From an uncultured Fidelibacterota bacterium (GTDB lineage Bacteria > Fidelibacterota > UBA8477 > JABMPR01): a DNA stretch of 64,000 nucleotides. This document shows positions 1-64,000 of the stretch, piece after piece. Made by a program: the position numbers and the translations under genes. How positions within the stretch are numbered: position 1 is the first letter of the stretch; each line of letters opens with the position of its first letter. The stretch is from positions 1,689-65,688 of the forward strand of contig CALBFA010000041.1 in NCBI GenBank assembly GCA_937888365.1, read 5' to 3'. The notes under the pieces were generated by a model. It searched no databases and was not told the origin of the DNA. It was given only the letters and a program-made list of their open reading frames with translations.

Positions 1-2
1 CG

Positions 3-1121
3 ACAGTTTTTTATATGGATGCTCTTTCTACAGTATGGGATGCTAATACTCTATCATACTATTCAGACCCTTTAGATAATTGGATAACAACAGAGTTTCA
101 AAATTTGTCTTATGAAGCGATAAATGGTGATTTCATATCGCCAGAGGGTTTTACAAATAGTATTTCAGCAGCTGGAGGCAATTCAGAGATATTTGGGTAT
201 GGCCTGTATAAATTGTCAGTTGAAGATGGTACTGACTTCATCTGTCTTGACTTTAGAGATGATAGACTTAGTTACTATGGTGACTTTGGTCCTGTCAACG
301 GTCATTTTATAGACATTTGGATTAAATATGTAGTGATTTCTGGCGCACCAAATGAGTTCAGGGTTCATAACTCCGGCTCAAATTATTCAACTGGCTGGAT
401 TGATATTCCATTATATAGCACAGTAGGATTGTGGGAACTTAAAGGTGTGGGTGATGCATTAACTGATAAATTTCAACCCACAGACCCGAGCAATTTACAA
501 ATAAGCACATCCAATGCATTTCATCCTCTATTAACATGGACCGCAAGTGCCGAACCTGCAAGTGTGGCTAAGTATGATATATACCGTTCAAGTGGAGGTT
601 CAACTTACTATAAAATTGCTTCTAATTTGTACGCAACCAGTTATGAAGATGAAGCTATTATTAAAACTAAGTTCGGTAGTCAAACATACTATTATAAAGT
701 AAGAGCTGTTTCGGGAGATGGATTAATTGAATCAAATGGCTATACGAATATATCCACATTTTCTGGCGTGCTATCAGGAGGAGGTACGAGTAAAGTTGTT
801 GTCCATGATAACCTGACTTCAATTCCGTCACAATTTGTTTTAGGAAATGCTTATCCAAATCCATTTAATCCTACTGTTAATTTAGATTATCAGCTTCCCA
901 ATGAATCACGCGTTAGTTTGTGTGTTTATAATGTTTCAGGCGAAATTGTTTATGTTGTCAATAAGGAACAAAACGAAGGGGATTATGCTTTCCATTGGAA
1001 CGGTCATGATAATCAGGGCGATTCAATGCCCGGAGGCATTTATTTGGTTGATTTTTCTGCTACCAATAAAGAAACGGGTCATACATTCCATGAAACCCAT
1101 AAAGTTGTTTATCTAAAATAG
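3..1121 (+). CDS. Secreted protein with C-terminal T9SS (Por-type) sorting domain; 5'-partial, reading frame open to window edge
   Basis: C-terminal ~90 aa (NAYPNPFNPTVNLDYQL...GIYLV...KVVYLK) has the pattern of T9SS CTD / FlgD-Ig-like sorting domains; no signal peptide at first Met and frame open upstream, so N-terminus is cut by window. Confidence 0.55.
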   Translation, partial: TVFYMDALSTVWDANTLSYYSDPLDNWITTEFQNLSYEAINGDFISPEGFTNSISAAGGNSEIFGYGLYKLSVEDGTDFICLDFRDDRLSYYGDFGPVNGHFIDIWIKYVVISGAPNEFRVHNSGSNYSTGWIDIPLYSTVGLWELKGVGDALTDKFQPTDPSNLQISTSNAFHPLLTWTASAEPASVAKYDIYRSSGGSTYYKIASNLYATSYEDEAIIKTKFGSQTYYYKVRAVSGDGLIESNGYTNISTFSGVLSGGGTSKVVVHDNLTSIPSQFVLGNAYPNPFNPTVNLDYQLPNESRVSLCVYNVSGEIVYVVNKEQNEGDYAFHWNGHDNQGDSMPGGIYLVDFSATNKETGHTFHETHKVVYLK

Positions 1122-1147
1122 AATTAAATATAAACGAATACCTAAAA

Positions 1148-1173
1148 GCCATCTCAATTGAGGTGGCTTTTTT
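1148..1173 (+). terminator. Rho-independent terminator after the T9SS-CTD gene
   Basis: GC-rich hairpin GCCATCTCAATTGAGGTGGC followed by TTTTTT. Confidence 0.5.
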
Positions 1174-1321
1174 ATTATCTGTGAATATCAGTACGAATCA
1201 TTGCTTAAATGACGGTTTACATTTCAAAGGTCTTGATTTCAAAATTCACCATTTTTAAAGGCCATATATCTTCTATATTGCAGGGCTTTGAAATCATCAG
1301 AAAACATAGTAGAAATCAATT

Positions 1322-2821
1322 ATGGAGCTGACGTTAATGTCTAAAACCCCCGCATTAAAAGGACTCGAACTTTATCGCAAGATTAGGAATGAGTTCATTG
1401 GTTTAAATACGAAATATTTGCTCGCAAATGGCGAAACGAAAAAACGTATTTATTTAGATTCTACCGCAAGCACACTTATGATGAAGCCTGCTTTTGATAT
1501 TATGGAAAAGTTTCTTCATCACTATGCAAATACCCATTCCGAGATGCATTTCGATGCTAAAATTTCGTCTCGGGAATATCAATGGGTTCATGACAAAATA
1601 TTGAGCTTTTTAAATGCCGACCCAAATGTTTATACTTGCTTTTTTACAGGGAGCGGAACGACTGCCGCCGTTAATCGCATGGCACGCGTGTTTAGAGATA
1701 TTCGACCTGAAAAAGATGTCGCTATTGTGTCGATTATGGAACATCATTCCAATGATTTGCCCCATCGAAAACACATGAAAGAGGTCGTTCACGTCCCTGT
1801 TGAATTTAATGAAAATCAGATGCTTTGCGTCAGTTTGCCTCTCATGGAAGCAGAGTTAAAAAAATATGGAGACCGCGTCAATTATGTTGCCGTGACAGGT
1901 GTTTCGAATGTGACGGGCATTATTAATCCATTAAAAAAGATTGCCAAACTTGCTCATAAGTATGGTGCTTTGATTTTGGTTGATGGCGCTCAGACCGCTG
2001 CTCACCTTCCTATCGAAATTTCGAATCAAGACGACCCCGAAGCCTCATTTGACGCTTTTGTATTCTCGGGTCACAAAACCTATGTCCCAGGCTCACCAGG
2101 TGTTGTTGTCGCCAAAAAAGCTCATTTATTAGCCATCGAACCCGAAGAAGTTGGCGGCGGCATGGTGAAAGAAGTTTTTGAAACCGAGTATGAAGTCAAA
2201 ACTGAATTCCCCGACAGGGAAGAAGCTGGAACGCCAAATATTCTTGGAGCCATAGGTTTAGGCGCTGTTATTGATGTCTTAGATCGCATCGGTATGGATG
2301 TCCTCGAAGCGGAAGAAGATAAGATAATGGCGTACGCGCTGGAAAAAATGAATGAAGTCGAAGGGCTTGTCATCTATGGCTCAACTTGTATGAAAACCTG
2401 TCCAAGAGCGGCTTCAATTTCATTTAATTTGCGAGATATTGATCATGGTTTAGTCGCAGGTGTTTTGAATGATTATTTTAATATCGCCGTTCGTAATCAA
2501 TGCTTTTGTGCTCATCCTTATGTAAAAGAAATGCTCGTCGCGGATATGAAATTGAATTCAACATTTACCGATATTAAGGAATTAAAATTTTCACTGGGTC
2601 TCAAAAAAGGTATGGTTCGTGCCAGTTTGGGTTTATATAACACACGGGAAGACGTTGACGCACTCGTTGCAGCACTTGACCATATTACAAAAAATATAGA
2701 ATTTTATCAATCCCAGTATATCGTTAACGAAAATGAAACGTATGTACATAAAACATTTTATTTTGACCATAAAACAAGGTTTTCCATATCAGGAGCTTTG
2801 GATGACATGTTCAAAAAATAA
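1322..2821 (+). CDS. Class V aminotransferase-fold PLP-dependent enzyme (cysteine desulfurase / selenocysteine lyase-like)
   Basis: 499-aa ORF; SGHK(T) PLP-lysine motif, glycine-rich TGSGTTAA segment and overall class-V fold pattern; start may be Met at 1337. Confidence 0.55.
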   Translation: MELTLMSKTPALKGLELYRKIRNEFIGLNTKYLLANGETKKRIYLDSTASTLMMKPAFDIMEKFLHHYANTHSEMHFDAKISSREYQWVHDKILSFLNADPNVYTCFFTGSGTTAAVNRMARVFRDIRPEKDVAIVSIMEHHSNDLPHRKHMKEVVHVPVEFNENQMLCVSLPLMEAELKKYGDRVNYVAVTGVSNVTGIINPLKKIAKLAHKYGALILVDGAQTAAHLPIEISNQDDPEASFDAFVFSGHKTYVPGSPGVVVAKKAHLLAIEPEEVGGGMVKEVFETEYEVKTEFPDREEAGTPNILGAIGLGAVIDVLDRIGMDVLEAEEDKIMAYALEKMNEVEGLVIYGSTCMKTCPRAASISFNLRDIDHGLVAGVLNDYFNIAVRNQCFCAHPYVKEMLVADMKLNSTFTDIKELKFSLGLKKGMVRASLGLYNTREDVDALVAALDHITKNIEFYQSQYIVNENETYVHKTFYFDHKTRFSISGALDDMFKK

Positions 2822-2843
2822 AGTGAACACCGAAAGGAAAGAA

Positions 2844-4052
2844 ATGTTTAAGAAAATTTTAGTTGGAAGCTTAATGCTTATTTTCATAATGGGCGTTTAT
2901 AATTGTGGTCAAAAAGAAGAAATTTCAGAAGCTCGTTTTCTTGTTTTATCGGATACGGTGATGCAAAAAATGGACTTCAAAGTCTGGGAACCTCTCGCAT
3001 TTGAGCTATCTAAAAATTACCCTGAAAAAGATATGACGGTCATGGTTATGCTCCAAGGTGTCGAGCAATCTATTGCCGAAGGCGATGACGAAACCGTGGA
3101 AAAGTGGACGAATCTAGTCCTGAATTATCCTGAAACGGAGATACTCAGCTTAGAAGATAGAGCTGCATTTGCAAATCGTATTGCATGGCGACTCAACGAA
3201 GCAGCTCGCTTGCCAGAACTCGGGATAAAAATGGCGAAACAAGCTGTTGATGTCTTTTTAAAAGTGGATGCGACAATTGAACACTATGGTGAAATGGGCG
3301 CAATGATTTATGATACCTACGGCGTTTTCCTTCTCGAAATGAAAGATTCTACAGCATCACTTGATGCCTTTGGCAAATCGATGGATTATTACGAATTCCC
3401 TGAGACCGTAACGCGTTTAGCTGCTTTATTTGACGAAATGGGCAATAAAGACAAAGCCTTAGAAAATTATACACGCGCTTGGGCATTAAATCCAAGCAAT
3501 ATCGAACTTTCTTTCCGAATCAAAGAGCTTTATGGCGAACTTAATCCAAGTGAAAATGCTGAAACCTATATCTCGGATTTGCATGAAAGTTTCTTGGAAG
3601 GTAAAAAAGAAGAAATTATAACAGGACAAACTTCAATGCCATCACCCGATTTCAAACTCGTGGATTTTAATGGAAAAACGTACTCGAAAGCTGAACTAGC
3701 AGGCAAAGTCATTTTTGTTGATTTCTGGGCAACATGGTGTGGACCCTGTCGTCGCGAATTGCCGGAGTATCAAAAGCTTTTTGATCTGCATAAAGATTCA
3801 GGGAAAGTCATATTCTTAGCCGTATCAACGGATCAAGATAGATTAAAAGTAGCACCTTTTATTGCCGAACAAAAATTCACGTTTCCTGTTGCCCATAATC
3901 CTAATCTGGCTGGTGAATTTGGTGTAGAAGGAATCCCATCATTATTTATTCTCGACACGCAAGGCAATATTGCCTACTCCATTGTTGGATATGATCCAAA
4001 CTCCGATTTTGTCCAAGAAATGACATGGCGAATTGAAAGCCTTATTGATTAA
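2844..4052 (+). CDS. Lipoprotein with helical/TPR-like region and C-terminal TlpA-like thioredoxin domain (thiol:disulfide oxidoreductase)
   Basis: Signal peptide with lipobox (VYNC), C-terminal WCGPC redox motif (FVDFWATWCGPCRRELP); start moved to the first non-overlapping Met (2844) with an upstream AGGAAAG. Confidence 0.6.
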   Translation: MFKKILVGSLMLIFIMGVYNCGQKEEISEARFLVLSDTVMQKMDFKVWEPLAFELSKNYPEKDMTVMVMLQGVEQSIAEGDDETVEKWTNLVLNYPETEILSLEDRAAFANRIAWRLNEAARLPELGIKMAKQAVDVFLKVDATIEHYGEMGAMIYDTYGVFLLEMKDSTASLDAFGKSMDYYEFPETVTRLAALFDEMGNKDKALENYTRAWALNPSNIELSFRIKELYGELNPSENAETYISDLHESFLEGKKEEIITGQTSMPSPDFKLVDFNGKTYSKAELAGKVIFVDFWATWCGPCRRELPEYQKLFDLHKDSGKVIFLAVSTDQDRLKVAPFIAEQKFTFPVAHNPNLAGEFGVEGIPSLFILDTQGNIAYSIVGYDPNSDFVQEMTWRIESLID

Positions 4053-4130
4053 TAATGTTAAAAGTTGAAAATCTAGAGTTCTGGATTGATTAAAGACCAA
4101 TTTTATTCCTCTCCATTTTTAAGAGGGGTA

Positions 4131-4157
4131 CCCCGACGCTATGGGTCGGGACGGGAT
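4131..4157. repeat. Intergenic palindromic motif CCCGACGC-N-TGGGTCGGGACG (copy 1 of 2 in window)
   Basis: 6-bp stem CCCGAC/GTCGGG with 7-nt loop, preceded by the perfect palindrome GGGGTACCCC; near-identical motif at 59669-59693. Confidence 0.5.
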
Positions 4158-4233
4158 GGTTCATACCCTGAGTTTAATATTCTAGCGAAATTTAAACCCA
4201 AAAATTGATTAAAAGCGAAGAGGAGAGACTAAC

Positions 4234-5553
4234 ATGAAGCGAATCTTTATCATCACACTGATATTTTCTTTAAGTTTAAGTGTTGCTCAAGAGGAGTCCA
4301 AAACAGGTTGGAGCTTTGGTGCCTTGCCAGCAATCGCCTATGATTCTGACGCAGGTTGGACGTACGGCGCGCTGGGAAATATTTATAATTACGGTGATGG
4401 TGCATATTATCCAGACTATCTTTATTCTATATATGCTGAAATCTCAAGAACGACAAAGGGTGGAGGCATCAATAAACTCTTTTTTGACTCCAAATATTTG
4501 CTGCCTGCGGATATTCGTATCACTTCGGAATTGAGCCTTTTAACGGAATCAACCTTACCATTTTATGGTTTTAATGGTTACGAGGCGCAATACAATCCCA
4601 GTTATGAAATCTCTGATACAACGGACGAGAACTACGATGCGAATTTATATCGGACACGGGTTTATTATCGACATCGTCGTGACATGACAAAATTTACCGC
4701 CGACTTTTTAAAGAATATGGGTGATATGCCCATTAAGGGTGTTGTTGGTTTAAGCTATATTAATGTGGATGTCGGTCCCGTAAATATTGAGGATATAAAC
4801 AAAGGTAATACAGAGGATTTGCTGCCCGATTCCGTCAATACGCTTTACGATAACTATGTCGTATATGGTTTAATCTCTAGTGATGAAATGGACGGCGGAA
4901 AAGCAAATTATTTAAAATTTGGACTGGTTTATGATACACGTGACCAAGAAGCGAATCCAATGAAAGGCATGTGGACAGAAATTTTATTGATGGCTTATCC
5001 CAGTTTTCTTGGCAATGAGTCAGCATATACTTTGGCGACAATGACACATCGGCAATACTTTACGATGAAAAAAGACATTTTGAGCATTGCAACTCGATTT
5101 GCAGTACAGCAAGTGATTTCAGGTAATATACCTTTCTACAATATGCCTTATTTGCAGAGTTCTTTCAAACCTCAAGAAGGTTTAGGCGGGTCAAAAACGG
5201 TTCGTGGCTTGCTAAAAAATCGAGTCGTCGGTGACGGATTTGCCTTATTTAATTTAGAAGCACGCTGGAAATTCCTCCGCACAAAAGTTGCAGGACAAAA
5301 TCTCTATCTCGCGTTTAATGGTTTTGTGGACGGCGGCTATGTCTATGATAATCATCCATATGATAATGCGTCTTACTATCATATTTATTCAGATGGCTCT
5401 GAAATGGAAAAGGAAGCGCTGCATTTATCCTACGGTGGTGGTTTCCGCGTCGCGCTGAATCAAAACTTTATTGTCGCAGCCGATATGGGGTTCGCGAAAG
5501 ACGAACGTGATGGTAACAGTGGGCTTTATATAGGATTGGGATACCTTTTTTAA
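4234..5553 (+). CDS. Putative outer-membrane beta-barrel protein (Omp85/bacterial-surface-antigen-like, no POTRA recognized)
   Basis: Signal peptide, alternating aromatic/glycine beta-strand pattern, C-terminal ...GLGYLF ending in Phe typical of OM beta-barrels. Confidence 0.4.
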   Translation: MKRIFIITLIFSLSLSVAQEESKTGWSFGALPAIAYDSDAGWTYGALGNIYNYGDGAYYPDYLYSIYAEISRTTKGGGINKLFFDSKYLLPADIRITSELSLLTESTLPFYGFNGYEAQYNPSYEISDTTDENYDANLYRTRVYYRHRRDMTKFTADFLKNMGDMPIKGVVGLSYINVDVGPVNIEDINKGNTEDLLPDSVNTLYDNYVVYGLISSDEMDGGKANYLKFGLVYDTRDQEANPMKGMWTEILLMAYPSFLGNESAYTLATMTHRQYFTMKKDILSIATRFAVQQVISGNIPFYNMPYLQSSFKPQEGLGGSKTVRGLLKNRVVGDGFALFNLEARWKFLRTKVAGQNLYLAFNGFVDGGYVYDNHPYDNASYYHIYSDGSEMEKEALHLSYGGGFRVALNQNFIVAADMGFAKDERDGNSGLYIGLGYLF

Positions 5554-5613
5554 GATAAAAACTAAAAGATAAAAACTAAAAACTAATTAATTAAGAGATA
5601 AAAGATAAAAACT
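5553..5613. repeat. Three perfect copies of the 11-mer AGATAAAAACT in the A-rich spacer upstream of the four-helix-bundle gene
   Basis: Copies at 5553-5563, 5567-5577 and 5603-5613, read directly from sequence. Confidence 0.6.
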
Positions 5614-5620
5614 TAAGAAC

Positions 5621-5977
5621 ATGTCGAAGAGCATTTTGAAAGATAAGAGTTACCAATTTGCAATTAGGATTGTAAAGCTTTCACAATACTTGACTAGTAT
5701 AAAAAAAGAGTTTGTTATAAGTAAACAAACATTGAGAAGCGGAACCGCAATTGGCGCTCTAATAAGAGAAGCAGAGTTTGCTCAAAGTAATTCTGACTAC
5801 ATCCATAAGTTTAGTATCGCACTAAAAGAAGCAAATGAAACTGGTTACTGGTTAGATTTATTAAAAGATACTGATTTTATTGATGTTACATTGTATGATG
5901 GTTTGTGCTGTGAATCCAAAGAGTTGGTTGCCATGCTTGTTTCAACAATTAAAACACTGAAAAACAAGAACTTATAG
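5621..5977 (+). CDS. Four-helix-bundle protein (TIGR02436-type, the family found inside 23S rRNA intervening sequences)
   Basis: 118 aa; matches family pattern ...SYQFAIRIVKL...LRSGTAIGALIREAEFAQS..DYIHKFSIALKEANETGYWLDLL. Confidence 0.7.
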   Translation: MSKSILKDKSYQFAIRIVKLSQYLTSIKKEFVISKQTLRSGTAIGALIREAEFAQSNSDYIHKFSIALKEANETGYWLDLLKDTDFIDVTLYDGLCCESKELVAMLVSTIKTLKNKNL

Positions 5978-6014
5978 TTTTTAGCTTTAAGTTTATAGTT
6001 TGAATAAGGATTAT

Positions 6015-7658
6015 ATGACTCAAATAGGCAGAAAACTCGACAAACTCCCTGCTAAACAAATTAGCAAGGCATCAGAATACATGAAAGATCTCATTGAGAA
6101 ATTTGATGACGAGCGCAAGTCCTTGCGAAGAGGTGGTGGTGAAAAAGCCATCAATCGCCAACATCAAAAAAATCGTTTAACGGCTAGAGAACGTGTCCAT
6201 AAACTCATTGATGCCAATTCTGAGTTTTTTGAATTAGGTCTTTTTGCCGCATGGGGAATGTATAAAGAATACGGCACACCTCCAGGTGCTGGAGTGGTTG
6301 CGGGCATTGGTAAAATCCAAGGACGAGACGTTGCGATAATCGCCAACGACGCCACCGTGAAAGCCGGTGCATCTTTCGAAGTGAGCTTAAAAAAGACATT
6401 GCGCGTTCAACAAATTGCTTTGGAAAATCATATCCCCGTTGTCTATATGGTGGACTCTGCGGGCGTGTTTTTGCCATTGCAAGACCAAGTCTTTCCCGAC
6501 GAAAATCATTACGGCAGAATATTTTATAATAATGCACGACTCTCGGCTCTTGGCGTTCCGCAAATTGCATCCGTCATGGGACCTTGTGTCGCGGGGGGAG
6601 CCTATTTGCCCGTCATGTGCGATAAATTCATTATGGTGGAAGGTGCATCCATGTTTCTTGCAGGACCTGCTTTGGTTAAAGCCGCCATTGGCCAGGAAAC
6701 AGACATCGAAACCCTGGGAGGAGCTGTGACGCATAACGCGATTTCGGGGACGGCTGATTATCATGAGCCCAATGATATGGCCGCCATCGAACGCATCAAA
6801 AAATTAATTGGAAATTTGCCGCCTGCACAAAAAGCACCGTTCAATAAGGTGGAAATGAAAAAGGCGTTGTTTCCCGAATCGGACTTAAATGCTATTATTC
6901 CCAATGATGGCTCTCCGTTTGACATGAAGGAAATTATCGCACGTTTTGTGGATAGAAGCGAGTTTGACGAATATAAAGCGACGTACGGCAAAACTATAAT
7001 TTGTGGTCATGCTCGCGTCGGTGGTTTCAAAGTAGGGATTGTATCGAATCAAAAATTAATCGAGAAAACAGAGACAGGTGAAATGCAAATGGGTGGTGTT
7101 ATCTATAATGAATCTGCCGACAAAGCCGCTCGATTTATTATGAATTGCAATCAAGACGGTATTCCCCTTATTTTTATCCATGATGTCAACGGATTTATGG
7201 TTGGGAAAGAAGCCGAATGGGCAGGTATCGCAAAAGACGGTGCCAAGATGGTCCAAGCCGTGGCGAATTCGGTGGTTCCAAAAATCACGCTCGTTGTGGG
7301 TGGGAGTTACGGAGCAGGGAATTACGCATTGAGTGGTCGGGCGTATTCGCCACGTTTTATGTTCGCATGGCCTTCTGCTAAAATAGCCGTCATGGGTGGC
7401 GCTCAAGCTGCCAACACATTAGCAGAAATACGCATGGCAAAAGAAAAGAACCCAACGCCTGAAAAACGCAAAGCAATCGTGGATGAGATAAAAGCTATTT
7501 ACGATTTACAAAGCGATCCACGATATGCAGCGGCTCGAATTTGGATTGACGAAATAATCAATCCAGAAGACACGCGACAAACGTTGATTCGTGCCCTCGA
7601 AGTATGTGAAAATCAACCTAAAATGCCTGCACCAAATTTTGGTGTGTTACAGGTTTAA
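6015..7658 (+). CDS. Acyl-CoA carboxylase carboxyltransferase (beta) subunit, MccB/PccB/AtuC-like
   Basis: 547-aa carboxyltransferase fold (two crotonase-like halves, GGG/ANDATV/MGG motifs); start chosen at Met 6015 after AAGGA. Confidence 0.85.
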   Translation: MTQIGRKLDKLPAKQISKASEYMKDLIEKFDDERKSLRRGGGEKAINRQHQKNRLTARERVHKLIDANSEFFELGLFAAWGMYKEYGTPPGAGVVAGIGKIQGRDVAIIANDATVKAGASFEVSLKKTLRVQQIALENHIPVVYMVDSAGVFLPLQDQVFPDENHYGRIFYNNARLSALGVPQIASVMGPCVAGGAYLPVMCDKFIMVEGASMFLAGPALVKAAIGQETDIETLGGAVTHNAISGTADYHEPNDMAAIERIKKLIGNLPPAQKAPFNKVEMKKALFPESDLNAIIPNDGSPFDMKEIIARFVDRSEFDEYKATYGKTIICGHARVGGFKVGIVSNQKLIEKTETGEMQMGGVIYNESADKAARFIMNCNQDGIPLIFIHDVNGFMVGKEAEWAGIAKDGAKMVQAVANSVVPKITLVVGGSYGAGNYALSGRAYSPRFMFAWPSAKIAVMGGAQAANTLAEIRMAKEKNPTPEKRKAIVDEIKAIYDLQSDPRYAAARIWIDEIINPEDTRQTLIRALEVCENQPKMPAPNFGVLQV

Positions 7659-7660
7659 GG
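7609..7660 (+). repeat. Direct repeat copy A: true 3' end of the carboxyltransferase gene, left boundary of the islet
   Basis: 52 bp, 49/52 identical to 9080-9131. Confidence 0.8.
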
Positions 7661-7675
7661 TAATATTAAAAAAAC

Positions 7676-9076
7676 ATGCTGTTGACTCCTCAAGATATTA
7701 AAAACATTGTTCGATTTGGTGAAGGTCAAAATGTTGAGTTTAAATTGCATATTCCGTCAAAAGTGCGGGATTTAGCGATCGAGATATGTGCTTTTGCTAA
7801 TGCTTCAGGTGGTACTATTCTTTTAGGAATTGATGATAAAAATGCCATAAAAGGCATTGAGATTGACAATAATAAACGTTCAGCTATTCAAGATGTGATG
7901 AACTTACTAAATCCGCAATTATCTTGTCCTTTTTATTTTGTTGACGTAGATGGTTGTATCGTTGGTGTTGTTGACGTCCCTTCTGGACTACAGAAACCAT
8001 ACGCCGTATCTGGAGCAATCTATATGCGACAAGGAGCAAACACACAAAAAATAACCCTCGTCGAACAGATGAGAGATTTATTTCAACAGTCAGGACGCGT
8101 TTATTTTGATAGTGGTAGTTGTAACTCTTTTTTCATAGATACTGATTTTGATGATGATTATTTTAAAGAATTTAGAAAAGTTGCTGGATTTACACCTGAA
8201 ATAGAAAAAATACAAATTATTAAAAATTTAAAGCTAGTTGATATAAAAAACGTTGTTAAAAATGCGTGTGTGCTGTTTTTTGGTAAAAAACCTGAGCAAT
8301 TTTTTGACAAAGCCGTAATCCGTTGTATTGCCTTTGAAGGATTTGATAAAGTTCAAATAATTGACGACAAAATTTGGGGTGGTCCACTTATAATTCAATA
8401 CCGTGACACATTGAAGTGGCTAAAAACAAAATTAAATGTACGTTATCTCATAGAAGGAAGTGGCCCACGCAAAGAACAATGGGAAATACCTGATGTAGCT
8501 ATTAAAGAGTCATTAATAAATGCGCTTTCCCACCGTGACTATTACGATGAAGGTGGCCGAATTATGGTCGAACTATTTAATGACCGACTAGAAATAACGA
8601 ATCCTGGCGGATTAGTGAATGCAATCTCCATTCATGAATTTGGGAAGAAAAGTTCAAGTAGAAACCCTTTGATATTTGATCTGTTTCAACGAATTAACAT
8701 GGTTGAGCAAGTTGGATCTGGTATTAATCGCATAAAAAAAGCTATAGCCGAAGCAGATTTACCTAAGCCTATTTTTAAAACTAAGGGATTGTTTACCGTA
8801 GTTTTTACACGCGCCTCTTTGTCTGAACAAGATAAAACTACAGTGAAAACTACAGTGAAAACTACAGTGAAAACTACAGTGAAAATTCTTGAGTTAATAC
8901 AAAATGATAAAAAAATGACTCGCCAAATGCTAGCTAAAATCTTGGGGATGACAGTTGGTGGCGTTGACTGGAATCTTAAAAAATTAAAACAAGCTGGACA
9001 GCTTAAACGCATCGGCCCTGATAAAGGTGGTTACTGGGAAATAATAGAAGATGAATCAGAAAACAATAACAACTAA
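7676..9076 (+). CDS. AlbA_2 (divergent-AAA / Schlafen-like) + HATPase_c_4 + C-terminal winged-helix protein; putative defense-associated regulator/sensor
   Basis: N-terminal ...NVEFKLHIPSKVRDLAIEICAFANASGGTILLGIDDK... (AlbA_2 pattern); middle ...ESLINALSHRDYYDEGGRIMVELFNDRLEITNPGGL (HATPase_c_4 pattern); C-terminal wHTH; lies inside the repeat-bounded insertion. Confidence 0.65.
   Translation: MLLTPQDIKNIVRFGEGQNVEFKLHIPSKVRDLAIEICAFANASGGTILLGIDDKNAIKGIEIDNNKRSAIQDVMNLLNPQLSCPFYFVDVDGCIVGVVDVPSGLQKPYAVSGAIYMRQGANTQKITLVEQMRDLFQQSGRVYFDSGSCNSFFIDTDFDDDYFKEFRKVAGFTPEIEKIQIIKNLKLVDIKNVVKNACVLFFGKKPEQFFDKAVIRCIAFEGFDKVQIIDDKIWGGPLIIQYRDTLKWLKTKLNVRYLIEGSGPRKEQWEIPDVAIKESLINALSHRDYYDEGGRIMVELFNDRLEITNPGGLVNAISIHEFGKKSSSRNPLIFDLFQRINMVEQVGSGINRIKKAIAEADLPKPIFKTKGLFTVVFTRASLSEQDKTTVKTTVKTTVKTTVKILELIQNDKKMTRQMLAKILGMTVGGVDWNLKKLKQAGQLKRIGPDKGGYWEIIEDESENNNN
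8837..8884 (+). repeat. Perfect in-frame tandem repeat (ACTACAGTGAAA)x4 encoding (TTVK)4 in the linker of the AlbA_2 protein
   Basis: Four identical 12-bp units read directly from sequence. Confidence 0.9.
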
Positions 9077-9079
9077 TGG

Positions 9080-9131
9080 AAAATAAACCTAAAATGCCTG
9101 CACCAAATTTTGGCGTGTTGCAGGTTTAAGG
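9080..9131 (+). repeat. Direct repeat copy B: pseudo 3' end of the carboxyltransferase gene, right boundary of the AlbA_2 cassette
   Basis: 3 mismatches vs copy A, two of them synonymous in the carboxyltransferase reading frame. Confidence 0.8.
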
Positions 9132-9232
9132 GGAAAACGAAAATCTCATTGATTAAACAGTTACTTAGAACAGAGTCGAAGCGTAATATTTACCCGCTAG
9201 GGAAAGTGAGAAGTCATACTGTTTTTAATATA

Positions 9233-9262
9233 TTGACTACGAATAATATTCTGTTAGTATCT
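9233..9262 (+). promoter_or_regulatory. Candidate sigma70-like promoter for the Abi gene (TTGACT-N16-TAGTAT)
   Basis: Read from sequence; speculative. Confidence 0.25.
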
Positions 9263-9333
9263 AAGGTAATAAGACTTGCCACGCTTCTCGTTAGATCAGC
9301 GCACCCGGGCAAGTTTTCTTTTTATATAGCCTT

Positions 9334-10236
9334 ATGAGATATCGAAAACCTCCTCTATCAATAGCTGAACAGGTCAATACTTTGAAAAGTAGAGGTCTTA
9401 TTATTTCAGATGAGAAAAGGGCAAAACATTATCTGTCCTATATCAGTTTGTATCGTTTTAGAGCATATAAATTCGCGTATCAAGATAATAGCAATCCTAA
9501 GCATCCATTTTACCCAGAGAGTACTTTCGAGAAGGTATTAAACACCTATTTATTTGATAGAAAGCTACGCGTCCTTGTTTTTGATGCTCTTGAGAGAATT
9601 GAAATTGCATTCAGAGCACAAATTATTCATATCTATTCCATAAAACATGGAGCTAACTGGTTTGAGAATGCGTTATTATTCCGTAAACAGCATTTATTTG
9701 AACGTGATACAACATTGATTGACAAAGAACTTAGGCGGTCTAACGAAGTCTTTATTAAGCATTATAAAAAAACCTATACAGACCCTGTACAACCCCCAGC
9801 ATGGATGACTCTAGAGGTAACAGGTTTGGGGTTGTTGTCCAAAATTTTTGAAAATTTAAAAATTAGTAATGAGAAAAAAACTATTGCAAGAAACTTTAAT
9901 TTAGGACACCCATTTATACTTGAAAATTGGATGCATTCTTTAACAGTGATTCGAAATATCTGTGCTCACCATGGGCGACTTTGGAATAGGGAAAGTACCG
10001 CTAGAATGACATTCCCAAATAATACCCGAGATGTTTGGCTTAGCAATAGCGATATTCATAAAGGGAAAATGTTCCTCGTTTTAAGCAGTATTCTTCACCT
10101 GTTAAATACAATTATTCTAGGTAATCATTTTAAAGAAAAACTCATAGCACTTATAAAAGAACACCCCGATATTTCTTTGAGACAAATGGGGTTTCCAAAT
10201 GGTTGGGAAAATGAAAATCTTTGGCTCAACAAATAA
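9334..10236 (+). CDS. Abi_2 family abortive-infection protein (AbiD/AbiF-like)
   Basis: 300 aa; N-terminal ...LSIAEQVNTLKSRGLIISDEKRAKHYLSYISLYRFRAYKF... is the hallmark start of Abi_2 proteins; AT-rich gene. Confidence 0.7.
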   Translation: MRYRKPPLSIAEQVNTLKSRGLIISDEKRAKHYLSYISLYRFRAYKFAYQDNSNPKHPFYPESTFEKVLNTYLFDRKLRVLVFDALERIEIAFRAQIIHIYSIKHGANWFENALLFRKQHLFERDTTLIDKELRRSNEVFIKHYKKTYTDPVQPPAWMTLEVTGLGLLSKIFENLKISNEKKTIARNFNLGHPFILENWMHSLTVIRNICAHHGRLWNRESTARMTFPNNTRDVWLSNSDIHKGKMFLVLSSILHLLNTIILGNHFKEKLIALIKEHPDISLRQMGFPNGWENENLWLNK

Positions 10237-10334
10237 AAAAATTGGTATTGTTAGATCTTTTGAATAACTAGGAGTACATAAGGCACTATAGTTGCGTTTA
10301 TTTATTTAATGAATTTTAAGGAGAAAAAATAAAT

Positions 10335-11699
10335 ATGTCAAATCGAATTGTACGAATTGCAAATGGTCAAGGATTCTGGGGCGATAGTATTGAAGCGCCT
10401 GTCCAACTTGTAGAAGGTGGAGGCATTGATTATCTGACGCTGGATTATCTAGCAGAAGTCACAATGTCTATCATGCAGCGTCAAAAAGAGAAAAATCCCG
10501 AGGCGGGGTATGCGCGGGACTTTGTGGAACTTATCGATAGGATTTTACCTCAGTTGATGGAAAAAAATATTAAAGTCATCGCGAATGCTGGCGGCGTCAA
10601 TTCACCCGCCGCAGCAAAGGCTTTGCTGAAAGTCGCTGAAAAGCATAATATCAGTGGCTTGAAAATTGGTATTATTGTAGGCGACGATATCCTGTATTCA
10701 ATTGATGACTTACAGGCAAAAGGAGCAACCTTCGCGAATATGGAGAATGGTGAGAACTTTAGCGACATCAAAGATAAAGTCAAATCGGCCAACGTTTATA
10801 TCGGTGCAGAGCCCATTGCAAAAGCTTTGGATATGGGCGCGCATATTGTCCTGGCGGGTCGCGTTACTGATCCAGCGCTCGCGTTGGGGCCGATGATTCA
10901 TGAATTTGGATGGAAAATGGACGATTTTCATCGCTTGGCCATGGGAACCCTTGCGGGACACATCACCGAATGTGGCGCTCAATGTACAGGCGGAAATTAC
11001 TCTCGCTGGTGGGACATTAAAGATTATGCTGGAATCGGTTATCCTGTCATTGAAATCGAGGAAAGCGGCGAGTTCGTCATCACAAAACAAAAAGGTACAG
11101 GCGGTATTGTTAATTTGATGTCTATTTCGGAGCAATTGCTTTACGAAATGGGCGATCCCAATAATTATATTTCTCCTGATGTAGTCGTCGATTTTACGGG
11201 TGTTAAAATTAAGGAAGACGGCGAGAATCGCGTGAAAGCAATGGATGTTAATGGCATCGAACCCACCGAATTTTACAAGGTATCGCTAAGTTATTTTGCG
11301 GGCTATAAAGCTTCGGGACAATTAACAGTTTCGGGACCGCGCGCCCTTGATAAAGCGAAATTAGTCGCCGAAATTATCTGGGAACGCCTTAAACGAGCAG
11401 GGTATTCTTTCGAAGAAACATCCACCGAGTTCTTAGGAGTATCGCCTTGCGACATGGAGCATCCACCCAAAGAGTTTGAAGTGAATGGCATTGTCTTGCG
11501 CTTAGGCGTACGTGACGAAGATCGTGACAAAGTCGTCCGGTTTAGCAAAGAAATCGCTCCCGTCATCACGAGCGGTCCGCCAGGAATAACGGGTTTTGCA
11601 GGCGGACGTCCGAAACCTCAAGAAATTATCGCATATTGGCCAGCGTTGATTCCCAAAACTTTGATTAAAACATCTGTCCATATTGTGGAGGAAAAATGA
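10335..11699 (+). CDS. AtuA-family protein (DUF1446, acyclic terpene utilization AtuA-like)
   Basis: 454 aa, N-terminal ...RIANGQGFWGDS...DYLTLDYLAEVTMSI... family pattern; AAGGAG upstream. Confidence 0.7.
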   Translation: MSNRIVRIANGQGFWGDSIEAPVQLVEGGGIDYLTLDYLAEVTMSIMQRQKEKNPEAGYARDFVELIDRILPQLMEKNIKVIANAGGVNSPAAAKALLKVAEKHNISGLKIGIIVGDDILYSIDDLQAKGATFANMENGENFSDIKDKVKSANVYIGAEPIAKALDMGAHIVLAGRVTDPALALGPMIHEFGWKMDDFHRLAMGTLAGHITECGAQCTGGNYSRWWDIKDYAGIGYPVIEIEESGEFVITKQKGTGGIVNLMSISEQLLYEMGDPNNYISPDVVVDFTGVKIKEDGENRVKAMDVNGIEPTEFYKVSLSYFAGYKASGQLTVSGPRALDKAKLVAEIIWERLKRAGYSFEETSTEFLGVSPCDMEHPPKEFEVNGIVLRLGVRDEDRDKVVRFSKEIAPVITSGPPGITGFAGGRPKPQEIIAYWPALIPKTLIKTSVHIVEEK

Positions 11700-12016
11700 A
11701 AACCGTAAAATTGTACGACATTGCTCACGCTCGATCTGGAGACAAAGGACCAAATTCGAATACAGGTGTTATCTTTTATAAAAAATCAGATTATGAATTT
11801 GTAAAATCCCAATTAACGACTGAAAAGATTAAGGCACATTTTGGTGGCATCGTTCGAGGCGAGATTATTAAATATGAATTGCCTAATTTGAATGCGTTGA
11901 ATTTTATTCTTAAAGATTCATTGGGCGGCGGGGGGTCCGAATCGCTTATTAATGATGCTCAAGGCAAAACGCATGGACAAATGATGCTCATGATGGATGT
12001 CGAGATTGAGGAATAA
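11696..12016 (+). CDS. DUF4387 small protein (usual partner of AtuA-family genes)
   Basis: 106 aa, ATGA overlap with the AtuA-like gene; conserved pairing. Confidence 0.55.
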   Translation: MKTVKLYDIAHARSGDKGPNSNTGVIFYKKSDYEFVKSQLTTEKIKAHFGGIVRGEIIKYELPNLNALNFILKDSLGGGGSESLINDAQGKTHGQMMLMMDVEIEE

Positions 12017-12095
12017 TTAAAAAGTATGTGGAAGTCCACGACTTAAGTTGTGGGTTGCTTTAATAAACTACTAAGTAAAGAAAAGTATAAAACGT

Positions 12096-12881
12096 ATGAC
12101 TAAGCATAAATTCAAATTTCTAAAACTCGATTTTCATGAACATAAAATCCGTGTCCTTCTCAATCGTCCACCTGTCAATGCGCTGAGCATTACCATGATT
12201 GAAGAGCTTCGGCAATGCGCCGAATGGATTTCAGGAGAATCGAACATTTGGCTCGTTTCGTTGTCATCATCAGGGAAAATCTTTTGCGCTGGAGCCGATT
12301 TAAAAGAGCGCGTGACTATTCCTGAAGACAAAATCGACGAAGTTGTGCATGGGATTCGAACTATGACAAAAGCATGGGCTAATTTGCCTCAAGTTGTCCT
12401 TATGGGCATTAATGGAATGGCGTTCGGCGGAGGTTTGGAGCTTGCATTGGCAGGTGATCTTATCGCAATCAATGAAAATGCCCTCATCGGATTACCCGAA
12501 ACATCTCTGGGTATTATCCCTGGCGCAGGTGGAACGCAACGACTTTCCAGACGAACGACGTTAGCCACAGCGAAGAAATGGATTTTTACAGCCAGTAAAT
12601 TCGAGGCAAACGAAGCGCTCAAAGATGGCGTTGTAGATTTCGTATTCCCTGGAGCGACATTTGAAAATGATTTCGACGGACTCATCGATAGGGTTTTTAA
12701 TAATGCACCTCAAGCATTAAAAGCGGCAAAATTCGCATTAAATAGAGGGTTCGATACAGACATCAAAACAGGATTGGACATCGAAAGAGAAGCCTACAAA
12801 TCATTGATTCAAACGGAAGACAGAGTAGAAGCACTACGCGCATTTAAAGAAAAAAGGAAAGCTAACTGGTCGGGTCGCTAA
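12096..12881 (+). CDS. Enoyl-CoA hydratase/isomerase (crotonase) family protein
   Basis: 261 aa; crotonase motifs (CAGADL, GGGLELAL, oxyanion-hole context). Confidence 0.8.
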   Translation: MTKHKFKFLKLDFHEHKIRVLLNRPPVNALSITMIEELRQCAEWISGESNIWLVSLSSSGKIFCAGADLKERVTIPEDKIDEVVHGIRTMTKAWANLPQVVLMGINGMAFGGGLELALAGDLIAINENALIGLPETSLGIIPGAGGTQRLSRRTTLATAKKWIFTASKFEANEALKDGVVDFVFPGATFENDFDGLIDRVFNNAPQALKAAKFALNRGFDTDIKTGLDIEREAYKSLIQTEDRVEALRAFKEKRKANWSGR

Positions 12882-12884
12882 GTT

Positions 12885-13424
12885 ATGAAACCACTATTTA
12901 AAACAATTTATCATTGGAGTTTGGATAAAAAACAGACTCGCAATGTGTTTGCGGCTTTCATATTATTTACGATTGTATTGCATTTTATGGATACGATGAT
13001 TCGTTTAAACACAGGCGGTTGGGGCATTGTCGATATGCAACTCTCATTTAAGGCTGAAAAATTTTATATGATTTTAGAGAAGATGCGAATCTCTGGACTC
13101 GGGCTCGTTTTCATGAGTTTCGCCATCGACTTTATTTACCCAATCATCTATGCTGTTGCGCTTATTATGTTAATGATGAAAGCCATCACCGAATCTGAAA
13201 ATGATGTTTTAAATTGGAAATTCAAAATTCCCTTTTTTATCGCTGGACTTGACTATGTCGAAAATATTTCGCATCTGTCTTTAATTAAATTGTCGCCACA
13301 ACAATTTCCTGATGTCGTTCTTGTTACATCATGGATTGCCTCAATAAAATGGAGTTTTGCAATATTACTTCTACTTTGGTCTATAATTTCTTATAGTTTA
13401 AAGAAGATGGATGCGCAGAAATAA
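12885..13424 (+). CDS. Hypothetical multi-pass membrane protein
   Basis: 179-aa ORF with several hydrophobic segments; no recognizable family. Confidence 0.35.
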   Translation: MKPLFKTIYHWSLDKKQTRNVFAAFILFTIVLHFMDTMIRLNTGGWGIVDMQLSFKAEKFYMILEKMRISGLGLVFMSFAIDFIYPIIYAVALIMLMMKAITESENDVLNWKFKIPFFIAGLDYVENISHLSLIKLSPQQFPDVVLVTSWIASIKWSFAILLLLWSIISYSLKKMDAQK

Positions 13425-13438
13425 GAAGGAGTTTTATT

Positions 13439-14038
13439 ATGATTGAAAGACGGATTAAACCCGACCCAAACTATTACACCGCTCAACGTTATATTCTTAC
13501 GGTAGTCTCTCTAGTACTCGTTTTAATGGCATCAATTGCCCACTTTATAATTTACCTGACAGTTGCCCGACAAGAGCCATTAATTATTATTTGGAGTTTT
13601 GCGTTTGTAATAATTTTTATTCTATGGATTGTTATATATCCGCTTATCCGCTTGTGGATTAATAATTTGGAATACATTATTTTTGATGACAGAATCACGA
13701 TTCATAAAGGGATTTTAACGAAAACGGAGCAAAATATTCCCCATCGTTCTGTCACCGATTTTATTCTAAAAAGAGGTCCTTTTGACAGGATGCTTGGAAT
13801 CGGGACAATCAGCATCCAAACGGCGGGACAATCGGCTCCAGCGAGTACGTACGAAGGGAATCTTGCTGGGATTTTAAACTATGCATCATTGCATCAGGAT
13901 TTAAAAGAACGAATGCGATCGATACATTCGCAAGACGAGTTTACGAAACAAACGGAATCCGTCGAATCAACCGACAATCAAGTCCTTTCTCAAATTTTGG
14001 AAGAAATAAAAGACTTACATAACGATTTAAAGGATTAA
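13439..14038 (+). CDS. Membrane protein with bacterial PH domain (bPH_2, YdbS/YdbT-like)
   Basis: Two N-terminal TM helices followed by ...ITIHKGILTKTEQNIPHRSVTDFILKRGPFDRMLGIGTISIQTAG (bPH_2 pattern). Confidence 0.55.
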   Translation: MIERRIKPDPNYYTAQRYILTVVSLVLVLMASIAHFIIYLTVARQEPLIIIWSFAFVIIFILWIVIYPLIRLWINNLEYIIFDDRITIHKGILTKTEQNIPHRSVTDFILKRGPFDRMLGIGTISIQTAGQSAPASTYEGNLAGILNYASLHQDLKERMRSIHSQDEFTKQTESVESTDNQVLSQILEEIKDLHNDLKD

Positions 14039-14110
14039 TCCTCTATACAAGAATATTTCGACTATACTAAAATTTCATTGTTATAGTCATCAAATAAGGA
14101 GTAGAAATAA

Positions 14111-14956
14111 ATGATAGATTGGTGGCAACATTTGCCCTCTCATATGGATCCGACGATTTTTACAATCGGAAATTTTCCCCTCAGGTGGTATGGCACGATG
14201 TACATTCTTGCGTTTTTTACATCATTTTTGGTAGTTTCCTATATTATAAAAAAAGAGAAATTACCCTACAATGCTGATTTTATTAGTGATGCCTTTACCT
14301 GGGGAATTATCGGCGTTTTGTTAGGTGGACGCTTTGGATATGTCCTTTTCTATGGATTTGATAGTTTTATTCATGACCCAATTTCTATCATTATGCCGTT
14401 TAAAAAAATATATGGCGAATGGCGATTTACAGGTATTTCAGGTATGTCCTACCATGGCGGCGTTTCTGGTGTGATGATCGCTTGGGCTCTCTATGCTCGG
14501 AAACACAAGATGCCTTTTCTTAAATTAACAGATTTATTTGTCGCTGGGAATGCGCTGGGATTTACTTGGGGTCGCATCGGGAATTTTATCAATGGCGAAT
14601 TGTATGGCCGCATTACGAACAGTTCAATCGGAATGTATTTTCCCAATGCGGGTGATGGCTTATTGCGCCACCCAAGCCAACTTTACGAAGGCTTTTTTGA
14701 AGGATTTGCATTGTTTGTCATACTCTGGTTTGTGCGTAAAAAAATTACATCGACAGGCTTTTTAAGTGGTTTATATATTTTTGGATATGGTTTTTTTAGG
14801 TTCTTTATCGAATATTTCCGACAACCTGATGCTCATTTAGGATTTGTATTTATGAACTTTTCCATGGGTCAAATGCTTTGCTTGGCGATGATGATGGGTG
14901 CCGTTATTATTTGGATCTATTCCAAAAAGGAATATGGATTGACGATTCAAAAATGA
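14111..14956 (+). CDS. lgt: Prolipoprotein diacylglyceryl transferase
   Basis: 281 aa, Lgt signature GRIGNFINGELYG and YHGG motif. Confidence 0.85.
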   Translation: MIDWWQHLPSHMDPTIFTIGNFPLRWYGTMYILAFFTSFLVVSYIIKKEKLPYNADFISDAFTWGIIGVLLGGRFGYVLFYGFDSFIHDPISIIMPFKKIYGEWRFTGISGMSYHGGVSGVMIAWALYARKHKMPFLKLTDLFVAGNALGFTWGRIGNFINGELYGRITNSSIGMYFPNAGDGLLRHPSQLYEGFFEGFALFVILWFVRKKITSTGFLSGLYIFGYGFFRFFIEYFRQPDAHLGFVFMNFSMGQMLCLAMMMGAVIIWIYSKKEYGLTIQK

Positions 14957-16695
14957 CTTTATTAATATCGTCTATCATTGCGCTGATAATAGGACCTGTC
15001 ATTGCACAACTTTTTCGATCTAAAGAATATTTCAAGGATTTATTAGATGGCTTCATTCTCACAAGTATTGGAGGATTAATCCTATGGCATCTATTACCAG
15101 AAGCTTTTGAAGAAATTGGTCTATGGGCCATTTTGATTTTTTTGCTTGGTGCAGTATTACCGGGTCTATTGGAAAGAGGCTACCACAATCTCGAAAGATC
15201 CGCCCATTTAATGGCCGTGTTGATGGCTTTGGGCGGTATTTTTACGCATACTATACTGGACGGAATAGCGTTTTCGAAAGCCTCGGTTGTGCATGGAAGT
15301 GGACAACAATTGGCGTTCGCCGTGATTGCACATCGCTTACCTGTTGGACTTTTGATTTATTGGGCCATTAAACCTTTCTGGGGTTACAAAGGTATTTTCA
15401 ATGTGCTTCTGGTTATGTCGTTGGGAACCATCCTGGGCTATTCTATTTTCACCTTCGATGTTATGCAAGGAAGCCATGGGATTATTGGATATTTTCAAGC
15501 CCTCGTAACGGGATCGCTGTTTCATGTCGTTATTCATAAACCTTTTCATTCACATGGAAGTCATGAAAATCACTCAGAAAACGAAGATGAACATCATAGT
15601 AAATTGGCTGAAATCATTGGTGGATTACTGGGTTTAGGGATTCTTTATTTAATATCCATCAACTTGCATGTGGTCGAAGAACATAAAGCACACACATTTT
15701 TCCCCCTGTTTTCGCAATTATTTCTCAAAAGTTCGCCAGCATTGTTAGTTGGATTTTCGTTTGCGGCATTTTTAGGCGCGTTTGTTTCACCAAAAAGTTT
15801 TTCCTGGCTGACAAAAGGCAAAACCATTACGAGAATTTTAAAAGGTGTTGGTATTGGTTTACCACTGCCTATTTGTTCCTGTGGCGTTATACCCCTCTAC
15901 AAAAGTTTAATCAAACGCGGCGTCCCAATCGGTGCTGCCATGGCATTTTTAATTGCGACACCCGAATTAGGTATCGATGCATTTTTTCTGAGTCTTCCTT
16001 TGTTAGGCGTTAAAATGGCCTTCGCCCGTATTTTTGCGGCATTTTTCGTGGCTGTATTTGTTGGATGGCTTATGGAAAAATTATTCCCTAATGGCTCCAT
16101 GATTGAAATGCCTCTAATAGGTAATCAGAAACAAGTGGCTGAGTCAAAATTTCGTAAGTTTTGGCGCATATTTAATTTTGAACTTATGGACGAACTTATC
16201 CCATGGATTTTATTCGGTCTCGTATTAGCCACCGTTGCTGATCCGTTGTTAGAGCATATTGATTGGAAAAATATACCAAATGGTTTGGATGTTGTTTTGA
16301 TGACATTGATTGGTATGCCACTTTATATTTGTGCCAGTGGCGCAACACCTCTTGCAGCTGTTTTTCTCTGGAATGGTGTTTCGCCAGGTGCTATTTTGGC
16401 TTTTTTAATTACAGGTCCTGCTACGAATATCACGACATTTGGCGTACTTAAAAATATCCATGGACGCAAAATCGCTACCGTTTTTCCTATCATCATTGTC
16501 GTAACGGCAATTGCTATCGGGCTTTTTGTGAATGCCACAGTTAGTTTTGATGCGATGAAACCTATTATGATTGAGGAACAAACCAATTCATGGATAGAAT
16601 ATGCAAGTGCCTTTGTTCTGACGCTTTTTATTTTAGGTTCTCTAAAACGTTTGGGATTCCGCGGTATGACGGATTCCATTTTAGAAATGAACTAG
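14953..16695 (+). CDS. Putative metal-ion transporter: ZIP-like N-terminal membrane domain with His-rich loop fused to DUF318/ArsP-type CxC permease domain
   Basis: Start ATG overlaps lgt stop (ATGA); His-rich HKPFHSHGSHENHSENEDEHHS loop; PICSCGVIPLY permease motif in C-terminal half. Confidence 0.5.
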   Translation: MTLLISSIIALIIGPVIAQLFRSKEYFKDLLDGFILTSIGGLILWHLLPEAFEEIGLWAILIFLLGAVLPGLLERGYHNLERSAHLMAVLMALGGIFTHTILDGIAFSKASVVHGSGQQLAFAVIAHRLPVGLLIYWAIKPFWGYKGIFNVLLVMSLGTILGYSIFTFDVMQGSHGIIGYFQALVTGSLFHVVIHKPFHSHGSHENHSENEDEHHSKLAEIIGGLLGLGILYLISINLHVVEEHKAHTFFPLFSQLFLKSSPALLVGFSFAAFLGAFVSPKSFSWLTKGKTITRILKGVGIGLPLPICSCGVIPLYKSLIKRGVPIGAAMAFLIATPELGIDAFFLSLPLLGVKMAFARIFAAFFVAVFVGWLMEKLFPNGSMIEMPLIGNQKQVAESKFRKFWRIFNFELMDELIPWILFGLVLATVADPLLEHIDWKNIPNGLDVVLMTLIGMPLYICASGATPLAAVFLWNGVSPGAILAFLITGPATNITTFGVLKNIHGRKIATVFPIIIVVTAIAIGLFVNATVSFDAMKPIMIEEQTNSWIEYASAFVLTLFILGSLKRLGFRGMTDSILEMN

Positions 16696-16705
16696 GAGAA
16701 TTGAG

Positions 16706-17611
16706 ATGAGAATACTTTTACTCGGCGGCGGTTCTTCAGGCGAACACAACGTCTCTCGAAAATCTGCCGCTGCTATGGAAAAAGGATTGTCCCAAGCCGG
16801 ACATCAAGTCGATTTAGTCATCATAAAAAATGAAAAAGAAGCGCTACAACTGTGGGATTCAAGAGATTATGATTTCATGATGCTGGGACTTCACGGAAAA
16901 AATTCGGAAGATGGCTATTTGCAAAACCTTTTAGAATCGCGCGGTATTCCGTTTTCAGGCGCGAGTTCTGTCTCGAGCAAAAATGCTTTTTTTAAATCCA
17001 AAACGAAACAGATGATGCGGAAATCTGGAATTTTAACGGCAGATTGGGAACTTTTTAAACACGTACCTGGTGAGGATTTGCCCATAACCAAATTATCGAT
17101 ACCATATGTCATTAAACCTGACAATGATGGATCCACACTTGGTTTAAGTATTATCAAAAATGAAGAATCACTGACAAATGCAAAAGCAATATCAGGGGAA
17201 TACGAATATTTACTCTACGAAAAATTTATTTTTGGAAGAGAATTAACGGTTTCAGTAATTGGCCAACACGCCTTACCAATCGTTGAAATTTTTCCAGGGC
17301 ATGAACTTTATGACTATGAATCAAAATATACGTCTGGAATGAGTCAGTATGTTTGCCCGGCGGATTTATCGGATGACATCACTGAAGACATTCAAAAAAT
17401 CGCACTAAAAGTGATGAAAGCGGTTGGTGTTGAAGTTTATGGTCGTGTCGATTTCCGACTTGATGAAGAGAACAATGCCTATTGTTTAGAAGTAAATACG
17501 CTCCCTGGCATGACAGAGACATCATTATTCCCGAAAGCAGCGAAAGCCCATGGCATGAGTTTTAGTGATTTATTAGACGAGATTGTAACCTTAAGTTTAG
17601 AAAAGTCATAA
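16706..17611 (+). CDS. ddl: D-alanine--D-alanine ligase
   Basis: 301 aa ATP-grasp, MRILLLGGGSSGEHNVS N-terminus. Confidence 0.85.
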   Translation: MRILLLGGGSSGEHNVSRKSAAAMEKGLSQAGHQVDLVIIKNEKEALQLWDSRDYDFMMLGLHGKNSEDGYLQNLLESRGIPFSGASSVSSKNAFFKSKTKQMMRKSGILTADWELFKHVPGEDLPITKLSIPYVIKPDNDGSTLGLSIIKNEESLTNAKAISGEYEYLLYEKFIFGRELTVSVIGQHALPIVEIFPGHELYDYESKYTSGMSQYVCPADLSDDITEDIQKIALKVMKAVGVEVYGRVDFRLDEENNAYCLEVNTLPGMTETSLFPKAAKAHGMSFSDLLDEIVTLSLEKS

Positions 17612-17617
17612 CAAAAG

Positions 17618-19036
17618 ATGGCCCTTCAATTTTATAATTCAATCAAAAGAAAAAGAAACATATTTTCGCCTATTATTGATGGTGAGGTAAAGCTCTATAC
17701 CTGCGGACCGACGGTTTATAATTATGCCCATATCGGTAATTTTAGAACCTTTATGTTCGAGGATTTATTGCGTCGTTATTTGGAGTTTAAGGGATTCACC
17801 GTCACGCATGTAATGAATTTGACAGATGTCGATGACAAAACAATTCGAAATAGTCAACAAGCAGGGACACCTTTATTAAAATTTGTTCAATTCTTTAAGG
17901 ATGCCTTTTTCGCTGATTTAGACGCCTTAAATATACGTCGTGCTCATCATTATCCTGCCGCTACTGCTTATGTCCCTCAAATGATAGAAATGGTAAAAAC
18001 GCTTGTAGATAAAAATTACGCCTATGTATCAGATGATGGCTCTGTCTTTTTTGATATTGCAAAGTTTCCCGAGTATGGACGATTGGCTAATTTGAAACCC
18101 GAAGACATGCTGGTGGGAAATCGTGTTGCTGATGATGAATATGATAAAGAAGAGATGCGAGATTTCGCTTTATGGAAAGGCAGGAAAGCAGAAGATGGAG
18201 AGATCTTTTGGGATTCGCCATGGGGCAAAGGACGACCGGGTTGGCATATTGAATGTTCAGTGATGTCAACAGAGCTACTCGGAGATCATTTTGATATCCA
18301 TTGCGGCGGCATCGATAATTTATTTCCGCACCATGAAAATGAAATTGCCCAGAGCGTTTGCGCCACCGGAAAAGAATTTGTCAATTACTGGCTTCATTCG
18401 GAATATTTACTAGTGGATCGAAAAAAAATGTCTAAATCTGACCATAATTATTTTACGATTCCAGACTTATTGGAGCGAAATATTCCTGCAAGTATCATTC
18501 GTTGGATGTTGTTGACGACGCATTATCGACAAAAATTGAATTTTTCTCTTGATCGTGTTGAAGAAGCTCAAAAATCACTCGATCGTATTATGAGTTTCAA
18601 AAATAGGCTAAAAGAATACCAAGGGATAGAAGGAAATGCAGAGCCATTTCTTGATGATTCCATGAAATCGTTTGAGCTTTCAATGGATGATGACTTAAAT
18701 ATTTCGGGTGGTTTAGGCGCTATTTTTGAGATGATTCGTAATGGAAATCGTTTAATGGACATGAATGAATTTTCACAAGAAGGAAAACTCCTAGCAATGT
18801 CATTGATAGAACGATTTGATAGTGTTCTCGGCATATTCGATCTCCTTGAAAATGAGGCGACGCTCAGCTTAGTGAACGATACATCTTGGATAGAAGCGAA
18901 AATAATCGAGCGAAATAAAGCTCGGAAAGCAAAAGATTATGACATGTCCGATGCCCTCCGAAATGAAATTATTGAGGCTGGGTATGAACTTATTGATAAA
19001 CCCGACGAAACAATATGGAAGAAAAGGACCATTTGA
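17618..19036 (+). CDS. cysS: Cysteine--tRNA ligase
   Basis: 472 aa class I aaRS, HIGN and KMSKS motifs. Confidence 0.9.
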   Translation: MALQFYNSIKRKRNIFSPIIDGEVKLYTCGPTVYNYAHIGNFRTFMFEDLLRRYLEFKGFTVTHVMNLTDVDDKTIRNSQQAGTPLLKFVQFFKDAFFADLDALNIRRAHHYPAATAYVPQMIEMVKTLVDKNYAYVSDDGSVFFDIAKFPEYGRLANLKPEDMLVGNRVADDEYDKEEMRDFALWKGRKAEDGEIFWDSPWGKGRPGWHIECSVMSTELLGDHFDIHCGGIDNLFPHHENEIAQSVCATGKEFVNYWLHSEYLLVDRKKMSKSDHNYFTIPDLLERNIPASIIRWMLLTTHYRQKLNFSLDRVEEAQKSLDRIMSFKNRLKEYQGIEGNAEPFLDDSMKSFELSMDDDLNISGGLGAIFEMIRNGNRLMDMNEFSQEGKLLAMSLIERFDSVLGIFDLLENEATLSLVNDTSWIEAKIIERNKARKAKDYDMSDALRNEIIEAGYELIDKPDETIWKKRTI

Positions 19037-19183
19037 AATTAAGTAGAATATTTTTCTAAACTTACTTGCATAATGAGACCTCACTTTTATATTTTGCCGC
19101 TCTTTTTTAAAAGGATATCTGTTTCAGGCATTCATTGCTGAATTTTATTGAGTGATTGAGTCTAATATTTCAATCCTGATTGT

Positions 19184-19256
19184 GCCACTCTAGCTCAGTT
19201 GGTAGAGCATCGGTTTTGTAAACCGACGGTCGAGAGTTCGAGTCTCTTGGGTGGCC
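19184..19256 (+). tRNA. tRNA-Thr (anticodon TGT)
   Basis: Manual cloverleaf fold: acceptor GCCACTC/GGGTGGC, anticodon loop TTTGTAA. Confidence 0.8.
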
Positions 19257-19292
19257 CAATCAAGATTGAAATTGCAGATTAAAAAAAGAAAC

Positions 19293-19375
19293 GGATCGGT
19301 GGCCGAGTGGTTAAAGGCGGCAGACTGTAAATCTGCTCACGTACGTGTACGGTGGTTCGAACCCATCCCGGTCCA
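19293..19375 (+). tRNA. tRNA-Tyr (anticodon GTA), long variable arm
   Basis: Manual fold: anticodon loop CTGTAAA, type-II variable arm. Confidence 0.8.
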
Positions 19376-19430
19376 CAGTTTTTTAACATATTTTTTGGGG
19401 AGGCAACTTTTAGGGTTGCTGTTTGAACCC

Positions 19431-19501
19431 GCGGGTGTAGTTCAATGGTAGAACACCAGCCTTCCAAGCTGGTCATGTGAGTTCGATCCTCATCACCCGC
19501 T
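19431..19501 (+). tRNA. tRNA-Gly (anticodon TCC)
   Basis: Manual fold: acceptor GCGGGTG/CACCCGC, anticodon loop CTTCCAA. Confidence 0.8.
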
Positions 19502-19516
19502 CAACGCAAACAGCAA

Positions 19517-19546
19517 AGTCCCAGGAGGTAGCGGGACTTTTTTTTT
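19517..19546 (+). terminator. Rho-independent terminator between tRNA-Gly and tRNA-Thr(GGT)
   Basis: AGTCCC-AGGAGGTAGC-GGGACT followed by T9. Confidence 0.5.
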
Positions 19547-19556
19547 CTTGCAAAGT

Positions 19557-19629
19557 GCTCGGGTAGCTCAGTCGGTAGAGCACCTCCTTGGTAAGGAGAA
19601 GGTCGGCAGTTCAAATCTGCTCTCGAGCT
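19557..19629 (+). tRNA. tRNA-Thr (anticodon GGT)
   Basis: Manual fold; anticodon loop TTGGTAA; one C-A mismatch at top of anticodon stem. Confidence 0.7.
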
Positions 19630-19685
19630 CAATCGCCCCAAAATTCGAAATTTAACCAATATTGCCAAATATGGAGGGCAAAATA

Positions 19686-20879
19686 ATGGCTAAGAAAAAG
19701 TATGAGCGCACGAAGCCTCACGTTAATGTAGGAACAATAGGTCATGTTGACCATGGGAAGACGACATTAACGGCAGCAATCACGGTAGTATTATCGAATG
19801 ACGGATTGAGTGAAGTCCGTTCATTTGACAGTATTGATAATGCACCAGAAGAGCGTGAACGAGGAATCACAATTGCGACAGCCCACGTAGAGTATGAGAC
19901 GGAAAATCGTCATTATGCCCACGTTGACTGTCCAGGACACGCGGACTATATCAAAAATATGATAACAGGAGCCGCCCAAATGGACGGCGCGATCCTGGTT
20001 GTAAGTGCCGCAGACGGCGCGATGCCTCAGACCCGTGAGCACGTATTACTTGCCAAGCAGGTAAACGTCCCCTCAATCGTAATATTCATGAATAAAGTAG
20101 ACCAAGTAGATGATGATGAGTTATTGGACTTGGTAGAGATGGAATTACGTGAATTATTAGATGAATATGATTTTCCAGGTGATGATACACCTGTCATACG
20201 AGGAAGTGCATTACGAGCTTTAGGCAATCCTACAGATCCTGAAGCAACAGCGTGTATCCATGAGTTGATGGCAGCGGTAGATTCATTTATCCCCGAACCC
20301 GAACGAGATGTAGACAAGCCCTTTTTAATGCCTGTAGAAGATGTATTTAGTATCACAGGTCGTGGTACGGTAGGAACGGGGAGAATTGAACGAGGGATCG
20401 TAAAAGTAGGCGAAGAAGTTGAAATCATAGGTATGGTTGAAGAGTCGAAGAAAACGACAGTAACGGGAGTAGAGATGTTCCGTAAGTTGTTAGACTCAGG
20501 CCAAGCAGGTGATAATGTAGGTTTATTATTACGAGGAATCGATAAAGAGTGGCTCCAGCGTGGAATGGTCATCGCCAAACCTGGTAGTGTAAAACCACAC
20601 AAGAAATTTAAGGCAGAAGTCTATGTGTTGAAGAAAGAAGAAGGGGGTCGTCATACACCATTTTTTAATGGATATCGTCCCCAGTTTTATTTTCGCACGA
20701 CGGATGTAACAGGTATCGTAGATTTACCTGAAGGAACAGAAATGGTAATGCCAGGTGACAATGTGACTGTAACAATCTCATTGATAGCGCCCATCGCAAT
20801 GGATCCAGAATTGCGTTTTGCTATCCGTGAAGGTGGTCATACTGTTGGCGCTGGTGTCGTAACTGAGATAATCGAATAG
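19686..20879 (+). CDS. tuf: Elongation factor Tu (copy 1)
   Basis: 397 aa, [11 protein letters not shown]-loop; identical to copy at 35149-36342. Confidence 0.95.
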
Positions 20880-20895
20880 GACACGGTAAATTACC

Positions 20896-21045
20896 ATGAG
20901 AGAAATTATCACTCTTGAATGCACTGTATGCAAGGAACGGAATTATTCAACCATGAAGAATAAAAGGTTGCAACCTGCCCGCGTTGAGCATAAAAAATAT
21001 TGTTCAACATGCAATAAACACACAGTTCACAAAGAAACGAAATAG
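20896..21045 (+). CDS. rpmG: 50S ribosomal protein L33
   Basis: Manually translated 49-aa [52 protein letters not shown] (below the ORF-track cutoff); canonical tuf-rpmG-tRNA-Trp-secE context. Confidence 0.8.
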
Positions 21046-21063
21046 TTAAGAAATGAATTTAAC

Positions 21064-21135
21064 AGGAGAGTGGCTCAATGGTAGAGCAGCGGTCTCCAAA
21101 ACCGCAGGTTGCAGGTTCGAGTCCTGTCTCTCCTG
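21064..21135 (+). tRNA. tRNA-Trp (anticodon CCA)
   Basis: Manual fold: acceptor AGGAGAG/CTCTCCT, anticodon loop CTCCAAA. Confidence 0.8.
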
Positions 21136-21167
21136 CTTCACATTCATTTGATAAGTAGAGTGCAAAT

Positions 21168-21359
21168 ATGATAGAAAAAATCAGAACATTTTTTACTGAC
21201 GTACAGTTTGAATTCCAAAAAATCAGTTGGCCTACTTATGAAGAACTTAAGGGTTCTACATGGATTGTGCTAGGTATGTCTGGAGTATTAGCTTTGATTT
21301 TATTTGTTATGGATAAAATCATGTCAACGTTAATACTTGATATAATTATGGGGCAATAA
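21168..21359 (+). CDS. secE: Preprotein translocase subunit SecE
   Basis: 63 aa single-TM protein immediately upstream of nusG. Confidence 0.8.
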   Translation: MIEKIRTFFTDVQFEFQKISWPTYEELKGSTWIVLGMSGVLALILFVMDKIMSTLILDIIMGQ

Positions 21360-21360
21360 A

Positions 21361-21894
21361 GTGGCTTTAAAGTGGTATAGTTTACGCGCTCTTTCTGGCA
21401 AAGAAAAGAAAATACGTGATGCAATACTTCATGAAGCAGCTTTAGCTAACCTTCAAGAAATAATTGTCGATGTTCTCGTCCCTTCTGAAAACGTTGTTGA
21501 AATGCGTGGCGGTAAAAAATACGTACGGAATAAGGTATTTTTCCCTGGCTACATCATGATACAAATGGAATTGACAAAAGTGAGTCGTTATTTAATAGAA
21601 AACACTCCCGGAGTTATGAGTTTTGTTGGACCAAAAGGTGAACCAACGCCTCTAAAAGAAGATGAAATTCGTCGGATTTTAGGTGAAGTTGAAGAACGTG
21701 ATGGGAAAGAAATTCTCGGTACTCCATATGCTCCTGGTGATCCTATTAAAATTATAGATGGCCCTTTTATCGATTTCTCAGGATTCGTTAAAGAGATTGA
21801 CGAGACAAAACAAAAAGTAAAAGTGGAAGTGTCGATATTTGGGCGTCCTACTCCTGTAGAGTTGGATTATTTACAAATAGAGATGGAAAAATAG
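21361..21894 (+). CDS. nusG: Transcription termination/antitermination factor NusG
   Basis: 177 aa, GTG start, NGN + KOW domains. Confidence 0.9.
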   Translation: MALKWYSLRALSGKEKKIRDAILHEAALANLQEIIVDVLVPSENVVEMRGGKKYVRNKVFFPGYIMIQMELTKVSRYLIENTPGVMSFVGPKGEPTPLKEDEIRRILGEVEERDGKEILGTPYAPGDPIKIIDGPFIDFSGFVKEIDETKQKVKVEVSIFGRPTPVELDYLQIEMEK

Positions 21895-21914
21895 AAGTAA
21901 TAAAGGTTTAATCT

Positions 21915-22340
21915 ATGGCCAAAAAAGTCATTAATCAAATTAAGTTGCAAATCAATGCGGGGGCTGCTAATCCATCACCTCCAGTCGGTCCTGCTTTAGG
22001 TCAAGCTGGCGTGAATATTATGGAATTTTGCAAAGCATTTAATTCTCGCACTGAAAAAGATCGCGGTTTAGTCATTCCAGTTGTTATAACTGTTTATGCT
22101 GATCGTTCTTTTACATTTGTAACGAAGACTCCACCCGCTGCAGTGCTTTTAAAGAAAGCTGCCGGATTGGAGAAAGGATCAGGGAGACCTAACTCAGAAA
22201 AAGTTGGGAAAGTGACACGTGCTCAAGTTAAAGAGATTGTTGAACTAAAAAAACCTGATTTAAATGCGCATGACCTTGAAATGGGGATGCGTATTATCGA
22301 AGGTACTGCCCGCAGTATGGGCATTACGGTGGAGGGTTAA
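21915..22340 (+). CDS. rplK: 50S ribosomal protein L11
   Basis: conserved sequence, operon order. Confidence 0.95.
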
Positions 22341-22347
22341 TTCAGTC

Positions 22348-23040
22348 ATGAAAATATCTAAAAAAGTTAGAGAATATTCATCCAAAATTGATCGTTTGGC
22401 AGAATACCCCATATTAGATGGAATTATGCTGACCAAAAAATATGCAACGGCTAAATTTGATGAATCTGTCGAAGTCGCAGTTTCATTAGGTGTTAATCCA
22501 AAATTTTCTGATCAAATGATTCGTGGTTCCGTAACATTACCACATGGGACGGGTAAAACAGTCCGAGTTCTTGTGCTTGCAAAAGGCGCTAAAGCAGAAG
22601 AGGCTGAAGCCGCTCATGCTGATTACGTTGGGTTTGAAGAGTATATCGAAAAACTTAAGCAAGGTTGGACCGATGTTGATGTTGTCATCACTACACCCGA
22701 TAATATGGGTGAAGTCGGTAAGCTTGGACGTGTTTTAGGACCTAGAGGTTTGATGCCAAATCCAAAAAGTGGTACGGTTACAATGGATGTTGCAGCTGCA
22801 GTTGAAGCTTCAAAAGCAGGTAAAATTGATTTTCGAAGCGACAAGTACGGTAATGTACATAGCATCGTAGGGAAAGTATCATTTGACGCAGAAAAATTAT
22901 CCGAAAATCTTAGCGTTCTATTAAAAAAATTGATTGCTATGAAACCAAGCTCATCAAAAGGGCTATATGTTAAACGGGTAACAATCAGTTCAACAATGGG
23001 ACCAGGTATCAAAATTGATAAAGCTGGTTTTAGTAATTAA
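22348..23040 (+). CDS. rplA: 50S ribosomal protein L1
   Basis: start trimmed to MKISKKV...; conserved sequence. Confidence 0.9.
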
Positions 23041-23052
23041 TAGGAACTCGCT

Positions 23053-23580
23053 ATGTCTAGTAAAAAAAATATTTCATCCGTAGAATATATCGGCCAACAG
23101 TTTGACAAAACGAAGACCATATATTTCACAGACTATTCAGGACTCACAGTAGAGCAAGTTAATGTTTTACGTACAAATTTACATGAGCACGGTGTAAATT
23201 ATCATGTACTTAAAAATACATTAACACTACTTGTAGCAAAAAAGAATGGTTATGAAGGCTTAGAGTCAGTACTGAAAGGACCCACTGCACTTGCATTTGC
23301 AGCGGGTGATCCCACAGCACCTGCTCGAGTATTTAAAGAATTCCTCAAAAAAGAGGGAAAAATAAAAGGTAAACCAGCAGTAAAGGGTTTAGTCTTTGAA
23401 GGCAAAGTTTTAGACGCATCTTTCTATGTAAAGATTGCAGATTTGCCTTCTCGCGAAATCTTACTTGCACAGTTGCTCGGTGGGCTGCAGTCTCCAATCC
23501 AAAAGACCTTGAGCGTACTTCAAGCTCCGATGAGAGAACTGGCTGGAACATTAGACGCATTAAAACTAACAAAAAATTAA
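23053..23580 (+). CDS. rplJ: 50S ribosomal protein L10
   Basis: conserved sequence, operon order. Confidence 0.9.
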   Translation: MSSKKNISSVEYIGQQFDKTKTIYFTDYSGLTVEQVNVLRTNLHEHGVNYHVLKNTLTLLVAKKNGYEGLESVLKGPTALAFAAGDPTAPARVFKEFLKKEGKIKGKPAVKGLVFEGKVLDASFYVKIADLPSREILLAQLLGGLQSPIQKTLSVLQAPMRELAGTLDALKLTKN

Positions 23581-23601
23581 TTATCGGGAGGTAATCCACT
23601 C

Positions 23602-23976
23602 ATGGCAACAACGAGAGAAGACGTTTTAGGATATCTTGAAACAGCTAATATGCTAGAAATCTCAGAATTGATTTCTGCAATCGAAGAAAAATTCGGCGTA
23701 ACAGCCGCTGCACCCGTTGCAGCCGCTGCAGCCGTTGCTGGACCTGTAGAAGAAGTTGAAGAGCAAACAGAATTTGATGTTATACTTGAAGACGCAGGTG
23801 CCAAAAAAATTAATGTTATCAAAATTGTTCGTGGTGTTACAAGCTTAGGGCTAAAAGAAGCAAAAGCTCTTGTTGATGAAGCACCAAACAAAATTAAGGA
23901 AGCAGTTTCTAAAGCCGAAGCTGACGAATTAAAAGCTCAACTTGAAGAAGCTGGAGCTAAAGTCTCTGTTAAATAA
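23602..23976 (+). CDS. rplL: 50S ribosomal protein L7/L12
   Basis: Ala-rich hinge, conserved C-terminal domain. Confidence 0.95.
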
Positions 23977-24003
23977 AGCAGAGTTCTAAGATAACAATTA
24001 TTT

Positions 24004-24038
24004 AGCTCGTGAGGTTATTTACCTCACGAGCTTTTGTC
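24004..24038 (+). terminator. rplL-rpoB intergenic attenuator/terminator hairpin
   Basis: Perfect 12-bp stem AGCTCGTGAGGT/ACCTCACGAGCT with 5-nt loop followed by TTTTG. Confidence 0.6.
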
Positions 24039-24057
24039 CTTTGTAAAACTTTAAAAC

Positions 24058-27000
24058 TTGGAGTTGCATTTGACCCAGACAAGTTTATTAGAGAGACAAT
24101 CGTTTAGTAAGATTGGTGAGCAAGTCCCTTTACCGGACTTGATGAACCTGCAACTAAATTCTTGGATAGAATTTTTACAGGATGATACGCCTGCAAGACT
24201 TCGCGAAAACCGAGGTTTAGAAGCCGTCTTTACGAGTGTATTTCCCATTGAAGACAATCACGGAAACTACATGCTCGAATATGTCTCTTATCAGACAGGA
24301 CTACCACGTTATTCTATCGACGAATGTCTAGATCGTGGAGTTACATACTCAGTACCCCTAAAAGTTAAATTAATATTGCATGCTACCGTAGAAGAAGCTG
24401 ACCCGGGTGATTATACAAATCATATCGAACAAGACATTTTCTTTGGTAATATCCCAACAATGACGAACAGAGGCTCTTTTATCATTAATGGTGCAGAACG
24501 TGTTATTGTTGCTCAGTTACAAAGATCACCAGGTGTTTTCTTTGAGCAAACACAGCATCCTAACGGTACAAGACTTTATTCTGCTAGATTGATACCGCTC
24601 CGTGGTAGTTGGCTTGATATTACAACGGATATTCATGACGCCATTTATGCAGTTATCGATAGAAGACGAAGATTCCCAATTACGCATCTGTTAAGAGCAA
24701 TGGGTTTCTCTTCTAACACCGATATCCTGATGGCTTTTGACGCTGTTCGTGAATTAAGACTCGCTGATAATGTTGGTTTGAAGCAATACTATGATAAAGA
24801 ATTGCCCGTTGATGTCATCCATCCTGAAACAGGTGAAATCTTAGCAGAAGCAGGTGAAAAGCTTTCTAAGGAGCGCGTGCGTGACCTTAAGAAAACGGGT
24901 ATTAAGGGCGTGATGGTTGTTAAAGACCCTGACGACTTAAAATTCGAGCTTTTATCTAATACCTTGGCGAAAGATAAAACCATTGATACGAATGATGCAC
25001 TCAGAGCTTTTTATACCGAGATGCGCGGTGGAGAACCACCAAACTTAGACCTTGCAGAGAAATTTCTCGCGAGACTTCTATTTGATCCTAAAAAATATGA
25101 TTTAGGTGAAGTCGGTCGTTATCGTATGAATAAAAAATTCGGCGTTGAAGTTCCGATGGATCAACTCGTTTTAACGAGTGATGATATCATCTTGACAACG
25201 AATTATCTCGTTGATATGCGAAAAGGCGAACGCGGAACAGACGATATTGACCATCTAGGCAATCGTCGTGTACGTACCGTTGGCGAACAATTGGGGAACC
25301 AATTTGCTGTTGCTTTATCCAGAATGTCGAGAACAATTCGTGAGCGAATGAATGTTCGTGATAATGAAAATCTCACGCCTCAAGACTTAGTGAATTCGCG
25401 TATCGTTACGAGCGCAATCAGTTCGTTTTTTGGTACGAATCAATTATCACAGTTCTTAGATCAAACGAATCCACTTGCTGAAGTGACGCATAAAAGAAGA
25501 CTTTCTTCTCTCGGACCAGGTGCCCTAACGCGCGAAAGAGCAGGATTTGAGGTTCGTGATGTTCACTATACACATTACGGACGTCTGTGCCCAATTGAAA
25601 CACCTGAGGGACCCAACATTGGTCTGATTTCATCATTAGCTTCTTATGCTGTGGTCAATAGACTTGGTTTTATTGAAACACCCTATAAGAAAATTGTGCT
25701 TTCCAACGGCAAACCTAAGATGTCAAAACAAATTGATTATCTATCTGCCGATGATGAAGAACGTTCGAACATTGCCCAAGCCCAAATTCGTTTAGATGAA
25801 GAAGGCTATTTGCAAGACAAGTATTTGCAGGTGCGTGTTCGCGGTGACTTCCCCCATGTTGATGTAAGTGAAGTCGCTTACAAAGACGTTTCTCCGCTGC
25901 AGATTGTTTCTCCGGCTGCGGCCTGTATTCCATTTTTAGAGCATGATGATGCTAACCGTGCCCTCATGGGTTCTAACATGCAACGTCAATCTGTACCGCT
26001 CTTATGGACAGAAGCGCCTATTGTTGGAACTGGATTTGAAAGCATTATTGCGAGAGATTCACGAGCGATTTTAATCTCTGATGTTAAAGGTACGGTTAAA
26101 GAAGTTACGTCAGATAAGGTTCTCGTCAAAGTAAGCAAACGCTTTGATGAAGCGACGACATTGATTGAAGAACCTGGTATGGTTACGTTTAAATTGAAGA
26201 AATTTATTCGTAGTAACCAAGACACATGCATGAATCAACGTCCAATCGTTAAAGTTGGTCAAAAAATTAATATTGGTGATATTTTAGCGGATGGTATGAG
26301 TACAGATAATGGTGAACTTGCACTCGGTAAGAATATCACTGTTGCATTTATGCCTTGGCGCGGATACAACTATGAAGATGCCATCGTTCTGAGCGAAAAT
26401 CTTCTTAAGAGAGATACATTTACAACTCTCGTTGTAAAACAAGTTGAACTGGAAGTTAGAGAAACAAAGCGTGGTGAAGAGGAACTTACTCGCGATATTC
26501 CTAACGTATCAGAAGAGGCAACACGTAATCTTTCTAAAGATGGGATCATTCGAATTGGTGCTGAAGTAAGACCTGGCGATATTTTGATTGGTAAAGTAAC
26601 ACCCAAAGGTGAAACCGACCCAACGCCTGAAGAAAAGCTATTAAAAGCTATATTTGGAGAAAAAGCCGGTGATGTTAAAGATGCATCAAAAAGAGCGACT
26701 CCAGGTGTTAAAGGTATCGTTATTAAAACGGAACTTTATACGCGTAAAGGTCGAGAATCTCGTAAAGAAGAAAAGCGCCGTTTAGATGCACTTAAAGCCA
26801 AAGCAACTTTAGAAAAAGCGGGTTTGACTAAAAAGCGCAACGAAAAGCTTTTTAATTTATTAAACGAACAAATTGCTGTAGATATCATTGATAATCTTGA
26901 AAAAGTTATTGTCAGAGATGGTACAGTTTTCAATAAAGAAGTAATTAACCAAATTAACTGGGAAAAGGTTGACATTTCAAAACCAGTTTGTCAAGATGAA

Positions 27001-27846
27001 ACGGTCTCAAGCAAAGTGACAGTTTTAGTAGACGAATATTATCGTCTCTATAATGAAATTGAGCAAACCTATGAGAACGACATCTATAAACTTAAGGTTG
27101 GAGATGATTTACAACCTGGCGTTATTCAGTTAGCAAAGGTACAAGTTGCAAGTAAAAGGAAAGTTAGTATCGGTGATAAATTGGCAGGACGACACGGTAA
27201 CAAAGGTATCGTCGCAGCCATCATGCCCGAAGAAGATATGCCTTTTACGAAAGAAGGAAAACCTGTTGATATCGTATTGAATCCCATGGGCGTACCTTCT
27301 CGTATGAACTTAGGTCAGCTTTATGAAACCATGTTAGGTTGGGTCGGAAAAGAGTTGGGAGTTAAATTTGCAACTCCTGTTTTTGATGGTGCCAGCGTAG
27401 CAGAAGTTGATGAGTGGATGAAAAAAGCACATCTCCCTGTTTCTGGAAAAAAAGTTTTAGTTGATGGTCGAACAGGCCAAACAATTGATTCTCCCGTGAC
27501 GTATGGCGAAATCTATATGATGAAATTAGCGCATCAGGTTGATGATAAAATGCATGCTCGTTCAACGGGACCTTATTCGCTTATTACGCAACAACCTTTG
27601 GGTGGTAAAGCACAATTTGGTGGTCAGCGATTTGGTGAGATGGAAGTATGGGCGCTTGAAGCTTATGGCGCTGCACATACTTTGCAAGAAATGCTTACTG
27701 TAAAATCCGATGACGTGGAAGGGCGTTCTAGAGTCTATAACGCTATTGTTAAGGGAGATAATCTTCCAGAATTTGGTGTACCTGAGTCTTTCAATGTTCT
27801 TTTGAGAGAGATGAAGGGTCTAGGACTGGATATAGAGTTAACATGA
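24058..27846 (+). CDS. rpoB: DNA-directed RNA polymerase subunit beta
   Basis: 1262 aa; start ambiguous between TTG at 24058, 24064 or 24070 (in-frame TAA at 24052, GGAG at 24060). Confidence 0.95.
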   Translation: MELHLTQTSLLERQSFSKIGEQVPLPDLMNLQLNSWIEFLQDDTPARLRENRGLEAVFTSVFPIEDNHGNYMLEYVSYQTGLPRYSIDECLDRGVTYSVPLKVKLILHATVEEADPGDYTNHIEQDIFFGNIPTMTNRGSFIINGAERVIVAQLQRSPGVFFEQTQHPNGTRLYSARLIPLRGSWLDITTDIHDAIYAVIDRRRRFPITHLLRAMGFSSNTDILMAFDAVRELRLADNVGLKQYYDKELPVDVIHPETGEILAEAGEKLSKERVRDLKKTGIKGVMVVKDPDDLKFELLSNTLAKDKTIDTNDALRAFYTEMRGGEPPNLDLAEKFLARLLFDPKKYDLGEVGRYRMNKKFGVEVPMDQLVLTSDDIILTTNYLVDMRKGERGTDDIDHLGNRRVRTVGEQLGNQFAVALSRMSRTIRERMNVRDNENLTPQDLVNSRIVTSAISSFFGTNQLSQFLDQTNPLAEVTHKRRLSSLGPGALTRERAGFEVRDVHYTHYGRLCPIETPEGPNIGLISSLASYAVVNRLGFIETPYKKIVLSNGKPKMSKQIDYLSADDEERSNIAQAQIRLDEEGYLQDKYLQVRVRGDFPHVDVSEVAYKDVSPLQIVSPAAACIPFLEHDDANRALMGSNMQRQSVPLLWTEAPIVGTGFESIIARDSRAILISDVKGTVKEVTSDKVLVKVSKRFDEATTLIEEPGMVTFKLKKFIRSNQDTCMNQRPIVKVGQKINIGDILADGMSTDNGELALGKNITVAFMPWRGYNYEDAIVLSENLLKRDTFTTLVVKQVELEVRETKRGEEELTRDIPNVSEEATRNLSKDGIIRIGAEVRPGDILIGKVTPKGETDPTPEEKLLKAIFGEKAGDVKDASKRATPGVKGIVIKTELYTRKGRESRKEEKRRLDALKAKATLEKAGLTKKRNEKLFNLLNEQIAVDIIDNLEKVIVRDGTVFNKEVINQINWEKVDISKPVCQDETVSSKVTVLVDEYYRLYNEIEQTYENDIYKLKVGDDLQPGVIQLAKVQVASKRKVSIGDKLAGRHGNKGIVAAIMPEEDMPFTKEGKPVDIVLNPMGVPSRMNLGQLYETMLGWVGKELGVKFATPVFDGASVAEVDEWMKKAHLPVSGKKVLVDGRTGQTIDSPVTYGEIYMMKLAHQVDDKMHARSTGPYSLITQQPLGGKAQFGGQRFGEMEVWALEAYGAAHTLQEMLTVKSDDVEGRSRVYNAIVKGDNLPEFGVPESFNVLLREMKGLGLDIELT

Positions 27847-30800
27847 TGAGGCCTCCTTTGAATAATTCATTGATAAATAATTTTTCGAAAATTACAATCC
27901 GATTAGCTTCACCTGATAAGATTTTAAATGAATCTAGAGGTGAAGTTTTAAATCCGGAAACCATAAACTACCGTACTTATAAACCCGAGAAAGATGGGCT
28001 CTTTTGTGAGCGAATTTTTGGGCCGGTTAAGGACTGGGAATGTCACTGTGGTAAATATAAACGCATCCGATACAAAGGTATTATTTGTGATCGATGCGGT
28101 GTTGAAGTTACACGCAAGAAAGTAAGACGCGAACGTATGGGTCATATTTCCCTTGCGGTTCCTGTTATTCATACGTGGTATTTGCGTAGTATTCCATCAA
28201 CACTTGCTTATACCCTTGGTATTTCTGCAAAAAACCTTGAACGCATCATATATTATGAAGCTTATGTTGTTATTTCTGAAGGTAAAGCCGACGTAACGGT
28301 TGGTGATATTCTTGATGAAGAAGAGTTCATGGAATGGGATGCACTCTATGGTCCCGATGCTGTAGGTGCTGAAGAAGAATCTGTGTTTGTTGGTAAAACA
28401 GGTAGTGAAGCTATATTAAAAATGCTTCAAGATCTAGACATCAAAAAAACAATGCTTTTTCTGAAAGACATTATCGCAACGACACGTAGTCAACAGAAAA
28501 AAGTTGACGCGCTCAAGCGATTAAGAGTCATAAAAGCGTTTGATTTACCGGCTTCAGCTGTGCCTAACAGACCTGAGTGGATGGTGTTGACAATTCTTCC
28601 AGTTATTCCACCCGAACTGCGACCTCTTGTACCACTTGATGGGGGTCGATTTGCCGCATCTGATTTAAATGACCTCTACCGTCGTGTTATCATTCGTAAC
28701 AATCGTTTGCGTCAACTTATCGAGACAAAAGCTCCAGACGTCATTTTAAGAAATGAAAAAAGGATGCTTCAAGAATCCGTTGATGCCTTGTTTGATAACT
28801 CAAGAAAACAAAGCGCTATTCGCAGCGGAACGCGTCGTCCACTTAAATCTTTATCAGATTCTCTTAGTGGAAAACAAGGACGATTCCGTCAAAACTTGTT
28901 GGGTAAACGTGTTGATTATTCCGGACGTTCAGTTATCGTTGTTGGACCAAGTTTAAAATTACACGAATGTGGTATTCCAAAACAAATGGCGATTGAGCTA
29001 TTTAAGCCACATATTGTGAATGAACTTTTGGTTCGCGGATATGCAAAAACGCCGAAACAAGCGAAGGTTCTCGTTGAAGAGCAAGTACCTGAGATTTACG
29101 ATGTACTTGAATATGTGGTTAAAGGCCATCCAATTATGCTTAACCGTGCACCAACACTGCACAGATTAGGTATTCAGGCCTTCCAACCCATTTTAATCAA
29201 CGGAAAAGCTATCCGTCTCCATCCTCTGGTTTGTTCTGCATTTAACGCCGACTTTGATGGTGACCAGATGGCGGTTCATTTACCGCTTTCACCCGAGGCT
29301 ATTGCTGAGGCAAGAATGTTGATGCTTTCAAGCCACAATATTTTACACCCAGCCCATGGTAAACCAATTACGGTACCTTCTCAGGATATGGTTCTTGGTA
29401 GCTACTATCTAACGAAACTTCGCAAAAATGCAAAAGGCGAAGGTATGATATTTAGGGGTGCAACCGAGGCAATGCTTGCTTATGACAATAAAATTGTTGA
29501 TTTGCATGCCATGGTAAAAGCTCGCATTAATGGTAAAATCATTGATACGACAGTCGGTCGATTAATTTTCAATGAACGCGTACCGTCAGAGATGCCATAC
29601 GTAAATGAAATTATTACGAAAAAACGTTTGGAGAAATTGATTGGTGAAGTCTTGCACTCTGCTGGAAACTTCAGAACAGTAATATTTTTAGATGATATCA
29701 AGAAAATGGGATTTGAGTTCGCAACTATTTCCGGGACTTCAATTGCCATTTCTGACATTGTTATTCCGAGTCGTAAGCAAATGTTGCTTGATGAATCCGT
29801 TAAGGAAGTTACAAAAGTTCAAGACGCTCGAGCTGCTGGTTGGTTAACTGAAGGTGAGCGTTATAACAAAATATTAGATATTTGGACCCATACCACAAAC
29901 CAAGTTGCTACGTGGACTTTGGATGGTCTTAAAAATGATAAAGAAGGTTTCAACTCTGTATATATGATGGCTGATTCGGGTGCTCGTGGTTCGAGTGACC
30001 AGATTAAACAGTTAGCGGGTATGCGGGGACTCATGGCGAAACCAAGAAAATCTTTAAAAGGTGGACAAGGCGAGATTATTGAAACGCCCATTGTTTCTAA
30101 CTTTAAAGAGGGTCTTACAGTTTTAGAGTATTTTATCTCAACACACGGTGCACGTAAAGGACTTGCTGACACAGCCTTAAAAACTGCTGATGCTGGTTAC
30201 CTAACAAGACGTTTAGTCGATGTGGCTCAAGATGTTGTTATTTATACGGTGGATTGTGGTACAATTAATGGTATTGATGTCGTTCCACTAAAACAAAATG
30301 ATAAAGTCATCGAAACACTCAAAGATAGAATTGAAGGTCGCGTTTCAGCCGAAGATGTTTTTGATCCAATAACGGATGAACTCATTATTGAAGCGGGTAT
30401 CATGATTTCGACCGATTTAGCGAATAAAGTGTCTCATTCAAATGTTGAAAGAGTGCGTATTCGTTCGGTATTGACGTGTGAAAGTGAATATGGTGTTTGT
30501 TCAAAATGTTATGGCCGAAATTTGGCCACAGGTAAACGAATTGGTCTTGGCGAAGCAGTAGGGATTGTGGCTGCTCAAGCAATTGGGGAGCCTGGTACTC
30601 AGCTAACATTGAGAACATTTCATATTGGTGGTACGGCGGCTCGTATTCTTGAAGAGAGTGAAGCACATGCAAAATTTGCAGGTCGTGTTAGATTTTCTCC
30701 AGGGATGAGGATTGCCCCAAATCCAGAAGGCGAGGGTTATATTGCCCTTGTACGGAATGGATACCTCGAAATCATGGATGACAACAATAGAGCCCTATAT

Positions 30801-32117
30801 AATGCTCCAGTGCCTTATGCATCTGTTCTATTAATTGAAGATGACCAAGCAGTTGAAAAGGATCAAATTTTATATAAATGGGATCCTCGTACTGATTTTA
30901 TTATTGCGCAAACTGATGGACATGCTCGATTTATAGATATTATTGAAGATATTACTTTCATCGAAGAAATTGGTGAGGGTGGCAAGCGTGAACGTACTAT
31001 TATTGATGCACGTGACCGCAAACTAACGCCTCGCATTGAAATAGTTGATAATGATGGAAATCCATTATCCAAAGAAGTCGGAATCCCTGTTGATTCGGTT
31101 ATTGTAGCGAAAGAAGGCATGATTAAAGCAGGATCAATTCTTGCGAAGCTCTCATCCTCTAAAGCTAGAACAGCCGATATTACTGGAGGTTTACCTCGCG
31201 TTGCTGAACTTTTTGAGGCTCGAAATCCTGCTGATCCATCTGTTGTTACGGAAGTGAATGGTATCATCAGTTATGGCGAACTCAAAAGAGGGGCAAGACT
31301 TCTTTATGTCGAAACGGCTGATGGAATTAAATATGAATATTCTATTCCATACGGACGTCATATTATCGTACTTGACGGTGATATGGTTCAAGCTGGTGAT
31401 AGACTTTGTGAAGGACCTGTTTCACCGAAAGATATTCTTCGTATTAAAGGTGAACGTGAAGTACAGGAATACCTAGTAAATGAAATCCAAGAAGTGTATC
31501 GTTTACAAGGTGTTCGTATTAATGATAAACATATAGAAGTAATTGTTCGTCAAATGATGCAGAAAGTCATGATTGATAATCCTGGAGATACTGATTTCTT
31601 ACCTCAGGATCGTGTTAACAAATTTCAATTCCGCAATGAAAATGAAGCGACATTGAAAAAAGTTGTTATCATAAAAGCCGGTGATTCTACTTTCATGGAA
31701 AATCAAATTGTATTGAGAGATGAATTTCAGGCAGTTGTTGAGGCAAATGTTGTGGAAGGTATTCAAGTACCAGAAGCAAGAGACGCCGAGGCAGCTACAC
31801 ACACTTCGCTTCTCCTTGGGATTACGCGTGCATCACTAAATACTGAAAGTGTATTTTCTGCTGCATCCTTCCAGGAAACGACAAGAGTTCTTACAGATGC
31901 TGCTATCAATTCAAAAGTTGATAATCTTAGAGGACTAAAAGAAAATATTATCGTTGGTCGATTAATCCCCGCGGGTACTGGATTACATATGTATCGTAGG
32001 CTTAAAGTTACTGGACCAAACGATGAAACTGCTGATAAAGTACGAGTAATTCGGAGGTCTAGAGAAGACCAAAAAACGACCTCGCGAGACGATGCCAAAG
32101 CAAAGGAAAACGATTAA
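27843..32117 (+). CDS. rpoC: DNA-directed RNA polymerase subunit beta'
   Basis: 1424 aa, NADFDGD catalytic motif, ATGA overlap with rpoB. Confidence 0.95.
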   Translation: MMRPPLNNSLINNFSKITIRLASPDKILNESRGEVLNPETINYRTYKPEKDGLFCERIFGPVKDWECHCGKYKRIRYKGIICDRCGVEVTRKKVRRERMGHISLAVPVIHTWYLRSIPSTLAYTLGISAKNLERIIYYEAYVVISEGKADVTVGDILDEEEFMEWDALYGPDAVGAEEESVFVGKTGSEAILKMLQDLDIKKTMLFLKDIIATTRSQQKKVDALKRLRVIKAFDLPASAVPNRPEWMVLTILPVIPPELRPLVPLDGGRFAASDLNDLYRRVIIRNNRLRQLIETKAPDVILRNEKRMLQESVDALFDNSRKQSAIRSGTRRPLKSLSDSLSGKQGRFRQNLLGKRVDYSGRSVIVVGPSLKLHECGIPKQMAIELFKPHIVNELLVRGYAKTPKQAKVLVEEQVPEIYDVLEYVVKGHPIMLNRAPTLHRLGIQAFQPILINGKAIRLHPLVCSAFNADFDGDQMAVHLPLSPEAIAEARMLMLSSHNILHPAHGKPITVPSQDMVLGSYYLTKLRKNAKGEGMIFRGATEAMLAYDNKIVDLHAMVKARINGKIIDTTVGRLIFNERVPSEMPYVNEIITKKRLEKLIGEVLHSAGNFRTVIFLDDIKKMGFEFATISGTSIAISDIVIPSRKQMLLDESVKEVTKVQDARAAGWLTEGERYNKILDIWTHTTNQVATWTLDGLKNDKEGFNSVYMMADSGARGSSDQIKQLAGMRGLMAKPRKSLKGGQGEIIETPIVSNFKEGLTVLEYFISTHGARKGLADTALKTADAGYLTRRLVDVAQDVVIYTVDCGTINGIDVVPLKQNDKVIETLKDRIEGRVSAEDVFDPITDELIIEAGIMISTDLANKVSHSNVERVRIRSVLTCESEYGVCSKCYGRNLATGKRIGLGEAVGIVAAQAIGEPGTQLTLRTFHIGGTAARILEESEAHAKFAGRVRFSPGMRIAPNPEGEGYIALVRNGYLEIMDDNNRALYNAPVPYASVLLIEDDQAVEKDQILYKWDPRTDFIIAQTDGHARFIDIIEDITFIEEIGEGGKRERTIIDARDRKLTPRIEIVDNDGNPLSKEVGIPVDSVIVAKEGMIKAGSILAKLSSSKARTADITGGLPRVAELFEARNPADPSVVTEVNGIISYGELKRGARLLYVETADGIKYEYSIPYGRHIIVLDGDMVQAGDRLCEGPVSPKDILRIKGEREVQEYLVNEIQEVYRLQGVRINDKHIEVIVRQMMQKVMIDNPGDTDFLPQDRVNKFQFRNENEATLKKVVIIKAGDSTFMENQIVLRDEFQAVVEANVVEGIQVPEARDAEAATHTSLLLGITRASLNTESVFSAASFQETTRVLTDAAINSKVDNLRGLKENIIVGRLIPAGTGLHMYRRLKVTGPNDETADKVRVIRRSREDQKTTSRDDAKAKEND

Positions 32118-32124
32118 AATGAAC

Positions 32125-32153
32125 TTGACTGTGCTAGGGTTGAAAATTATACT
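32125..32153 (+). promoter_or_regulatory. Candidate sigma70-type promoter of the str operon (TTGACT-N17-TATACT)
   Basis: Near-consensus -35/-10 with 17-nt spacer ~27 nt upstream of rpsL ATG; assumes sigma70-like recognition in this organism. Confidence 0.4.
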
Positions 32154-32179
32154 TGGCGGCTTTTTTAAAGGGACAACAA

Positions 32180-32554
32180 ATGCCAACAATTAATCAATTG
32201 GTGCGTAAGGGTCGAACGGCTCTTAGTAAAAAACAAAAGGCGCCAGCGCTTAAAGGAAATCCGCAACGACGCGGTGTATGTACACGAGTTTATACAACGA
32301 CTCCCAAGAAGCCAAACTCGGCTTTGAGGAAAGTTGCACGTGTACGTTTAACAAATGGAATGGAAGTAACGGCTTATATTCCGGGTGAAGGTCACAATCT
32401 TCAAGAACACTCAATTGTGCTCATTGAAGGTGGTAAAGTAAAAGACTTACCTGGAGTTCGTTATCATATTATCCGTGGTACTTTAGATACATCCGGAGTA
32501 GAAAATAGACGTACAAGTCGTTCTCGCTACGGAGCTAAAAAACCCAAATCCTAA
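32180..32554 (+). CDS. rpsL: 30S ribosomal protein S12
   Basis: start trimmed to [12 protein letters not shown]. Confidence 0.95.
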
Positions 32555-32571
32555 TTAGGTAATAGAAAAAT

Positions 32572-33036
32572 ATGAGAAGACGTAGACCAGAAAAAAGAAA
32601 AATTATTGCAGATCCAGTTTATCATGATTTGATGGTTGCAAAATTCATCAACTATGTAATGAGAGAAGGGAAAAAAGGCACTGCTGAACGTATTGTCTAT
32701 ACTGCATTTGATACAATTAAACAAAGAACGAAAACAAATCCTCTTGAACTATTTAAAAAAGGGGTCGAAAATGTTGCCCCCGTATTAGAAGTCAAGTCCA
32801 AAAGGGTTGGTGGTGCTACCTATCAAGTGCCCATTGAAGTCCGTTCAGACAGACGTATGGCCCTTGCTTATCGATGGATTATTCAATATGCACAGTCTCG
32901 TTCGGGAAAAACAATGGCCGGTAAGTTAGCCGCTGAATTGATTTCAGCTGCCAATAACGAAGGTGGTTCAATTAAAAAGCGTGAAGACACGCACCGGATG
33001 GCTGAAGCCAACAAAGCTTTCGCTCATTTTAGATAA
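32572..33036 (+). CDS. rpsG: 30S ribosomal protein S7
   Basis: conserved sequence. Confidence 0.95.
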
Positions 33037-35129
33037 TGGCAACCGTTTCTAAAAAAACCGATTTAAACAAGGTTCGTAATATTGGTATTATGGCTCATAT
33101 TGACGCCGGTAAAACCACGACAACTGAAAGAATTTTGTATTATACAGGTAGAACACATCGAATTGGTGAAGTGCACGATGGTGCCGCTACAATGGATTGG
33201 ATGGATCAAGAGCGGGAAAGAGGTATTACAATTACTTCTGCTGCAACAACATGTATGTGGGATAATCATCGTATTAACATCATTGATACACCAGGACATG
33301 TTGATTTTACCGTTGAAGTTGAGCGTTCTCTCCGGGTTTTAGATGGCTCGGTAGCGCTATTTTGTGCTGTCGGAGGCGTCGAACCACAGAGTGAAACAGT
33401 TTGGAGACAAGCCGATAAATACGGCGTCCCTCGCATTGCATTTGTCAATAAAATGGATCGTGTCGGAGCTGATTTCTATAACGTTTTAGAAATGATTAAA
33501 AAACGCTTAGGCGCTAATCCCGTTCCCGTTGTATTGCCTATCGGAGCGGGTGAACTCTTTACAGGACTCGTTGACTTACTTTCCATGAAAACGATTCTCT
33601 ATAATGAAACGAGTATGGGTGCCCACTATGATTTGGGCGAAATACCAAAAGACATGGAAGAAATCGTTAAAGAATATAGACATAAGCTTATCGAAGAAGT
33701 TGCTTCTTATGATGATGTCTTATTAGAAAAATATCTCGAAGGTGAAGAATTAGATATCGCAGAAATCAAAGTAGCTATTCGTAAAGCAACACTTGATGGT
33801 GCAATGATTCCAACTTTAGCCGGTTCAGCCTTTAAAAATAAAGGTGTTCAAAGATTACTTGATGCAGTCGTAGATTATTTACCATCACCTATGGATTTAC
33901 CAGATGTTGAAGGTCATGATGTTTATGACAGCGAAAAAGTTATTACACGTCCACCTGATGTGAATGCGCCTTTTTCGGCTCTCGCATTTAAAATTATGAC
34001 AGATCCCTATGTTGGGAAATTAACATTTTTTAGAGTGTATTCAGGCACTGTCCATGCTGGAGATGCCGTTTACAATCCTGTTAGAGGGAAAAAAGAGCGT
34101 ATCGGTCGATTGATGGTGATGCATTCTATAAAACGCGAAGAGCGTGAATTTATCGAGACAGGAGAGATTGCAGCAGCTATCGGATTGAAAACTACACGGA
34201 CCGGTGATACAATTTGTGATATTAAGAATCCAATTATTCTTGAATCAATGGTGTTCCCTGAGCCTGTTATTTCTGTAGCAATCGAACCTGAATCAAAGGC
34301 TGATAATGATGCATTATCAAATGCACTTATTAAACTAGCCGAAGAAGATCCAACTTTCATTGTGAATATGGATCATGATACTGGGCAAACGATTATTCGT
34401 GGTATGGGCGAGCTCCACCTTGATATTATTGTGGATCGCATTATGCGCGAATTTAAAGTAAATGCACGCGTTGGGACACCACAAGTCGCATTTGTAGAAG
34501 CCATTACTAAGAACGTTAAACAAGAAACTAAATTTGCGAAACAATCAGGTGGTAAAGGCCAATTTGCACATGTGTATATTAATGTAGGGCCGAACGAACC
34601 TGGCAAAGGTTATCATTTTGAAAGCAAGATTGTTGGGGGATCGATTCCAAAAGAATATATCCCAGCAGTTGAAAAAGGAATCGGTGAAGCATTGAAAAAC
34701 GGTGTTTTAGCGGGCTTCCCAATTCCAGATGTTCGCGTTGAACTTTATGATGGATCATTCCATCAAGTCGATTCATCAGAAATGGCTTTTAAAATCGCTG
34801 GTTCCATGGCTATTCAGGCTGCATGTAAAAAAGCGTCTCCTGTACTTATGGAGCCGATAATGGATGTTGAAGTTATTGTCCCTGATGAATATTTAGGTGA
34901 TGTGATGGGTGATATAACGTCCAGACGTGGACATATTCAAGGAATGACACCTCGTAAAGATGCGCAAGTAATTAAAGCTTTTGTTCCTTTATCCAACATG
35001 TTTGGATACGCAACCGACCTTCGTTCTATAACGCAAGGACGGGCAGTATTTACAATGCAATTTGATCATTTTGATAAAGTACCCGCCAGTGTTTCGAAAG
35101 AAATAATGGAAAAGATACAAGGTAAATAA
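33036..35129 (+). CDS. fusA: Elongation factor G
   Basis: 697 aa, [10 protein letters not shown]-loop; TAATG overlap with rpsG. Confidence 0.95.
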
Positions 35130-35148
35130 TAGTTAGAGGATTATAGAT

Positions 35149-36342
35149 ATGGCTAAGAAAAAGTATGAGCGCACGAAGCCTCACGTTAATGTAGGAACAA
35201 TAGGTCATGTTGACCATGGGAAGACGACATTAACGGCAGCAATCACGGTAGTATTATCGAATGACGGATTGAGTGAAGTCCGTTCATTTGACAGTATTGA
35301 TAATGCACCAGAAGAGCGTGAACGAGGAATCACAATTGCGACAGCCCACGTAGAGTATGAGACGGAAAATCGTCATTATGCCCACGTTGACTGTCCAGGA
35401 CACGCGGACTATATCAAAAATATGATAACAGGAGCCGCCCAAATGGACGGCGCGATCCTGGTTGTAAGTGCCGCAGACGGCGCGATGCCTCAGACCCGTG
35501 AGCACGTATTACTTGCCAAGCAGGTAAACGTCCCCTCAATCGTAATATTCATGAATAAAGTAGACCAAGTAGATGATGATGAGTTATTGGACTTGGTAGA
35601 GATGGAATTACGTGAATTATTAGATGAATATGATTTTCCAGGTGATGATACACCTGTCATACGAGGAAGTGCATTACGAGCTTTAGGCAATCCTACAGAT
35701 CCTGAAGCAACAGCGTGTATCCATGAGTTGATGGCAGCGGTAGATTCATTTATCCCCGAACCCGAACGAGATGTAGACAAGCCCTTTTTAATGCCTGTAG
35801 AAGATGTATTTAGTATCACAGGTCGTGGTACGGTAGGAACGGGGAGAATTGAACGAGGGATCGTAAAAGTAGGCGAAGAAGTTGAAATCATAGGTATGGT
35901 TGAAGAGTCGAAGAAAACGACAGTAACGGGAGTAGAGATGTTCCGTAAGTTGTTAGACTCAGGCCAAGCAGGTGATAATGTAGGTTTATTATTACGAGGA
36001 ATCGATAAAGAGTGGCTCCAGCGTGGAATGGTCATCGCCAAACCTGGTAGTGTAAAACCACACAAGAAATTTAAGGCAGAAGTCTATGTGTTGAAGAAAG
36101 AAGAAGGGGGTCGTCATACACCATTTTTTAATGGATATCGTCCCCAGTTTTATTTTCGCACGACGGATGTAACAGGTATCGTAGATTTACCTGAAGGAAC
36201 AGAAATGGTAATGCCAGGTGACAATGTGACTGTAACAATCTCATTGATAGCGCCCATCGCAATGGATCCAGAATTGCGTTTTGCTATCCGTGAAGGTGGT
36301 CATACTGTTGGCGCTGGTGTCGTAACTGAGATAATCGAATAA
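35149..36342 (+). CDS. tuf: Elongation factor Tu (copy 2)
   Basis: Identical protein and identical antisense shadow ORFs to copy 1. Confidence 0.95.
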
Positions 36343-36363
36343 AACGTAAAGGATAGCAAACTA

Positions 36364-36672
36364 ATGCCATCACAAATCATTCGAATTAGTCTCCAAGCAT
36401 ACGATCATAACTTGCTAGACAAGAGTACGGCAAGAATCGTCCAAACAGCCAAATCAACTGGTGCTGTGATTAGCGGTCCGATTCCACTGCCCACGAAACG
36501 TTCAATAGCTACGGTGTTAAGATCACCGCACGTGAACAAAAAATCCCGTGAGCAGTTTCAGACCAAAATTCACAAACGAATCGTAGATATTCATCAAGCT
36601 TCAAGTAAAACAGTTGATGCTTTGATGAAACTCGATTTACCCGCTGGTGTAGATATCGAAATAAAGGTATAG
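36364..36672 (+). CDS. rpsJ: 30S ribosomal protein S10
   Basis: conserved. Confidence 0.95.
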
Positions 36673-36684
36673 GCAGGTTTACGT

Positions 36685-37305
36685 ATGAAGGGATTAATAG
36701 GTCAAAAAATGGGCATGACACAAGTATGGGACAACGCAGGAAAAATTTATCCTGTTACTGTTTTAGAAGTAGGCCCATGTGTCATTACTCAAATCAAAAC
36801 ACTCGAAACTGACGGGTATAATTCAGTTCAATTAAGTTTTAAAGATAAGAAACCTAGCCGTGTTAATAAACCAGCTATGGGTCATTTTAACAAAGCTGGA
36901 GCACCTGCAAAATACATCACAAAAGAATTCAGAGAGATGAGTCCTTTAGATAAAAAGATGGGTGAAAACTTTGATGCTAGTTTATTCAAGCCTGGTGAGA
37001 TGGTTAATGTCACAGGTACATCAAAAGGTAAAGGAAATGCCGGTGTTATGAAAGCTCATAACTTTAAGGGAGGTTCTTCTTCACACGGTAAATCTGATCA
37101 GCTGAGAAAAGGTGGTTCTATTGGAGCGAGTTCGGATCCAAGTAGAGTATTTCCTGGTACTAAGATGGCAAAACGTCTTGGTGGCACGAAAAGCACTGTC
37201 CGAAATCTAACAATTGTTTCAGTAGATGCTGAAAAAAATATAATCATGGTAAAAGGCGCTGTTGCAGGCCCTCGCAATGGTTTTATCTACGTAACTAAGA
37301 GTTGA
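36685..37305 (+). CDS. rplC: 50S ribosomal protein L3
   Basis: conserved. Confidence 0.95.
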   Translation: MKGLIGQKMGMTQVWDNAGKIYPVTVLEVGPCVITQIKTLETDGYNSVQLSFKDKKPSRVNKPAMGHFNKAGAPAKYITKEFREMSPLDKKMGENFDASLFKPGEMVNVTGTSKGKGNAGVMKAHNFKGGSSSHGKSDQLRKGGSIGASSDPSRVFPGTKMAKRLGGTKSTVRNLTIVSVDAEKNIIMVKGAVAGPRNGFIYVTKS

Positions 37306-37937
37306 CTATGAAATTAGATATATTAAAAACAAACGGAAAAAAAGCGGGTACAAAGATTGAAGCACAAGATTCAGTTTTTGCGGTAACCCCTAATGAACAT
37401 GTTGTATATCTTTCTGTCAAAGCTGAATTAGCAGCCTTAAGAGCAGGAACGCATAAAACCAAAACGCGTGCCGAGGTTTCGGGTGGTGGTAAAAAACCAT
37501 ATAAACAAAAAGGTCGCGGTGGTGCTCGTGCTGGTTCTACTCGCTCACCCATTTGGGTTGGTGGTGGACATGCTTTTGCTTTAGAACCAAGAGATTATTC
37601 TATAAAACTACCACGGAAAGTTCGTCAACTTGCTCGTAGATCGGTATTGTCTGACAAAATCAATCAAAATGCAATTATTGTTTTGGATGAATTAAAAGTG
37701 GGTGCTCCAAAAACTAAAGAATTTTTAAGTTTATTGGGAAATCTAGGTTTGACAGGAAAAAAACTATTAATATTAACAAGTTATTTTAATGAAGATTTAT
37801 ATTTAGCAGGTCGCAATATTAAAAATATTGCCATTATTGAGGCATCCTCAGCATCAGCTTATGATCTTATCGATAATGAAGTCATTCTTACGGATGTCGC
37901 TTCAATCGAAATTTTAAATAACATGCTTAGCAATTGA
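37302..37937 (+). CDS. rplD: 50S ribosomal protein L4
   Basis: conserved. Confidence 0.9.
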   Translation: MTMKLDILKTNGKKAGTKIEAQDSVFAVTPNEHVVYLSVKAELAALRAGTHKTKTRAEVSGGGKKPYKQKGRGGARAGSTRSPIWVGGGHAFALEPRDYSIKLPRKVRQLARRSVLSDKINQNAIIVLDELKVGAPKTKEFLSLLGNLGLTGKKLLILTSYFNEDLYLAGRNIKNIAIIEASSASAYDLIDNEVILTDVASIEILNNMLSN

Positions 37938-37950
37938 ATCGGAGTATTGA

Positions 37951-38265
37951 ATGGAACAGAATAAAATTATACAACCGATTCTTTCTGAAAAAATGGCTAA
38001 TCTTCAGGAAACTGAAAGAAAATACGCCTTTCGGGTTGCAAAGGATCTAAATAAAATTGGCATTAAAAAAGCTATTGAAACGAGATTTAATGTTCAAGTT
38101 CACAAAGTTGCAGTCATGAATGTGAACGGTAAAATTAAAAATCAAACTATGCGTAGTGGTGGCCGTGTTATTCGCACAAAAGGAGCTAAAGCTTCATGGA
38201 AAAAAGCCATTGTAACATTGCGTGACGGAGAAAAGATTGATTTTTTCCGTGATGAACAGGCATAG
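37951..38265 (+). CDS. rplW: 50S ribosomal protein L23
   Basis: conserved. Confidence 0.9.
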
Positions 38266-38276
38266 GGTATAATAAT

Positions 38277-39104
38277 ATGGCAGTAAAAACATATAAACCT
38301 ATTACACCAGGGCAGAGATTTAAAACGACGTCGTCTTTTGAAGAAATTACACGAAATGATCCGGAAAAATCTCTTTTAACAGCAATCAAAAAAACTGGTG
38401 GTAGAAATAATTTAGGTCGTATAACATCTAGAAGACGCGGTGGAGGTCACAAACGTTTCTATAGAATCATTGATTTTAAAAGAAATAAATTTGGAATCCC
38501 TGCTCACGTTGATTCTATTGAATATGATCCAAACAGATCGGCAAATATTGCGTTGTTAATATATGCAGATGGTGAAAAAAGATATATCCTTTCTCCAAAC
38601 GGACTTTCTGTAAACGATAGTTTAATTTCAGATGAGAGCACCGCTATTAAAGTTGGAAACTCAGCTTCATTGAACAGTATTCCAAACGGTACCATTGTTC
38701 ATAATATCGAAATGAAAGTTAGCAAGGGGGGTCAAATTTGTAGAGCTGCGGGAGCAGGAGCTCAGATTATGGCTAAAGAGGGAAATTACGTAACATTAAA
38801 ATTACCTTCCGGTGAAATGCGCATGATACACAAAAATTGTCATGCAACCATTGGTGAAGTAGGTAATAAAGAGCATGAAAATATTTCGATTGGTAAGGCG
38901 GGTCGTTCTAGATGGATGGGTCGTAGACCAAAAGTACGTGGTGTTGTCATGAACCCAGTTGATCACCCAATGGGTGGTGGTGAGGGGAAAAGTTCCGGTG
39001 GTGGACATCCTCGCACACCTTGGGGTAAACCAACTAAAGGCTACAAAACGCGTAAGAAGACTAAAGCTTCGAACAAGTATATTGTTTCGCGCAGGAAGAA
39101 ATAG
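38277..39104 (+). CDS. rplB: 50S ribosomal protein L2
   Basis: conserved. Confidence 0.95.
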
Positions 39105-39113
39105 GGATTTGAT

Positions 39114-39386
39114 ATGCCAAGATCGATAAAAAAGGGTCCCGTTGTTGAAGAAAAATTGTTAAAAAAAGCTACTGCGGCCAAAGAGGGCAAAAAACGTGTT
39201 GTCATTAAGACTTGGTCTCGTAGAAGTGTAATCATTCCTGACTTTGTCGGGTTAACATTTGCGGTTCATAACGGAAAGAAATTCATCCCTGTATTTATAA
39301 CAGAAAACATGGTCGGACATAAACTAGGAGAGTTTTCACCGACTAGGACTTTTCGTGGTCATCCCGATAAGTCCAAATCGAGGTAA
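39114..39386 (+). CDS. rpsS: 30S ribosomal protein S19
   Basis: conserved. Confidence 0.95.
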
Positions 39387-39730
39387 TGATGGAAGCAATT
39401 GCAAAGGCTAAATATATAAGGCAATCCGCAAGAAAAGTACGACATGTACTTGATCTTGTACGGGAGTTGCATGTTGAGAAAGCCCTCAATATTTTACATT
39501 TCTCAACAAAAAAGGCATCAGTTGTTATTGAAAAGACGATTCGTTCAGCTGTTGCTAATGCAGTAAATGCTCCAAATTCTGAAATTAATGCAGACAATTT
39601 ATACATTACAACTGCATTTTGTGATGAAGGTCCAACAATGAAACGATTTCGTCCTAGAGCAATGGGAAGAGCGACCGTTATACGTCGCCGAAGTAGTCAT
39701 CTAACCATCGTCGTAGCAGAAAAGAAATAG
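39386..39730 (+). CDS. rplV: 50S ribosomal protein L22
   Basis: conserved. Confidence 0.9.
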   Translation: MMEAIAKAKYIRQSARKVRHVLDLVRELHVEKALNILHFSTKKASVVIEKTIRSAVANAVNAPNSEINADNLYITTAFCDEGPTMKRFRPRAMGRATVIRRRSSHLTIVVAEKK

Positions 39731-39739
39731 GAGCAGAAT

Positions 39740-40375
39740 TTGGGACAAAAAACACATCCTATCGGTTTTAGATTAGGTTTCAATAAAAACTGGTTGTCAA
39801 ATTGGTTTGATGAAAAGAATTTTGCCGAGAAGTTAAACGAAGATTTATTAGTACGTAAATATCTCTTTAAAAGACTAGAGCATGCTGCTGTAGCAAGTAT
39901 TGAGATTTTACGGACATCGAAAAGGATAACGATAGCAATACATACTGCTCGACCTGGTGTTGTGATAGGCCCAAAAGGGGCTGAAGTTGATCAACTTAAA
40001 GAAGAAATTCGTTCATTAACGCATAATGATGTTGTTATTAAAGTTAATGAAATAAAAAGACCAGAACTGAGTGCTCGATTAGTAGGGCAAAATATTGCTA
40101 GCCAACTCGTTAAGAAAATATCTTTTAGAAGAGCTATAAAAAAGGCTATTCAATCCACGATGCGAATGAGTGCAGAAGGCATCAAAGTTTCTGTCTCGGG
40201 TCGTCTTGGTGGTGCTGAAATGTCTAGAAAAGAAACTTTTCACGAAGGCCGGGTTCCATTACATACATTACGTTCAGATATTGATTATGCTTTAGTTGAA
40301 GCACATACAACTTATGGTATTATTGGTGTGAAGGTATGGATTTGTAACGGTGAAGCTGTCGGCGTAGTTGGTTAA
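39740..40375 (+). CDS. rpsC: 30S ribosomal protein S3
   Basis: conserved. Confidence 0.95.
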
Positions 40376-40386
40376 GGAGCTTTAAT

Positions 40387-40812
40387 ATGTTAATGCCAAA
40401 AAAAGTAAAGTTTCGCAAACTGCAAAAAGGTAGGAATAGAGGAAAAGCATCTCGTGGTATCGAAGTTTCTTATGGTACGTATGGGATGAAAGCTCTCGAA
40501 CCGGGTTGGATAACCAGTCGTCAGATTGAAGCCGCTCGTGTTGCCATTGTCAGACGCGTTAGAAAACATGGAAAAATGTGGATTCGCCTTTTCCCTCATA
40601 AACCAATTACTCAAAAACCTGCAGAAACTCGAATGGGTAAAGGAAAAGGTAGCCCAGAGTATTGGGTGGCAGTGGTAAGACCTGGACATATTATGTTTGA
40701 AGTTGACGGCGTAGATGTCGAAATAGCAGCTGAAGCATTTCGTATTGCAGGACACAAACTACCAATTAAAACAAAAATGGTCGCTCGTCGTGATATACAG
40801 GAAGTAACATAA
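40387..40812 (+). CDS. rplP: 50S ribosomal protein L16
   Basis: conserved. Confidence 0.95.
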
Positions 40813-41024
40813 TGAAAACTACACAGCTAGCAGAATTAACCGTTGAACAATTGCATAATAAACTTGCTGACAATCATACAGAATTAGCAAATTTACGTTT
40901 TCAAAAAGCTTTACAGCAATTGGAAGCGCCAGCAAGAATACCTGCCATTAAAACCGAAATTGCTCAGATTAAAACAAGGTTAAGAGAATACGAATTAGAA
41001 ATTCGTTCCTCTGAAGGGAAATAA
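40812..41024 (+). CDS. rpmC: 50S ribosomal protein L29
   Basis: conserved, overlapping stop/start. Confidence 0.9.
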
Positions 41025-41287
41025 TGATGGGTGAGACAAGCAAGAAAAGAATATTATCAGGCGTTGTAACAAGTGACAAAATGGATAAAACCATTGTTGT
41101 TAATGTTGCGCGAAATATAAAACATCCTATGTATGGCAAAGTAATTCAAAAATCAAAAAAAGTAAAAGCGCATGACGAGAATAATGCATGTGGTATAGGA
41201 GACGGAGTGCGTATTATCGAAGCTCGTCCTCTTAGCCGAGACAAACGCTGGTTACTTCTTGAAGTTACTAAGACATACCAAGGTTAA
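41024..41287 (+). CDS. rpsQ: 30S ribosomal protein S17
   Basis: conserved. Confidence 0.9.
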
Positions 41288-41311
41288 GTACTAAACAGGT
41301 AGGAATAAAGT

Positions 41312-41680
41312 ATGATTCAACAAGAAACACGACTTAAAGTTGCGGATAACACAGGAGCTAAAGAAGTCCTCTGTTTCAAAGTCCTGGGAGGAACACGGAG
41401 ACGATATGCCACTATCGGTGATATTATTGTCGTAACTGTAAAACAGGCAACTCCAAATAGCAGCGTTAAAAAGGGTGATGTATCCCGCGCCGTTGTTGTG
41501 CGCGTTAAAAAAGAAATTCGTAGAAAAGATGGTAGTTATATTCGATTTGATGAAAATGCTGCCGTGCTAATCAATGAAAAATTAGAACCCAAAGGCACAC
41601 GTATTTTTGGACCCGTAGCGCGTGAGTTACGTGAAAAACAATTTATGCGTATCGTCTCAATGGCTCCCGAAGTACTGTAA
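41312..41680 (+). CDS. rplN: 50S ribosomal protein L14
   Basis: conserved. Confidence 0.95.
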
Positions 41681-41692
41681 AGCGAGGTCATA

Positions 41693-42001
41693 ATGAAAAT
41701 AAAGAAAAATGATATGATCGAAGTTATCGCAGGTGCAGATAAAGGGAAAAAGGGAAAAGTTTTACAAGTTTTTCCAAAGAAAGAACGCCTGTTAGTTGAA
41801 GGTGTAAATTTTATAACAAAACATCAACGTCAAACTTCAGCAAATTCACCATCTGGTAGGATTGAAAAAGAGGCACCTATTCATATTTCCAATGTAGCTT
41901 TACTTAGAAATGATAAAAAAGTCAAAGTGGGCTTCAAACATTTGGAAGATGGAAAAAAAGTGCGGATTTCTAAAGCTGATGGCGAAGTACTTGATCGTTA
42001 G
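41693..42001 (+). CDS. rplX: 50S ribosomal protein L24
   Basis: KOW motif. Confidence 0.9.
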   Translation: MKIKKNDMIEVIAGADKGKKGKVLQVFPKKERLLVEGVNFITKHQRQTSANSPSGRIEKEAPIHISNVALLRNDKKVKVGFKHLEDGKKVRISKADGEVLDR

Positions 42002-42016
42002 AGGAAGAGAAGACTG

Positions 42017-42580
42017 ATGAGTGACTACGTGGCAAGATTAAGAGAAAAATATACGAAAGAAGTTGTCCCAGTTCTTTCAGAAAAATTTGGTTATGCGAAT
42101 GTAATGCAAGTACCAAAACTGGAAAAAATTTCTATTAATATTGGACTAGGAAATGCTAGAGAGGACGAAAGAGCATTAGAAAATGCTGTAGCTGAATTAA
42201 CGGCTATTACTGGACAAAAACCGGTGATTACCAAAGCAAAGAAAGCTATTTCTAATTTCAAAATTAGAGCGGGAGATGCCGTTGGCACAAAAGTTACCTT
42301 ACGAGGAAATCGTATGTGGGAATTTTTGGATCGATTTATCTCTACCGCTTTACCTCGTGTTCGAGATTTCAATGGTGTCCCTAATAGATCATTCGACGGA
42401 AAAGGTAATTATGCTATTGGTATAAAAGAGCAAATTATTTTTCCTGAAATTGATTATGATAAAATTGACAAGGTTCGTGGTATGGATATTAATATTACCA
42501 CGACTGCAAAAACAGATGAAGAAGCCTATGAATTGTTAAAAGTTCTTGGGATTCCATTCCGTAAAAAAACAACGAATTAA
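42017..42580 (+). CDS. rplE: 50S ribosomal protein L5
   Basis: conserved. Confidence 0.95.
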
Positions 42581-42591
42581 GGTGTCCTAAT

Positions 42592-42777
42592 ATGGCAAAA
42601 AAATCTTTAATTGCTAAAGCAAAACGACCACAGAAATTTGCAGTGCGTGAATATAGTCGATGTAAAGTTTGTGGTCGACCCAAAGGATATATCCGCAAAT
42701 TTGGACTCTGTAGACTTTGTTTCCGTGAATTAGCCCTTAGTGGTGAAATTCCTGGTATAACGAAAGCCAGTTGGTAA
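42592..42777 (+). CDS. rpsN: 30S ribosomal protein S14, type Z (zinc-binding, 61 aa)
   Basis: CKVCGRP...CRLC two CxxC pairs. Confidence 0.9.
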
Positions 42778-42792
42778 AGGAGAGTATTTGAT

Positions 42793-43191
42793 ATGTCTAT
42801 GAATGATCCCGTAGCCGATTTTTTAACTCGGATTCGCAACGCTCAACAAGCAAGACATCGTTGGGCTGATATTCCATCATCAAACTTAAAAACAAGAATG
42901 GCTCTTTTGCTAAAACTTGAAGGTTTTATCAAAGACTTTGTTTTAATTGAGGGTGGTCATTTTTTAACAATACGCGTATATCTTAAATACTCGCCATCGG
43001 GTGAAGGTGTTATTAAAGGTATCGACCGTATAAGCAAACCTGGATTGAGAAAGTATGTCGGTGCCGATAAACTTCCTCGCGTCCTTAATGGTATGGGAAT
43101 CGCTATTCTAACGACATCAAAAGGTGTTATTACGAATAAGCAAGCACGTAAAGAACGTGTGGGTGGCGAAATCCTATGTCAAGTTTGGTAA
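42793..43191 (+). CDS. rpsH: 30S ribosomal protein S8
   Basis: conserved. Confidence 0.95.
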   Translation: MSMNDPVADFLTRIRNAQQARHRWADIPSSNLKTRMALLLKLEGFIKDFVLIEGGHFLTIRVYLKYSPSGEGVIKGIDRISKPGLRKYVGADKLPRVLNGMGIAILTTSKGVITNKQARKERVGGEILCQVW

Positions 43192-43211
43192 GATTGGGAG
43201 AGAGGTAGTTT

Positions 43212-43751
43212 ATGTCACTAATAGGTAAGATGCCAATCAATATCCCCAATGGTGTTGAAATTAAAATTGATAGAAAAACTGTATTAGTTTCAGGGCCAAA
43301 AGGCAATCTAGAAGTTGATATTAACGATGGAATAAATGTTCTTGTTGAGAATCAAAACATTATTGTGACGCGTGATAATGATGCAAAAGAAACACGTTCA
43401 TTGCATGGACTTATTAGATCGCTTATTAATAATGCTGTTATTGGCGTATCTCAAGGGTTTAAAAAAGAATTAGAAATTATTGGTACGGGTTATAACGTAA
43501 ATTTGAACGGTTCTTCACTCCTCATAAATGTTGGTTTTTCACATCCTGTTTTTGTAGGAGAAATTGAAGGCATTCAATACGAAACTCAAGGACTTAATGC
43601 ATTTTCGGTTTCAGGAATTGATAAATATCTTGTTGGCGAAATTGCAGCAAAAATACGATCGGTAAGACCTCCTGAACCTTATAAAGGCAAAGGGATTCGA
43701 TACAAAGATGAGCATGTCCGTCGCAAAGCTGGTAAAACAGTAGGTAAATAA
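43212..43751 (+). CDS. rplF: 50S ribosomal protein L6
   Basis: conserved. Confidence 0.95.
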   Translation: MSLIGKMPINIPNGVEIKIDRKTVLVSGPKGNLEVDINDGINVLVENQNIIVTRDNDAKETRSLHGLIRSLINNAVIGVSQGFKKELEIIGTGYNVNLNGSSLLINVGFSHPVFVGEIEGIQYETQGLNAFSVSGIDKYLVGEIAAKIRSVRPPEPYKGKGIRYKDEHVRRKAGKTVGK

Positions 43752-43762
43752 AGGAAGTTATT

Positions 43763-44131
43763 GTGAGTGATTCAAATAAAAAGCGACTCGTAAAACGTCG
43801 CAAAAAAAGACTTGCCTTTAAGCATAAAATTGAAGGCGATTTACGACCAAGACTTCTTGTGTTTAGGAGTAATCGACACATTTATGCCCAAGTAATTGAT
43901 AATAAGGGAAATGTTTTGGCAAGTAGTGGTGACAACAGCAAATCGATTGTTTCAGAGTTGAAAGACGCTAAAACTAAAACGGATATTAGCAAAGTTATTG
44001 GGAAACTAGTCGCTGAAAAGGCTGTTGAAGCAGGCATAAAAGCCGTCATATTTGATAGAAATGGTTTTGGATATCACGGTAGAATTAAAGCTTTAGCTGA
44101 CTCTGCCAGAGAAGCTGGATTGGAGTTTTAA
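43763..44131 (+). CDS. rplR: 50S ribosomal protein L18
   Basis: GTG start, conserved. Confidence 0.9.
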
Positions 44132-44637
44132 TGAGACGCGCAATTAACCCTGGTGAAATTGATTTTAAGGAAGAAAAAGTCGTTAAAATTAATCGCGTAG
44201 CCAAAGTTGTCAAAGGTGGTAGAAGATTTCGTTTTAACGCGGTTGTTGTTGTTGGTGATGGCGAAGGACATATTGGCTTAGGTTTAGGAAAAGCTAATGA
44301 AGTCATGTCTGCAATCAACAAAGGCAAAGAAAACGCTAAGAAAAACGTCATTAAAGTTCCGATTATTAATGGAACACTTCCACATGAAGTTATTGGGCAT
44401 TATGGTGCTGGTAGAGTACTTTTAAAACCAGCAGCTGCTGGTACTGGTATTATTGCTGGTGGTGCAGTTCGCGCGATGATGGAGCAAGTAGGAATTACGG
44501 ATGTTTTAGCTAAAATATTAGGCACTCGTAATGTTCATAATGTTGTAAAAGCAACACTTCAAGGTTTAGAATCACTTGAAGATGCAAATTCAATGTCTAG
44601 TAGAAGAGGAATAACTGTTCAAGAGTTATTTAATTGA
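44131..44637 (+). CDS. rpsE: 30S ribosomal protein S5
   Basis: conserved. Confidence 0.95.
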
Positions 44638-44638
44638 T

Positions 44639-44833
44639 ATGACTGCAAAAAAAGTAAAACAAATTAAAATTACATTAGACAAGAGTGTCAGTCGTCAAAA
44701 ACAACCAATTGTTAGGACGGTAGAAGCTCTAGGACTTAAAAGAATTCGTCATTTTGTTATTCAAGATGATAATGATGTAATCCGTGGTATGGTGTTTAAA
44801 GTTAAACATCTCGTCACAGTGGAGAATGTATAA
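44639..44833 (+). CDS. rpmD: 50S ribosomal protein L30
   Basis: conserved. Confidence 0.85.
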   Translation: MTAKKVKQIKITLDKSVSRQKQPIVRTVEALGLKRIRHFVIQDDNDVIRGMVFKVKHLVTVENV

Positions 44834-45267
44834 TGAAGTTAGGGAATCTTAGGCCGGCTGAAGGATCCGTGAAAAAACGGAAAAGAATTGGCCGTGGTAA
44901 TGCATCGGGCTGGGGTAGAAATGCGGGTCGAGGCGAAAAAGGTTATGGATCTCGTACAGGTTCAACGACTGCTGGCTTATTTGAAGGCGGTCAAATGCCT
45001 TTACACAGAAGACTTCCTAAAAGAGGTTTTCATAACAATTTTAAAAAAGTTTATGAAATAGTTAATATACGAGATTTAGATCGCGTTACTGAAGAAATAA
45101 TTAATAATGAAAGTTTAGTAAAAGCTGGACTCATTAAAAAACTCGATAGTAATGTGAAAATATTAGGTGATGGCGACTTGACTAAAGCCTTTGTTGTGGC
45201 CGTTAAAGCAATAAGTGCTTCTGCAAAAGAAAAGATTATCGCAGCAGGTGGGAAGGTTTCTGAATAA
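44833..45267 (+). CDS. rplO: 50S ribosomal protein L15
   Basis: conserved. Confidence 0.9.
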   Translation: MKLGNLRPAEGSVKKRKRIGRGNASGWGRNAGRGEKGYGSRTGSTTAGLFEGGQMPLHRRLPKRGFHNNFKKVYEIVNIRDLDRVTEEIINNESLVKAGLIKKLDSNVKILGDGDLTKAFVVAVKAISASAKEKIIAAGGKVSE

Positions 45268-46613
45268 TGTTTGAAAAAATCGTAAATATTTTTAAAATTC
45301 CAGAATTAAAAAGAAGAATTCTTTTTACGCTCGGACTTATTGCTGTTTTTAGACTAGGTGGTCACGTGCCTTTACCTGGTGTTGATGTTGATGTTCTTGG
45401 CGCTGCCATTGAAAATTTGCAAAGTGGCTTTCAAGGATTTTTAGGATTATACGATCTCTTTGCAGGTGGCAATTTTAAAAAAGCGACTGTTTTTGCCCTT
45501 GGTATTATGCCATATATATCTGCTTCTATCATTATACAGCTTCTTGGCTCAGTGATTCCTTATTTCCAAAAGCTTCAAAAAGAAGGTGAAGAAGGTCGGA
45601 AAAAGATTACACAAATTACGCGTTATGGAACGGTTGCAATCTCAGCTGCTCAAGCATTTGGTGTTGCCATATTCTTAACGCAAATGGAAGCCTCAATTGG
45701 TGGTGCATCAGCTAAAGTGGTACCCGATGGAGGAGCAGGTTTCTTTATTCTTACAATGCTTACATTGATTACGGGAACCGTATTTTTAATGTGGCTAGGT
45801 GAGCAAATTACAGAAAGAGGAATTGGTAACGGAATTTCATTGATTATTATGATTGGAATTATTGTTCGTTTACCTCAAGTAATTCTAAAAGAAGTACATT
45901 ACGTTCAAAATGATGTTCATACTATTTTTACAGAAATATTGCTTATTATGATATTAATTGCTGTTATAGCGGGCGTCATTATGTTAACACAGGGCACTCG
46001 TAAAATTCCTGTACAATATGCTAAAAGAGTCGTTGGCCGTAAGGTTTATGGAGGACAGTCAACACATATCCCTCTAAAGGTAAATAGTGCTGGAGTGATG
46101 CCAATTATCTTTGCTCAAGCAATATTAATGTTACCTGGTATGGTTGGTACAATGTTCCCCGATAGTGTTTTTATGAATGGAATATTAAGATGGTTCTCTT
46201 TTGGTCACCCATTTTATTTAATCACGTTTGGACTCTTTATTGTGTTTTTTACATATTTCTATACTGCAATTGCATTTAACCCTGCAGATGTAGCGGATAA
46301 TATGAAAAAACAAGGTGGCTTCATTCCTGGTATTAGACCCGGAAAAAAAACGGCTGAATATATTGATAATATCTTAACCCGCGTTACACTACCAGGCGCT
46401 ATTGCCCTTGCAATTATCGCGGTAATGCCATCAATTATCACATCGTTTATGGATATTGATATGGACGTTGCTTCCTTTTTTGGGGGAACAAGTCTGCTGA
46501 TTATGGTTGGTGTTGCTTTAGACACATTACAACAAATTGAATCTCATTTGTTGATGCGTCATTATGATGGATTTATGAAGTCGGGTAAAATTAAAGGCCG
46601 TAGAAGAGCCTAA
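45267..46613 (+). CDS. secY: Preprotein translocase subunit SecY
   Basis: 448 aa, 10 TM helices, conserved. Confidence 0.95.
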   Translation: MFEKIVNIFKIPELKRRILFTLGLIAVFRLGGHVPLPGVDVDVLGAAIENLQSGFQGFLGLYDLFAGGNFKKATVFALGIMPYISASIIIQLLGSVIPYFQKLQKEGEEGRKKITQITRYGTVAISAAQAFGVAIFLTQMEASIGGASAKVVPDGGAGFFILTMLTLITGTVFLMWLGEQITERGIGNGISLIIMIGIIVRLPQVILKEVHYVQNDVHTIFTEILLIMILIAVIAGVIMLTQGTRKIPVQYAKRVVGRKVYGGQSTHIPLKVNSAGVMPIIFAQAILMLPGMVGTMFPDSVFMNGILRWFSFGHPFYLITFGLFIVFFTYFYTAIAFNPADVADNMKKQGGFIPGIRPGKKTAEYIDNILTRVTLPGAIALAIIAVMPSIITSFMDIDMDVASFFGGTSLLIMVGVALDTLQQIESHLLMRHYDGFMKSGKIKGRRRA

Positions 46614-46641
46614 TTTTATCGAGTATAATTAGTTTTTTGAA

Positions 46642-47406
46642 ATGATAAGACTTAAAAGCAATGCTGAAGTTAAAAAACTTCGTAAAGCGGCTATAATTGT
46701 ATTTGAAACCCTCGAAATGCTGAGTCACGAAATTAGACCAGGCGTTACGCTTAAAAGGCTAGATACCTTAGCTGAGGATTTCATTCGTTCGAAAAATGCA
46801 ATTCCAGGCTTTAAGGGCATGTATGGTTTCCCAGCGACTCTGTGCTTATCTCCCAATAACATGGTTGTGCATGGTGTACCGAATAATATTGAACTTGTTG
46901 AAAGTGATATTCTCGGAGTTGATTGTGGAACACTTCTTGATGGTTTTTATGGAGACTCGGCGCGTACGTATGCCGTAGGTGAGATATCTGATAATCGAAA
47001 GAAATTATTGCATGTGACGCAAGAAGCATTGTATAAAGGAATTGAACAGGCCAAACCAGGTAATCGTTTACGAGATATTGGGCATGCAATTCAATCCTAT
47101 GTAGAATCCTTTGGATATTCTGTAGTGCGTGAGATGGTTGGGCATGGTATTGGTCGAGACCTACATGAGGAGCCACAAGTACCTAATTATGGAAAAGCAG
47201 GTACAGGGATTCTTCTAAAAGCAGGAATGACGTTGGCAATTGAACCAATGGTTAATATGGGAACAAAAGATATATATACTCATAAAGACGGTTGGGCTGT
47301 TTTAACAAAAGATGGTCAAGATTCGGCGCATTTCGAACATACAATTGCAATTACTGAAGACGGTCCTGTGATATTAAGTCACTCGGACACAACCATATTT
47401 GATTAG
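46642..47406 (+). CDS. map: Type I methionine aminopeptidase
   Basis: 254 aa, conserved metal-ligand residues. Confidence 0.9.
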   Translation: MIRLKSNAEVKKLRKAAIIVFETLEMLSHEIRPGVTLKRLDTLAEDFIRSKNAIPGFKGMYGFPATLCLSPNNMVVHGVPNNIELVESDILGVDCGTLLDGFYGDSARTYAVGEISDNRKKLLHVTQEALYKGIEQAKPGNRLRDIGHAIQSYVESFGYSVVREMVGHGIGRDLHEEPQVPNYGKAGTGILLKAGMTLAIEPMVNMGTKDIYTHKDGWAVLTKDGQDSAHFEHTIAITEDGPVILSHSDTTIFD

Positions 47407-47412
47407 GAGAAT

Positions 47413-47631
47413 ATGGCTAAAATTAAAATGATAAAGGCTGATGGAGTCATTGAGGAAAATTTACCCAATGCTTCCTTCATCGTAAAGTTGGATAATGGGC
47501 ACGTAATGACGGCTCATATATCAGGAAAAATGAGAATGCACTATATAAAGATTCTACCAGGGGATAAGGTTACAGTTGAACTATCTCCGTACGATTTAAA
47601 TCGTGGTAGAATAACATATAGATATAAATAG
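47413..47631 (+). CDS. infA: Translation initiation factor IF-1
   Basis: 72 aa S1-like OB fold. Confidence 0.95.
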
Positions 47632-47644
47632 AAGAGGTTTATAG

Positions 47645-47758
47645 GTGAAAGTTAGAGCATCAGTAAAACCAATTTGTGACAAGTGCAAAGTGATCAAGCG
47701 CCATGGTAAGGTGCTTGTAATTTGCGAAAATCCAAAACACAAACAGAGACAAGGTTAG
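47645..47758 (+). CDS. rpmJ: 50S ribosomal protein L36
   Basis: Manually translated 37-aa [43 protein letters not shown] start (below ORF-track cutoff). Confidence 0.85.
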
Positions 47759-47769
47759 GGAGGCTTAAT

Positions 47770-48132
47770 TTGGCGCGTATTTCAGGTGTCGATTTGCCAA
47801 GAAACAAAAAGGTGCAATATGGATTATGCTATATCTATGGTATAGGATTACATTTTGCAGGTGAAATTTGTAAAAAAGCGAGTGTAGATTCAAGCATTAA
47901 GATTCAGGATTTAACTGAAGAGCAGGTCCGTGATATTCGCGACGTAATTACAAAAGAGTACACTGTTGAAGGTACTTTACGTAATGAAGTAAATCTCAAT
48001 ATCAAGCGTTTAATGGATATTGGGTGTTATAGAGGACTTCGTCATCGTCGTGGACTTCCTGTTAGAGGTCAAAATACGAAAAATAATGCTCGCACACGCA
48101 AAGGTCGCAAACGCGGCGTTGGCAAAAAATAA
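47770..48132 (+). CDS. rpsM: 30S ribosomal protein S13
   Basis: Start reassigned to TTG 47770 ([10 protein letters not shown]...) 8 nt after AGGGAGG; track start would overlap rpmJ. Confidence 0.9.
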
Positions 48133-48153
48133 GAGTATTAAGGAGAACATTCA

Positions 48154-48543
48154 GTGGCGAAGTCACAATCTCAAAAAAGAAAAAAGAAACTTAAAGTTGA
48201 CCCTGAGGGGATCGCTCATATCAAAGCGAGTTTCAACAATACTATCGTATCTATGACAGATAAGAATGGTAATGTGGTGACTTGGTGTTCATCTGGTATG
48301 GTCGGCTTCAAAGGATCAAGAAAAAACACTCCATATGCTGCATCATTAGCTGCTGAAAAAGCAACGAAAGAAGCACTTGATATGGGGATGATAAGAGTTG
48401 AAGTAAGAGTAAAAGGCCCAGGCGGTGGTCGCGAGTCAGCGATTCGCTCAATTGCTGCTGCAGGCATTGAAATTACGGCAATTAAAGATGTAACACCGTT
48501 ACCTCATAACGGATGTCGTCCATCAAAGAAACGTCGAGTATAA
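48154..48543 (+). CDS. rpsK: 30S ribosomal protein S11
   Basis: GTG start after AAGGAG, conserved. Confidence 0.95.
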
Positions 48544-48557
48544 GGAGTTATTGAACT

Positions 48558-49172
48558 ATGGCTAGATTTCATGGTCCAAGAGGAAAAGTAGTACGACGTT
48601 TAGGTGGTTTCCAGGCGTTTGAATCTCCTAAATTTGGGAGTATGAAAAACACCTATCCACCAGGACAACATGGTCCAACGATGAGAAAACGTACTTCAGA
48701 ATATGGTCTACAACTTCGTGAAAAACAAAAGATTAAGTATCTTTACGAAGTTATGGAAAAACAATTCGTGAACTATTTTAAAAAAGCAAGTAAAGAAAAA
48801 GGTATTACCGGACATAATCTTGTGCGCTCTCTTGAAGCACGTCTTGATAATGCGGTTTATCGCCTAGGTTTAGCAAGTACAAGACGTCAAGCACGTCAAC
48901 TTGTTTCCCACGCTCATGTACTTGTAAACGGTAAAAAAGTTAATATCCCAAGCTATAGGTTAAGCCCTGGTGATATTGTTAAAATACGCGAAAAAAGTAA
49001 GAAAATGGAAATAATTCATGAATCAATGAAACGCGTTCAGGGCGAAGGTAGTTATCCTTGGCTTTCTTTGGACAAAGCAAATATGGAAGGAATATTTATT
49101 GACTTTCCTACCAGAGATCAAATTCATGATGAATATAACGAACAATTAGTAGTTGAGTTATACTCTAAATAG
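48558..49172 (+). CDS. rpsD: 30S ribosomal protein S4
   Basis: conserved. Confidence 0.95.
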   Translation: MARFHGPRGKVVRRLGGFQAFESPKFGSMKNTYPPGQHGPTMRKRTSEYGLQLREKQKIKYLYEVMEKQFVNYFKKASKEKGITGHNLVRSLEARLDNAVYRLGLASTRRQARQLVSHAHVLVNGKKVNIPSYRLSPGDIVKIREKSKKMEIIHESMKRVQGEGSYPWLSLDKANMEGIFIDFPTRDQIHDEYNEQLVVELYSK

Positions 49173-49183
49173 TAAGGGGTTAT

Positions 49184-50164
49184 ATGCCAAACTTTAATAT
49201 ACCCGAATCCTATTCCATCAATGAGGAAAACAGTACTGAATTCTCAAAAGAATTCGTTATTTCTCCTCTTGAAAGAGGATATGGAATTACAATGGGCAAT
49301 GCTTTACGCCGAGTACTTTTATCGTCTGTGCCGGGTGCAGCTATCGTTAGTATTCGTGTTGAAAACGCATTACATGAATTTCAAGCCTTAGAAGGTGTTG
49401 TAGAAGATCTAACAGATGTTGTTCTTAATTTTAAGGGCGTTAGCTTCAAATTACTCGAATCAAAACCAGAAAAAGTAAATGTGTCCATTAAAGGTCCACA
49501 TGTATTTACGGCTGGTGATATTGGTGACGGAAATACTCAGTTTGAAGTTTTAAATCCTGATTTGCACATCGCTACTGTAAATGAAGGTGCAGAATTAAAT
49601 ATAGAAATTCGTATCAGTCGTGGACGCGGTTATGTCCCTGCTGAGGGAAACCAACTTCCCGATTTTCCAATCGGTACTATCTTTATCGATAGTATATTCT
49701 CACCTATTCTAAACGTTTCTTTTGATGTAAAAACAATTCAAGGTGCCGAAGGTGAATATCAAGAATCTTTGAATATGACTGTTACAACCGACGGTAGTTT
49801 AACACCAGAAGAAGCAATGGCTTACGCTTCCAAAATGATTGTAGGTCACGTAAAAATGTTTATCAAAGAAGATACATCACTTATTAGTGAACCCGTATCT
49901 GAAGTTGATGAAGAAATGTTACGTGTACGCAATGAACTTAAACGTTCTATTGATGAACTCGAATTATCTGTTCGATCCTATAATTGTTTACAAGCGGCTG
50001 AAATTAAATACATCCATGACTTAGTTGACAAAGAAGAATCTGAAATGTTACGCTTTAAAAACTTTGGACGCAAATCGCTGACGGAGCTCAATGAAAAGCT
50101 TTCAGAACTCGGATTGCATTTTGGAATGGATGTAGATAAATATTTAAAAGACGAAGTGAACTAG
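49184..50164 (+). CDS. rpoA: DNA-directed RNA polymerase subunit alpha
   Basis: 326 aa, conserved. Confidence 0.95.
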   Translation: MPNFNIPESYSINEENSTEFSKEFVISPLERGYGITMGNALRRVLLSSVPGAAIVSIRVENALHEFQALEGVVEDLTDVVLNFKGVSFKLLESKPEKVNVSIKGPHVFTAGDIGDGNTQFEVLNPDLHIATVNEGAELNIEIRISRGRGYVPAEGNQLPDFPIGTIFIDSIFSPILNVSFDVKTIQGAEGEYQESLNMTVTTDGSLTPEEAMAYASKMIVGHVKMFIKEDTSLISEPVSEVDEEMLRVRNELKRSIDELELSVRSYNCLQAAEIKYIHDLVDKEESEMLRFKNFGRKSLTELNEKLSELGLHFGMDVDKYLKDEVN

Positions 50165-50173
50165 GTGATATAA

Positions 50174-50620
50174 ATGCGACATCGTAAAGACGGAAGAAAA
50201 TTTAATCGTACAGCGAGTCACCGTAAAGCCATGTTAATGAACTTGGCGGCTAACTTGATTATTCACAAGCAAATTCGTACAACACATCCAAAAGCTCTTG
50301 AAGCACGTCGTTTAGTTGAAACTTTAATTACTAAAGCAAAACGAGGCGATTTACACTCAAGACGATTGGTGTTGAAAGTAATTCCACAACCAGACGTTGT
50401 GAAAATTCTTTTCGACGATATTGCTCCAACATTTCAAGATCGTAACGGTGGATATACCAGAATAATTAAACTGGGACGCAGAAAAAATGATGCGGCTCAT
50501 GTTTCTTTACTTGCTTTAGTTGATTTCTTGCCTGCAGAACCTGTAGCTAAGAATAAAACCGAAGTGAAAGAAAAAACGGCTGTCGAAGACGTAAAAGATG
50601 AGACCTCTGAAAAGGAATAA
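50174..50620 (+). CDS. rplQ: 50S ribosomal protein L17
   Basis: conserved. Confidence 0.9.
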   Translation: MRHRKDGRKFNRTASHRKAMLMNLAANLIIHKQIRTTHPKALEARRLVETLITKAKRGDLHSRRLVLKVIPQPDVVKILFDDIAPTFQDRNGGYTRIIKLGRRKNDAAHVSLLALVDFLPAEPVAKNKTEVKEKTAVEDVKDETSEKE

Positions 50621-50638
50621 CTTTTTAAGGGACTTTTT

Positions 50639-51802
50639 TTGAAGAATATTAAAAATAAGAAGACAGGGTTATTCCCTGTTTTCTTATTTATAGGACTCTT
50701 CATTGTCTCATTTGCTCATGGATTTGAAACCCAAGGGTTATGGGTGGTTCGCGGTACACTCGCTTCAAAAGCAAATATTGACAATCTTATAAATTTTGCT
50801 CACGAAAATCATTATACAGATTTATTTGCGCAAGTTCGTGGAAGGGGAGACGCATACTATGCCAGTAATTTCGTTGTTTCGCCTCAAGGCCGCAATTTTC
50901 AAAATTTCGATCCACTTGCATATTTAATTATTGAAGCACATCGCAAAAACATAAAAGTCCATGCTTGGATCAATGCCTATTTAGTCTGGTCAAGACACGA
51001 GCTTCCCATAGATGAAAATCATTTAGCGAATAAGCATCAAGAATGGCTAGATGCAAATTTCTCTGGTAATAATGGAATTGATGAATTGAAAACTACGGGT
51101 AAAAATGGAAATGAGGGTCTGTATTTATCACCAACCCATCCTGAAGTAAATCAATATATTTTGGCTGTCGTTGATGAAATAATAAGCAAATATGATGTCG
51201 ATGGCATCCACTATGACTATATTAGATATCATGATAGCCAATATGGTTTTAGTCGCGGGGGGCGGAAATCATTTTTGCTTAAATATCAAGTTGATCCTTT
51301 ATCGCTTTTTCAAAATAGCGGCTCTTATTGGTTTAGGATGAGCGAAGAAGAATCTGGAAAAGTACAGGAAAAATGGAATAAGTTTCGCGAAAGCCAAATT
51401 ACGGATCTCGTTTTAATTACACGAAACATGCTTAAAAATAAGGCTCCTAAAGTGTTGCTTTCAGCAGCCGTTAAACCAAATATACATGTTGCGAAAACAA
51501 GGTATTTTCAAAATTGGCCATTGTGGCTCCAATATGATCTTTTAGATTTTGTCGTGCCTATGAATTATGCAAAAGAAACGCCTGATTTTGAAAACAACAT
51601 CTTTTTATATCAATCTGCTGGTATTGATTTTGACAAGATTTATATGGGTGTTGCAACCTATAATCAATCCAATTCTTCCGCCGCTGATAAAATTAGAGCG
51701 ACACGCAGAAGAGGATTTAAAAATATCGTCATCTTTTCCTATGACACACATTTAGACAAACCTCAATATTTTAAAAAGATTCATAAAGCATTTAAATATT
51801 AG
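50639..51802 (+). CDS. Glycoside-hydrolase-like family 10 (GHL10/DUF187, YngK-like) secreted protein
   Basis: TTG start 18 bp after rplQ, signal peptide, (beta/alpha)8-like pattern ...HAWINAY..., DGIHYDYIRY. Confidence 0.5.
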   Translation: MKNIKNKKTGLFPVFLFIGLFIVSFAHGFETQGLWVVRGTLASKANIDNLINFAHENHYTDLFAQVRGRGDAYYASNFVVSPQGRNFQNFDPLAYLIIEAHRKNIKVHAWINAYLVWSRHELPIDENHLANKHQEWLDANFSGNNGIDELKTTGKNGNEGLYLSPTHPEVNQYILAVVDEIISKYDVDGIHYDYIRYHDSQYGFSRGGRKSFLLKYQVDPLSLFQNSGSYWFRMSEEESGKVQEKWNKFRESQITDLVLITRNMLKNKAPKVLLSAAVKPNIHVAKTRYFQNWPLWLQYDLLDFVVPMNYAKETPDFENNIFLYQSAGIDFDKIYMGVATYNQSNSSAADKIRATRRRGFKNIVIFSYDTHLDKPQYFKKIHKAFKY

Positions 51803-51811
51803 GAGATTCCA

Positions 51812-53464
51812 ATGAGTCGTATCGTTAATCCACCAACAGGAACGAAACTACATTGCAAAGGCTGGCATCAAGAAGCCGCCTATCGTATGATTCAACATAA
51901 CCTGAGTCCCGACGTTGCTGAACATCCAGAAAACCTCATAGTGTATGGTGGCTATGGAAAAGCTGCGCGTAATTGGGATGCCTTTGATGCAATTTTAAAA
52001 ACTTTAGAAACGCTTGAGAATGACGAAACATTACTCATTCAATCGGGCAAACCCGTCGGTGTTTTTAAGACTCATCATTATGCACCAAGAGTATTGATTT
52101 CCAATACAATGCTCGTTCCGAATTGGGCTAATTGGGAACATTTCAATGAGCTTGACAAAAAAGGTCTCATGATGTATGGACAAATGACGGCGGGAAGCTG
52201 GATTTATATTGGCACTCAAGGAATATTGCAAGGGACTTACGAAACGTTAGCCTCCCTGGCAAAAATTCATTTTGATGGCTCACTCGTTGGCAAAATGGTC
52301 GTGACAACCGGTCTCGGAGGTATGGGCGGCGCTCAACCATTGGCCATAACTATGAACGGTGGTGTCGCAATTGTGATTGAAGTGGACAAAACTCGCATCC
52401 AAAAACGAATTGAAAAACGATATTTAGATAAAACTACGGATACATTATCAGAAGCAATGCAATGGGCAACTGAAGCCATTTCAATGAAAAAGAGCCTTAG
52501 CATTGGACTTCTTGGAAACGTCGCAGATATTCTGCCTGAAATGCTTAAACAGAATATTATTCCCGATGTTGTAACAGATCAAACATCTGCACATGATGAA
52601 TTGCGCGGCTATATTCCTCATGGTATCTCTTTCGAAGAAGCGAATATTTTACGTGATGAAAATCCTAAAAAATACATCGAAATGGCCTATGCTTCCATGG
52701 CTCGACACGTCCAGGCTATGTTGGACTTCCAAAAAGCGGGTTCGATTGTTTTTGACTATGGTAACAATATTAGAGCCCAAGCCGAAAAGGCAGGGATCAA
52801 GAATGCGTTTGATTTTCAAGGATTTGTCCCTGAATATATCCGCCCCCTTTTCTGCGAAGGCAAAGGTCCTTTTCGCTGGGTTGCATTAAGCGGCGACCCC
52901 AACGATATCTACCGAACGGATGAATTAGTGAAAGAATTATTTCCTGAAGATAAATCCTTAATTCGTTGGATTGATATGGCGCATGATCAAGTTGAGTTCC
53001 AAGGACTACCTAGTAGGATTTGTTGGCTTGGATATGGCGATAGAGCAAAATTAGGACTCGCTATTAATAAACTGGTTCGTGATGGTGAAATTTCCGCGCC
53101 GATTGTCATAGGTCGAGACCATTTAGATTCAGGAAGTGTCGCATCACCTAACCGAGAAACAGAGGGCATGAAAGATGGCAGCGATGCCGTCGCGGATTGG
53201 CCTATACTAAACGCTTTGACGAATGCCGTAGGCGGCGCAAGTTGGGTCTCTGTGCATCATGGAGGCGGAGTTGGACTCGGTTACTCTATACACGCAGGCA
53301 TGGTCATTCTAGCCGACGGTAGCGAAGAAATGGACAAGCGTCTTGAAACAGTTTTGACTATCGACCCTGGAACGGGTGTGATGCGCCACGCCGATGCGGG
53401 TTATGATAGTGCGATTCAAGTCGCAAAGGAACGTGGCATTAAATTGCCCATGATTACTGAATAG
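51812..53464 (+). CDS. hutU: Urocanate hydratase
   Basis: 550 aa, characteristic N-terminus and NAD-binding GGMGGAQ region. Confidence 0.9.
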
Positions 53465-54664
53465 ATGTCATTACAAGGACTCACAAATTTAGGTGAATGG
53501 ATCGCATGGAATCCTCTTTTAAAAAAAATGGAAGTCCATCATGGTGGTAGTATTATTTTTGAAAAGGGAATCGTTTCAGAGGTCTCTAAGAAACACTACG
53601 AGAGTACTCATTTTTTAGATGTCCAAGGACGCTTTGTTTCACCTGGATTCGTTGACTCCCATACACATCCTGCTTTTGCAGAGACGCGAGAGCTGGAATT
53701 TGAACTCCGGTCTCAAGGGAAAAGCTATCAAGAAATTGCAGCTGCAGGTGGCGGCATCCGTAACTCTGTCCGAAAATTAAGAAATTATCCAGAAGATCAA
53801 CTTGTTGATTGTATTTCTTCGAGATTTACACAATTTTTAGCCCACGGAACAACAACTCTCGAATGTAAAAGCGGTTATGGGCTTTCGACAGAAAGTGAAT
53901 TAAAATCACTGCGAGCCATTCAAAAAGCATCGAATCAATCACCGATTCAAACGAAATCCACATTTCTTGGCGCTCATGAAATACCTGATGAATATCGAGA
54001 TAATCGCGAAAAATATATTGACCTTTTAATCCATGAAATGTTACCGCTAGTCAAGGAGCAAAACCTAGCCGAATTTTGCGATGTGTTTTGTGAAGACGGC
54101 GTATATACGACATCCGAGACACAACAAATATTTGTTGCCGCTAAAACATTAGGCTTTAAACTTAAACTGCATGCTGATGAATTTGCCAGCACAGGTGGCG
54201 CAGAATTAGCCGTGGAAATGGGTGCGCTTTCCGCCGATCATTTAATGGCGATTTCGGATAGGGGTATTCAAAAATTATCGGGGAGCGATACCGTCGCCAC
54301 TTTATTGCCTGGAACGACCCTTTTCTTAGGGACACATACCTATGCACCTGCCCGTAAACTGCTGGATAATAAGGTTCATGTCGCTTTGGCTACTGATTAT
54401 AATCCTGGTAGCAGCATGATTTTATCGATGCCCATGATTCTTTCTTTAGCCGTCATTTATCTACACATGAAACCCCTAGAAGCGTTCCAGTCTTCGACAA
54501 TTGAAGGCGCTCGAGCATTAGGCATCTCTGACAAAACGGGCACAATTTATCCAAACTTTGGAGCCGATTGTGTCGTATGGAATGCAAAGAATCATCGTCA
54601 AATTCCTTATCATATCGCTCAAAATTTAGTCAAACATACCATTGTCAAAGGCACTATCGTTTAG
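53465..54664 (+). CDS. hutI: Imidazolonepropionase
   Basis: 399 aa amidohydrolase, GFVDSHTHP metal motif. Confidence 0.85.
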   Translation: MSLQGLTNLGEWIAWNPLLKKMEVHHGGSIIFEKGIVSEVSKKHYESTHFLDVQGRFVSPGFVDSHTHPAFAETRELEFELRSQGKSYQEIAAAGGGIRNSVRKLRNYPEDQLVDCISSRFTQFLAHGTTTLECKSGYGLSTESELKSLRAIQKASNQSPIQTKSTFLGAHEIPDEYRDNREKYIDLLIHEMLPLVKEQNLAEFCDVFCEDGVYTTSETQQIFVAAKTLGFKLKLHADEFASTGGAELAVEMGALSADHLMAISDRGIQKLSGSDTVATLLPGTTLFLGTHTYAPARKLLDNKVHVALATDYNPGSSMILSMPMILSLAVIYLHMKPLEAFQSSTIEGARALGISDKTGTIYPNFGADCVVWNAKNHRQIPYHIAQNLVKHTIVKGTIV

Positions 54665-54666
54665 AT

Positions 54667-55404
54667 ATGAAAAAACTATTTATAATAATTTATTTGATGT
54701 CTTTTGCGTGGGCTCAAGCTCAAGCTCAAGTCACTCTCCATTTTGAACATCGCAATCCTTCTGTCGTTTCGGACACTTTGAAATTGTCATTAATGATGGA
54801 AAATAGCGTTGATGTCCGAGGTCTAGAGCTCAATATTTTACCGTTTGGATCTGATATTTCTTATTTAAATATGGCTTTGACGCCTCGCTCCAACATGTTT
54901 TCTCTTATCGATACTTTGTATTCGAATGGCCAATTGCGCATGATTATGACAAGTTTAGCCGGACTTGATATCCTTACAGGGACTGGCGAAATAGCCCATT
55001 TAAATTTTCTTATAAATAATTCTAATCAAACATGCACACCATTACAATTCGGATTTGTCATGGCTTCTGGTCCCGGGACGACGACTTTTAATGTCGATGC
55101 CATTGATTTTTGTGCTGATTTAACCAATATCTCATCTCCCAAATTTACGTTGGATACATTTCAATTATCGTGCTTCCCAAACCCCTTCAACAATACTTTG
55201 AATATATCGTGGATGCCTTCTACGCATGCAACTTCGATCGCTATATTCAACATTCGAGGTGAGGGCGTGTTGAGTCTTCCAGCACTTTCAATGAAGCAGA
55301 ATTCATACAGATGGGAAACTCAAAATATGCCATCAGGTATATATATGGTTCAAATAACGAATTCTATAAAAAGTCAATATCAGCGCGTTTTGCTGCTGCA
55401 ATAA
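54667..55404 (+). CDS. Secreted protein with cohesin-like region and T9SS C-terminal sorting domain
   Basis: Start trimmed to MKKLFIIIYLMSFAWAQAQAQ (signal peptide); C-terminal ...CFPNPFNNTLNISW...SGIYMVQI... T9SS CTD pattern. Confidence 0.55.
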   Translation: MKKLFIIIYLMSFAWAQAQAQVTLHFEHRNPSVVSDTLKLSLMMENSVDVRGLELNILPFGSDISYLNMALTPRSNMFSLIDTLYSNGQLRMIMTSLAGLDILTGTGEIAHLNFLINNSNQTCTPLQFGFVMASGPGTTTFNVDAIDFCADLTNISSPKFTLDTFQLSCFPNPFNNTLNISWMPSTHATSIAIFNIRGEGVLSLPALSMKQNSYRWETQNMPSGIYMVQITNSIKSQYQRVLLLQ

Positions 55405-55426
55405 TTCAAAATAAACGGAGACTTCT

Positions 55427-56128
55427 ATGTTTAGGAATACTTTCTTTGTCCTTATTGTATCCATTCTATTATTTGGATGTTTACCAAGTTTGGGACCCAA
55501 TTTAAAACCGGGAATTGAGCTATCAAATAGGGGGAAAAAGAAATCAGCCTTGACATATTATGAGTCTCAACTCGTTCAATATCCAAGCGATAAACAATTA
55601 TTTTCTTACTTAACGACGACTAGCCTTGAAGCACATGATGTTGAAAAGGCGAAAGGTTATTTTAGGCAAGCCATTGAATTAGGTGTTGCGGAAAACGAGC
55701 TATCGGAAATGTGCCTCAATATTTCCTTAAAAAAATTGGATTACGCTATGGGAAAAGACAATTGGGACGAAGCCAAAATGTGGTCTATCTATCTAAATCG
55801 CGAATTCGAAGACAGCAACGAATCCAAATATGCAACAATCATGATGACGGCGTATGGCGAAATGAATAAAGGGGGTCATAAACAATTATGGGAGTCAATC
55901 GCCGATTTTGCTAAAGCAAGTGCGTATTCTAAAAATTCGGGAATACCGTATTATATGATGGCTAAAGCACGATTAAAATTATCCAAAACGGATTTGGAAC
56001 CAGCCATTTTGGATATGACCAAAGCAAAAACTATTGAGCCCAATGGTGCATTTATAAAAGATTTAAACGCTGATTTAAAATTAGTAAACGAGCGTAAAAA
56101 GAAAATGGAAGCTTTTTGGGGCAAATAA
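55427..56128 (+). CDS. Hypothetical lipoprotein with TPR-like helices
   Basis: Lipobox LLFGC, helical repeats. Confidence 0.4.
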   Translation: MFRNTFFVLIVSILLFGCLPSLGPNLKPGIELSNRGKKKSALTYYESQLVQYPSDKQLFSYLTTTSLEAHDVEKAKGYFRQAIELGVAENELSEMCLNISLKKLDYAMGKDNWDEAKMWSIYLNREFEDSNESKYATIMMTAYGEMNKGGHKQLWESIADFAKASAYSKNSGIPYYMMAKARLKLSKTDLEPAILDMTKAKTIEPNGAFIKDLNADLKLVNERKKKMEAFWGK

Positions 56129-56197
56129 TTTCAAAAAGTTTTCAACCATAAGGTGCGTTTATACCCATATCGCTAGTCCTTAATAACAGTAAAAAAC

Positions 56198-56854
56198 TTA
56201 TTTTTTCCGCTTAAAGACGATTGCTTTCTCAAATTTGTTTTCGGTTCCATTTTTAATTTTGGTAATATTGGACCGATGTGTAAAAACAATAAAGACAGCG
56301 ATTAATATTGAAAATATTTTTAAAGTTGAGGACGTGTTCATATCCTTGCTAAATGCATCAATTAAAAAAACGACAATCGGTAGCGTCGTAGCAGCGAGCA
56401 TAGATCCAAGGGACACGATGCCAGACGACATCAGCGTAAGAATGAATACGACAATACAAATGGGGAGTGCAATTGGAAACAAAGCGATAAGCATTCCTGC
56501 GGCTGTTGCAACACCTTTGCCGCCTTTAAAACCCGCAAAGATTGTATAAGTATGACCAAGAACCGCCGAAAATCCTGCAACAATCATAAGTATGTCAAGG
56601 TGATCGGAAAGTAACATCCCTTCAAATTTATAAATGCTAATGAGATAAGTTGGAAGCCAACCTTTAAAAATATCAACGATGGTAACGAAAAGGGCAGGTT
56701 TCCATCCGAAGGTTCTAAAAATATTCGTTGCTCCGGCATTACCTGAGCCATGGTCTCTTACATCTGTTTTATAAATGAGTTTTGAAACAATGATAGCTGT
56801 CGGGAATGAACCAATGACATAGCTTGTAAATATCATAAGTATTAATGGAAACAT
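56198..56854 (-). CDS. plsY: Glycerol-3-phosphate acyltransferase PlsY
   Basis: GSGNAGATN motif; start trimmed to MFPLILMIF... (Met at 56854). Confidence 0.8.
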   Translation of the reverse strand: MFPLILMIFTSYVIGSFPTAIIVSKLIYKTDVRDHGSGNAGATNIFRTFGWKPALFVTIVDIFKGWLPTYLISIYKFEGMLLSDHLDILMIVAGFSAVLGHTYTIFAGFKGGKGVATAAGMLIALFPIALPICIVVFILTLMSSGIVSLGSMLAATTLPIVVFLIDAFSKDMNTSSTLKIFSILIAVFIVFTHRSNITKIKNGTENKFEKAIVFKRKK

Positions 56855-57112
56855 GGGATTATACCTTTCGTAATGGTGAATCAATTATTTCATGCATGCG
56901 AATGTAAAATGGAAGATAAAATGATGAAGTCAACTAAGAAATTGATGTGAATTATCCCTTAGATTATTTTAATAAATTATTAAAAAAGAGTTGTGTGAAT
57001 AGAACATTTCCATATTTTTCCCCCGTTCGTAAATACTTCGAACGATGTTTTTTCAAAGACAATTTCCCGTAGAATCGGGATGAACAATATGAGCAATTAA
57101 ATTGGAGGACTT

Positions 57113-57397
57113 ATGTCTTTAAAGATTACTGATGAATGTATTAATTGCGGCGCTTGCGAACCAGAATGCCCAAATACAGCTATTTATGAAGAAGGTGCAG
57201 AATATGAACTTAATGGAGCTTCCTTTGATGCTCTTTCTGATGATTACTATTATATCGTTGCAGCTAAATGTACCGAATGTAAAGGTCATTTCGAAGAATC
57301 ACAATGTGTGGAAGTTTGTCCAGTTGACTGTATCGTTGTTGGTGAAGAAGAAGATGACGCCACATTAATGGCTCGCTACGAATCACTAAAAGTATAA
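57113..57397 (+). CDS. 4Fe-4S dicluster ferredoxin (YfhL-like)
   Basis: 94 aa, CxxCxxCxxxCP and CxxCxxxxxxCxxxCP motifs, GGAGG upstream. Confidence 0.8.
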
Positions 57398-57506
57398 AAC
57401 CAACTTATTACAATTTAAAAGCTCGGTTTTCCGGGCTTTTTTTGTATCAAATTTTCTAGAAATAATATTTAGTCAAGTAATATGGGAAATGAATTTATAA
57501 TACATT

Positions 57507-58748
57507 TCAAGGCGAAACACTTTGCATAATTATTCCACAAATCCATGCACCATACGTGCCAACAGCATATCCAAAGACTGCAAGTAAAACTCCCACAGAC
57601 GCGAGAGATGGATGGAACGCTGAGGCAACAATAGGAGCCGAAGCTGCACCACCAATATTGGCTTGGCTTCCAACTGCGAGGAAAAAGAAGGGTGCCTTAA
57701 TTAATTTTGCGACAATTATGAGTAGAACCGCATGAATACTTATCCAAATAAGTCCAACAATAAATAATCCGGGGAAATCAAAAATAGCGAGGAGATCCAT
57801 TTTCATGCCGATTGTGGCGACGAGTATATATAGAAATAGGCTCCCAAATTTTGATGCACCGACACGCTCTAAATGTCGTAATTTGGTAAATGATAAAATT
57901 AGTGCGATGGTTGTTGAAATGACAATTAACCAGAAGAATCCTGATGTTAAGCTAAATCGTGATAAATAAGGTGCGTTGGCCTGAATGAATGGCGCGATAA
58001 AGTCGGCACTCAAATGAGCAAAAGCCGTCACACCAAAACCAACACCCATTATGGTAAATAAATCAACCAAATCTGGTATTTTTGCATTTTCTTGCTGATA
58101 TTTTTCCATTTTCTCTTGCAATGATGTTATTGAAGACGTGTCGCTTTTAAGCCATCTATCGATTCGTGTATGAATCCCTGCACCATAAAGTAGAAAGGCC
58201 ATCCAAATATTTGCGACAACAACATCGACGGTAATCATTGCTGAGAAAAGTTTGTCATTTACTTCAAAGACTTCCTTCATAGCTGCCTGATTAGCGCCTC
58301 CGCCTATCCAACTGCCTGCAACCGTCGTTAAGCCGCGCCAAACAGCTTCTGACCCCACACCACCGACGGTTTCTGGTGAAAATTGCGACACTATTAAAAT
58401 AGCGATTGGTCCCCCAATGATGACACCAATCGTTCCCATAAGAAATAATATTAAAGCTTTTGATCCGAGTTTGAGAATTTCCTTTAGATCAATGCTTATA
58501 GTCAATAGAACGAGACTTGTAGGAAGAAGGTATCGTGAAGCCACAAAATAAAGTTTTGAGTCATCACCGGAAATAATACCAAGGGAATTAAAGAATGAAG
58601 GGATGAAATATGCGAGCAGAAGTGCGGGGACAAATGAATAGAACTTTGACCAAAATGGGTTTGAGCTTTTACTTGTCCTGAAAATAAATACGAGAATTCC
58701 GAGAAGAATGCCAAATACAATGGCATCGTTTGTGATAAGAGCATTCAT
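57507..58748 (-). CDS. DUF819 family membrane protein
   Basis: 413 aa polytopic membrane protein with DUF819-like N-terminus. Confidence 0.55.
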   Translation of the reverse strand: MNALITNDAIVFGILLGILVFIFRTSKSSNPFWSKFYSFVPALLLAYFIPSFFNSLGIISGDDSKLYFVASRYLLPTSLVLLTISIDLKEILKLGSKALILFLMGTIGVIIGGPIAILIVSQFSPETVGGVGSEAVWRGLTTVAGSWIGGGANQAAMKEVFEVNDKLFSAMITVDVVVANIWMAFLLYGAGIHTRIDRWLKSDTSSITSLQEKMEKYQQENAKIPDLVDLFTIMGVGFGVTAFAHLSADFIAPFIQANAPYLSRFSLTSGFFWLIVISTTIALILSFTKLRHLERVGASKFGSLFLYILVATIGMKMDLLAIFDFPGLFIVGLIWISIHAVLLIIVAKLIKAPFFFLAVGSQANIGGAASAPIVASAFHPSLASVGVLLAVFGYAVGTYGAWICGIIMQSVSP

Positions 58749-58958
58749 AAAGTATTTCCTTATTTTGATGCTAAGCTATCCCTTAGCGGCGTGAATATAG
58801 GATGTATAGTGAGTGGGGGAATGAGAAATTGTTTGATTCTCCAATTGAATCTATTGTAAAGAATAATGACTACATTATTAAGATCGAATGTTCTATTTAA
58901 AATATAAAGATATGGATTGTTATTTGCAGTATTAAATTTGCGCTAAAAGGGGGGTGTT

Positions 58959-59630
58959 ATGAAAAAAAATATTTATATCCTTGGGTTGATTGTATTAATT
59001 GTAGGTTGTGCATCATTTAGGACAGACATCGAGGGAGCGAGTGGGCTTGAGACCCAAAAAAACGTGGGTGCTGATCCAGTGGATGTCTTATTTATTGCCA
59101 AACACCTGGAACAGACACGAGGTTTGGATGCGATTCCGAAATTACAAAATCGATATGATATACTACAAGGTTTTGATGATATTCTTCTCGATGCGACCTC
59201 AGAGTTTTCAAACCTACGTCGCTTTGCTTCTTATACTGAATTCTCGTCTGATTTAAGCGACCCAAAACGGATTGCCTTAAAAGATTCGCTGATGTCACAG
59301 TATAAAATCCGTATATCCATGGAGTTTCGTAAGGAGAAATCCTTTAGTAAATATTTCTTAGGAACGCTAGGATCCGTCTTTTCATTAACGTTAGCACCGA
59401 TTCCTTATACGCAAGAATACTATTTAAAAGTTGATGTTTATGATGCAAATGGACGATATCAAAAATCATATGATAGAAGCGCAAAAACGACGAAATGGGT
59501 GGAAGCGTTTCTTTTACCCATTTATCCATTCCATACAGAGAAGCGAAAAACCGAAGAAATCTATGTCGCATTTTTGCATGACGTCTTTCGGCAAATTGAA
59601 TCGGATAGGATTTTGAACATGGGTGAATAA
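58959..59630 (+). CDS. Hypothetical lipoprotein
   Basis: Signal peptide with lipobox IVGC. Confidence 0.4.
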   Translation: MKKNIYILGLIVLIVGCASFRTDIEGASGLETQKNVGADPVDVLFIAKHLEQTRGLDAIPKLQNRYDILQGFDDILLDATSEFSNLRRFASYTEFSSDLSDPKRIALKDSLMSQYKIRISMEFRKEKSFSKYFLGTLGSVFSLTLAPIPYTQEYYLKVDVYDANGRYQKSYDRSAKTTKWVEAFLLPIYPFHTEKRKTEEIYVAFLHDVFRQIESDRILNMGE

Positions 59631-59633
59631 AAA

Positions 59634-59668
59634 AAGCCCCTGATTTCTCAAGGGCTTTGCGGGACCGA
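59634..59668. repeat. Direct repeat copy 1: duplicated 3' end of tRNA-Asp plus its terminator
   Basis: Identical to 59966-60004 except one T in the T-run. Confidence 0.8.
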
Positions 59669-59693
59669 TCCCGACGCGTGGGTCGGGACGACC
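59669..59693. repeat. Palindromic motif TCCCGACGCGTGGGTCGGGACG (copy 2 of 2) at inner edge of the GIY-YIG cassette
   Basis: Near-identical to 4131-4157. Confidence 0.5.
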
Positions 59694-59710
59694 TCCACCG
59701 TAAATTAAAA

Positions 59711-59959
59711 TCAATTGTCAAATTGTTGAATGAGATTTAAGAGAAGTTCTCGACGCCATTTTTTTAGCTGTTTTTCCCGAATCATCGCATCGCCTCTATT
59801 TCCAAATATTTCGGTATATACTAAAACCCAAGGTCCTTTATGCTTGGTATAAGGATTATCCCCTGCGTTGTGTCTTTCGATTCGCTTTTCTAAATCAGAT
59901 GTTTGTCCGATATAGAAACGGTCTTCAGAATTTTGTAGAATAGATAAAGTATATGTCAT
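59711..59959 (-). CDS. GIY-YIG nuclease-domain protein (small UPF0213-type)
   Basis: 82 aa after trimming to MTYTLSIL...; FYIGQTSDLEKRIERHN... is the GIY-YIG core. Confidence 0.7.
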   Translation of the reverse strand: MTYTLSILQNSEDRFYIGQTSDLEKRIERHNAGDNPYTKHKGPWVLVYTEIFGNRGDAMIREKQLKKWRRELLLNLIQQFDN

Positions 59960-59965
59960 CAAATT

Positions 59966-59994
59966 AAAAAGCCCCTGATTTCTCAAGGGCTTTT
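59966..59994 (-). terminator. Rho-independent terminator of tRNA-Asp
   Basis: On minus strand AGCCCTTGA-GAAA-TCAGGGGCT followed by TTTTT. Confidence 0.6.
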
Positions 59995-60004
59995 GCGGGA
60001 CCGA
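59966..60004. repeat. Direct repeat copy 2: overlaps the last 9 nt of tRNA-Asp and its terminator
   Basis: See copy 1. Confidence 0.8.
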
Positions 60005-60069
60005 CGAGGCTCGAACTCGCGACCTCCAACGTGACAGGCTGGCGTTCTAACCAACTGAACTACGGACCC
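59996..60069 (-). tRNA. tRNA-Asp (anticodon GTC)
   Basis: Manual fold of the reverse complement; anticodon loop CTGTCAC, discriminator G73; one T-T mismatch at acceptor pair 4-69. Confidence 0.7.
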
Positions 60070-60084
60070 AATATTTCAAATATA

Positions 60085-60396
60085 TTACTTGCGTTTTTTA
60101 TACATAATGGCTGCAGGAATGATGCCTAAATAGGCGATCAATAACATAATTGGAGAAATCGTTAATGATTGTGTACTATTAAGTTCTCCTGTGGCCATGA
60201 CCACATATCCTACAACGATGACAAATAACCCTGCGATAAAGATAAAGACATTTTGCTTTTCAAAGGAGAGGCCCGAAAGCCAGTGGTCTGAATGCTTATT
60301 TACTTCTCTCTCCATCGCGACGGCAATGATAATTGACTTACAAATAAATGCAAATAAAATATTTAATATTTTAAAAATAAGTACACGCGTTGACAT
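60085..60396 (-). CDS. Hypothetical small membrane protein
   Basis: 103-aa ORF with 2-3 hydrophobic helices; true start uncertain. Confidence 0.3.
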   Translation of the reverse strand: MSTRVLIFKILNILFAFICKSIIIAVAMEREVNKHSDHWLSGLSFEKQNVFIFIAGLFVIVVGYVVMATGELNSTQSLTISPIMLLIAYLGIIPAAIMYKKRK

Positions 60397-60441
60397 GATA
60401 CGTATAAGCTCTATATTCGCCCAAAATGAAACCGACTACTC

Positions 60442-61473
60442 ATGCATAATAAACAAAGATTAATAGTAAAATACCTGATATTAGTTGTATTAACGTCAAG
60501 TTTTCTAGCCTTGTCCCTTTCTACTTCTATCTTTGATAAAACCAACTATCCCCATAATAATCAAGAGGTTAAAATCACAATTCCTCAGGGTTCCTATTTA
60601 AGTCAAATTGCGGATTCGTTATACGGCAATAATTTAATTGAAAATAGAATCACTTTTATTTTAGCCGCATTGATTACCAATAAGAGTCGGAGTATGAAAT
60701 CGGGCCGGTATGTTTTGAACCAAGGCTTATCCAATGTAGGCATATTACGTGAAATGGAATCCACTAACATGGAGGATGTTATCGTAACGATTCCCGAAGG
60801 ATTACGATCCGATGAGATTATCTCAATGCTTTGTAGGAAAATTGACGTTGACTCGTTGGAACTTGTGCAATTGTTAGAAGATAGTGTTTTACTCAATCCT
60901 TTTGGTAAAAGTCTCCATCACTTAGAGGGCACTTTATTTCCGGATACCTATAATTTTATTAAAGGTACATCACCTCGCATCGTTTTCGAAAAATTGACGA
61001 ATCGCTTTTTAAGTCAATTACCAAAAGACTGGAAACAAAAATCTGAAGCCCTCGGACTTAATCTCAATCAAATATTGACACTCGCGTCTTTGGTGGAAAA
61101 AGAAACAGCAAAAAGTGATGAAAGACGACTGGTTGCAGGTGTTTACTTAAATCGAGTTCGAGCTGATATGCATTTGAATGCCGATCCGACCCTCATCTAT
61201 ATGTTGATAAAGCGTGATGAATGGGATGGTAATTTGCAAAAGCGCCATAAAAAGATTCGGGATCCATACAATACATATCGTTACAGAGGACTTCCTCCGG
61301 GTCCAATTGCCAGTCCTGGAAGAGCTTCCATTGAAGCTGTTCTTAATCCCGAAAACACACAATTTCTATATTTTGTTGGTAAAAATGATGGCTCAGGCGA
61401 GCATGATTTTTCCGAAACATTACGACAACATATTAATAAAGTAAATCGATATCAAAAAAGAAAGTCCCAATGA
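60442..61473 (+). CDS. mltG: Endolytic murein transglycosylase MltG (YceG-like)
   Basis: 343 aa, N-terminal TM, YceG-domain pattern (...GVYLNRVRADMHLNADPTLIY...). Confidence 0.8.
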   Translation: MHNKQRLIVKYLILVVLTSSFLALSLSTSIFDKTNYPHNNQEVKITIPQGSYLSQIADSLYGNNLIENRITFILAALITNKSRSMKSGRYVLNQGLSNVGILREMESTNMEDVIVTIPEGLRSDEIISMLCRKIDVDSLELVQLLEDSVLLNPFGKSLHHLEGTLFPDTYNFIKGTSPRIVFEKLTNRFLSQLPKDWKQKSEALGLNLNQILTLASLVEKETAKSDERRLVAGVYLNRVRADMHLNADPTLIYMLIKRDEWDGNLQKRHKKIRDPYNTYRYRGLPPGPIASPGRASIEAVLNPENTQFLYFVGKNDGSGEHDFSETLRQHINKVNRYQKRKSQ

Positions 61474-63686
61474 CATCTCAAATTCTAGCTGGTTTAAATC
61501 CCCCTCAACAAGCGGCTGTGCAGGCCATAGACGGTCCGGTCTTAATTTTCGCCGGAGCAGGTAGTGGTAAAACGCGTGTTCTAACGCATCGCATCGCTTA
61601 TATGATTCATAAACACAACATCCTTCCCTCATCGATTTTGGCGGTGACCTTCACCAATAAAGCCGCAGGCGAATTAAGACAACGGGTCAATAATATGGTG
61701 GGGCAAGGAGTTGGTTACGTCAATGTGGGAACGTTTCATTCCATTTGCTCACGGATTTTACGGGCAGAAGCGTCGTCCATAGGCTATAATCAAAATTTTA
61801 CTATTTATGATGACTCAGACGGTCAACGCGTCGTAAAAGACATCCTTAATACGATGCAACTTTCTACCGACTATTACAAACCAGCAGGTGTATTTTATCA
61901 AATTAAAGCTGCGAAAAACAAGATGCAGACGCCCTCAGAAATGGCTGAATTAGCGATGAGTGCGCGCGATGAAAAAATTGCTGAAATTTATCTCTCATAC
62001 GAATCGACACTTAAAGCAAACAATGCAATGGATTTTGATGACTTGCTCTCGAAGCCACTTGAAGTGTTTGAAAATAATCCTGCAATTCTACGATTTTATC
62101 AAAATAAGTTCAAATATATTTTAGTGGATGAGTATCAAGATACAAACTTGGCTCAATTTAAATTCGTTGAATATCTATCGAAAGAGTCCAAAAATATTTG
62201 TGTCGTTGGCGACGATGACCAATCTATTTATGGATGGCGAGGCGCGGATATTTCGAATATCATCGATTTCCAACAGATTTTCCCGACGGGGCAAGTTTTT
62301 AAGTTAGAGCAAAATTATCGATCGACGGAAACTATTATTAAAGCCGCCAATGCAGTTGTCTCTAAAAATGTATATCGTGCGGATAAAGTCTTGTGGACGG
62401 AGAGTGGTAAAGGTGCCCCAATTACCGTTTTACATGGCGAGACTGAAACGGGGGAAGGTCAGGCTATTTTACATGCTATCCACGACCAACGTAACAACGG
62501 TATTGAGTTAAGCTCAATGGCGGTTCTTTATCGAACAAATGCCCAGTCTCGTGCACTGGAAGATGTAATGCGACGAAATGCAGTCCCTTATCAAATTGTC
62601 GGAGGCACAAAATTCTATGACCGCAAGGAAATCAAGGATATTCTGGCGTATTTTCGCTTAATCCTTAATCCCGCAGATTCGGTGGCGTTATTGCGAATTA
62701 TTAATGTGCCCAGTCGTAAAATCGGGAAAACAACGGTTGAACGATTGGTGAAATTCGCCCTCTCAAAGGATAAACAACTCTATTCGATTTTAAATAATAT
62801 TGATGAAATTGGGCTCAATTCGGGTGTTGAAAAACGCATCAATGACTTTTACCAATTTATTCAAAAATATATAGATCTAATTTCAGAATTGTCACTATAT
62901 CATTGGGCGATAGCAATTATTGACGAGCTGGGATTTATTGAATCATTTCGAGCTGAAGATACACCTGACGCGATAAGTAGAATTGATAATATCAATGAGC
63001 TTTTAGCGGCTTTGGATGAATACGAGAAAAATAATGAAAACGCGACACTTGCTCAATACATGGAAGAAGTCAGTCTGTTAAGCGATATTGACCAATTTAA
63101 CGATGAAGCACATAAAGTTACATTGATGACACTCCACGCCGCGAAAGGTTTAGAGTTTGATATCGTATTTTTGGCTGGCATGGAACAAGGATTATTCCCT
63201 CTCGAACGTGGCGATTCAACGGAAGACATGGAAGAAGAAAGGAGACTCTTTTATGTAGGGCTAACGCGGGCGAAGCGTGTTGCATATCTAACATACGCGA
63301 TGCGTCGTACTCGTTTTGGCGAATTTATGATAAACACTCCCAGCATATTTATTGGTGAAATCCCTTTTGAATATCTTAACTTCCCGCAAAAAGAAAAAGT
63401 CGGAAGCAATCGATCGGAAAAGAAAATGTCATCAACAAAGCGACACAAAACGAAACCTCAAGTAAGAACCTTTGCTAAGAAATCGAAATCATTATTCGGT
63501 GAACCAGAGGTGAAACCTAAGAGCGGAGAATATGAAATTGGCCAAGAGGTTATGCACGCATTCTTCGGAAAAGGAACAATCATCAATGTCTCTGGAGGAG
63601 GCCCTGAGGCTCGTTTAACAGTCGTATTTACTGGTTCTACTAAAAAATTAGTGGCTAAATTTGCGAATCTAAAAATACTAGATTAA
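61470..63686 (+). CDS. pcrA: ATP-dependent DNA helicase PcrA/UvrD family
   Basis: 738 aa, Walker A AGAGSGKTRVL, UvrD helicase motifs; ATGA overlap with mltG. Confidence 0.9.
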   Translation: MTSQILAGLNPPQQAAVQAIDGPVLIFAGAGSGKTRVLTHRIAYMIHKHNILPSSILAVTFTNKAAGELRQRVNNMVGQGVGYVNVGTFHSICSRILRAEASSIGYNQNFTIYDDSDGQRVVKDILNTMQLSTDYYKPAGVFYQIKAAKNKMQTPSEMAELAMSARDEKIAEIYLSYESTLKANNAMDFDDLLSKPLEVFENNPAILRFYQNKFKYILVDEYQDTNLAQFKFVEYLSKESKNICVVGDDDQSIYGWRGADISNIIDFQQIFPTGQVFKLEQNYRSTETIIKAANAVVSKNVYRADKVLWTESGKGAPITVLHGETETGEGQAILHAIHDQRNNGIELSSMAVLYRTNAQSRALEDVMRRNAVPYQIVGGTKFYDRKEIKDILAYFRLILNPADSVALLRIINVPSRKIGKTTVERLVKFALSKDKQLYSILNNIDEIGLNSGVEKRINDFYQFIQKYIDLISELSLYHWAIAIIDELGFIESFRAEDTPDAISRIDNINELLAALDEYEKNNENATLAQYMEEVSLLSDIDQFNDEAHKVTLMTLHAAKGLEFDIVFLAGMEQGLFPLERGDSTEDMEEERRLFYVGLTRAKRVAYLTYAMRRTRFGEFMINTPSIFIGEIPFEYLNFPQKEKVGSNRSEKKMSSTKRHKTKPQVRTFAKKSKSLFGEPEVKPKSGEYEIGQEVMHAFFGKGTIINVSGGGPEARLTVVFTGSTKKLVAKFANLKILD

Positions 63687-63910
63687 TTCCACAAGAAGAC
63701 AAGTTATGCATAAATTGGGGCTTTCTAGAGGTCCCATTTTTTTATTGATACACTTAGAAAAGTGGATATTCAATGGATTAAAACGGGTTTTTTATTGAGG
63801 CTTCTTTTGTAACGTTCATTTTTATTTGAGTCATCTCTTACAAAGTCACAAAAAAAAATTAAGTTCGCCTCGAACAAAAAAAATGGAGTCGTGTTGATTT
63901 TCACGGAGAC

Positions 63911-64000
63911 TTAATGCTAAAAATTGCTGCTATATTTTATTCGATTAGTATTATCATATTTGCAATTGGCTATCGATTCTATAGACATCGAAAACAAAAA
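63911..64000 (+). CDS. 5' end of a hypothetical membrane protein (truncated by window end)
   Basis: ATG followed by a hydrophobic stretch MLKIAAIFYSISIIIFAIGY... Confidence 0.2.

Follow-up and report, generated by a model that had tools for sequence, protein, structure and literature searches.

Two defence-family genes at the 3' end of a carboxyltransferase gene, a recurrent landing site for small cassettes in Marinimicrobia

Layout of the islet

In the window analysed here, a 64-kb stretch of DNA from an uncultured freshwater Marinimicrobia (Neomarinimicrobiota/Fidelibacterota), an acyl-CoA carboxyltransferase (CT) gene is followed by two genes of defence families and then by genes assigned by Pfam to AtuA, AtuA_ferredoxin (the DUF4387 of the preliminary description) and ECH_1 (Table 1). 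The Pfam matches agree with the domains named in that description, which were AlbA_2/HATPase_c_4, Abi_2, carboxyltransferase and an AtuA-DUF4387-enoyl-CoA-hydratase series, and the attribution of both islet genes to defence families is supported by Pfam, PADLOC and PDB matches.

The reported duplication of the CT 3' end is present as a direct repeat (7608–7660 and 9079–9131) with three mismatches, which is 53 bp rather than 52 bp long, one base longer than first reported, and which ends 2 nt past the CT stop codon. Two of the mismatches are indeed synonymous in the CT frame (GGT/GGC and TTA/TTG), and the third, CAA/AAA, is non-synonymous (Q to K). When the 64-kb window was searched with up to three mismatches allowed, the repeat pattern was found at these two places only, and no repeat match arose in 100 dinucleotide-preserving shuffles. 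The single ORF between the copies (7676–9076) is the AlbA_2-domain gene, as had been stated; it starts 15 nt past copy A and stops 2 nt ahead of copy B. Copy B also constitutes a 16-codon ORF, the ATG of which overlaps the stop codon of the Schlafen gene (TAATG).

The islet (7661–10334) is compositionally foreign. Its AT-richness, noted at first reading, is seen both in windowed GC (34.3% versus a window mean of 39.0%, sd 2.5, 1-kb windows; 0.35 and 0.34 for the AlbA_2 and Abi_2 genes) and in GC3, which is 0.25–0.29 in the islet versus 0.39–0.43 in CT, AtuA and ECH. There is no integrase or transposase ORF within the islet, again as first described, and a XerD probe, a weak test made by tblastn with an approximate query sequence, had no match anywhere in the 64-kb window.

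Table 1. Features of the islet and its flanking genes
Feature	Position	Strand	Evidence
Acyl-CoA carboxyltransferase (CT) gene, its 3' end being the insertion target	6015..7658	+	Pfam Carboxyl_trans 5.5e-143; 547 aa on public contigs
Repeat copy A: last 17 CT codons, stop codon and 2 nt, within the intact gene	7608..7660	+	
Prokaryotic Schlafen nuclease-GHKL ATPase ('Schlatpase')-wHTH gene, 466 aa, sole cargo between repeats	7676..9076	+	Pfam, PADLOC
12-bp tandem repeat, four copies, encoding (KTTV)n, linker ahead of the wHTH	8834..8881	+	
Repeat copy B: displaced CT 3'-end fragment (CT')	9079..9131	+	
Promoter-like element TTGACT-16-TAGTAT (TG-extended), upstream of the ncRNA	9233..9260	+	
abiF-motif ncRNA, AbiFr-like antitoxin candidate	9268..9325	+	Rfam RF03085, conservation, folding
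AbiF/AbiD-family HEPN RNase toxin (Abi_2) gene, 300 aa, motif R207-NICA-H212	9334..10236	+	Pfam Abi_2 4.3e-52
AtuA gene, directly after CT in most relatives	10335..11699	+	Pfam AtuA 7.4e-149; synteny

The Schlafen and AbiF units

Unit 1 (7661–9131, 1471 bp) consists of 15 nt, one ORF, 2 nt and the 53-bp copy of the CT 3' end, and it looks promoterless. Its product matches SLFN_AlbA_2 (3e-22), HATPase_c_4 (4.2e-24) and HTH_24 (9.4e-07) in Pfam and the SLFN-GHKL part of a pAgo model in PADLOC (1.8e-26). The nuclease motif E16-x4-E21-x-K23 and the ATPase motif E278/N282 are intact, and these residues are unchanged across 35 homologues. The copy number of the 12-bp repeat varies in the population, with one unit fewer in L011 and L017 (462 aa). 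With the prokaryotic Schlafens (pSlfns) or 'Schlatpases' (PMC13056530; bioRxiv 10.64898/2026.05.29.728809) the protein shares an SLFN_AlbA_2 domain with E-x4-E-x-K and the AFAN 'Schlafen box', a PF13749 GHKL domain with an E-x3-N motif, and a neighbour that is another defence gene. It differs from them in lacking an Ago, Ig-like or DUF262 sensor, with the C-terminal wHTH behind the tetrapeptide-repeat linker as its sole additional domain, in its architecture, which is one without a demonstrated phage phenotype, and in its host, an uncultured Marinimicrobia. The protein's 'HisKinase-HTH' architecture accounts for 19.2% of pSlfns (PMC13056530; bioRxiv 10.64898/2026.05.29.728809); HisKinase-type Schlafen fusions were among the constructs tried in E. 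coli, and both protective constructs were of other architectures (PMC13056530).

Unit 2 (about 9232–10236) is made up of a promoter, an abiF-motif ncRNA and the HEPN RNase toxin. Homology of the Abi_2 protein to PbAbiF extends over the full length (PDB 8VZ6 chain A, 4.6e-62, residues 3–297), and the protein matches AbiD of PADLOC (2.1e-72, profile positions 2–273 of 277). The possible promoter proposed ahead of Abi_2 has its counterpart in the promoter-like element, the −35 block of which is conserved at other Abi_2 loci, but the same region also holds the conserved ncRNA. The latter comprises a two-tier hairpin and then a U-run, and ends 9 nt ahead of the Abi_2 ATG. Rfam RF03085 aligns at 9275–9314 over model positions 1–37 of 37 with 25.1 bits, which is below the gathering score of 37. 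About 55 nt of the RNA are nearly invariant across four loci, where the proteins are 63–70% identical, the RNA thus being more conserved than the protein; its outer helix is 100% paired, with pairing kept via wobble and one compensatory change, and the folding z-score is −2.2. Because of this conserved ncRNA and the homology to PbAbiF, the partner of Abi_2 is most likely the RNA antitoxin candidate, not AlbA_2.

The unit has in common with AbiF/AbiFr systems (PbAbiF, PDB 8VZ6; C. difficile AbiF-RCd22, PMC12373285; RF03085) the homology to PbAbiF over its full length, the HEPN R-phi-xxx-H motif (RNICAH here) and the order of promoter, abiF-motif hairpin, U-run and toxin gene on one strand. However, it contains one abiF motif (two in RCd22), the outer stem is also a terminator-like hairpin, the RNA is a sequence variant below the Rfam gathering threshold, and the unit is chromosomal, within a metabolic operon, not in a prophage.

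The CT 3' end in related species

Among the 46 related species whose representatives hold both genes, AtuA lies no more than 60 bp after CT in 35 (overlapping in 27), and the gap of 2676 bp in the window is the largest. The islet is therefore derived and inserted into an otherwise contiguous CT-AtuA cluster, as the preliminary description had supposed. Every population contig is clonal and islet-bearing, the islet being fixed in the sampled clonal population. No close relative with an empty site was found: the next most similar CT among 5.8 billion proteins is 76% identical. The nearest homologues of both islet genes are 68–71% identical; few carry a source name, and those that do are mostly named Bacteroidota.

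Beyond the preliminary description, the principal finding is that small cassettes have landed repeatedly at the CT 3' end in Marinimicrobia. CT 3'-end duplications are present in seven other species of this group (L019, L024/L025, L028, L029, L031 and L033), and L031 has two extra copies, i.e. three in tandem. The cargo at these sites includes PDDEXK_3 (PD-(D/E)XK), ORF6N, HicA/HicB of two kinds and Phd/ParE, with the cargo ORFs in the same orientation as the operon in 12 of 12 cases, and no recombinase was found beside the CT-site cassettes with the weak XerD probe. Across 1.33 Mb of loci centred on CT, short direct-repeat pairs of high identity number about 12, of which 8 are at the CT gene end. 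The duplications all have their right boundary at the stop codon (about −3 to +7) and differ in their left boundary, with repeats of 31 to about 124 bp.

Direct repeats of 45–307 bp bracket 9 of 77 Schlafen homologues elsewhere. In one of these, a solo gene at a tRNA-Phe gene (L155), the flanking 46-bp repeat lies within the tRNA; around another, the duplicated sequence is 226 bp from the 3' end of a neighbouring gene. One homologue is found immediately downstream of a tyrosine integrase. The 64-kb window also contains a second mini-cassette, with GIY-YIG at tRNA-Asp. On its distal side lies a partial tRNA with a T-arm that is different yet self-complementary; this fragment was not copied from the resident tRNA.

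Origin and nature of the islet

In view of the repeat-bracketed Schlafen homologues, including the tRNA-Phe site, the tyrosine integrase neighbour and the GIY-YIG cassette at tRNA-Asp, an att-type (CIME-like) mechanism is favoured for unit 1. In this inferred step, the least certain of the whole explanation, the CT 3' end would recombine with a matching segment on a small circular or excised element by an attB x attP type reaction, the enzyme being supplied in trans. The attL would stay inside the intact CT gene and the displaced fragment would be attR, the cassette then being an integrase-less, CIME-like remnant or passenger, and reuse of the regenerated site would yield tandem accretion as in the related species L031. 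Unit 2 would lie in the former CT-AtuA spacer, natively about 200 bp long. In other species the distal copies show relaxed constraint, like decaying pseudogene fragments, which is what decay in situ would produce; the donor orthologue suggested at first reading as the source of copy B is therefore no more than a possibility, which the three mismatches do not decide. The proposed mechanisms draw on descriptions of CIMEs and accretion (PMC5704250), of partial-tRNA arrays (bioRxiv 10.1101/2020.12.28.424599) and of the protein families and related systems (PMC13056530; bioRxiv 10.64898/2026.05.29.728809; PMC12373285; PMC12737573).

Like the CIMEs of the ICESt1/ICESt3 family at fda (PMC5704250), the CT-site cassettes are flanked by direct repeats containing the 3' end of their target, a protein-coding gene, lack integration or transfer genes and carry defence or TA cargo, with site copies between successive elements (in L031); here, however, the units are only 0.5–1.7 kb with one gene or one TA pair, several are packed to 0–35 nt of the repeats, repeat length varies between events, and neither a related ICE/IME nor an integrase was identified for the CT site. 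The Tycheposon islands of Prochlorococcus (bioRxiv 10.1101/2020.12.28.424599) also occur in streamlined aquatic genomes and have partial target-gene copies between cargo modules, newcomers pushing older ones outward, and the GIY-YIG cassette fits their tRNA version; yet their defining features are recombinase and replication modules of their own, none of which is seen here, where the main target is a protein-coding gene. Integron gene cassettes are likewise compact, apparently promoterless single-ORF units, commonly with TA cargo, arrayed in the same orientation after an upstream promoter-bearing unit and with a recombination-site-like element behind each ORF, but here this element reproduces the local target gene's 3' end and is not a cassette-specific attC, and there is no IntI or attI.

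It is possible, though we consider it unlikely, that insertion took place without a dedicated site-specific recombinase, selection keeping the events that left CT intact and so fixing the right boundary at the stop codon. Either a staggered double-strand break with fill-in would give a long target-site duplication, or a circle or fragment with a short CT-like stretch would enter by single-crossover (Campbell-type) or homology-facilitated illegitimate recombination. The wide range of repeat lengths, both at CT and around the Schlafen homologues, the recombinase-negative searches (with the weak XerD probe) and the behaviour of distal copies as neutral fragments are consistent with this, and since CT and AtuA overlap or abut in most relatives, the insertion-tolerant zone is narrow. 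Moreover, in L028, L029 and L031 one and the same hicAB cassette lies directly next to CT' fragments that differ in length, its right end joining CT at differing positions, which a single fixed attP does not predict without later deletions. On the other hand, at least five independent events terminate no more than a few nt from the CT stop codon, also in genomes whose 100–300-bp spacers would tolerate other positions; tandem accretion regenerates the site in L031; a tRNA is the target in L155 and for the GIY-YIG cassette, with the structured, non-copied T-arm of the latter's distal fragment; and repeat copies are never identical (92–98% in six compared cases).

Retention of copy B as a functional element, be it a translationally coupled micro-ORF (MENKPKMPAPNFGVLQV) or CT 3'-end signals needed by downstream genes, appears quite improbable. 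The TAATG overlap in the window would suit it, as would CT' beginning at ATG (MW...) in L024 and L025, where CT has CTG, the translational coupling suggested by the CT-AtuA overlap in 27 of 46 species, and 48 synonymous to 30 non-synonymous codons in the A-versus-B differences pooled from nine comparisons with valid alignment, not all independent. However, between species the B copies differ by non-synonymous changes about equal to or above synonymous ones, there is an internal stop in L031b, the C-terminal motif is lost in another copy, and it is the AbiF module, not AtuA, that follows copy B in the window.

The preliminary description had offered two readings of the gene pair. The first, an unstudied two-gene abortive-infection module, here taken to have moved as a unit, is very improbable, despite the adjacency, shared orientation and similar GC of AlbA_2 and Abi_2 and the RNase-type effector that each encodes. 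The CT' repeat sits between the genes and the repeat-bounded unit is AlbA_2 only; Abi_2 was detected by tblastn, with the window protein as probe, at none of 80 AlbA_2-homologue loci (595 kb), and an AlbA_2-domain gene in none of three distinct Abi_2-homologue contexts; Abi_2 has its own conserved RNA partner and promoter; and in both families, relatives reportedly act as single-protein systems (PMC13056530; PMC12373285). Nor are the families unstudied now (PMC13056530; bioRxiv 10.64898/2026.05.29.728809; PMC12373285). An ancestral arrangement without insertion, the repeat arising by chance or internal duplication, is hardly credible even though every contig of the host species has the islet, given the phylum-wide CT-AtuA adjacency, the foreign base composition, the mostly Bacteroidota names among nearest homologues of both genes, and the shuffles, which refute a chance repeat.

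The second reading, independent defence genes stacked in an integration hotspot, fits because the repeat lies between the two genes and seven other species have different cargo at this gene end. The islet thus probably arose by two insertions independent of each other, both units being self-contained abortive-infection systems with a single protein, at a recurrent CT 3'-end hotspot of a freshwater Marinimicrobia species. In unit 1, an active Schlafen tRNase would assemble and translation would be shut down once the sensor part, presumably the wHTH, detects infection. If unit 2 works like PbAbiF/AbiFr and C. difficile AbiF/RCd22, the ncRNA would bind and silence the Abi_2 toxin; transcription reading through into the toxin gene would likewise be attenuated at the hairpin and U-run of the ncRNA, and infection would disturb the RNA:protein balance, freeing the RNase.

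A Schlafen-type gene and an abiF-type RNA-toxin system

The islet between the acyl-CoA carboxyltransferase (CT) gene and the AtuA gene carries a Schlafen-type AlbA_2 gene and an Abi_2 gene, with a displaced repeat of the CT 3' end (CT') between them. The bounding repeat described on first inspection of the DNA was borne out. Its two copies are 53 bp long with 3 mismatches, of which, in the CT reading frame, two are synonymous and one is a Q/K replacement; a search of the 64 kb that tolerated up to 3 mismatches found the sequence at these two sites only, and none of 100 shuffles matched. One copy lies within an intact CT 3' end and the other is displaced from it, as in an att-flanked element, and the AlbA_2 gene is the sole ORF between them. 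The AT-richness noted earlier was also confirmed by the GC and codon analysis, the islet having 34.3% GC versus 39.0 +/- 2.5% in 1-kb windows and a GC3 of 0.25-0.29 versus about 0.4 in the flanking genes. An inverted repeat (7690-7706 and 9220-9236) was regarded as a chance occurrence.

Features of the islet and of two other small insertions in the window
Feature	Position	Strand	Remark
Region of the IVP insertion	5544-6009		between Omp85 and CT genes
23S_rRNA_IVP gene	5621-5977		four-helix-bundle protein
CT gene	6015-7658	plus	
Repeat copy A	7608-7660		final 17 codons of CT, stop codon and 2 nt
Islet	7661-10334		
AlbA_2 gene	7676-9076		starts 15 nt past copy A, stops 2 nt before copy B
12-bp tandem repeat	8834-8881		encodes (KTTV)4, linker ahead of the wHTH
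Repeat copy B (CT')	9079-9131		
abiF-type RNA	9268-9325		RF03085 match at 9275-9314
Abi_2 gene	9334-10236		same strand as the RNA
AtuA gene	10335-11699	plus	
GIY-YIG mini-cassette	59631-60069		
39-bp direct repeat	59631-59668, 59966-60004		
GIY-YIG gene	59711-59986	minus	91 aa, just downstream of tRNA-Asp
tRNA-Asp	59995-60069	minus	

The Abi_2 protein matches Pfam Abi_2 (4.3e-52) and, over the whole model length, the PADLOC AbiD model (2.1e-72). It aligns end to end with PbAbiF (PDB 8VZ6, 4.6e-62), its HEPN motif RNICAH standing opposite RNSCCH, and is thus a HEPN homologue with the R-phi-xxx-H motif of AbiF toxins. Published AbiF toxins are HEPN RNases that a cis-encoded abiF-motif RNA neutralises; through a terminator this RNA also reduces toxin transcription (PMC12373285; PMC12737573). 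When the upstream region was aligned with those of three homologue loci (proteins 63-70% identical), all four were found to share a TTGACA-type box followed by a near-invariant block of about 55 nt, which reads AATAAGACTTGCCACGCTTC-CGT-AGATCAGCGCACCCGGG---GTTTT. The Rfam abiF family (RF03085) matches this leader over the full length of the model with 25.1 bits (E = 0.013 for 216 nt searched), short of the gathering score, 37; the match appeared only with the 216-nt leader alone, and a scan of 5000-13000 at E <= 1 gave none. We kept this sub-threshold match, directly upstream of the Abi_2 gene, because of its position and conservation and not its score. The two-tier hairpin is retained in all sequences, with G-U changes and one compensatory change from U-A to C-G. 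A scan of the islet for sigma-70 promoters and terminators showed no enrichment over shuffles; the terminator rule misses the abiF hairpin because its loop is long.

Judged by its sequence, the Abi_2 gene is a new member of the known, recently characterised AbiF family. By analogy with the published systems, the RNA would neutralise the Abi_2 toxin and the system would abort infection (PMC12373285; PMC12737573). Given the AbiF homology, the conserved abiF RNA and this published biology, the Abi_2 gene would form a complete RNA-protein system alone, and its real partner would be an RNA that a protein-only view overlooks.

An abiF-type RNA hairpin was also observed in five large viral contigs (L186-L190, IMG/VR, 44-173 kb; for example L188, 1208-1247), where it lies in an array of eight tRNAs, flanked by tRNA-Thr and tRNA-Tyr. 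Against RF03085 this hairpin reaches 27.7 bits; its stem, CUCGCC/GGCGAG, differs from the CUUGCC/GGCAAG of the window by a compensatory change. No Abi_2 gene was found near the RNA in the five contigs, of which L190 offers 9.4 kb downstream. The orphan RNA could be a phage-encoded mimic of the antitoxin RNA, directed against AbiF; a phage that escapes ToxIN carries a pseudo-ToxI RNA. It suggests an RNA-mimic strategy against AbiF and may be the most directly testable lead of this work.

All domains named in the preliminary description were recovered with Pfam. The AlbA_2 gene product consists of a SLFN_AlbA_2 nuclease domain (PF04326, 3e-22, residues 16-126), a GHKL ATPase domain C-terminal to it (HATPase_c_4, PF13749, 4.2e-24, residues 293-376) and a wHTH. 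E16, E21, K23, an AFAN box, E278 and N282 are present and are invariant in an alignment of 35 homologues; the last two were equated with E314/N318 of RzAgo by motif, not by structural alignment. In PADLOC, residues 25-417 match the N-terminal portion of a pAgo model as well as SIR2 models associated with Argonaute, and the PDB matches are 3LMM, an uncharacterised AlbA_2/HATPase protein, with SLFN11 and Slfn8 as weak further matches. Schlafens of prokaryotes are tRNases activated by phage and share the motif E-x4-(E/D)-x-K; 19.2% of them are 'HisKinase-HTH' fusions, and HisKinase fusions were among seven constructs tried in E. coli, of which the two protective ones have other architectures (PMC13056530). 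The SLFN+GHKL 'Schlatpase' supradomain is found in 58.6% of prokaryotic Schlafen proteins, and in SLFN-pAgo ATP binding leads to tetramerisation and nuclease assembly (bioRxiv 10.64898/2026.05.29.728809). The AlbA_2 gene is accordingly classed, from its predicted domains, as a new member of the known, recently characterised Schlafen family. The (KTTV)n linker is the only part that varies in length (466 aa versus 462 aa in L011 and L017) in a population that is clonal otherwise, and other tetrapeptide repeats, SEKT in L135 and GRKL in L115, seemingly occupy the same linker in homologues, as read by eye from ORF translations.

The preliminary description had offered two interpretations, an unstudied two-gene abortive-infection module or two defence genes stacked in one hotspot. 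A metagenome scan with the 35-sequence AlbA_2 alignment gave 80 homologue loci (595 kb), none of which had an Abi_2 gene nearby by tblastn with one Abi_2 query, which a very distant Abi_2 could escape. Conversely, no AlbA_2-domain gene was found in the three distinct contexts of Abi_2 homologues, two of them solitary between housekeeping genes and one inside an SNF2/type IIG restriction island. Because no co-occurrence was found in these loci and the CT' repeat separates the two genes, we reject the pair and retain the stack. The candidate new two-gene Abi system resolves into two single-protein RNase defences, each belonging to a recently characterised family.

Repeated insertion at the carboxyltransferase 3' end

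Exact-protein matches to the locus come from contigs of many lake and other aquatic metagenomes, and the closest genomes are Candidatus Neomarinimicrobiota/Marinimicrobia MAGs. Eighteen population loci are 100% identical to the window (up to 10 kb), the only differences being two SNPs and, in two of the loci, one missing 12-bp (KTTV)n unit. Exact-protein look-ups of four genes returned contigs that are all occupied by the islet and clonal, with no empty site within the species. Among 5.8 billion proteins no CT relative lies between the population and the next CT, which is 76% identical, so there is no close empty site for comparison. A scan of species-representative genomes gave 80 CT loci, 46 of them with both CT and AtuA. 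The expected empty arrangement does prevail there, at CT identities of 76% or lower: AtuA follows CT within 60 bp in 35 of the 46, after 60-300 bp in six and after a larger gap in five. We regard the islet as the derived state because of this adjacency among relatives and because the 2676-bp gap of the window is the largest of all. An overlap of 1-10 nt between CT stop and AtuA start, seen in 27 of the 35 close pairs and so in 27 of the 46 species loci (L019-L098 set), suggests translational coupling of the two proteins, which the insertions in the clade of the window would break.

To find duplicated CT ends, the last 180 nt of each CT were compared with its own downstream DNA. Duplications of the 3' end were found in seven other species, with at least five distinct types of cargo.

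Duplicated CT 3' ends in seven other species
Locus	Repeat	Cargo
L019	31 bp	PD-(D/E)XK (PDDEXK_3) gene
L024, L025	about 105-124 bp	ORF6N gene
L028	48-71 bp	HicB gene, hicA-homologous DNA ahead of it
L029	at least 44-69 bp (contig end)	HicA-HicB
L031	two extra CT' copies	cassette 1, two unannotated ORFs and HicB; cassette 2, Phd-ParE
L033	75-104 bp	HicB-HicA, unlike the other HicB/HicA cargo

The clearest tandem accretion is seen in L031 (11564-14165), where three CT 3' ends stand in series with a 1.6-kb cassette between the first two and the 0.85-kb Phd-ParE cassette between the second and third. L024 repeats the two-tier layout of the window, with an extra DUF5694 gene between CT' and AtuA. 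The cargo ORFs at the site, 12 in all, point in the direction of the operon. When all fetched loci were compared with themselves, the 1.33 Mb of CT-centred DNA gave about 12 high-identity short direct-repeat pairs spaced 0.25-5 kb apart, 8 of which fell at the CT 3' end.

On the right every repeat ends at the stop of CT (about -3 to +7); its left edge is variable. Orthologous A copies differ almost exclusively at synonymous positions. The B copies appear to be decaying fragments, since non-synonymous changes among them about equal or exceed synonymous ones and one copy has an internal stop. Pooled A-versus-B differences, counted for a donor origin versus in-situ duplication, are 48 synonymous to 30 non-synonymous over cases that are not independent: L024 and L025 have a single old insertion event in common, and L028, L029 and L031 carry the same hicAB cassette. 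The cassettes are mosaic. L028 joins the left part of an L033-type cassette to an L029-type hicAB, and the 48 nt that immediately follow the CT stop of L029 are found again in L031, behind CT' and ahead of other cargo. A perfect palindrome of the GTAGGGGCGTATCGCCATACGCCCCTAC type follows the CT or CT' stop in L029 (11648-11700) and L031 (13324-13375), whose cargo differs; it is possibly a shared cassette end or a REP-like element.

In the CT-AtuA spacers of L019-L022, the first 100 nt past the CT stop hold arrays of short CACGGAT/CGCGGAT-like repeats. Those of L019 precede its PDDEXK_3 (GxxExxY-type) gene, and L021 shares the left-end sequence but lacks the gene, so that 'empty' CT-AtuA sites may be scars of former cassettes.

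Similar small insertions elsewhere

Direct repeats bracket Schlafen homologues at 9 of 77 testable loci. L155 has a solo homologue (1860 bp) next to a tRNA-Phe gene; the bracketing repeat, 46 bp long, comes from the tRNA interior (D-loop to T-arm), and the distal copy diverges past that point. In L134 (4090-9064) a Schlafen-GHKL-wHTH gene sits in the 3' end of a gene for a Schlafen-group-3 helicase domain (PF09848), with a 226-bp duplication and replacement of the last four codons of the helicase gene. A Schlafen nuclease gene thus landed beside a Schlafen-type helicase gene; the genes that follow look, by eye, like dnd-type genes (DndC/DndD). L162 duplicates the 5' part of a neighbouring gene, L169 is an array, and immediately upstream of the homologue in L135 is a Bacteroidota-type tyrosine integrase.

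The window itself holds two further small insertions. The 39-bp direct repeat bounding the GIY-YIG mini-cassette takes in the last 10 nt of tRNA-Asp and a terminator-like hairpin, and its distal copy runs on as a partial tRNA 3' half, with a T-arm unlike that of the resident tRNA but self-complementary. The IVP gene has inverted repeats of 38 nt (79% complementary) and direct repeats of the AAAACTAAAAGAT type on its flanks. We count it as a third small lineage-specific insertion because the Omp85-CT gap is only about 40 bp in L019-L021, the three nearest relatives. A Schlafen homologue in L123 likewise has an IVP gene and a fragment as neighbours.

Route of acquisition and significance

With moderate confidence, we propose that the cassettes arrived by att-type site-specific integration, as passengers without an integrase. 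This fits the choice of target 3' ends, tRNAs included, the regeneration of the site, the tandem accretion and the non-identity of the copies. Such a pattern has been described as CIMEs with accretion (PMC5704250) and as partial-tRNA arrays in tycheposon islands (bioRxiv 10.1101/2020.12.28.424599). Our confidence is no higher because no recombinase was found, the repeat length varies, and the same hicAB end joins CT' at differing points. The recombinase result, covering the window and all CT loci, is a soft negative, since the tblastn probe, an XerD sequence, was a weak one; its only match was in one unrelated locus.

The same three observations speak for a recombinase-independent route, in which insertion at a staggered break, or of Campbell-type or homology-facilitated kind, would be filtered by selection; we consider it distinctly less probable than att-type integration. 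Still more speculative, and in our view unlikely, is a general and so far undescribed way by which Marinimicrobia, and perhaps other streamlined FCB-group bacteria, acquire promoterless single-gene cassettes. Such cassettes may insert in the same direction as the target, immediately after the stop codon of an expressed gene or after a tRNA 3' end, and may duplicate a variable 30-300 bp of the target 3' end; the agent could be a recombinase acting in trans, or a target-primed or repair mechanism with one end fixed and the other variable. If true, this would create integron-like arrays of TA, nuclease and defence genes in operons without an integron integrase or attC. An actual integron cassette array was rejected, as each cargo is followed by a duplicated CT 3' end and not by a cassette-specific attC, and the weak XerD probe detected no recombinase. 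An attC-like palindrome in the CT 3' end of the window (AACCT...CACCAAATTTTGGTG...AGGTT) was dropped because, as read by eye, it is not conserved in the other insertion-bearing genomes.

In its architecture the insertion belongs to a known kind, here in a small version embedded in an operon, and its hotspot behaviour in Marinimicrobia is documented here. The evolutionary result is the more useful one: in an uncultured, streamlined phylum, tiny selfish or defence cassettes have docked repeatedly at one conserved gene end, to be transcribed with a metabolic operon, without a visible recombinase. The most testable new leads are the mechanism of this hotspot and the phage-borne orphan abiF RNA. 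The mechanism, if worked out, would help to explain the turnover of defence genes in genomes without obvious mobile elements.

Follow-up and report, generated by a model that had tools for sequence, protein, structure and literature searches.

A tRNA-Asp-linked cassette in an uncultured Fidelibacterota bacterium pairs an Ssn-like GIY-YIG nuclease gene with a hairpin-bearing partial tRNA copy

Just past a tRNA-Asp gene of an uncultured Fidelibacterota bacterium lies a 335-bp cassette that consists of the gene for an 82-residue GIY-YIG nuclease and a broken copy of the tRNA end. By sequence comparison, the protein and the hairpin core of this cassette appear most like the Ssn/SRM system, and the best reading of the tRNA-linked layout is as a variant of that already known Ssn-hairpin module. 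On balance, we favor the interpretation that the cassette is a tRNA-embedded form of the module, selfish or semi-domesticated, that would have been spread and amplified by recombination at repeats, and that it is no classical double-strand homing endonuclease. Its parts and the adjoining tRNA gene, with positions in the 64,000-nucleotide (nt) stretch of DNA analyzed (here, the window), are as follows.

59995-60069, minus strand: intact tRNA-Asp(GTC) gene, called by ARAGORN as tRNA-Asp(gtc), with the cassette downstream on the same strand
59966-59993, minus strand: proximal terminator hairpin (T1), AAAAGCCCTTGAGAAATCAGGGGCTTTTT in the RNA sense, an exact copy of 59631-59658
59711-59959, minus strand: gene for an 82-aa single-domain GIY-YIG protein, Ssn-like (open reading frame [ORF] list, Pfam PF01541, and alignments of homologues)
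59689-59701, minus strand: pseudo-tRNA block a, the anticodon-stem 3' strand and variable loop of tRNA-Asp, ACGGTGGAGGTCG, with one mismatch to the gene (repeat search and pairwise alignment)
59669-59688, no strand assigned: SRM-like hairpin TCCCGAC-CCACGC-GTCGGGA (RNA/tRNA sense), standing where the 15-nt T-arm of the pseudo-tRNA would be
59659-59668, minus strand: pseudo-tRNA block b, duplicating the acceptor-stem 3' strand and discriminator, TCGGTCCCGC, within the 38/39-nt repeat
59631-59658, minus strand: distal terminator (T2), the same as T1 but then followed by 7 T (repeat comparison)

Read in the tRNA sense, the order is thus intact tRNA-Asp, terminator, ssn-like gene, 3' part of a pseudo-tRNA-Asp with hairpin, and terminator. 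A sequence-only reading of this DNA had proposed a tRNA-Asp(GTC) gene whose end and terminator are duplicated around 297 bp holding an 82-aa GIY-YIG gene, and each of these elements was confirmed. ARAGORN places the tRNA at 59995-60069 on the minus strand, and Rfam RF00005 scores 62.7 bits at 59996-60069 with the whole model matched. The 38/39-nt repeat (59631-59668 versus 59966-60004, with one additional T at 59994) spans, in its proximal copy, the final 9-10 nt of tRNA-Asp plus the terminator, and its 26-nt core has exactly two occurrences in the window and none in 100 shuffles. Within the 297 bp separating the copies, the GIY-YIG gene is the only ORF supported by homology. The palindrome placed by the same reading at the inner edge is present, at 20 nt rather than 24 bp; it has perfect 7-bp arms and a 6-nt loop, begins 23 nt past the GIY-YIG stop codon, is unique in the window, and did not occur in shuffles. 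The duplication had been taken to end at this palindrome, and here the reading requires revision, as the block at 59689-59701 (CGACCTCCACCGT) agrees with the tRNA gene at 60020-60032 in 12 of its 13 nt. Because the duplication resumes past the palindrome, the distal copy is the 3' part of a pseudo-tRNA, in the order anticodon-stem 3' strand, variable loop, hairpin instead of T-arm, acceptor 3' strand, and terminator.

The repeat terminator has an 11-12-bp stem overall. T1 folds into a 12-bp stem with a GAAA loop and has a short U-tract of 5 U, followed by AAUUUG. It was not called in a terminator scan of 59400-60500, in contrast to T2, the sole terminator-like site called there, which is shared with a convergent 223-aa lipoprotein gene ending at 59630. 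The minimum free energy fold of the window pseudo-tRNA favors an alternative pairing similar in energy to the 7-bp hairpin. Rfam assigned no family to the pseudo-tRNA or hairpin, either in the window region at E <= 1 or in 20 related loci at gathering scores. The hits in these scans were tRNAs and one unrelated LOOT RNA.

The 82-aa protein matches the Pfam GIY-YIG domain (PF01541, E = 7.6e-17) over residues 7-71, and no other domain was found in it. Neither NCBIfam nor PADLOC assigned the protein to a specific family, and it did not match NCBIfam TIGR01453 (group I intron endonuclease, 215 positions). In profile searches, the closest solved folds were the UPF0213/YhbQ-type structures 1zg2 and 1ywl (E-values of 2e-14 and 1e-12), with Slx1 at about 1e-5; we know of no hairpin or tRNA linkage for UPF0213/YhbQ-type proteins or Slx1. 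Sequence similarity to UPF0213 (E = 1.4e-7 against 1zg2 in a single-sequence search) is below that to a homologue at locus L070 whose gene is flanked by canonical NTS repeats (43% identity, E = 8e-18), and a REKQLKKW motif is common to the window protein and this NTS-linked homologue and absent in 1zg2. The window and L070 proteins are about equally far from 1zg2 (E about 1e-7). Kinship to SsnA is gauged only indirectly, via L070. The wider protein family comprises 29,176 clusters at 50% identity (E <= 1e-3).

Ssn enzymes are single-domain GIY-YIG nucleases that cut single-stranded DNA (ssDNA) beside dRS3/NTS-type hairpins (Chenal 2025, PMC11893778). They bind the hairpin as ssDNA in one orientation, cut a few nt 5' of it, and are inactive on double-stranded DNA (dsDNA) and RNA, and the four members assayed cleave solely ssDNA adjoining their own hairpin (PMC11893778). 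Replacing Y6 of SsnA, the first catalytic Tyr, with Ala abolishes cleavage and leaves binding intact (PMC11893778). The window protein conserves the YIG Tyr, Arg, His, and Glu, with Y16 and E62 equivalent to SsnA Y17 and E64. The SsnA catalytic set (Y6, Y17, E64) is nonetheless incomplete: at the site of SsnA Y6 the window protein has Ser, whereas at least 90% of homologues, and the orthologues at loci L155-L157, have Tyr there. The window copy is possibly inactive.

Several features beyond the fold link the cassette to the Ssn/NTS-SRM system (PMC11893778). In both, the nuclease is a GIY-YIG protein with one domain and about 80-95 aa, and the flanking hairpin is GC-rich; its core here, TCCCGN...NCGGGA, is the dRS3/NTS core ATTCCCGCG...CGCGGGAAT. 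At L070, the source of the 43% identical homologue, the repeats are exact matches to the NTS and SRM patterns of that paper. As a motif, the hairpin is both conserved and base-paired, and its core, TCCCG...CGGGA, is also that of the target repeats reported for Ssn. Pairing extends past the 5-bp foot in 46 of 48 distinct near-gene hairpins, with stem positions 6 and 7 varying in sequence, and at the orthologous loci L155-L157 the stem is kept and the loop is variable. Hairpins also concentrate around the genes, with 85 within 200 nt (60 kb total) versus 41 in the remaining 357 kb, many of the latter belonging to arrays at the same tRNA.

The two systems differ in where the hairpin resides. The published SRM pattern HGTCWYN(0-2)YYVSBRHN(0-5)WNVSBRGN(0-2)RNCYNB has no match anywhere in the window, and among 80 homologous loci it matches only L070, L082, and L086, plus one stray site in L061. 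At tRNA-linked loci, the sequence flanking the hairpin derives from the tRNA, unlike the flanks of the SRM pattern; the hairpin sits within a partial copy of the neighboring tRNA rather than standing alone between genes as a repeat flanked by GTCA / TCYRG. The tRNA-linked gene is, moreover, always co-oriented with the intact tRNA and within about 100 nt of it, and the whole 64-kb window contains one good hairpin only, versus hundreds in the published system.

The layout recurs widely. We surveyed homologues at 80 loci from about 10 phyla, with a genome scan built on a narrower alignment, the first alignment being too divergent for pattern design. A same-strand tRNA was found no more than 120 nt away at 58 of the 80 loci, an opposite-strand tRNA at none, and the neighboring tRNAs span 21 isoacceptors. 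Two mirror-image forms exist. Beyond the gene, the local tRNA is partially duplicated at 43/45 downstream-type and 18/19 upstream-type loci, and TCC(C)G hairpins whose stems reach 6 bp or more are present at 31/45 evaluable downstream-type and 16/19 upstream-type loci. The idea of a discrete mini-element tied to a tRNA 3' end, already present in the sequence-only reading, is borne out by this recurrence with a partial local tRNA copy at 21 isoacceptor types in many phyla. Across loci, the tRNA arm that is replaced is the anticodon arm or the T-arm, and the substitute is a TCC(C)G...C(G)GGA hairpin; beside related nucleases, the same hairpin stands at differing positions of pseudo-tRNA-Asn (L027, L067, L023). 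The resulting order, pseudo-tRNA(hairpin) - tRNA - ssn - pseudo-tRNA(hairpin), mirrors the published NTS-ssnA-NTS order. The paper describing Ssn contains no mention of tRNA (PMC11893778), and in the literature searched we found neither a description of the tRNA-linked nuclease/pseudo-tRNA layout nor a paper joining Ssn to tRNA. Searches on GIY-YIG and tRNA yielded mainly papers on fungal mitochondria.

Some loci are tandem arrays. Those at L042 (7 units of 427 bp) and L014 (6 units) lie in chromosome-scale assembled records of metagenome-assembled genomes (MAGs); L007 and L015 have 3 gene units downstream and 4 ORF-less units (79 or 75 nt) upstream; and in the finished genome of Ignavibacterium album, a cultured isolate, tRNA-Asn is followed by 3 units. 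Many homologous loci stop at contig breaks. The identity of the two terminator copies and the lack of variation within the species might suggest that the arrangement has no further meaning, being either an isolated tandem duplication at this site or an error of assembly. We give this explanation next to no credence, since the same sequence occurs in independent assemblies (22 contigs per look-up; seven aligned), the layout is found in a finished isolate genome and chromosome-scale MAG records, and the hairpin motif is conserved across phyla.

The repeats at both ends (59631-59668 and 59689-59701 versus 59966-60004 and 60020-60032) also recall a different kind of element. Integration targeted to tRNAs classically leaves direct repeats of a tRNA 3' end around foreign DNA, and the cassette could be what deletion has left, one small gene, of an integrase-mediated island or prophage in the tRNA-Asp 3' end, with the repeats as attL and attR. 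Such islands and prophages likewise keep the tRNA intact by duplicating its displaced end, bracket their insert with direct repeats of the 3' part, and have the anticodon arm and T-arm as hot spots. At L155 and L156, the proximal and distal terminators differ, which would fit an insert that came with its own tRNA end. However, an integrase and other island genes are absent from the 297 bp, the hairpin replaces an arm in the displaced copy, and dozens of tRNAs have a unit of only 0.3-0.4 kb (about 300-430 bp) with the same gene and hairpin, including mirror-image 5' forms and arrays. Because independent decay would not yield a recurrent unit, we disfavor this origin and regard it as highly improbable.

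To place the cassette in time, we compared it within the species and among relatives. It was present in all sampled species contigs (22 per flanking-protein look-up) in one gene context, the seven contigs aligned over the region were 100% identical, and no presence/absence polymorphism was seen among the sampled contigs. With MltG as the synteny anchor, orthologous cassettes were recognized at the tRNA-Asp gene of relatives that share only about 47-49% MltG identity, and the GIY-YIG ORF is intact in four lineages; the 223-aa lipoprotein was unusable as an anchor because its neighbors differ in every relative. Within its species the window copy is fixed, and in its lineage it is old. Because it is fixed, is orthologous in distant relatives, and has Ser for the catalytic Tyr, it is probably an old resident and not an active mover. 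Deep orthology itself fits a domesticated and a selfish function equally well.

In one relative (L159-161), tRNA-Asp is followed by just one terminator and the nuclease gene is missing; a single terminator copy is what the sequence-only reading had suggested looking for in related genomes. Shared between the filled locus L156 and the empty locus L159 are the tRNA, the 37-nt distal terminator, and the left flank, the last at about 78% identity, so that the filled/empty pair exists only between distant relatives. A metagenome search for the empty allele with the 26-nt terminator returned 58 contigs, none from the source organism. Of the proposed mobility, a recurrent class of element and one empty relative are supported; recent movement within the species, in which every sampled contig is filled, is not.

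How such a cassette might move had been tentatively put down to homing, in which the nuclease cuts an empty double-stranded site. A classical free-standing GIY-YIG homing endonuclease would cleave the empty tRNA-Asp plus single-terminator site, and break repair would copy the gene in. Free-standing GIY-YIG genes do home beside phage T4 tRNA genes, as with SegB, whose inheritance is tied to the flanking tRNA through break repair (PMC2330249); the duplicated target end around the nuclease gene resembles co-conversion products; and filled and empty relatives both exist. Yet Seg/I-TevI-type enzymes cut dsDNA, have a separate DNA-binding domain (total of at least 200 aa), and are without a cognate hairpin or arm-substituted pseudo-tRNA, whereas the window protein is a bare 82-aa catalytic domain, Ssn-like, with Ser at the catalytic Tyr position. 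Its nearest characterized relatives cut only ssDNA by their own hairpin, which the empty site lacks, and an intact tRNA would remain cleavable in carriers. Homing also offers no account of why a hairpin is conserved and takes the place of tRNA arms. We consider it very unlikely. A mechanism shared with a carboxyltransferase islet in the window, as had been suggested, is likewise unsupported; that islet consists of a Schlafen/AlbA_2-HATPase gene and then AbiD, with no GIY-YIG gene and no TCCCG hairpin.

REP/BIME repeats and their RAYT (IS200/IS605-like TnpA) offer another comparison. They too combine a small nuclease gene with short flanking hairpins recognized as ssDNA, their hairpins multiply into clusters and arrays, and whether they are selfish or domesticated is debated. 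Unlike RAYT, the enzyme here has a GIY-YIG domain only, not an HUH/Y1 one, and is not known to have covalent transposase chemistry, and the repeats are set in tRNA-derived sequence.

One possibility is that the nuclease-hairpin pair has been domesticated, being retained beside tRNA genes for the benefit of the cell. It could make the sites in the anticodon arm and T-arm unusable for phage or island integrases: Williams is said to have reported in 2002 that tyrosine integrases prefer the anticodon arm and T-arm of tRNA genes, and the hairpins replace exactly these two. Alternatively, cutting incoming or displaced ssDNA at the locus might limit recombination or transformation, by analogy with the proposal for Neisseria SsnA, which restricts transformation (PMC11893778). 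Fixation and invariance within the species, orthology at tRNA-Asp across the divergence seen in MltG, and the ORF kept intact in four lineages are in keeping with such a role. Against it stand hallmarks of selfish repeats, namely a patchy spread over 21 isoacceptors and many phyla, identical tandem arrays with ORF-less satellite units, many loci ending at contig breaks, and one relative without the cassette, as well as the loss of the catalytic Tyr in the window protein. We view domestication as a possible but rather unlikely explanation.

Under the interpretation that we favor, a tRNA-embedded Ssn-hairpin module, the gene would be expressed by read-through of the tRNA/DUF3098 transcript past the weaker proximal terminator. 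Like the characterized Ssn enzymes, the protein would bind the hairpin when the locus is single-stranded and nick a few nt 5' of it, so that the break would fall between direct repeats, the tRNA end and the pseudo-tRNA end. Repair by recombination could then give rise to duplication, growth or shrinkage of arrays, gene conversion of the tRNA with the pseudo-tRNA, and copies of the cassette in formerly empty alleles. Because one intact tRNA is always spared, the cost to the host would be low. Exposure of the tRNA-sense strand as the lagging-strand template was also considered and dropped, as GC skew suggests that the plus strand is the leading strand here, which would make tRNA-Asp head-on to replication. 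A role of the pseudo-tRNA as a guide RNA or 3'-end processing signal was likewise set aside; characterized Ssn enzymes bind no RNA, and the data require neither.

Taken alone, the window provides a sound annotation of an old, possibly inactive copy. More broadly, and tentatively, tRNA-linked Ssn-hairpin cassettes may represent an unrecognized class of mobile element, in which an ssDNA-specific nuclease and its hairpin colonize tRNA genes, partly duplicate the tRNA, swap an arm of the spare copy while keeping one gene intact, and multiply to form arrays and ORF-less satellites. The first description of Ssn nucleases dates from 2025, and their tRNA-linked form is widespread, has a sharply defined anatomy, and bears signs of turnover in its arrays, its ORF-less units, and the occurrence of one hairpin at varied positions of the same tRNA type. 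How Ssn hairpin repeats spread is an open question in the Ssn paper, in which an IS-like layout is merely noted (PMC11893778). If the cassettes are indeed mobile elements, they would show how dRS3/NTS-type hairpin repeats spread and would add a third route of tRNA-gene targeting beside integrases and introns. They provide concrete substrates and predictions for ssDNA-directed mobility, and they may account for many annotated tRNA fragments and tRNA-adjacent contig breaks, particularly in assemblies of Bacteroidota, Ignavibacteriota, and Patescibacteria.

ARAGORN and Rfam agree on an intact minus-strand tRNA-Asp(GTC) next to the repeat, and the duplicated tRNA end with its terminator and the intervening 82-aa GIY-YIG gene, both described in the sequence-only reading, are present.

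Features of the tRNA-Asp cassette in the window
59995/6-60069, minus strand: intact tRNA-Asp(GTC) (ARAGORN and Rfam)
59631-59668 and 59966-60004: direct repeat of 38/39 nt, differing by one extra T (repeat comparison)
59711-59959, minus strand (same strand as the tRNA): 82-aa ORF (Pfam GIY-YIG, E = 7.6e-17)
59669-59688: palindrome of 20 nt, with 7-bp arms and a 6-nt loop
59689-59701: extra tRNA-matching block beyond the palindrome (12/13 positions identical to the tRNA)

The repeat comprises the last 9-10 nt of tRNA-Asp and a strong hairpin terminator, and the 26-nt core of the repeat is found at exactly two places in the window, with no occurrence in 100 shuffles. The interval of 297 bp separating the two copies contains the ORF. 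The palindrome, earlier put at 24 bp, measures 20 nt, and although the 38/39-nt repeat stands, the duplication extends to a further tRNA block past the palindrome (59689-59701) that had been overlooked. In the tRNA sense, the distal copy reads ACGGTGGAGGTCG / TCCCGACCCACGCGTCGGGA / TCGGTCCCGC / terminator. It corresponds to the 3' portion of tRNA-Asp, starting at the anticodon stem, except that a different, perfect hairpin exactly replaces the 15-nt T-arm. Such a copy does not resemble a product of pseudogene decay.

Homologues of the protein are abundant and spread over many phyla; in a profile search, 29,176 clusters (50% identity) reach E <= 1e-3 and 7,520 reach E <= 1e-10. For comparison, 80 loci from species-representative genomes were scanned with ARAGORN. 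A tRNA gene lies <=120 nt from the nuclease gene or gene array in 58/80 loci, strictly on the nuclease strand (58/58, none opposite), and these loci cover 21 isoacceptor types; in 8 of the remaining loci, the contig ends directly beside the gene. The tRNA-linked loci take two forms that are mirror images of each other. The downstream form (tRNA, terminator, gene, pseudo-tRNA 3' part) is found in Bacteroidota, Ignavibacteriota, Acidobacteriota, Chloroflexota, and Marinimicrobia, and the upstream form (pseudo-tRNA 5' part, gene, tRNA) mainly in Patescibacteria and Gammaproteobacteria, at tRNA-Lys and tRNA-Asn. Beyond the gene, identity of at least 10 nt to the adjoining tRNA is present in 43/45 evaluable downstream loci and 18/19 upstream loci, and the partial copies resemble their own local tRNA rather than a common ancestor sequence. 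Neither the pseudo-tRNA nor the hairpin falls within an Rfam family. Decay of an integrase island cannot account for finding one and the same unit of 0.3-0.4 kb beside dozens of tRNAs.

In the partial copies, a hairpin whose foot is conserved stands where one or more tRNA segments would be: all or half of the anticodon arm, a portion of the T-loop, or both arms. Most downstream loci have the foot TCCCG...CGGGA, and 15/20 upstream loci have (C)TCCGCCRGCYGGCGGA(G). Hairpins of the TCCCG...CGGGA type are strongly concentrated near the genes, with 85 no more than 200 nt away (60 kb total) versus 41 in the remaining 357 kb; many of these 41 are members of arrays at the same tRNA. Pairing continues past the 5-bp foot in 46 of the 48 distinct near-gene hairpins and reaches at least 7 bp in 31; stem positions 6 and 7 are variable in sequence, which indicates that it is the hairpin structure that is conserved. 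Three loci with closely related nucleases (L027, L067, and L023) carry the same hairpin, TCCCGACGGGTCGGGA, at differing positions in pseudo-tRNA-Asn, indicating that its placement recurs and is not a single ancestral accident. The window holds two more TCCCG...CGGGA sequences, at 57065-57080 and 10496-10519, that have 5-bp stems only (TCCCGTAGAATCGGGA and TCCCGAGGCGGGGTATGCGCGGGA) and are probably chance matches.

Single-domain GIY-YIG proteins constitute the Ssn family (CDD cd10448), whose genes are flanked by hairpin repeats, in Neisseria the NTS (CGTCATTCCCGCGMAVGCGGGAATCYRG), generalized as SRM (Chenal et al. 2025, PMC11893778). Four purified members bound the hairpin only as ssDNA and in a single orientation, cut a few nucleotides 5' of it, and did not act on dsDNA or RNA; the SsnA substitutions Y6A, Y17A, and E64A abolished cutting with binding retained, and the authors likened NTS-ssnA-NTS to an insertion sequence and to REP/RAYT (PMC11893778). 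The window hairpin has a core in common with NTS. The published degenerate SRM pattern has no match in the window, and among the 80 loci it matches only L070, L082, and L086, plus a single stray hit in L061; the first three are without a tRNA and make up the outgroup of a rough NJ tree. Across its full length, the window protein shares 43% identity with that of L070 (E = 8e-18), which has textbook NTS flanks, and both proteins lie equally far from the UPF0213 structures 1zg2 and 1ywl. We therefore treat the window gene as Ssn-like, a putative member of cd10448, and place it in a tRNA-linked subgroup. L070 itself carries an array of ~116-nt repeats after its Ssn-like gene (2830-4100), with no tRNA near; each repeat unit has two canonical NTS-type hairpins in opposite orientations (GTCATTCCCGCGAACGCGGGAATCCAG).

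The proposal that the GIY-YIG nuclease catalyzes its own homing, in the classical double-strand manner, fits poorly. The window protein is without a DNA-binding domain, its characterized relatives are ssDNA specific, the intact tRNA would stay a target, and the hairpin would be left without a role.

Units also occur in arrays. At L042 there are 7 units of 427 bp, each made up of the gene, a two-hairpin pseudo-tRNA, and a terminator, and L014 has 6 such gene units. Two further loci, L007 (tRNA-Asp) and L015 (tRNA-Val), have 3 gene units downstream of the intact tRNA and ORF-less units upstream of it.

Tandem ORF-less units, 4 per locus, 79 or 75 nt
L007, 2185-2500
L015, 1108-1407

Each ORF-less unit consists of tRNA positions 1-26, a TCCCG hairpin for the anticodon arm, the variable loop, and a ~25-nt spacer; they appear to be non-autonomous satellites of the cassette with the nuclease gene. 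In the cultured Ignavibacterium album JCM 16511, tRNA-Asn is followed by 3 units, each with the palindrome TCCGTTAGCTAACGGA in place of 3 T-loop nucleotides. Since this genome is finished, the pattern is not an artefact of metagenome assembly.

The window cassette comes from an uncultured Marinimicrobia bacterium in aquatic metagenomes. It is present in every contig with identical flanking proteins (22 contigs per look-up, with one gene context shown), and 7 contigs aligned directly are 100% identical across 950 bp. More distant relatives (L155, L156, and L157/158) have the cassette at the same site with PcrA-MltG-DUF3098-tRNA-Asp synteny kept, MltG being only ~47-49% identical. The hairpin stem is the same in all of these, with loops of CGAAGC, CGCAAGC, and CAAGC, and CCACGC in the window. 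Relatives with tRNA-Asp, a single terminator, and no nuclease gene were looked for and found (L159-161). In L156, it is the distal terminator that is homologous to theirs, and the proximal one is different, so the distal pseudo-tRNA and terminator look like the original host end; the proximal tRNA end and terminator would then have arrived with the insertion, or later. L159-L161 also have a 97-nt ORF-less insertion within the tRNA-Asp 5' part (reverse complement ~477-573), which begins TCCGTC and is bounded by a 12-nt repeat, GGGATCGTAGTT.

At the position of SsnA Y6, the window protein alone has Ser, with Tyr in the orthologues, and it may bind the hairpin without cutting. It may instead have a domesticated role, controlling recombination, transformation, or the integration of islands at tRNA genes, and the fixation and age of the window copy agree with this. 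We read the window element as an old and possibly inactive representative of a tRNA-embedded Ssn-hairpin variant that is widespread.

As for how such units move, the nuclease gene would be expressed through read-through of the upstream transcript. There is no promoter-like site between tRNA-Asp and the nuclease gene, and the proximal terminator, with 5 U, went unflagged by the terminator scan; the distal copy has 7 U. By analogy with Ssn, the protein would bind the hairpin in ssDNA and nick beside it. This nick would fall between direct repeats and lead to recombinational repair, which could yield duplication, array change, and transfer to empty alleles, and could homogenize the tRNA with its pseudo-tRNA. 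An identical acceptor-stem variant in the tRNA and pseudo-tRNA of L156 is consistent with homogenization. More speculatively, substitution of an arm by the hairpin might occur through template switching or short-patch conversion, guided by tRNA arms or flanks: tRNA arms in ssDNA are hairpins themselves, and the D-stem and variable-loop sequences beside them are conserved from one tRNA to another.

Chenal et al. 2025 (PMC11893778) nowhere uses the word tRNA (occurrence count), and our literature searches found no paper making an Ssn-tRNA connection; as far as the searchable literature shows, the tRNA-embedded variant is undescribed. Its interest rests more on the class revealed than on the window copy, as the class offers defined substrates for studying how ssDNA nuclease-hairpin pairs move and why tRNA genes are chosen.

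A mechanism common to this cassette and the carboxyltransferase islet, a separate feature of the window, had also been suggested. The two share only a generic layout, the islet having neither a GIY-YIG gene nor a TCCCG hairpin.

Features of the carboxyltransferase islet region in the window
7604-7660 and 9076-9131: carboxyltransferase 3'-end repeat, 57 nt, 93%
6000-7658, 7676-9076, and 9334-10236: genes

The repeat brackets a gene for a 466-aa Schlafen/AlbA_2 + HATPase_c_4 + wHTH protein, with an AbiD-like gene after it; the arrangement resembles a small defense islet inserted at the 3' end of the carboxyltransferase gene. Just upstream of that gene, a 118-aa ORF (5621-5977) matches PF05635, the family of 23S rRNA intervening-sequence proteins, at E = 7.5e-23.

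Two 1193-nt segments of the window (19686-20878 and 35149-36341) are 100% identical. With tRNA-Thr(ggt) on one side and tRNA-Trp on the other, the first occupies the usual place of tuf, and both are therefore probably tuf copies kept alike through gene conversion.

The exact 26-mer terminator AAAGCCCCTGATTTCTCAAGGGCTTT is present in 58 unrelated JGI metagenome contigs (L087-L144), none of which has a GIY-YIG homologue. By ARAGORN, a tmRNA or tRNA gene ends right by it in ~24 of the 58, many of these with an extra hairpin of the type TCCGGCACCATCCGGA between gene and terminator. In L135 (114-1421; also L139), two such hairpin-plus-terminator modules, 1.28 kb apart, adjoin the tmRNA 3' end; as read from ORF translations, they appear to bracket a toxin-antitoxin-like pair of a 122-aa Gp49/HigB-like and a 109-aa XRE-HTH ORF.
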